A DNA stretch of 58,159 nucleotides, counting the filler, from Sphacelaria rigidula (Eukaryota): assembly GCA_964200075.2 (NCBI GenBank). It is 5 parts of 5 records of this genome, joined end to end, with 100 filler letters (N's around TTAATTAATTAA, not from the genome) between each part and the next. Parts side by side here need not be neighbours in the genome. Positions count along the whole stretch, not along the records: positions 1 to 11,554 come from CAXNAA020004795.1; 4 more parts are not named here. One strand, 5' to 3'. Each line of letters begins with the position of its first letter. Positions within the stretch are counted from its first letter, which is position 1. Shown here piece by piece: positions 1 through 58,159 of the stretch. A model generated the notes under the pieces. That model saw only the letters and a program-made list of their open reading frames with translations. It was not told the origin of the DNA and made no database searches. A program made the position numbers and the translations under genes.

Positions 1-39
1 ACCCCCCCCCCTATCATAGGATGACTCACAAAGTGCTAA

Positions 40-3000
40 CGGCCGACGCTGATGCATCTGAAACCCACGACCGTGATGGCCTCCGCGCCAACAAATGCTA
101 TGCATGGTCAACTATCGGATCTTCGATGATTGTTGGCTCATCAGAGACCACCCATCTCCGGAAACCCATGAAACTCCGCCTCAGGTAATATTCGCCGTTT
201 CCGTTCAGCGGAGCACATGGCAAATTCCCTCATTTTTACGCCGGCCTCATGTGCCGTGGACAAATTCACAGCGACCATCGTTGTACAATGAATTGTCCTG
301 GGCGAATCTCGAATGATATGTGCGATACGGAACTAGTAAAATACTCCTCTTCTATTGCGGTGGCGTATTTACCGCGGATCAGCGATGTAGACGCCAGCAC
401 CCGACATCGGTTCGCAAATAACAGGGAGCAGCACATTGCCCTCAATCACGTGGTTTCGGGACCGCAGCCCCTTCTGACGCCAAACGGCGGGCATTTGATG
501 CACGACCACTGCGAAAATACGTGTGACCAGGTGAGTATTCACGCGCATAGGCCGCCGATGACCATGCCAGACACCCAACCCACTCCGCCATCAACACTGC
601 AGCCGGAGATCAGACACCACCACATCATCCACAGCATAGCTGAAAACAGACCTTCCCGCAGAATCCATAGGTACTTGTTGGTATGCCCCTCTCGAATTTT
701 CCGCACTAGATACAGAACGCGCAGCTCTACCCTGGGACCGCTGCGGATGCGAAATCCGCATATTATATCCTCAAGCACGTGGCCCAGTGCCACTGACGGC
801 GCACATGCAGAACCCGTGTCTGCAACACCACTCGTGGCTCCATCGGGATCATTCCTCATTTTTCGGAATGAAAGGTCATGTCACGAATATGCCGACTCCC
901 GCCGGAAATATACGTATCTGATCATTTCCGTCGGCGCGTGCTTTGTCAAACTCAGTTGCTCTGTCATTGGTCGCGTCTCCTCTCACTTTTCACCGCAACT
1001 TATGGGCATGTGGGATAATGATTTATGATTGCCGTATCCCACTGTCGAGTTGTCGTTGTGAAACCTCATTCACATCCACCGCAACCCCTGATTCCGACGT
1101 GCGCAGTACTTGATGTATTTTGATGATTGTTTTCTGTCCCCCCGGACCAATGTGACATACGCTCAACGTCGGTGTGCAGTGGAGAGTGCGAAGAACAAGC
1201 ATCATTAATCAAACGGCCGACGTTTCCCCCCGTGAGCGCCAGTGAGTTGGACCCCACCCATGGGATCATTCGTACTTGTTCTGCGTTTCCAACTTGTGAT
1301 CAATTCAGCAGTCCAGGCTGATGTTCGCAACATGTGATCAATTTCAGCATTTCACGAGGAAATGTGTAGCCCCGGAACACTCTTCTCCCAACGAGTGATC
1401 AGGTGACACTCTGCACACACCGGTTTTGCGAGCCCTCAACGATCCTGGCACAAGCGACGCGCGTTTGCCAATGGTCTGGCGTGCCTGCATCAGCGCCTTT
1501 GGAACTGAAGGCTTGAATGTATGAGCAACAAACAAAAACGTTCGACATTGCTTCATCAATCTCTAGAGACCACTCGTGACCACGTTGAAGAAGGAGAACC
1601 TCTTGAAGAAAAAGTACACCGCCTCAGCACGTCTACTCTCGCCAATCCTGAATACGTCACGATTCAATTTCTGTCCGCGCCTGAAATGAACCATAAAGCC
1701 GAAAAATGAGCAGAGTTGGAGAAAAAAAACTACAACAAAACAAAGGAAAAGTACATGAAATGTAGACGAGGGCGAGCAGGGTGTGTATGTGTGTATGTGC
1801 TCATGATCTGGCATGCCATACTTCCATGACGAAGCGTCGTGGAGTGTTCGGCGAGTCGCCTGAGGGGTGAGCTGCATCTTGCTGTGATTGGTCACCCCAA
1901 AGCGTACTGATTATCTTGCATATTGATGACAGCCTTCCTTGAGTTGCCTCGTTTACTGGTATCGCCACGGCCAGAGATAGCCACGGGTGACACACTACCT
2001 CATGATGGGTGTCTCGGGATATAACTACTATGTAGTACGATCATCCCGTTTGCGCGGAATTGACGCTCTCCTACCCCCCACAACATGCACCACCATCATG
2101 GCTACCGCAACAAAAACGCAAGCGCGAAAGAGACGGAAACCTGGTCAACTAACCTACATAGTATGAAGGCATGCTTTACAGCGTCGTTGCCAACAGACGT
2201 TAACCATCACATAGGAGGAGGAGCGTACTCATGTTTCTCTTGCCTCGGTCGATTGACCATCAACCACGCATCCCTGTCGAGACGGAGCACCCGCGGAGGA
2301 GTGGGCGGGGTAATGAGACCGAAATGACTGTTGACTGTGGAGATCAAATCAAACGTGGAATTTTGATTTTTCTGCTACCGGGTTTGGCCAAAACGCGTGC
2401 TCGACTTCCTGTATATATATATATATATATATTTGTAATCGAACCACCAGGGCAGGGACGTCGGTCGTCTTCCGTTGTTTCGTATTTTTTCAGGACTCTA
2501 GACACCCCGCGTGCCTCCTGAAGCATACCTTTTTTCATCAAACAAGAATTCATAGGACGAGCACGGTGACTACACTAGCCTCGAGGAAAAATATTAGTCC
2601 CAAGGCTGAGCCCAACGCTCGCCCCCAGAGAACGTAGGCCGTGAAGCTCCAGGCTCGGTGGGTTTTGGTGCCCAGCTGCCGAGATACCTCTTCGAGCGTG
2701 GCTGCACGCATATCATGGGTTTTGAAATCAACTGCCAAATTTAATCACTTGGGAACAGACTGAAACGAATCTGGAAACCAGTGTGTACAATGTACTGAGT
2801 CGAAAAAAAATGAAAGCGATGGGTGCGTTGGCTAGAGCTGCTGAGAGGTTCGCAGACGCGTTGGTTGTTGCGCTTGTCGTTGATCGTCCAGTTTTTCACC
2901 TCATTTAACAGTGAGGTGAGGCAAGCTTTTCGTCCGCCATAATTGCAGACGGGCTCAGAGATGTCGTTTTTCCAGTGGTCGCTGGTCCAAGACGTTGGTG

Positions 3001-3200
3001 GTGATGCAATGGTGATGTGATAAGTGAATACAACAGGCACGTATACATCAACCCCCCGAGCAAGTACCCAGTGGCACTCGCCAAATACGTACAGCACTCA
3101 GCTCCATCAGACTTCCAATTGCAGTACGTGACCTCCGCACTTCGAAGCAAACTGGAGCAAACTTGGAGCATCACACGTGTTCCGGCCCCTTACTTGTGAG
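40..3200 (-). mobile_element. Highly decayed Helitron Rep/PIF1-helicase coding remnant, interrupted by other repeats
   Basis: Minus-strand fragments occur in canonical RepHel order across stops and frameshifts. N-terminal 'VCSSLLRSAE...ECC' (~3085-3175). HUH motif-2-like 'VAHTFK/LQFQRR*CRHA' (~1478-1530; cf. EFQxRGxPHxH). Motif-3-like 'LHTDVE...KYIKYC' (~1100-1180). 'RVLYLV...KYLWILR' and 'VDG' (~585-725). Walker-A-like 'FVHGT*GRRKN' (~232-264; cf. FVDGPGGTGKT). Boundaries approximate. Confidence 0.6.
1800..2140. repeat. Dispersed repeat family B, copy 1
   Basis: Shares 'CTGATTATCTTGCAT...GATGACAG...CACACT(G/A)CCTCATG...TTTGCGCGGAATTGA...CACCATCATGGCTACCGCAA' with 55635-56020. Partial copies at ~11338-11460, 20517-20852 and 46612-46730. 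Confidence 0.8.
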
Positions 3201-3929
3201 CAAGCTGCGGCGAACATTCTCTCTACCTGATCTACAGACAGTTTGAACGCTCTCGTGGTTTATGCAGCGGTCGTTGATATTCCGGCGGGTAACGTCCTGA
3301 ATTGAAATCCAATGATGGCGACCGACGTATTTTTCTCGCCACATCTGCAGACGGTTTCAAGGATGTATTGCCAGGTGCATCACACCTCCAGTATACATTT
3401 CCTGAAGCATTTTCGACATACAATATATTGACCCCAACATAATGTCGACGGCCCCCGGCCTACAAAAACATATATCATGATACCGCTACCTCTTGCATAG
3501 TTTTTGTTCGACATCTAGTGTCGCAACAGCGAGTCTTATTTTTTTCATAAGACATGTTGCTAGCTACACGTCGATATATCCATCGCCACACGTGATGAAA
3601 CATTGATCGGGGAGCAACCTCGTGTCGTGCATATGTCGGCATGAACCCACTCCACCTCGATGATGTGAACATATACTGCGGCTACATCGCTCCCAACTGG
3701 AGCACGTACCAACATGGTTTATCGAGACCTGAAATGTGCTGTCTTCGATATCAACTTTAGGTATCTAGTGGAAATATTCAGACGCATCTAAGGTGTTAAG
3801 TGTTTACGGTTCCTATGGAATCTAACACGTCGGTAGTCTACCGCCGAAAACCGCCGTTATCGAAATTCCCATCGTGCAACGGTACTGTACTGTACCGTGC
3901 GTATTTTGCTCTTCAATCGGAGCATGACA

Positions 3930-4818
3930 TTTTTGTAGTTTTTTTGTAGTCGGCGATTTTGAATGTTTTTTTCGCGTGCCACCGCTCATCCCAGCGAGCG
4001 GTTGATCCAAACGTTTGAGAGTCGGGAGATACTAGGCATCCTTTTCACATTCCGCAACGAAAACCGTCTTCGTGCTCAATCGACACTGAACGACTTCCAA
4101 AGTGAGGCGACAGGGGATGTTATTGACCAACGAGGTTGACAGGTGATGCTATTGATCTCTTTTGCTCGAACACATACCTCTTTCAGGCTCTAGCGTAATG
4201 AATAGGTAAAAAAACAAACTAAAGTACGTAAACATCTTCATGAAATTAATGGAATTTGTTTCACCCCCACCTATGCTATCTAGAGCTCGGTTGGGCAATT
4301 TTCGATTTTGGGCTTTTTCCTGAATTTTCTCGTGTAGTATCCGTCCTTGACGCTTGTAAGTCCTGGCGTTGATGGATATTGGGAAAAGAAGCAAGTCGTG
4401 CTCAGAACACTATCCTCAAGATGTTTCGGGGAGATATGGAATACGTTCCTTGTTCATCAGGTAATGTTGTCGATCGTTACTGGTCCAAAAAACAGTTCTC
4501 CGGCTCTGAAGCAATAATTAGGTGGAACGACTAGAAAAAGCAGCCACTTTGATTCTTTTATGAAATGGATTTGAATTGCTTCAATCGAGCAAAAATGCTC
4601 AAGCTTCACAACCTGGGGCTGGGTTATCTCAGGACCCCCGAAAACCGGTCAGCCCGTGAGGCTTTCACAGATGAGCACGAATGTAAAGTTGTTTCGGAAG
4701 GTGCTGGAGATGCTTGATATGTCCCGATCCTCAAACTTTGTTATCAAACGTTGACTGGGATGAGCGGTGGCACGCGAAAACAATGCAATATCTCCGACGA
4801 CGAAAATACTACGAAACT
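3930..4818. repeat. Diverged ~145-bp inverted repeats flanking a ~600-bp spacer (probable TIR-element relic)
   Basis: ~3930-4076 is the reverse complement of ~4673-4818. Exact core TTTTCGCGTGCCACCGCTCATCCCAG / CTGGGATGAGCGGTGGCACGCGAAAA. Confidence 0.75.
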
Positions 4819-6756
4819 CTTCCATCTTAGATAGTAGCCATTGTAACCATGTAGGCGTGGAATGGAAGTAGGCGAATTGCGACCCCGACAGCCGTCACGT
4901 GTACGCATTCCCACATGCAGCACTGGAGGCAAAACCGAGAAATTAGTAACGATGCGCTTACCATAGCACCGATGCACCACGAAAGGAATGCACACGGCAC
5001 AAACCAAAACCGTAAAAAGCCGACACCGTGTGCAACATCGAAGAATCGACGTTGCCTGGCCCACCACACAACACAGGATATGACAACAGACTCTTCTTCC
5101 ATCACCAAATAATACCGCGTCCTGTAGTTTTGTACGGTCACTACGCTGAGCCGAGAATCGTCAGAAACAGGAATGAGTTACTTCCCTCAAAAGCGGGCAA
5201 AGGCTAATACGTTTGACCAGGTGCAAATCGGAAGCTCCACGACGTCACCAGCCACGTCAACTGTTTTTTTCGCGCATTTGTTTAAGTTTTTACTCGATAT
5301 TCGAATATTCTTTGGTGAGACCCGTGGTCGGATGCGAGGACAAAACACGCGCACAAACAGTGATTGAACAGCCGCTTCCGAACCGCTTCTTCTGATCCGA
5401 AAGAATATCTTCGAAAAACGGGCCCGGTGCTTGATCCAGGTGTCGGTCGAACCGTTCCTATGGGACCTCTCAGAGAGAGACAACGTCTCCGAACGGGGCT
5501 TGCCCCCTGAACGATGATTTTCGCCTCCATCGTGTCGAGAAAAACGACCTTTTACCGGAGATATCGAAGTTTGTCGACCCAGGGGATCACACAAACGCCT
5601 CCATCAAGCATGGTGCGGCCAGCTGTGTAGACAGAGAACATACATGAGGACACAGCTGTGCACGTCGAGTACAGACAGCAAGCACAGTGTACGATGCAGC
5701 GACGTTACTTTGCAGGCCGTGCCGCTGTGTAACCGTGCATCCAGTACCCACAGGTGTAGCATATAGTTGATGAGCACATGCATGCCACGCAACGGCAGCC
5801 GCATACCGCAGGGTACGTGCAGTGCAGCAGTGCAGATGGGGCAGTAAAGTACAGCAGAAATACGGACAACGGACAGGACAGCGGCCGCTTTTTCGTACAC
5901 CAAGTAAACCATTCCAATTATCACGGTGGACGGGCGTACGCGCCATTTGTTTTCGGAGTTGTACGAAACGGTTTCGAAAACTGCTGTTCTTCGTAGTCTG
6001 TCACTGGCCGACCTTTTGCTCAGTCGTCGGATCATAGCCAGCGACCTCAACAGCAAAAGGACATGGAAGAAAACACATGGGTTTGTTTCGATAAATCAAA
6101 CCACCGTGAGGTGCCGTTTGCACCTTGGACCACACATCGTTCAATTGCCGCGGGTTCACCAAGGCGAGTTTATTGTGGGGCACGGAGTTTTTCGCGGTAC
6201 CTGCAGTGTATGGCATGTGTTGTCCAAGGCCCGACATGACGTGGTCCGCATAATCTGTTTGATGACAGGGCACATGGTGGCAGAGAATCGCGATGCGGTT
6301 TCAGTTGTGAACGGGGCGTACGAATTTCCGTTTCCGTGGTATAGTACGGTGCTAGAATCGCATATTGGTGCGTAAACCAAGAAATAGTTATTATATGCAG
6401 AACACATTCCGGGCAAAGGATTCCTTGCTTGGTTCGTATTATTTTGCTGACATTTTAACTCCAAGGTTTACTTTAGTCGCCCGCCGAATACCTTTAGCAC
6501 ATATATTCATGTGTCGTGAGGTCTGCTACGCCGTTTTGTCCCATTTGTGTTCTTACGTTGGTATTTGCGTGTTTCTACAGCTGTCCCCCTAGAGCAGAAT
6601 GAGTGCCAATTACACCGAGCCCTGTGCTTTTTACTGCATCACGTGCAAAATGGACGCACGGGCCACATTTATTCCCTGTCCACACCTCCGCACGTTCACC
6701 GCATGGTCCGTCGATAACCCCTGTCTCGGTGGCATTCTAGTGGCTTTTGCCGCAGG

Positions 6757-6945
6757 GTGCCGGTTGATCGGAGTATGTGCAAGAGTCCTCGTTGCTATAT
6801 CGAGGCGATATATCAGAGTATTTACGAGCCCTCAGTGAGCTCCTTGGAGTTCATCCCGTCCAGTGAGTGCGTTCTAGATCTCAGTGTCAAACCTCTTCAG
6901 GCAAGGGGGCATCAAAGGAGTAATACCAGTTTTCGAGAGGGGTGA
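6757..6945 (+). mobile_element. Possible Ty1/Copia RNase H C-terminal remnant followed by a PPT-like tract
   Basis: 'YIEAIYQSIYE...LEFIPSSECVLDLSVKPL' resembles Copia 'HIDxxYHxIRE...xxxxpSxxqxADxxTKPL'. It is followed by purine tract GAGAGGGG (6935-6942) and then TG. Confidence 0.4.
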
Positions 6946-7548
6946 ATTTTCACAACCCTCCCGAAGTTGACGCGGTGTCTTGTTTCAGCAGGTGGTGACA
7001 GGGACGACTGATGTTTGCACAGCTGGCTATCATCATACCGGCTTGCTAGTGCCGTATGGTGGGTGCTGTAGCATGCACAACCGTCCTGCCAGTGGTAACC
7101 GCCACCATAGCTAGCGTAGAGCACCCTTTGCGCACCTACACAGGATGAGGTGACGTCTACCAACAGCACATGACAGTATGATGAAAACGTGATGGATCAT
7201 CGTGTGCTACCCACCTCGATATCACCATCTGCCTGATGCAGGCGTTCGGCCTCAATCGTTTATATGCTGAGGGAACCCACTCGCATGGACTGATGGTTCG
7301 TCCAGCCAGTGAGCCTGATGCGAGGTGCACAGAATAGAATGATCGTTTGCGCGCCGTGTGTCACGTGAATCGCGTGGGTAAAGAAACCGCACTAGCGACC
7401 TCGATACTGTAGATTTCTGCGCATCTTAAGACTTGAACATTTCACATGAGCACGGCCTGACATTGTATTTGCTGGTTGATTGGTGCAGGGTGCTACCGGA
7501 CTGGTCAACTGGTTCTCGTGAACGGGTCTGTGCCAGAGGGGATCGTCG

Positions 7549-7550
<2 letters not shown>

Positions 7551-7581
<31 letters not shown>
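7551..7581. repeat. (GCA)n microsatellite upstream of the EsV-1-7 gene ATG
   Basis: About 10 perfect GCA units. Confidence 0.9.
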
Positions 7582-7583
<2 letters not shown>

Positions 7584-7628
7584 GGAATACCGCGGCCTTG
7601 TTCCCTCTCTACTGTACTTGTAAAAGAG

Positions 7629-9485
7629 ATGCCTAGCTTGTGCACCCACACGAGTTGCACCACGGCCGCATCATTGGGCATAGCGGGTAGAAGTAAGGCA
7701 GAGTTCTGTACCAAACATGCGCGGGTGGGAATGGTCAATGTAAGAAGCAGGAGGTGCGGTGAGGACGGCTGCTCCAAATACCCATCGTTCGGTGCAACCG
7801 GTAGCAGGAAGGCGAAGTTCTGCGCCGCACACGCCCGAGTGGGCATGGCCAATGTGAAGCACGAGCGGTGTGGTAGGGAGGGTTGCTCCAAACACCCATC
7901 GTTCGGTGCAGCCGGTAGCAGGAAGGCGGGGTTCTGCGCCACACACGCCCGAGTGGGCATGGTCGATGTGAAGAATACGCGGTGCGCCAAGGAGGGATGC
8001 TCCACAATACCATCGTTCGGTGCAGCCAGTAGCAGGAAGGCGGAGTTCTGCGCCACACACGCTCGTGCGGGCATGATCGATGTAGTGAGCAAGCAGTGCG
8101 CCGAGGAGGGCTGCTCCACTCAACCGTCGTTTGGTGCAGCCGGCAGCAGAAAGGCGGAGTTCTGCGCCACACACGCCCGTGCAGGCATGGTCGATGTGGT
8201 ACACAGGCGGTGCGGCAGGGAGGGTTGCTCCAAACACCCATCGTTTGGTGCAGCCGGTCACAGGAAGGCGGAGTTCTGCCAGACACATGCCCGAGCGGGC
8301 ATGGTCAGTGTTAAGAGCAAGCGGTGTGGCAAGGAGGGCTGCATCACAATACCATCGTTCGGTGCAGCCGGTAGCAGGAAGGCGGGGTTCTGCGCCACAC
8401 ACGCGCGTGCGGGCATGGTCGATGTGAATAGCAATCGGTGCGCCAAGAAGGAATGCCCAACTCAACCATCGTTCGGTACAACCAGTAGCAGGAATGCGGA
8501 GTTCTGCGCCACACACGCCTGTGAAGGCGTGGTCGATGTGAATAGCAAGCGGTGCGCAAAGGAGGGATGCTCCACTCATCCGTCGTTTGGTGCAGCCGGC
8601 AGCAGGAAGGCGGGGTTTTGCCAGACACATGCCCGAGCGGGCGTGATCGATACGAGTAGCAAGTGGTGTGGCAAGGAGGGCTGCACCACAATACCATCGT
8701 TTGACGCAGCCGGTGGCAGGAACGCGGAGTTCTGCGCCGCACACATCCGCGCAGGGATGATCTTCGTGAAGGGTGATGACTGCGCTTCGCAGCATCATTC
8801 CAACCTGGTTCGGGAGCATGAGAACACTCACCATCATGCTGATGCTGACTTGGTCATATGGTCTGATCCCCTAGGACGTATCCGAGAAGAAACCCCTGCG
8901 AGTGATGACCTGGCCACGGGAGAGATTGGCGTCGGTATCGATGATGGATGTGAGAAGTCCGGCCATCCACCAAATGCCGGCCGCGACAAAGACGATGGTG
9001 GTCGTCACGCTGCTTCTCGTTGCAGTTCGCGTGTCATTCGTGATGGGCGAAGGGATGCAAATTCCACGACCACGTCGCCTGCCCCCTCGAGACAGCCTCC
9101 CGGCGCGGCGGCAGCAGATAAGAGTACTATAGGTGGCGCAGAGGTGCGCATGAAAATCAAAATGGAGGAGACTTCTGCACCTGCGCGAGTCCCCGAGGGG
9201 ATACGAACTAGCAAACAAACTACTGCGGGATCCAGCAGTTGGGACAGCATGGCCTTCGGCGGCTCTAGCAGGACTACCAGAAGCAGAAGTTGTGCTGATA
9301 GCATCACCGATGGAAGGACCACGAAGCGGCCTCGCCGGACGGCCGAGGTGGAGCCGATACTTGACGTGGCAACCGGGAATATTGCAATGCCTAAAGACGA
9401 TGGAACCGATGTGAAGTTAGAATCAAATGTGTCCTCCCCGTCTCATCACGTGTCCGCGGCCTCATCTCGCCTACGAAAGAGGTAG
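7629..9485 (+). CDS. Intronless EsV-1-7 cysteine-rich repeat protein (10 x 38-aa putative zinc-binding repeats plus low-complexity C-terminus)
   Basis: Uninterrupted ORF; first in-frame ATG at 7629 (MPSLC...). Repeats of 114 bp from 7641 to 8780, consensus CxxEGCxxxPSFGAAGSRKAxFCATHARAGMVDVxxxR. This matches the EsV-1-7 motif known from Ectocarpus virus EsV-1 and the expanded brown algal family that includes IMMEDIATE UPRIGHT. Confidence 0.9.
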   Translation: MPSLCTHTSCTTAASLGIAGRSKAEFCTKHARVGMVNVRSRRCGEDGCSKYPSFGATGSRKAKFCAAHARVGMANVKHERCGREGCSKHPSFGAAGSRKAGFCATHARVGMVDVKNTRCAKEGCSTIPSFGAASSRKAEFCATHARAGMIDVVSKQCAEEGCSTQPSFGAAGSRKAEFCATHARAGMVDVVHRRCGREGCSKHPSFGAAGHRKAEFCQTHARAGMVSVKSKRCGKEGCITIPSFGAAGSRKAGFCATHARAGMVDVNSNRCAKKECPTQPSFGTTSSRNAEFCATHACEGVVDVNSKRCAKEGCSTHPSFGAAGSRKAGFCQTHARAGVIDTSSKWCGKEGCTTIPSFDAAGGRNAEFCAAHIRAGMIFVKGDDCASQHHSNLVREHENTHHHADADLVIWSDPLGRIREETPASDDLATGEIGVGIDDGCEKSGHPPNAGRDKDDGGRHAASRCSSRVIRDGRRDANSTTTSPAPSRQPPGAAAADKSTIGGAEVRMKIKMEETSAPARVPEGIRTSKQTTAGSSSWDSMAFGGSSRTTRSRSCADSITDGRTTKRPRRTAEVEPILDVATGNIAMPKDDGTDVKLESNVSSPSHHVSAASSRLRKR

Positions 9486-10327
9486 ATTGAATGGAGGACC
9501 CGTGCACGCCTTTTCCCCGGCTGATGTTGGACAACCGTATCTGGGGTGCGCGGGTCACAATTTCGTTCAAATGTACACATGTCTATCAGTCTACTCGTTC
9601 CGAGGTTAAGGAGGTCAGCTGTGTTCGGTCGGTAGCTGGGGAGGCGGTGGTCGCTTAGCCACTCCTTTGCGTGAATGTGTGGTGGCGGATCGTCTCCAGC
9701 CATCATTCTCGAAGCATACTTCATCTGCTAGCTGCATCTTCGCCTGGTTATGTCACTGCTTTAAGCAGATCAACGCGTCGAAAGGTCAATTCGCAGCCTT
9801 ATGCCATACCACCGCGTCCCAATGATGCAACTGGTTCATGCAGAATCGATAATGGCGAAATATTTCGGCTTGGGATCGAGGGATTCGTCTCCTCAGGTGT
9901 ATCTGAATTCCATCTTGGAAGGCTTGAGGGCATCAGAATCCGGTAACATTTGACAACAATCGACAAGATGCGGGAGTGCTGATCTCATCGGCGATACCAA
10001 AATGTTGGGCATGCACTAGGAGAAAGATTGATGAACCCCTTCAGACTACGTTCCGAGGAGCAGGACAGGTGAAGAGGGGGGTGAAAATAATAACAGCCAA
10101 CGCGCTGCCCGTGCCACCATTGTTTTCCTCTCGATATGCAGCACCGGATACTTGTACCTAGCGGCAATAGTGCGCAAGCAAAAGGTACATTTTTGGTGGG
10201 TAACATGAAGCTTCGAACTGCTTGGCACTGCTGACATGAGGTGGCCACGTACACTGTAGTAGCACGACGCACATGCACCGTTTTGAAGGATTTCGCGCAG
10301 CTTATGTACTATTAGGGATGTGCGACA

Positions 10328-10771
10328 AACACGGGACATTACAAATTGAGGATGGATATTTTATTGGGGATGAGAAACCCGGGAAATTAAAATCTTCGCA
10401 TCCACACAAAATCTTCGAAACATGGTTCCATTTCTTCACCTACTGATAGCTGCTGACAACTGCTACACGCCATAGAAGTTTGGATCTCGATGACCGAAAT
10501 TTTGGGGTCCTAGGTGAAAAACTAATTTCGGAACCATTTCGGAGTCCGTTCGGACACCCAGAATTCCCCAAAATTGGTTTTTCACCTAGGACCCCAAAAT
10601 TTCGGTCATCAAGATCCAAAGTTCTATGGCGTGTAGCAGTTGTCAACAGCTATCAGTAGGTGAAGAAATGGAACCATGTTTCGATTATTTGGTGTGGATA
10701 CGAAGATTTTATTTCCCCGGGTTTCTCATCCCCAATAAAATATCCATCCCCAATTCGTAAGATCCGGTGTT
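10328..10771. mobile_element. Foldback/palindromic MITE family A, copy 1 (444 bp)
   Basis: Near-perfect palindrome AACACGGGACATTACAAATTGAGGATGG...CCATCCCCAATTCGTAAGATCCGGTGTT, with GACA on both flanks (possible 4-bp TSD). Homologs at 25506-25948 and 44825-45254. Confidence 0.9.
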
Positions 10772-36122: not shown

Positions 36123-39100
36123 ATGAGGGTTCTCATTGTTGACGCATTCTCGCCTTCATGCGCAGGGAGAGCAGCCTTCCGTAGCTTTGACGAGGCCGTG
36201 CGCTCCTCGTTTAGGAAGCTCGAAGTACAGGAGGAAGGAGGCACACAGTTCTTGGCACGACACTTCACCAAAGGACTCGAGGTACGACTATATGTTGATT
36301 CGGTGTCTTTTCTATGGGACAATGGACTATTGCGAGGACCTCGCTGTGCAGGCGGGTTTTGCACGTATTCCGTGTGCTTGCCAGTTGCGGCCATGACATC
36401 GTCCCCATTGGGCCCCTGCCACATTCAAGCGACGCAACTTCGCAGCTGTACATGTAGCGAGTCCGACGTCTGATTATGATCTATAGTGTTGATTTTTTGC
36501 CCTCAGGCAAGAACGTTTCCGTCTTCACTCGAGAGGAACATGCTGTACCAGCTGCCATATGGTACCCACACCCGGGCGTCGTTACGTGATGCGGGGGTTC
36601 GATACCTGGCTTGTACCGCATGACCTCATCGGAACCCCGCACTGATAATCAAATCAGTATATGCGAGGTTAGACTTGCAACAAGTGATGTTCATCGACCC
36701 TTACCGGGAAGGGATCACTACAAACCCTTTGGCCGTAAGCATGGGCAATCTGTTGAATGGGCATCGGTTTCACTTAAAATACTACTCCCCGGCCAGATGA
36801 CCTACCCTTGCGATCAAAGGGTTAAGAGCCGGATTATACAGGACCGCGGCGAGTGCTGCATGAGATATGAGGGTCCAAATATTCGTTTTTCACGGAAGGG
36901 GGGCGATCTAATCCACGGTACCTTTCAATGATGCACTGTATGGAAAATAAACCTCGGGGTCTTCCTCGGGGTCTTTCAGGCTAGTTTCAGCTACGCTCTT
37001 GAGCCTGAGCGTGTGGGCCATGAGACATGAGTGATCAGATCGCTTGTTTCGCCCAACCCTGAGCAAATTGGGCAATGCCATCGCTTGGACCCATACTTAC
37101 CACTACCAGTGAGGCGCTCAGCCCTAATCTTCTTTTGTTTCCCCCGAGTTCCCTCTCAGTGCTGAGCATCACCTCCAAACTGACCGAAGAGGCACAGATT
37201 CAGTTCGGTGACAAGTTGCTTTCCCGTCAGGGAACCGATTCTCCGATTTCTCCATTAACGGAAGAGTTCGGTTCGATCTTAGATTTCTTCTGCATCCGCA
37301 CAACACAGCTCCGAGCAGGGTCACCCCCATTCCAAGGGCAATATTGCAGTTACTTACCTGACACCGGAAGTGGTTCCACTAACGCCGATTCATTGCAGAG
37401 GAGAGCTTGTGACTGGGTACCAAGGCAGGGGTGAGAGCGTGCGGCGGCTATCACATGGGTAACGTACCATCACATACGTCCCTGTCATCGGGATCAATTC
37501 CACAGCATTTTACCGTCAAACATCGTCAGGCAGATGCACCGCTACTCTGACGGAGGTTCTACTGATTACCCTGTTCACATGGACAACTACTTGTACTGTA
37601 CGCCCCCTCCAATGCTAGACCACGAAGTTGGAGGCATGGGCCATAGCAGTCCACAACTCCGTCAACCCGCGGCACTGCAGATGCACTTCCTAAAACCCAT
37701 CTACACACACCTTAGTTCCTCGTGTTTTCTGTTCGTTGTTCTGTGCATGCACTGTACCGAATGCTGCGCGCTCCAGAATCCCCGGATATGTATAATCACC
37801 TTCACAATTTGCACGAAACAGAGGACAGGGCTGTCACATGCAACTCGTCTCACAGAGCATCTGCCGCAGTAGACTCTTCAGTGATACTCAGACGTGCAGC
37901 ATGTTGAACTAGGTAGAGTGGCGGTGGTCAGCGCTACTTGCAAAGAGCCACTGCCATTTTGGTGGTTGCTTTTTTTCTTGAGTATTTCGCAGCTTTTGTT
38001 CCGTGTTTGCCGATCTTTCTCACAACCACAACGTAGGGCCGAATGCACAGAAGCGCCGCTGACAATTAAATAGTGTTTTACGGTCAGTCTTCTGAAGGAA
38101 TGCTCGCCGTTATTTGGCTGTGGTCTCTTAGACACCGCGTTCCGTGTAGTCACAGCTCCTGCACTGTGCTCCCTGTGTTGTACTAGCGACGGAAATAAGA
38201 GAAGAAATAGTCGATGGAGGTCTGCTTGGTTTAGAGAAGCCGGGTCGGGGGATTATTCTCCTATTTTGTTCGTCAAAGCACGCCAGCTAACTAAGGGCAT
38301 GAGGATAAATCACACCGAAGTCGGCATAAGGCTCTCTAATTCCACCATAAACACTCCCACTGGGGAGGGAGGGGTTAAACTCGGCCCACTCCCACTACAC
38401 CTTCAGATGAATCAGCTCCACCAAGTGTGTATAGACACCCGACGAGGTAATCTGATCTGCCTTGTTCCAGAGGTGAGCTGGACCATGGCAATATTCAATA
38501 TTCACCGCTTGACGCCTTGAGATTGCTTACCATTTGCAATGCCCACTCAGGAATTCTGCTACGACAATGAATCTGCGGAGTTTTCATCCTCCAAGGCCGC
38601 AGTAAATGCTGTTGACAAGCTCGACTTCATCTTCATCGATGGAGACTGTCGCCTCCTTCCATGGCATAACCGAGCTCGCAAGGTGTGCAATTAGTACAAT
38701 GAAATACCTTCGTTTGAAAACAAAACCTAATACAATTCGGTCTCCGCACGAAACTACAGTAATAGAATTGCCCAGCAACCTGAAAGTATTGCCAACCCGG
38801 TCCTACAGGTAATTTTAGTTCACCTAGCACGTGAGGGTAATTGCCTAGATCGTGGGTCTTGTGCCGCACGTGTGTGTAGTACTGTAGGGGGTAGCGTCGT
38901 GCACGACATGGGATTATTTTTTATGATGTAAGATTAGCTTACACTATTGTGATAGAGTGGTTGTCAAAACACACCTGCATTTGTCAATCAAACAATTCAA
39001 TGAGGTCATCGCCCTGGGCTTCATCGTACTGATACAATACGACACAGAAGTTCGCACAAATGTTTCAAAACCTGAAATCTCGCAAATCGTCGGATTTTCT

Positions 39101-42100
39101 TCAACTATGTGTTGTCCCATCTATTCTGGGCGCCGGTTTACATCTTTCGGTGTATGTGGGCGCACCAGCCGGGGTCACACAGGAGGATGGTCAACACAGT
39201 TTTTTTTTTCAGTACCCCACCTTCCTTCTGCGGTGCTTGCCTTTATTTTTTATCGCGAGGGGGGTTTAGCAGTCCCTTTCCCTCGTCGACCGTTCAGTCG
39301 ACTTTTGTGTACCCACGACATAGTCGCTTTCCACTGTTTGGCATGGTGTGAGAAAAAATCCCAGCTCGCTCCGAGAAGTGAACCCACGACCCAACCGTCA
39401 GAGGGTTTCTAACTTACCAACTGAGCCACCGGGGCGACCGGCTTTCAACAATACTTGTATATGCTTTCCAGTGTAAGTTGATTGGAGCCTGAAATGATTA
39501 CCTCACTGATAAGTATATGGGATAAGTGAAGACTCGATGAACGACGGTATGTTTCCGTAGACGCTCTAATGTAAACGTACATTTGCGAGCAGCATTCTAC
39601 TGCGAAATCTACGGTAGAAATATGTAAGCTGTCGAAGAAGGACTGTCTCCAGCTTCTCCTGCAGACGGCGGCCGTAGTTGTCCTGATTCAGAGGGGTACG
39701 AAGGCGTACCTCACTTCTCTTCGCGCAATGTGGGGCAAGACGAGGTCAGATGATGAGTTGCGCCTAGTCTTGTACCCGGCCTCATAAGATCGTGCTCTTG
39801 GTGGGTTACGCAGCCTGTTGTGTAGGGTCACGAGATCCGGTGAATAGAGAAAGCGGGCCCAGTCAAGCTGGTCCACCCCGCGTCACTGTCCGAATGTTCT
39901 TCACCGTGACACGTGAATCTTTCGAACGCTTATCCATCTTGTGACATAGGTTTTTGGTACAAAACATACGACATTCTGCTCCTTATATCCGCCGCGCTCC
40001 GGCGGTTTAATGGTACAACTGACACAGTTTGCGAGGACAGGTGCGGTTTCGACTCCCGGCGGATGCGTTTAGTTTGGATTTTTCGCGACAGTATCTGGTT
40101 AACGTCGTTGAGAGTGTGAGTTTGTTCGAGGATAGTCGACGCGGTGTCGGAGTGCTGATGGGCATGATCCAGTCCACGATACCAAAACGTGGGGCGTGTG
40201 AGAGATGGATTGACCCCTTGAGACCACGGACTCGACCGGAGGAGGGAGAAGGGTTCAAACAGCAGCAGTGGCAGAGACTTTGTTGGCTCGGAGAACGTGT
40301 TGCAAAAGACGAACATACATATACATATATACATACGTTCGGGTAGGGCCGCTTCTTATCGCAAACCAAAACGGCAATCTGCAAAACAATCTTTTTGGAT
40401 CGTCTGCGTCGTTTTACGCCGTAAAAGAGAGCTAGGCGGATTTGACGCCTTGGGATGCCTTGCTGCACTCGTTGAGGCGGTTCCAGCACACATACACGCT
40501 TTTCCGGTGGCCGCAGTGCTTTTCTCGGCAAAATTTGCCCTTTTCTCAGAGACCGCTCATTTTTCTCGGAGATCAGTCAAGCTCGGGAGAAGTTCGCAAC
40601 AGTTTGTGGACATGATTGGTCTCCGAGAAAAATGAGCGGTCTCCGAAAAAAAACAAGTTTGGCCGAGAAAAACACTGCAGCTGCAGCAAAGACGCGCAGG
40701 TGTGTTGGAACCGTCTCAACGAGTACAGCAAGCCATTCCAAGGTGTCAAAATCCGTCTAGCTCTCTTCTACGGCGTAAAACGACGCAGAAGCTCCAAAAA
40801 ATAGTTGTCCAGATTTTCGTTTTTGTTTGCCGCAAGAAGCGACCTCATAGTATTTGTTTTTCCATAGCTTACTTGTATCGGAACTATAGTCTGAATGCAG
40901 CAATGTCTACATCGCCACCGAAAATGATTACTGGGGAGCAGGTGAGCATCCCACATTTGACAACTGGGTAAAGACCACTTGTAGCTTCCCTAGCAATTAA
41001 CCCCCAGTAGATTTCAGGTGGTATGTGGTGATCATCTATACATTTTATGGACGTGTACACGAGCTGCACAAGATTTCATTTGGTAGACGCACACGGACCC
41101 CGTGACTACGTTGCTCCGTACACCATTTACCGTGCAAGCGAGAACGTTCGGCCCCCACCACCCCTGCGTATTCGCGCCTTTGTCACTAACAGTACAATTC
41201 TAGGTGAGAACTGAGAGAGAATCATTACACAATTCTTCTCTTGGGGTGTCCGTCATATACACGTCGCGCATGTGCCATTCACAGCTTGCAATCCTGGTTC
41301 GCACCGTCCTCGGCGCCAACAAGTGTATATTCGCGGCGGGGCCAGGGGCCTACATGGTCGCCTACGTGCGCGCTACTGGGGGAAAGCCGCTCCGAGTTCT
41401 CAACGGCGGGGGCCAAGGGGGAAGCCTGATCGACCTCGCATCGCTACGGCCAGCAGATCTCGGTGGCACTAACACCACAAGCCCTCCCGGCTGCAATGCG
41501 AAGGTGAGATAGACGTGCTGATCATCATAGTCGTGCGAAATATCACAGAAAAAAAACACATACACACACATGTATATGTGTGTGTCGAACTGAATGGTGT
41601 CTGCTTGGACTTCTTCCAATTTGAGTGCAAAATGATCTTCAAAGAGATACTGCAGTACCCCAGCAGCGTTCTCGTTGAAGCGGTGCGTCGTTCGCTCCTG
41701 ATGTTTCCGCATCTCACTGCGGTGAGGGTTTGCGCCTATTCCCGTAGACTACCTTCTTCGCGTCTTCGACATTGCTCGACCACTCCCCTCGGCTGCACCG
41801 ACAATGAGTTGTGTGACAAACGATCACCTGGCTAGTCAAACGAATCTCCAGATACACTTCCTTTTCTCTAAAATAAACGACAAACGACAAGCCCTTGGTC
41901 ATGATCACACCCGCATCAACGACAGGGTAGGGAGGCGGTGCTCGACTCAGCCACCGGAGATTTTTATGTTTTTGACGCTACCGGCGATCGTTGGTTGCCC
42001 GAAGGGAACGTCGGGATTCTCAAGACTGGTGCGGGAATTGGTGGTGTGGCAGCTGCCATCCTGGCAGACGCCTGTGCAAACGTCAGGGGATGCGACGAGA

Positions 42101-44661
42101 GAATGGTCAGTGCATGTCTCTGGCCATTTTAGCTGTCGGCAAAGGCATTGGCAGCCCCTGTCGGTTGCGGCGTCCAATGCGATGATGTTTTGTTGTTAAA
42201 ATAAAGAGTGGAGAATGATTCAATCCTTAGCAAGTGCCTGGGGCGGAGGAGTTGTGAGGACAGCCTCGACGTGTTGTAATTAGCCAATGATTCAAAATGT
42301 TTCGAGTGTTTCACAGGTGGACTAGCACCTGCGGTGTAAGCGTGCAGGCAGGGTGATATACTACTGTACATGATCGCTGCACTCCGGTGGTCTAAATTAA
42401 AATGGTACAGCTGACACCGTTAGGGCGGGGAACACGCGGGTTCGACGCCAGCCACATGCGTCCAGTTTGGATTTTTTCTGATAATTACGGTATCTGATTT
42501 CTGTCGTCGAAAGCATGAGGACGTACGTGGTAAGTGAAAAAGATGGTGTTTGGCCAAGCTTGTTACATGGCAGTCAACGCGGTGCGGGGGTGCTGATCGT
42601 CGTATACCAATCCGCGATACCAAAATGTAAGGCGTGTACCGGGGAAGAGATGGGTTGATCTGAGACGACGGACTCTTGCCGAGAAAAGAAAAAGATGGTG
42701 CATCAGGATCAACAAAGCTAGTGTGATTAATTAACCCCGTGCGTGTATCGGTTCGTAGAACTGCCGTGAGCTTCAAACGCACGTTGCATATAGATCACGT
42801 GCTTCTGATATTTTCTCGACTCACGGAGCATCTTTTTAGATAACGGCGTTATTTTCTAGGCGTCTCAGAGTAAATTTGGTCAGCCGCGAACCCGTCTTCG
42901 AGTCTATCTATCTATGTCTTCGAGTCTTTCCGTCATGCACACTCCAATAGCTTCGATTGCGCGCTGCCAGTTCTACAGTATTTTCCTGCGGCTAGCCGGC
43001 GTGCGACGTGTTGAAACGTGTGATGCTTTGCCTCTGCACCGTGATATGATGGCGGGTGGACCGCTCGCGTTCGAAGGTTGACGTCTCAGAACTGCTCGTA
43101 AGGAAGAGGGACGGCCAGGCCGCGAGAGACATCAACAGTAAGGCTTTAGACCGACCAAGCACTCCCAGGCAAGGTGTAACTTACCGACATTTCCTTTATT
43201 ATCCCAGCTAGCTTATACCATAGCTATTACCGAAGTTGCATGTACCGGTCCAGCTATTCCAGACTCCATAACACTTTTTTTAAGTTCTCGAGTATAATGC
43301 CCAAACTTGGTACCGCAATCCGAGTTAAATTCGATTGTACGACTGACACGTGTTGAAGTGGGTATGTGCGACGCCGATGACAGCAACTTATCTTCTCTGT
43401 AGCAGCCTCGTACCGCTGCCGTACTCACATGCTACGGTTCTAGAGCTCTACCGTGTTTGGGTAGCAACGTTTGAATCCAATACAAACATCAGCACTGCGA
43501 TTCCGTCACTAGACCTCATTGGATAAAAAAGTAGAGTAAGATCGACTCTATGTCGATTAATACTGCTCACCCAATCCAACTGTACCCCAACTTAACACCC
43601 ACTATTAACCCAGACCATACACTCTTCCGCGCGATCCTTGGCGCTTTTTTTTCCCCACGGCTCATTCAGGTGCCAGAGCGAAGCATTGATCCGAGTACGC
43701 CCCAGGAGCATTTCAAGCCATCTGTTCAAACACGTCGAATACAGCGGGTTTCTAGCCTGGAGCCCTGGGACGTGGAGTTTAGGAGAGGCGGCCGCTGCAC
43801 GATGCAGGCGAGCCACTTTAAAATCGTGACGTACGCGTGCTTTGTTCCGAACAAAGGAATGTGCCATCATCCACCACCAGCAACGTTGTGAAGTCCCAGT
43901 AACACAGTAGCTGAGCTTTTTGCCGTCCTCGGAGTACCTGAAGGATGTGTTATTTGTGAGAACTCTCGCAGACATTGAGGATGGACGCTTCACTCCGCTA
44001 GACGTGGGCAAACTGATACGACTTGACACAGAACGCGCGTTTTACGAATCGCAAATGGTTCCTGACAAATGAAATCCGCTTGTCGTCTATTAGCTGTTTG
44101 ATTCAACATGGAAGGCTGCGTTGCGGCGATAGATACACAAATTCCGACGCTTTAAACTGCGCACACACTCGTGAGAGGTTGCTCACATTTTGCGTCATCA
44201 AACACCAGGCGGAGTTTCAAAGTACTCGCAGCATCAGCAAAGGCTGGGCCAGAGGTTGTGGAGATCGACAACTGCCTTGCCACCAGGTGGGCCATAATTT
44301 TTAGATGTAGCGTCAAGTGTCGGAGTGAAACGCGCAGGAAATATTCATGTGGGAATTAGGGGTGACGCGTTGTCGACGTTTTTTCATGCCCTTCGCGTCA
44401 CCGAGATGACAAAGCAACGTGTAATGTACACAGTTACCTTATGCCGTTAGGTTTAGGGTTAGGTATGGAGTAGAGACCAGCATCACGGTGGAAAACATGT
44501 CGCCGACGTTCGTGCTTTGTCGCACGATTTCGCACACTACGTGGCCAACCCTTTTATCGTTTGCGCGCAGATACAATCTGCGCCCGGCGTACGACGGGTC
44601 CGCTCGAGTGATGGAAGCGTTCGTGGAGAACAAGCATATCATCATCAGGAGGACCAAGTGA
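36123..44661 (+). CDS. Class I glutamine-amidotransferase-like fold protein, apparently lacking the catalytic Cys
   Basis: Exons 36123-36281, 38551-38682, 41285-41503, 41926-42105, 43077-43168 (tentative), 43670-43807, 44209-44286, 44571-44661 are phase-compatible. Motifs in GATase order: MRVLIVDAF, DFIFIDG..LLPW, KCIFAAGPGAYMVAY, HLFKHV..F, KVLAASAKAGPEVVE, YN..PAY....VMEAFV. Confidence 0.7.
39100..39442 (-). mobile_element. tRNA-derived SINE (family S2), intronic
   Basis: Minus strand head GCCCCGGTGGCTCAGTTGGTAA...GGTCGTGGGTTC (A box and degenerate B box), no intact cloverleaf, followed by ~260 nt of body. Confidence 0.65.
39985..40275 (+). mobile_element. tRNA-derived SINE (family S1), copy 1
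   Basis: A-box-like GGCGGTTTAATGGT and B-box-like GTTTCGACTCC. Body 'GACGCGGTG..GGAGTGCTGA...GATACCAAAA...GAGACCACGGACTCG' is shared with 42375-42690, 51985-52278 and partially ~9965-10090. Confidence 0.75.
40345..40846. mobile_element. Foldback MITE family E (~500 bp, intronic)
   Basis: Arms of ~230 bp are inverted complements (e.g. CTGCGTCGTTTTACGCCGTA / TACGGCGTAAAACGACGCAG). Confidence 0.85.
42375..42690 (+). mobile_element. tRNA-derived SINE (family S1), copy 2
   Basis: B-box GGTTCGACGCC plus the shared body. Confidence 0.7.
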
Positions 44662-44824
44662 GACGTTTGGTTGATCGGGATATACTGAGTTGCACGACTA
44701 CCGTAGCAAAGACATCTCTGCCGAGCGCGACAGGCCTCACAACTGCAGTCAGCAGTAGCACGGGACGTAGGTCTGGCTGTCATGGCCGTGACAACAAACC
44801 CTTCGTGCTGAGTATAAGGGTTGA

Positions 44825-45254
44825 AACACGGGATTTTGCAAATTGGGCATGGATCCTTTATTGGGGATGGAAACTCGGAGGATAAAATCTTTGTATCCAC
44901 ACCAAATCTTCGAAGTATGCTTCCATTTCTTCACTTGCTGGTAGCTATTGACAACTACTACACGCCATACAAATTTGGATTCCGATAGCCGAAATATCGG
45001 GGTCCTATGTGAAAAAGCAATTTTGGCGTCCGATCGGACGCCTAGGATCCCCCCAAAATGGTTTTTCACCTAGGACCCCGAACTTTCGGTTAGCGAAACC
45101 TAAACTTGTATGGCGTGTAATAGTTGTCAATAGCTACCAACAAGTAAAGAAATGGAAGCACACTTCAAAGATTTGGTGTGGATACGAACATTTTAATCCT
45201 CGGGGTTATCATCCCCAATAAAAGATCCATCCCCAATTTGTAAAATCCCGTGTT
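44825..45254. mobile_element. Foldback MITE family A, copy 3
   Basis: AACACGGGATTTTGCAAATTGGG...CCCCAATTTGTAAAATCCCGTGTT; immediately followed by (TTAGGG)3. Confidence 0.9.
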
Positions 45255-47112
45255 TTAGGGTTAGGGTTAGGGCTAGTATTTTCCAAGAGTATTCGTATGA
45301 TGGGGTACGTTTTCCCCCCCGTGAGGATTTCACCGGTGTAAATGGGTGACTGCGTCGTGGAAAAGTGTCCGAAGCGCTCGCGCACTTATCCTAAACGCGC
45401 CCGTTAGCGCACAAAACCCATGATGAAGACCGAGCGCATTTGGATACTCAACTGCCATTTACCCCTTTACGAATGACCCCACCCGGCGACCGTCACTCCC
45501 ATCATTCTCACGCGTTCATTCGTTTGCTACATACAGCCGGTTAGGTCGAAGTAACGCATTTGTGCTGACCGGAAATTCGAGCCTAGATGATGGAGCTGGC
45601 AGCGCGTTCTACAAGGTATTGGTATTGGCAAGGCGTCTGAAATACCCACTGCAACAAATACTCTGCCCCCCCTTCCCTGTGGCAAAGGAATAGAGAGCAA
45701 AAGCCATATAACAGCCTGGAATCGTTATTGAGGTTCAACGTTTTTATGAGGTTTAACGGACCATCGAAATTTCATTTACTTTGTTCAAAAGGCTCTGGAG
45801 TCGCAAGCGGTTTCGACCATGTGCCCCTAACCCATAAGTTTCAGCACTGGAGCGAAAGCATGATGGTGTGCAGTCCAACCGAAAAGCCGCCCTCATTCAT
45901 TGTGCCGCATCTATCGAGCAAGCCTTGCGTCTAAGCGCTGCGGAACACGTAACAAAGCATGCTGAAAACATACTGCTTTGGACTAGTCATCGAGTTTTCC
46001 AGCGCCTCTTGTTGTGTATCTGAGAGAGACTCCATACTGTTACGCCGGCGACGACCGCCGTCCGCGAAACGACCCAATGCGGCGGCAGACGCCAACGATC
46101 TTCGAAAGGCAGCGTCATTCAGCAGTCAGCTGAGATATACCATCACCACAGCACAGCATAACCACAGTACAGTGGTCAGTTGGATCAAATGGGTGCCCCA
46201 CGATAAAGCTGCAGACACACACAACGGGGGTAAGGGTTAGTCCGACGCCTGGGGTTGTCTCGCCAGTAGTGCCCATGCGAGGCGCTTCATCTAGTCTGAA
46301 CCAGCTATCACGCCTTGTATGGCCACCTCCGCCGTGGCTGTGTTGAGAACCGGCTTCGCGGTGGAGCTGTTGAACAACACTACTGTTGTAGTGCAACGCG
46401 CTTCAAAAATTCGAGCCGTTTCTTTTCAATTTGAAAGCCGCGGCAGCTTTAGTTTGAATATCCCTTCTGACGGTCCCAAACGGGTGCTGATGCAGAGACG
46501 GAAAGCGCNNNNNNNNNNNNNNNNNNNNNNNNNNNNNNNNNNNNNNNNNNNNTTAATTAATTAANNNNNNNNNNNNNNNNNNNNNNNNNNNNNNNNNNNN
46601 NNNNNNNNCCGAAGCCTGCTGATTGTCTTGCATTTGAATGACAGCCTAAAATGAGTCGCTTCATTGTCTGGTATCGCCACTTCCCGAGACAGCCATGGTT
46701 TATACACTGCCTCATGGGTGTCTCGCCATTGGGGGGGGTTCTCCAATGCAGACTCGTGACGTGCTGTTAGTGTTGCAGTCCAATGCTACATCGTTCCTCG
46801 TGAAGTGCAATAATTTCTGTGTGACAAGCAACAGAGGTATCCATGTTCACAACAGTGTATACCGTGCTGTACTAATGCCGTCCGCGGGTTACACTTTTGA
46901 AGAGGATAACAATGCAAACAGCGATTTCCGCGCTTGGGTGTATATTATTTGTCTCTCTCCACCTCTTTCTCGCTCCCCTTTCTCTTTCTCTTTCACCCTC
47001 ATTTTCTCGCGCCACCCCCCCCCACCCCCCCCCTGCTTTGTTCTATGCGTATATGTTCGTGTAATTCCTCTCTTTTTAGTTTCTCGTTCTCTGCCATGTC
47101 AGCTCGTCTCAC

Positions 47113-50100
47113 CCCCTCCCTCGCAAGCAGGCGTCCACCACTCTTCATGAGGAGGCCACGATTCTCCATCGCACGCGTAGTAAGCCGAAACGGCGGAGAA
47201 AAACCCATCGGCCAGGTGACGAGGCACCAGAGCAAAGGGATCCGCGACGGGCCTGATGACAACACCACGTTAAAAACGGGAACATAACCTGTAGGAGGAA
47301 CCACTATTGTGGTATGATTGTTTCTCTGTGTCCCGCGCTATTCCGAACTACCGCGAGCGGTGCAGCATACGTTGGAAACATTGCCGTGTGCCGTCACTTG
47401 AGACCCTGCATTATTGGTCGCAATGGTAATTTCTCCCGCGCAACCACCATGGACCTATCAGCGTAGCTCGTGAGAGTTCCGTAACAGCACCATGGGCTAT
47501 TTCACGTTACTTCTCTGAGGGTATCGTGGCACCTAACATGTTGGGAAAACCCGCGACATATTCACCGTGAGATCATTTAACTGGAAAACCTACGTATATG
47601 AACCCTTTATTGCAATACTATCATCGCTGTTGTCCGCTGATTTGACGGAAACCATAACCGTCGCTCTCGCGTGCGTGTATCTGGGGTCCCGTGCTCGTAG
47701 GCAGTGCCTATACACACCCGCAAGCTCCACTATAACGTATGCCCAAACCCATACCCCACAGCTGGCCCTGACCCTAGACCAACACCAATGACCCCAATAG
47801 TGTGCGTCGGTAGGGTGTTCTCATGGGCTATGCGTCAAGATCATGGTACTGTGGTGCTATGGGAGCGATACTTCCTCCCCCATGGCGACGTTACACCGTG
47901 GCAGTATCATGGATACGTCGAGGTTGCACAACATTGACACTATGATGGGACGAATAGCGCATGAAATTGTCATGGAAGCATTATGCCACTTTCATGGAAC
48001 TGTCATGGAGTTATCGTAGCACAATGCATTCACGGCACCGTCGCGACAGGGTCGTGCTTCCTCATGAGGGCAAGCTGGGCAAGCTTTGGCACTACTACGG
48101 TACCAGCTTAGCACCCTTTACAGTATACTGACGAATGTACCTTGCATCGTCCTGGTAGTATCTACCATCGCGACTATCGACAACACACTTGCCCACTCCC
48201 CCCCTCACCACAAGTGGGACCCGAGCCAAACGACGGTTGCAGGGAACGCGCTTAACGATGGAAGAGGGTGGAGCCAAGCAAGATCGAACCGCGTCCTCAC
48301 TATCCAGTCGTACCGAAACCCTGAGTCCAGGGAGAAAGAAACACGTAGATGTCTGAGGATGGGCGTCGGAGGTGGGCTTTGGTATTACTAACTCTGGCCG
48401 ACGGGAAACCCTATCAATAATCAGCAGTGTCCAGCGTGTGCATCAATGCCTACGGTAGCACCCGTGCATGGAGCGGAAGATGCGTAATACGGGCGCTGAC
48501 CGCATGGCGGAAGCGTGGGTGTCGTCAAGAAACACGATCGCCAAGGGTTGGAAGACCGTTAGAAGTGATAGCTAGAAGTGATAGCTCAGCAAAACATTAT
48601 TTTTCGTCAGGGACAGGCGGTGTGTTCTCATCGAGCTCAACAATGTCCTAGTCCACACCCTGCCTAACCTTTGCCAACTTGCGGCAGCACCCCATTCGTT
48701 GAACGTTTGACCACGCAAAAGTATGGCAAATAGTTTTGAACCGGCGATGAGGTTATTTCCCTCGATATTACCCCTGTCCGTTTGCTCCCCAAACATAGTG
48801 GCAGCTCAACCCGCGAAAGACACGCGCGCCTTGAATTCACTCGCCTTCTTCCGTCTCCCTTCGTTCAGCCATGCGGAAGGCCGCAAGAGATTTGTACAGC
48901 TGCCAATATAACCCATCCGTTTTTTCTTGCCCCCAAGGGTCTTCGCCGTTGCAAACCTCTCGTTCGTGTATTTGTCCTCGATTTTTGTGTCCATGATATG
49001 CATCGTATCTGAGAGCTGTTTGCTGAGGACAACTGTTAGGGATAATGCCGGCCTGTTCGTGGTGCCACTGAAGCTCGAAACGTTTGCCTGCTGCTGTTCT
49101 TCCCCCTACATCTTTTTCGGGGGGGTGGTGCTTCCTAGGCTTGTTGTTTTTGTTGTCGAACTGACTGCATCCCTCTCCTCGTTCCCCTTCTCTGCCTCCT
49201 TTTTCTTCTGGCGTAAGTTGGAATATCTTGAACGCAGCCTGAACTTCTGCCATGCTCGGCGTGAAGTTCTTGTTGAGCTCCTGTGCGTAAAACGCCAAAC
49301 AAAATAAGACAAGGCCTAGGTTGTCTCCAGCAAGTCTCGACATATGAATGTGTGTAGTACTGTGCACCTAGCGGAGCATGTATACCTGTACACCTAATGA
49401 TGAGCCAACAAGTCGGACACGCACTCTGGACACCATGCAAGCTTATAAGGCGCTTTTGTCCCTTCCCAAATGCACCATGGCTCGAAGTTCAGCGTAACCG
49501 TTTCTCCATGTCCAACGTATACCGGTAAGTCGAGCAACTGCCCAGCGGATCTGCCCTAAAAATGACGCAAATGTTGCCACACACGGCTGATTTTGATGGT
49601 ATTAGAGGGCAAACCCTCCGTGTACAGCCGTGATTATTGCGCTCCACCTACACGTGAAAAGGGACGGAGTACCTGTTGCTCTTCGCTTCAGCCCATGAGT
49701 ATTCACTTCTCTCAGTGTATGCCCGATACCTCAGGGTAATTGCGACTTATCGTGCGAGCCGTTGCTCTTCGCTTCAGCCCATGAATTTTCACTTCTCTCA
49801 GTGTATGCCCGATACCTCAGGATAATTGCCTGGGAGCTATGTAATATGATCTATCAGCCTGCGCAGAATTACGGTTTTCTCACGGCTTGCTCGCTGCGCA
49901 TGAATCGCGGTTCGCAAGGAGCTTCAAATTGTCAAGGGTATTCGAAGGCTAGGATTGATTATACCCAGTCCTCCCCTGCTCGCCGCGTGAAGATTCAGGT
50001 GTCACGCACCCTTACCCTTATGAAACCCCAGGCTAAAACCAAGTAGCTGGTAGCTTCATATCGAACCCAAGTTTTCATTTACTCCACGGTGAGATCACGT

Positions 50101-51500
50101 AGAGCTTTGGTCTAGTTGTGGTGTCGGGGGAAACCATCTGGAATACGGATGTTCACCTGGCACATCCTCAATCCAGTTGTACGTCTATCTGGGATGTCCA
50201 TCCGGAATGTCGAGTCTACTGCATCTGGAACACTCATCATGGATGTTGCCGTTCAAGTAGGACATCTCTCTGAGGTGGGGGTATTTATCTGCGATGCCTA
50301 CCAAGACATGTCTTATGTCAGGGTTTCGCAAGAACAACAACCCTATCCAAACACTAGCTAGTCCCCGGGTTCCATTTCCCCCATGATTGGTCCTGGTCGG
50401 GGGGGGGGGTTGCCTAAGAGACACAGAAGAGCACACCGAGGTCTCGGTACACCCAGTGCGAATGTGCTAGGCAATAACAAGCACAAAAACCGCTGTATAG
50501 TAGCAGTGTTGATTACAGAGACAAAAACCTCATGCACGAAACGGGGAGTTTGATTCATGGGGTAAATAGCTTGGGCGGGCACCGGGATCAAATATGTTGA
50601 GGTGCCTCAATAACCAACCCCTAACCCGTACTGATGTCTAACATAGACCTTAACATCTGAGGTCTATATGGCAGGAGGATGTCCGAGATAGACATCTTCT
50701 GTGTCCTAGGTTGTTGTCCATCTAAGACAGCCAAGGTTCAGATGAACATACATATGGATCTGACATCCTAGTTGGAAATTCCAGAACGTCATCCCGAACG
50801 GATACCCGTATTCCGGGGTGAGCACCCATCTGGGATATCCCAGGTTCAGCTACGATCGATGCTCCTGGCACCCTCGAGGTGTGCGCATAATATGATGTCT
50901 CGACTGTGTATCGGAATGGACGTAGTAGGCACCATGCGGATGGTAACGTACATGCCGCCTCGGTAGCAGCTTCAAATATCGACCGTATCCAAAAACACCC
51001 GTAACATCAACAACACAATGCCAGAAAAGTAAGGGTTTCGCTACTGCATACAAGTATGTCTTGCATGACCTTGAAACCATTACAGTTGACGTCAGTGCTT
51101 TGCCTGCATGTACCTGCTTGGAGCGCGGGACGGTATCAACGAGCGTGGCGTAGGCGAAGATATCGACATCGCAGCCTTCATCTTCGATGCTTTGTATGAG
51201 ATTTCGCCTAATGGACCTGTGCACGACTGGATATACGAAGGATCGGACATGTCCCGAGAAGCACACAGCAACTCGACACGCAATACCATTGTCCCGACCC
51301 CCGCTGGCCGTTGAATATGTGGGCCAGTCTGTACCATCTGCTGCACCAGACGCTACCCAACTTCCCACGCCGTCCCTGTCCTCGTTGCTCCTGACATCGA
51401 GCGCAGCGCCCTGTAGAATGAGGAGCAGCAGTTGTGTAACTCTGCCAGGTAATGGCAAGATGAATGCCTCCATTGCTTCCCGGGGCTTCGTTCTGCTCAT
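47113..51500 (-). CDS. Putative glycosyltransferase-like protein (3' end unresolved at gap)
   Basis: Phase-compatible exons 51114-51500, 48845-49280 (GC donor), 48209-48320, 47113-47252. Motifs RVAVCFSGHVRSF, YDWIVRTRFD and VADPFALVPR, plus an N-terminal hydrophobic stretch. This motif order resembles a GT-A-like family seen in algae and large DNA viruses (inference). Confidence 0.7.
49675..49829. repeat. Local direct duplication (~69-bp unit, 86-bp period), intronic
   Basis: GTTGCTCTTCGCTTCAGCCCATGA...GCCCGATACCTCAGG at 49675 and 49761. Confidence 0.9.
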
Positions 51501-51984
51501 CACTTGATTTTCAGAGGGGTGGAGTATGACACTGATCCGTGGCGGAAAGATATGCCCGGTGGACTACGACATATGTATGTATACGATTTATCAGATCCAC
51601 GATCAATAGTTGAAGTTCCCATGACGACTGCACATAGGTACTATAACTGTCAAGAACAGAAACGGAAAACACACCGCTTTCATGAAAGCAAGCGACTACA
51701 AAACGCAAATCGAGGAGCGTGGGTCTCAGGCCGGAAGCATGACTCAACGGGCACGTGGACCATATATTTTGTCCACATGGTCATGCAACGGTATGGGTGC
51801 ACAAAGCACGTTTGCATCCAAAAAACGAACGACTTATTATGGAAAAAACATGAGAGCTTGCCACGAATAGCACTTCAATGAGCTATGGATATCTCAATTA
51901 GATTGTGTATATGGAAATATTCTTACCCGTCTCCGTGTGTGGCTCCTAACTTTGGGAGTCCCTATATGAGAGATATCTGGGCCC

Positions 51985-52278
51985 AACTGCCTTGACCCGG
52001 CGGTGTAATGGTCCGACTGTAGCCATCAGAGTAGAGGGAAAGAGGGTTCGATTCCCGATGCGTCGGTCTTTTTCTTCGTAATATCTTCTCTCCACAAGTT
52101 TCTCAGACAAAGTAGTCGACTGAGTTTGTTTGGCGTGAGTTGACGCGGTGCCGGAGTGCTGACCCAATCCGCGAGACCAAAGTGTAGGACATGTAAAGGG
52201 GACAGACGAGTTCATGCCCTGAGACCACGGACTCGTCCCGAGGAAGGGGAGGGTTTCAAAGTGCCACAAAAAAAAAAA
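51985..52278 (+). mobile_element. tRNA-derived SINE (family S1), copy 3 with A tail
   Basis: GGCGGTGTAATGGT (A box), GGTTCGATTCCC (B box), shared body, terminal poly-A at 52268-52278. Confidence 0.8.
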
Positions 52279-53879
52279 TGAAAGTAAAAAAATGTGCAAC
52301 CCCTATACCGTGGGATAACTCTGAAATGTGTCGCTTTCGAGAAATTCTTCACGTGACCTGCGTATTCATGAAATCACAAAACGACACGTACCGGCATCAC
52401 CTGCCGCAAAGTGTTACACACGGGACAGGATATTGTCATGCTACGACATGGTGCCGCCACAAGGCACATACCATTTTCCTTCACACAATACTGGTTCAAG
52501 TAGGTTGGAGGCTCAGTGCGTTGCTGACACGAAGAAAAACTTGTCGACGCCCCAATATTGAGCGGCTGCAGTTGATGTACACTCTGAGACCATGGGTAAA
52601 AAAAGCAAGGTACTTACTCGTAACTAGGTTCCGGCCACCTGCAGGTTACTTGTGATCTGGTCATGTCAGACGTCAAAATTCAGATGGCGTGGTATTGCCA
52701 TCACGTGATTCTTCATTTTACAGACATCCTTTTCGGGGTTCAAGTAACGTTTGAACGCCATGCGATGAGCGTGCGGTAGCTCAATTGGTGTATTGCCGTC
52801 ACTTGATTTTTCATTTTTCAGAGACGCGTTTCGGGGCTCAAGTAAAAGTTGATGCCACAAGATGAGGTGCGGCACATCATTTTAGACGCACCCACCCCAA
52901 CACATGGTTGACAAAATTTAAAATCTTCCACACTAACCTTGATGCACTTAACGGGGGGAAATACTCGCGACATATGCTGTATCCTGCGATAATAACGAGA
53001 AAAGCAGATTCTACTCGAAGCACCGTAAAGCGCAAATCATTTTTTGCATACCGAGTACTATGGTACAGCAGTATCAAACTAGAAAAATCGTGACAACTCG
53101 TGCAATGTTTCCACATATTTTTTAAGACGGCTCGACGAGACCGTGTTATTAGGTATCCATGGCAACCATCGTGCTTCCTAGACGCCCCGCCCCCACCCCG
53201 TCCCCGCCCCCTTAAATCATGATCTCTCACCCCTCCCTCCTTATTTCACCAACTTCCCCCCCCCCCCACGTTGGTCATCAACGTCCACCAATAAATAGCA
53301 CATAGTAACGCCAGGGCTTTTTTCAACACCCTCTAACCCCCCAAACCGCAGATGACACAAAACTTCAGAAAAGCTAGTCTGCACGGCGGTACAAGCAGCT
53401 GTACTGTAACGGCCGTGCACCGTGCTGCCACCAGAGTTCGAAACTGTTGTGATATACAGTAACTCGAACCCCTCCCGAAAACGAGTCAGAACGCCGAGGC
53501 ATGGACAGTAGAATACCGAGGTACGGATGGTGGAGGGGTAGTAATCACAGCACTCGAAATCCACGCGTTTAACGCTACACGCAGAGAGCTTCACTTACAA
53601 GGTGCGAAGCATCCCACAACACCAATTGCCCCACGGCGGGCTCCTGAACAAAAATCCAAGTAAGCGTCAAGGGGATCACTTAATGAAGGTCAGTGACCCT
53701 TTTTTCGGACAAAGTGAAATCTCTATATGCAGTACTTGAGTCCCATCTCCAGTGACGATTTCAAAGCGTAAAATTTCGTGAAAGCCACGAGAAATCCAAC
53801 GGCCACAAAAAAAACTCTCCTGGTAAAATTGTTTCTGGAGACCTTCGGGGGCTGGTCCCCTCGACTGTATCCTCAACGC

Positions 53880-56800
53880 TCACAGCACTCCCGGCAAGAT
53901 CTTGTACGGCACCCTCGCGCAGTACTGCTCGGGAAACACAGGAAGAGGATCAGCGTGGTCAAATCGAGAGAACCGCCAGGGGAATAAGCAGACAAGACCA
54001 CCCAGACACACACTCAGCGACAGCGGTGGGGAAAATAAAGTCAGACAGAGACACAGATCAGAGAGATCAGAGAAAGGGCAGAGGCGAGAGACGAGCGGCA
54101 TCAAGCCGTCAATTATGGCGCCGACCAACTGCCGAGACGTCGTCGGGTATCCGGATGTGTACACCTTGTAGGGCTGGGTATCGATGACGACATTATGGAC
54201 ATGTCGAACCGATATCGCTAGTTTGCGGGCGCCGGTCACACGAGACGGGCGTCACCGCATGATTTCTATTTTGATTGTCGCACTTCAACTAGCATGAATA
54301 ATGCCAGAAGCATAATCGGGCTTTGGGTCCTCATCTGGGATCGCATGGAGAATACAACGATATTTTCCAGACCGAATTCAACCGATACCCGGGTATACAC
54401 TTCAGTTCACATCTAGCGCACAGGACAGCCTGCCTCCTTCCGCCTATACTCTTCCCGCCAACTAAAGCACTACTGTTGAGTGCCGCACAGTACAACCAAA
54501 AATTGAAAGCAAAAGTAATAACAAAAAACAGAACGCCAAGTCTTTTTTCTCTCCCTCTCTTCAGACAACGAAACGAGTATCATGCAACGGGCAGAATGAT
54601 CAGACTCGCGCATCAAGCCTCTGGCACGGATGCCCAAGGAGCAAGCCAAGCATGCCGCCCATTTTTTCGTCCCGTGTCGTTGAGGGATAAATGGACACGT
54701 ACCTTGTCCCAGTGCTTGCCGTATTTGGCCCTGCAGCGTGTGTCGTCTCTGAAAGCACGGTCCACCAGGAGCAGCACCAGGAACACGGTGTAGAAGTAAG
54801 GAGCAATGGCTGCGCCTGTCGGACGGCGAGCGGAGAAGCGCGCGGGCGAGGGAGGCGGGAGGCTTGGCCGAGGCTTTTTCCATGCACAGACCAGTAAAAT
54901 TTCAACACAGAGAGTAAGGACCGATTGAAATCGCGTCATGGGATCCACGAAGTCAGGTGCGAGGAACAAGTAGTGACAATCTAAACGTGAAATACCGGAT
55001 AGACCTTTCGAGTCAGGAGTCGTGAACCGGAAAACAGCACATCCTGTTCAACAATGGTGCGCTTTGAAGCTACACAGAGGGATTATGCGAAACAGAGCAC
55101 GCAACCAACATCAACACCACCACCACCAACAACAACAACAACAACAAAACACGGAACATGACAAAACAAGACATACAAACAATAAGTACAGGCACACACC
55201 AGCAGGGAGAGTCCAGAAGAACGCGCCCAAGATCTCAGGGAGGTAATGGAAGTGGCGGGAGACGCCCCACCACCCGGTTAACAAAAGTAGACCCTCGCTC
55301 GGTTCGCCGCGAGCGTTGATGTAATTGGCCACGATATACTCCGCTGGCTTGCCCCACACGTTGAGCTTGCCTTTTGCCTTCATTCGGCGAGAAAATCGCG
55401 TACCACACGGGGTTTAGGATATCAGGGGGGGGGGAGCGGGGTGGTATAATTGGCGAGGAGTGTAAAACATAGCCAGTAGCTCCTTGTCAGCAAAATCGGA
55501 CATATCGAGAGTTTCCGCTGAGACCTCGGGGCTCCGAGTTGGAGACGACACGAGCAGCTCAGCACAAGACAAAAAAAACTACTACAGAGGGGCAGGGGGG
55601 AGGGGGGTATTCATAATATTTCATGCCGTAGTCATATATATGGCCATTGACCTCGCATTCCTACAAAGCTGGGACGGAGCACGCCGGGTTATCGCCGGAC
55701 TAGGTTCGCCATCAATCAGCAAGCGCGAAACGCTGTGATGTGTTCAGCGAGTCGCATGAAGAGTGGGTTGCAATGTTCGGCCCGAAGCGTACTGATTATC
55801 TTGCATTGGGATGACAGCCTACAATGAGTTGCTTCATTTTCTGGTGCCACCACTCCCAGAGACAGTCACGGCTCACACACTGCCTCATGGGTGTCACCAT
55901 TTCAACAATACGTAGTATGTTCATCCCCTTTGCGCGGAATTGAGGTTCTCTATGATCTAGCTCGACCACCATCATGGCTACCGCAAAAAAACGCAAGCGC
56001 TCAAAAAAACGGTAACCCGGTTGCCCAGTCTATGCAATGAGTGGCGTGTTTCCCGTCGTCATTGCCAACCGACGCCAAATCCATAAGGGGTCCGTCTCTA
56101 TTATAGAGAGGGGAAATATATACATTTCGCGAGATTCGTAGCGCGTTCTTACTCTGCACTGATTTGCCAACCCAGGTAAAAAAAAAAAAACGCGGTCGGT
56201 CATCACCCGAGGCTAACTCCTGCCCCTCACACAAATGCCAAGTACTCAGCAATCGTGACTGTTCAATGAGCAGAGCGCTCCGACCTCACAAGCGTGTTTG
56301 CTGAGGTCCGTCCGGTGCCTAACGGATGACGAACGGAAAGTTGTGTTTCACTCTCTCCAAATCCCCTTACCTGACGGAAGCTATGACGCTGTCTGTCGGC
56401 GTCGTAATTCGCCCAGATGCACAGAAAGCCCGCAAGAGCAATACCCACGGTCCCGTACAAGCCCAAATCGATGGGGTGCTTCACCAAGTACATTGCAGGC
56501 GACGTGTACACGGCGGGTACCCAAACCTGTGCATGCACACACATATATGTACACATATATACACGTTTTCCAAGGCGTTCATTGGGGAGGGGGGTGGGTA
56601 TCGATATTTCCGTGACATTAGTCCGATCTCTTGAACCCGTGGTCACAGAGTTCAAAGAGCATACCTCACGGGACGGGGTAATGATCAGATGTTGAATGAA
56701 ATGGTAGTTGTTGGTATTTCTTTCCCAACGCTTACAGTAAGCATGACAAGTCCAATACACCAATGTATGTGTACATATGTACACGACACACCGAGGCCGG

Positions 56801-58022
56801 GAGAGATACAAGACGCTGATTGAATGAATGATTCAAGTATTGCTGGGGGGGGAAGGGATAGGAAAAGAGAGAGGGAGAAGGAGAGCGGGGGGTATACCTG
56901 CAGCTGGTCGAATTGCTGCTTCCCCATCCTAGCCTCCCCCATTATTAGACAGAAGCGAAAAAATGATGGTTATACTAGGAGATAGACGGTGGCCATAGAC
57001 GGCGAAACAGGACGGGGGTAAGATATGTAACAGGGTTTTGTGTTATGTATGGAAGAAACGAAATGAGCACCGCAATGTTGAAGGTGTCTCTATTAGGAGT
57101 AGGAACTGCGCCGCGTCTCGAAAGGGGTGCGTGGTCAATGGTCAAACGATTAAGGCAAGCAACAACTGAGTACGCCCCTCCCCCCCCCCCCTGCCTCCCC
57201 TCAAATATCTGAGCGTTTTTTTCTCGTCACGTCACGCAGGAAGAGGTGTGGAGGACTCTCACCAGGCAACCCCAGCAAAGGTAGAAACCAGCACGGTCGT
57301 GCTGGATGTCCATGCTGTTGGTGTAGCCCATCTCCCAGTGAAAGAACTTGGTGATGTAAATTAGCTGTAATCCCACACTCACCTGAATGAGAAAAAAAAT
57401 GAATGAAAAGGAAGACCAGGAAGGAGTCTGGAGATTGACGAGTAATGACAATGGCAGGATGGGACGGGGCAACGCCAGACATGCATGCCTGATTCGTTGT
57501 TGTTTTGAGACGACAGGCAGCTCTGACAGAAAGGATACAGAACGTGCCCCATGCAGTCTTCGTTCACTATCGCTGATTTTAGGTTCTAAAAAAAAGCTGT
57601 TTGGCAATAAGAAAAAAAAAATGGTCCCTGAAAAGTGTTTTGTAGGAAAATCGTTGTTTTTTCTGGAAAGAGGAAAAACAACTCTTGAATATCTACTTGT
57701 GAATGAAGAATGGATCAATAACCGAGAGGGCCCATTTCGTTACTTCGACATCAGAGGGTAAGAGCTCGTCTAAACTCAGAAGGTGTGACAGAACCGTATG
57801 GGAAAATGAAAAGATAAAAATGGAGCTCTTACGCCAAGAATCGAAAACGTTGCGGTAGCTCAAACCTTACTTACTGCCATGCTGGTGGAGACGTGGCCGA
57901 ACATCTCCCGCTGAGCTTGAGCATAGCAAATGATGCCGACCGCCCAGTACATCATCCCGAACCGGCAGTTGGTGAACAGTTTAACATCCACGTCGAACAG
58001 CCGAGGGTATAGTTCGGTTCCC
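53880..58022 (-). CDS. DHCR7: 7-dehydrocholesterol (sterol delta-7) reductase, DWF5-like; 3' six exons, 5' end outside window
   Basis: Exons 57875-58022, 57263-57382, 56371-56526, 55200-55377, 54703-54815, 53880-53924 are phase-compatible. ERG4/ERG24-family motifs (W)GTELYPR, KLFTNCRFGMMYW, KFFHWE..Y..SMDIQHDRAGFYLCWGCLVWVP, GWWGVSRHFHY, RDD.RC..KYG..W..YC.RVPYKILPG. Confidence 0.93.
55635..56020. repeat. Dispersed repeat family B, copy in DHCR7 intron
   Basis: Longest copy, homologous to 1800-2140. Confidence 0.8.
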
Positions 58023-58159
58023 CTTGTGTGACAAACCACACAGAACAATGGGACGCCAGACGGAATCCGGGCGGGGGGAGGCGGGAGCGGGGCGGGGGGG
58101 CGGGGGGGCGTTCTCGTGTGTTGCTTGCCTTAGTCGTCTGACCGTTGACCACCCATCCC

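Follow-up and report, generated by a model that had tools for sequence, protein, structure and literature searches.

The gene at positions 7,629 to 9,485 of the window (the whole 58,159-nucleotide stretch of Sphacelaria rigidula DNA that was analyzed) adds a member to the EsV-1-7 family and stands outside the C2H2, TALE and PPR families. Its array of ten repeats is probably a modular, sequence-specific reader of DNA, which would work in the manner of the C2H2 array of PRDM9 without being a member of that group. The putative code has been narrowed to a handful of residues, the candidates being positions 9, 35 and 36 of the 38-residue unit, together with 11 and 33. In the parts of the literature available to us, the EsV-1-7 family is described as a possible new class of zinc fingers and its proteins as hypothesized transcription factors; its genes, of which the developmental regulator IMM is one, make up the largest brown-algal orthogroup. 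Within the literature on EsV-1-7 covered by our search, we found no ligand, no specificity residues and no site-level selection.

An earlier note on this DNA, made from the sequence alone, had described ten 114-bp units with a Cys/His scaffold, and the array is indeed as described. All ten units are exactly 114 bp long, lie in a single frame and carry the pattern C-x4-C-x16-C-x2-H-x12 (10 of 10). The residue pairs listed there for positions 8-9 (TA, KY, KH, TI, TQ, KH, TI, TQ, TH, TI) and the nine linkers (RSRR, KHER, KNTR, VSKQ, VHRR, KSKR, NSNR, NSKR, SSKW) proved correct when the units were read again. Position 9 is thus A, Y, H, I, Q, H, I, Q, H and I in units 1-10, and positions 35-36 are RS, KH, KN, VS, VH, KS, NS, NS and SS in units 1-9; unit 10 is without a true linker (KGDD). 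Tandem Repeats Finder (TRF) reports a period of 114 with 9.3 copies, 78% matches and a score of 1113, and the Pfam family PF19114 (EsV-1-7) matches the open reading frame in 10 stretches with 443 bits against a cut-off of 25. No other Pfam domain scored above its cut-off in the 618-residue frame, and there was no zf-C2H2 match. Coordinates are collected in Table 1.

Table 1. The array gene, its candidate specificity codons and its surroundings, in window positions.
Feature	Position	Strand	Remarks
Upstream non-coding region common with paralogues	6581..7434	+	66-80% identity, gradual fade, no sharp element end
Open reading frame, 618 aa	7629..9485	+	ATG 7629 (start inferred), stop 9485; 4-aa start, ten EsV-1-7 repeats, 234-aa tail; intron-free inside
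Ten-repeat EsV-1-7 array, 38 aa each	7641..8780	+	unit k starts at 7641+114(k-1); TRF, unit pattern, Pfam
Codon 9 in every unit	offset +24..+26	+	
Codons 35-36 in every unit	offset +102..+107	+	
Unit 1, diverged first repeat	7641..7754	+	39-52 nt differences from other units; others 15-42 among themselves
Candidate specificity codons 35-36, example	7743..7748	+	unit 1 linker (Arg-Ser)
Candidate specificity codon 9, example	7779..7781	+	unit 2 (Tyr)
C-terminal tail without Pfam domain	8781..9485	+	homologous across the genome's array family
psi-K-x-E motif IKME	9156..9167	+	
Basic NLS-like motif KRPRR	9324..9338	+	
psi-K-x-E motif VKLE	9411..9422	+	commonest family form, 38/121 sites

Taken by itself, the ten-unit array is weak evidence for a code. 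Unit 1 is a diverged cap that differs from the remaining units by 17-22 amino acids. There is also a weak period-3 duplication, in which KH-TI-TQ occurs twice, TRF reports a period of 342, and the mean number of scaffold differences is 9.8 at lag 3 compared with 10.2-12.7 at other lags, so that the units are not independent. Within units 2-9 the most varied column is 37 (five residues), followed by columns 9 and 35 (four) and by ten others including 36 (three). The concentration of variable residues is therefore modest in this gene, and it becomes clear only across the family.

That family is very large, with at least 114 arrays sampled in this genome. The closest named homologues of the gene are S. 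rigidula proteins, the top three being 52-58% identical to it. Searches of the genome returned 3403 and 4575 first-look candidates, 150 of which were scored in each case, and 120 loci drawn from the best matches yielded 114 non-redundant arrays with 1417 repeats; this is a sample, neither a census nor random. The arrays have a median of 12 repeats and a maximum of 37, and their repeats are basic, with a mean net charge of +3.1. Mean within-array entropy is highest at columns 9, 36 and 35 (1171 internal repeats). Two proteins with EsV-1-7 arrays (P0090 and P0174) are listed with methyltransferase domains (PF13847, PF13649, PF02390) or PF14223, and could be fusions or merged gene models.

Selection was estimated by pairing closely similar repeats of the same array (minimum spanning tree, no more than 15 nucleotide differences) and comparing non-synonymous with synonymous change at each codon. 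The resulting omega comes from pairwise counting with a bootstrap over arrays rather than from a likelihood site model, and it is inflated about 1.2- to 1.4-fold at neutral codons. Because simulation showed a further inflation at the ends of the unit, the uncentred host values (2.83, 1.83 and 2.11 at codons 9, 35 and 36) were replaced by values from codon-centred windows, in which the focal codon is excluded from the pairing and dS is taken from six codons on each side. With such windows (100-105 arrays, 636-724 close pairs), omega in the host is 4.11 (3.52-4.78) at codon 9, 2.37 (1.96-2.82) at codon 35 and 2.56 (2.15-3.02) at codon 36, while the remaining 35 codons do not exceed 1.41 and neutral codons in three simulations range from 0.80 to 1.48. 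Across the arrays, a clear excess over neutrality is confined to codons 9, 35 and 36. Judged by both per-column entropy and dN/dS, variation in the unit is neither even nor neutral, and is concentrated at three codons that diversify within arrays.

A neutral origin of this pattern, with free surface positions drifting while unequal crossover, conversion or the assembly shuffles units, is very improbable. The period-3 duplication is of the kind that such shuffling would leave, and the edge artefact in the uncentred estimate lifted neutral codons 35-36 up to 1.8. Nevertheless, centred simulations with crossover and conversion give at most 1.48, which lies below the lower bounds of 3.52, 1.96 and 2.15 at codons 9, 35 and 36, and synonymous divergence around codon 9 is not unusual (0.140 versus 0.125). 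Parts of the array recur in contigs from public runs with 0-1 differences, and free sites are unlikely to be those best kept between orthologues, as the three codons are (see below).

These results redraw the set of variable sites proposed in the earlier note, which had placed them at positions 8-9 and throughout the linker. Position 9 and linker positions 35-36 stand, whereas position 8 (87% K/T; omega 0.95, 0.69-1.22) and positions 37 and 38 (0.79 and 1.28) lie in the neutral range. A TALE-like di-residue at positions 8-9 is thus abandoned, since position 8 is not diversifying. The small vocabulary of swappable residues fares no better, with 427 distinct 9/35/36 triplets among 1171 repeats. 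Arrays differ in this regard: some are near-uniform in their residue pair (L050 is mostly KY, and L048 TL/TQ), and others are highly mixed (L020, L033). The uniform arrays would predict simple-repeat targets.

So many triplets might instead suggest that the array binds DNA with little modularity, its specificity being weak or spread over several residues and units with no transferable code. Coupling between adjacent units points the same way. Residue 36 of one unit and residue 9 of the unit after it covary (z 4.1 in the host and 3.6 in viral arrays), although residues 36 and 9 of a single unit do not (z 0.0 and 0.1), and positions 8 and 9 covary in viral arrays (z 5.9). Some of the signal between 36 and 9 may be due to linkage, since a distance-matched control pair, 3 to 14, gave z 3.4 in the host; mean-field covariation is weak and dominated by artefacts of invariant columns. 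We nonetheless regard low modularity as improbable, because very few positions combine a diversifying signal with fixity between orthologues, as modular readout predicts.

This fixity was assessed among non-nuclease homologues, which were grouped by their non-repeat sequence, leaving out the large cluster that holds the gene of the window; orthology here rests on non-repeat similarity, not on synteny or trees. Registers were aligned with positions 9, 11, 35 and 36 masked. Four of 13 tail-defined groups were dropped for want of a register signal and two of the other nine were merged, which left eight. The variable columns best kept in register are 12, 33, 11, 35, 36 and 9 (kappa 0.88-0.96, compared with 0.46-0.57 for columns 7, 14 and 29), and identity at 9/35/36 exceeds that at ten control variable columns in all eight groups (157 repeat pairs, p = 0.008). 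Among ten clusters of at least 90% identity, several of which lie within the same orthologue groups, none of 64 variants falls at 9, 11, 33, 35 or 36. The P0029/P0075 group is an example of frozen arrays, its position-9 string being H R W Q G. A held-out pair (P0153/P0306, 79% identical) kept position 9 in 6 of 6 repeats, position 35 in only 2 of 6 and position 36 in 3 of 6, the last two below its control mean of 0.73, and two other pairs that are probably paralogues (37% and 45% identical) kept position 9 in 0 of 4. Positions that vary between repeats, are favored to change in young arrays and are frozen in orthologues carry the signature of specificity-determining residues. The same signature would arise in any repeat that recognizes a ligand, RNA or protein included.

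Relatives in giant viruses bear on which ligand is meant. A C-terminal motif, R-P-D...E-x-D-E-x-Q-H, is present in 67 of 211 homologues and, in a looser pattern, in 84 of 122 new cluster representatives. On viral contigs, at least 566 of 605 candidate stretches were confirmed, many of them on GVMAG contigs. The viral domain has an invariant set of acidic and His residues (D269, E282, D284, E285 and H288), and its model (pLDDT 84.2 overall) resembles I-Bth0305I (3r3p; Z 8.0, rmsd 3.4, 95 aligned) and Vsr (1cw0; Z 7.8, rmsd 3.4, 108 aligned). These scores are near the level at which Z may mean only a common arrangement, and restriction-type nucleases fill most of the top ranks. The DNA-binding motifs of I-Bth0305I lie in its N-terminal region, as far as the text available to us describes them (PMC3239194), and by analogy the viral array occupies the position of the DNA-binding region in I-Bth0305I-like nucleases. 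The suggestion in the earlier note that these arrays read nucleic acid is therefore strengthened by the selection pattern, by orthologue fixity and by this placement of the viral array, even though its TALE-like pair is lost.

Selection in the viral arrays falls largely on the same positions. Windows were obtained for 32-42 of 54 nuclease arrays (68-95 pairs), whose scaffold residues are strongly unlike the algal ones, and omega is 5.57 at codon 9, 4.31 at codon 11 and 2.63 at codon 36, with borderline values at codons 8 (1.97) and 35 (1.88). Host and viral alphabets are closest at positions 36 and 9 (Jensen-Shannon divergence 0.12 and 0.13, compared with 0.15-0.84 at the others of the 14 columns variable in both). 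Weak matches to Zf_WRKY19 occur in 4 of 50 viral members. The viral nuclease domain, used as a single query, had no match in the S. rigidula genome.

It is unlikely, but worth weighing, that the array reads single-stranded RNA at one or two bases per module, in the manner of PPR, PUF or CCCH proteins, with a viral domain that would be a RAP-like RNA nuclease. The order Cys-Cys-Cys-His is that of CCCH RNA-binding fingers, with a different spacing, and the patterns of selection and orthology fit any nucleic-acid code. RAP domains of RNA-binding proteins also tie with Vsr and I-Bth0305I in the fold search (9gek, Z 7.8; 9g6k, Z 7.7). However, the invariant acidic and His residues of the viral domain are of the type that makes up the active site of Vsr/EDxHD enzymes, and the algal tails carry NLS-like and SUMO-type motifs. 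In addition, a DNA transposase of Ectocarpus carries an N-terminal EsV-1-7 domain, according to the portion of the report that was available (PMC12477816).

The five-repeat model, which is of moderate quality (pLDDT 73.7, pTM 0.34), consists of separate small modules with short strands at 12-14 and 31-33, and contains no helix of four or more residues and hence no recognition helix. Its top match in BFVD is a viral EsV-1-7 protein (Q8QNQ2, E 6.5e-22, 50% identity). No match was found in the PDB by sequence, and the best match by structure had Z 2.4, a result for the five-repeat model alone that shows neither a new fold nor an absence; ESM Atlas proteins lacking PF19114 gave no usable match. 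The ligand order resembles the C2CH of THAP, and a THAP search of the genome gave zero matches, as did its controls. The repeats would bind zinc, to judge from their invariant Cys and His residues. That the strand register puts positions 9, 11, 33 and 35 on one face is our guess. The covariation of residue 36 with the next residue 9, together with an upstream Met at the place of M31 in 56 arrays, suggests that the natural module probably runs from M31 to G30.

We also consider it unlikely that the array is a scaffold for recognizing proteins, for example a receptor for viral or pathogen proteins in an arms race like that of LRR or TPR repeats. Immune repeat proteins are likewise marked by diversifying selection at few positions per repeat, and a large young expansion suits an arms race. 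Hydrophobic residues are also common at position 35 (47%) and reach 21% at position 9, which is mostly Q, R, H, K, Y or L (72% R/K/Q/N/H). In contrast, acidic residues are nearly absent from both (0.6% at 9 and 0.9% at 35, compared with 31% D/E at variable position 3), the nuclease-fused viral arrays use the same sites and alphabet, and the modelled repeats are separate, like beads on a string, and do not stack into a solenoid.

Outside the array, the tail is probably disordered, as its composition suggests, and it belongs to a family: a single cluster takes in 69 of the 71 complete tails, with those of the nearest paralogues 51-67% identical. We take psi-K-x-E in these tails to be the SUMO consensus and the basic motifs to be import signals. 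The former is present in 67 of 71 family tails compared with 7.1 in shuffles, a count that is not independent because the tails are one family, and in 28 of 62 independent tail families compared with 6.3 (maximum 14) in shuffles; NLS-like motifs are present in 54 of 71 tails compared with 14.4. The tails thus appear to carry conserved SUMO-type and nuclear-localization motifs, from which we infer that the algal protein probably regulates transcription or chromatin. The Vsr/EDxHD-like nuclease motif occurs in 0 of 71 family tails, that of the 618-residue frame included. A second version of the tail at 8937-9426, about 94% identical, is seen in public runs and could be an allele or a very close paralogue.

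Similarity at 66-80% identity extends into the flanks of 27 of 98 loci upstream and 10 of 60 downstream and fades gradually, which fits gene duplication and not a young transposon. Spread as a transposon family was rejected, there being no shared sharp termini and no near-identical copies. The nearest upstream Met of paralogues lies 8 residues before the first repeat (56 arrays) or 4 (10 arrays). About 50 bp upstream of the ATG, at 7551-7582, is a (GCA)10.7 run that matches the CAGCAG upstream motif of a preprint, as described in the part available to us (10.64898/2026.04.27.720984); GCA-type runs lie upstream of 13 of 99 arrays and downstream of 1 of 61. A CAG at 7486-7488 (plus strand) follows a T/G-rich stretch and could be the splice acceptor of a 5′ UTR intron, with no confirming joint among the matches listed. 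Two runs of one study, which we guess to be RNA, cover about 7510-10080 and also 6574-7041 but not the stretches between, across which two other runs are continuous; we give this coverage no weight as a sign of expression.

Several other repeats were observed in the window. A palindrome at 10328-10771 (221-nt arms, 89% complementary) has very high depth in public runs and recurs in the 3′ flanks of two other loci, as a foldback or MITE-like repeat would. Long stop-interrupted open reading frames at 11859-16262 (minus strand), outside the contig that carries the array, have a weak zinc-knuckle match and are probably a decayed gag-like retroelement. An AT-rich (TTATTA)n array of about 81 copies lies at 23307-23791.

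Among known systems, the gene is closest to other EsV-1-7 proteins (PF19114, including IMMEDIATE UPRIGHT and gene 7 of EsV-1), with which it shares the repeat, the host-family expansion and the lack of any other Pfam domain above cut-off. It does not have the layout of an IMM orthologue: IMM, which we know by description alone, has a unique N-terminal domain and five repeats, whereas the gene of the window has 4 residues from its inferred start, ten repeats and a 234-residue tail. The C2H2 arrays of PRDM9 and KRAB-ZNF proteins are similar in being tandem zinc modules encoded as a minisatellite, with many paralogues born, and in old genes their fingerprints are frozen. In PRDM9, positive selection acts at few residues per unit, in the part of that study available to us (PMC3890296). 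Both features, selection at few residues per unit and orthologue fixity, are found in EsV-1-7 arrays. Nevertheless, the EsV-1-7 unit is C-C-C-H with other spacing, is 38 rather than 28 residues long and has no recognition helix in the model, and the protein of the window has neither a KRAB nor a SET domain.

TAL effectors share near-identical tandem repeats with localized variation, but EsV-1-7 arrays have no adjacent hypervariable pair and no helical repeat, their triplet vocabulary is large and their variable sites are split between two parts of the unit. Membership was rejected on the grounds that position 8 is not diversifying and the model is non-helical, and membership of the PPR family because Pfam and the model reveal no helix-turn-helix repeat of about 35 residues. 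I-Bth0305I and other EDxHD homing endonucleases resemble the giant-virus relatives, which join the array to a domain that may have this fold. They differ from the protein of the window, which has no nuclease, and I-Bth0305I uses NUMOD and HTH motifs, as its available description has it, instead of zinc repeats. The protein of the window is not an EDxHD/Vsr-like endonuclease, since its tail lacks the C-terminal catalytic motif.

Returning to sequence-specific reading of DNA, which we favor, the gene would encode one of many nuclear EsV-1-7 proteins that arose in a large, lineage-specific expansion and recognize DNA sequence through chained zinc modules. Each module would fold around one zinc ion held by three Cys and one His, and would expose a few side chains that choose bases, namely 9 and 35-36 and, in older or viral arrays, also 11 and 33, while conserved basic residues (K/T8, R/K18, K19, R28, K37 and R/K38) may grip the backbone. 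In a working module from M31 to G30, residue 36 and the next unit's residue 9 would flank the C-x4-C knuckle. New specificities, arising in young arrays by unequal crossover and by point changes at the specificity codons, would be favored, whereas in old single-copy genes the string of residues would be frozen by a conserved target. In giant viruses the same chain would aim a Vsr/EDxHD-like nuclease, and the algal array would bring a regulatory tail to its sites. Nuclear location, contact with DNA, module geometry, regulatory output and the direction of transfer are all parts of this scheme that we infer. Virus or transposon targets would be a reasonable cause of the selection.

A bolder form of this proposal, which we offer as tentative and rather doubtful as a whole, treats EsV-1-7 repeats as programmable DNA readers of a new class, in which three or four residues per module (35/36 and the next unit's 9/11) would make up a transferable code. 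Giant viruses would employ these readers to retarget homing-type nucleases, while brown algae would have domesticated them into a KRAB-ZNF-like repertoire, with hundreds of SUMO-tailed regulators tracking viruses or transposons and older members such as IMM frozen on developmental targets.

Naming positions 9, 35 and 36, together with 11 and 33, makes the idea of possible zinc-finger factors precisely testable. If these residues read bases, a compact 38-residue DNA-binding unit unrelated to C2H2, TALE or PPR would become available, with natural nuclease fusions at hand. In that case, brown algae would also have evolved their own counterpart of the animal C2H2/KRAB-ZNF repertoire from a module shared with giant-virus nucleases.
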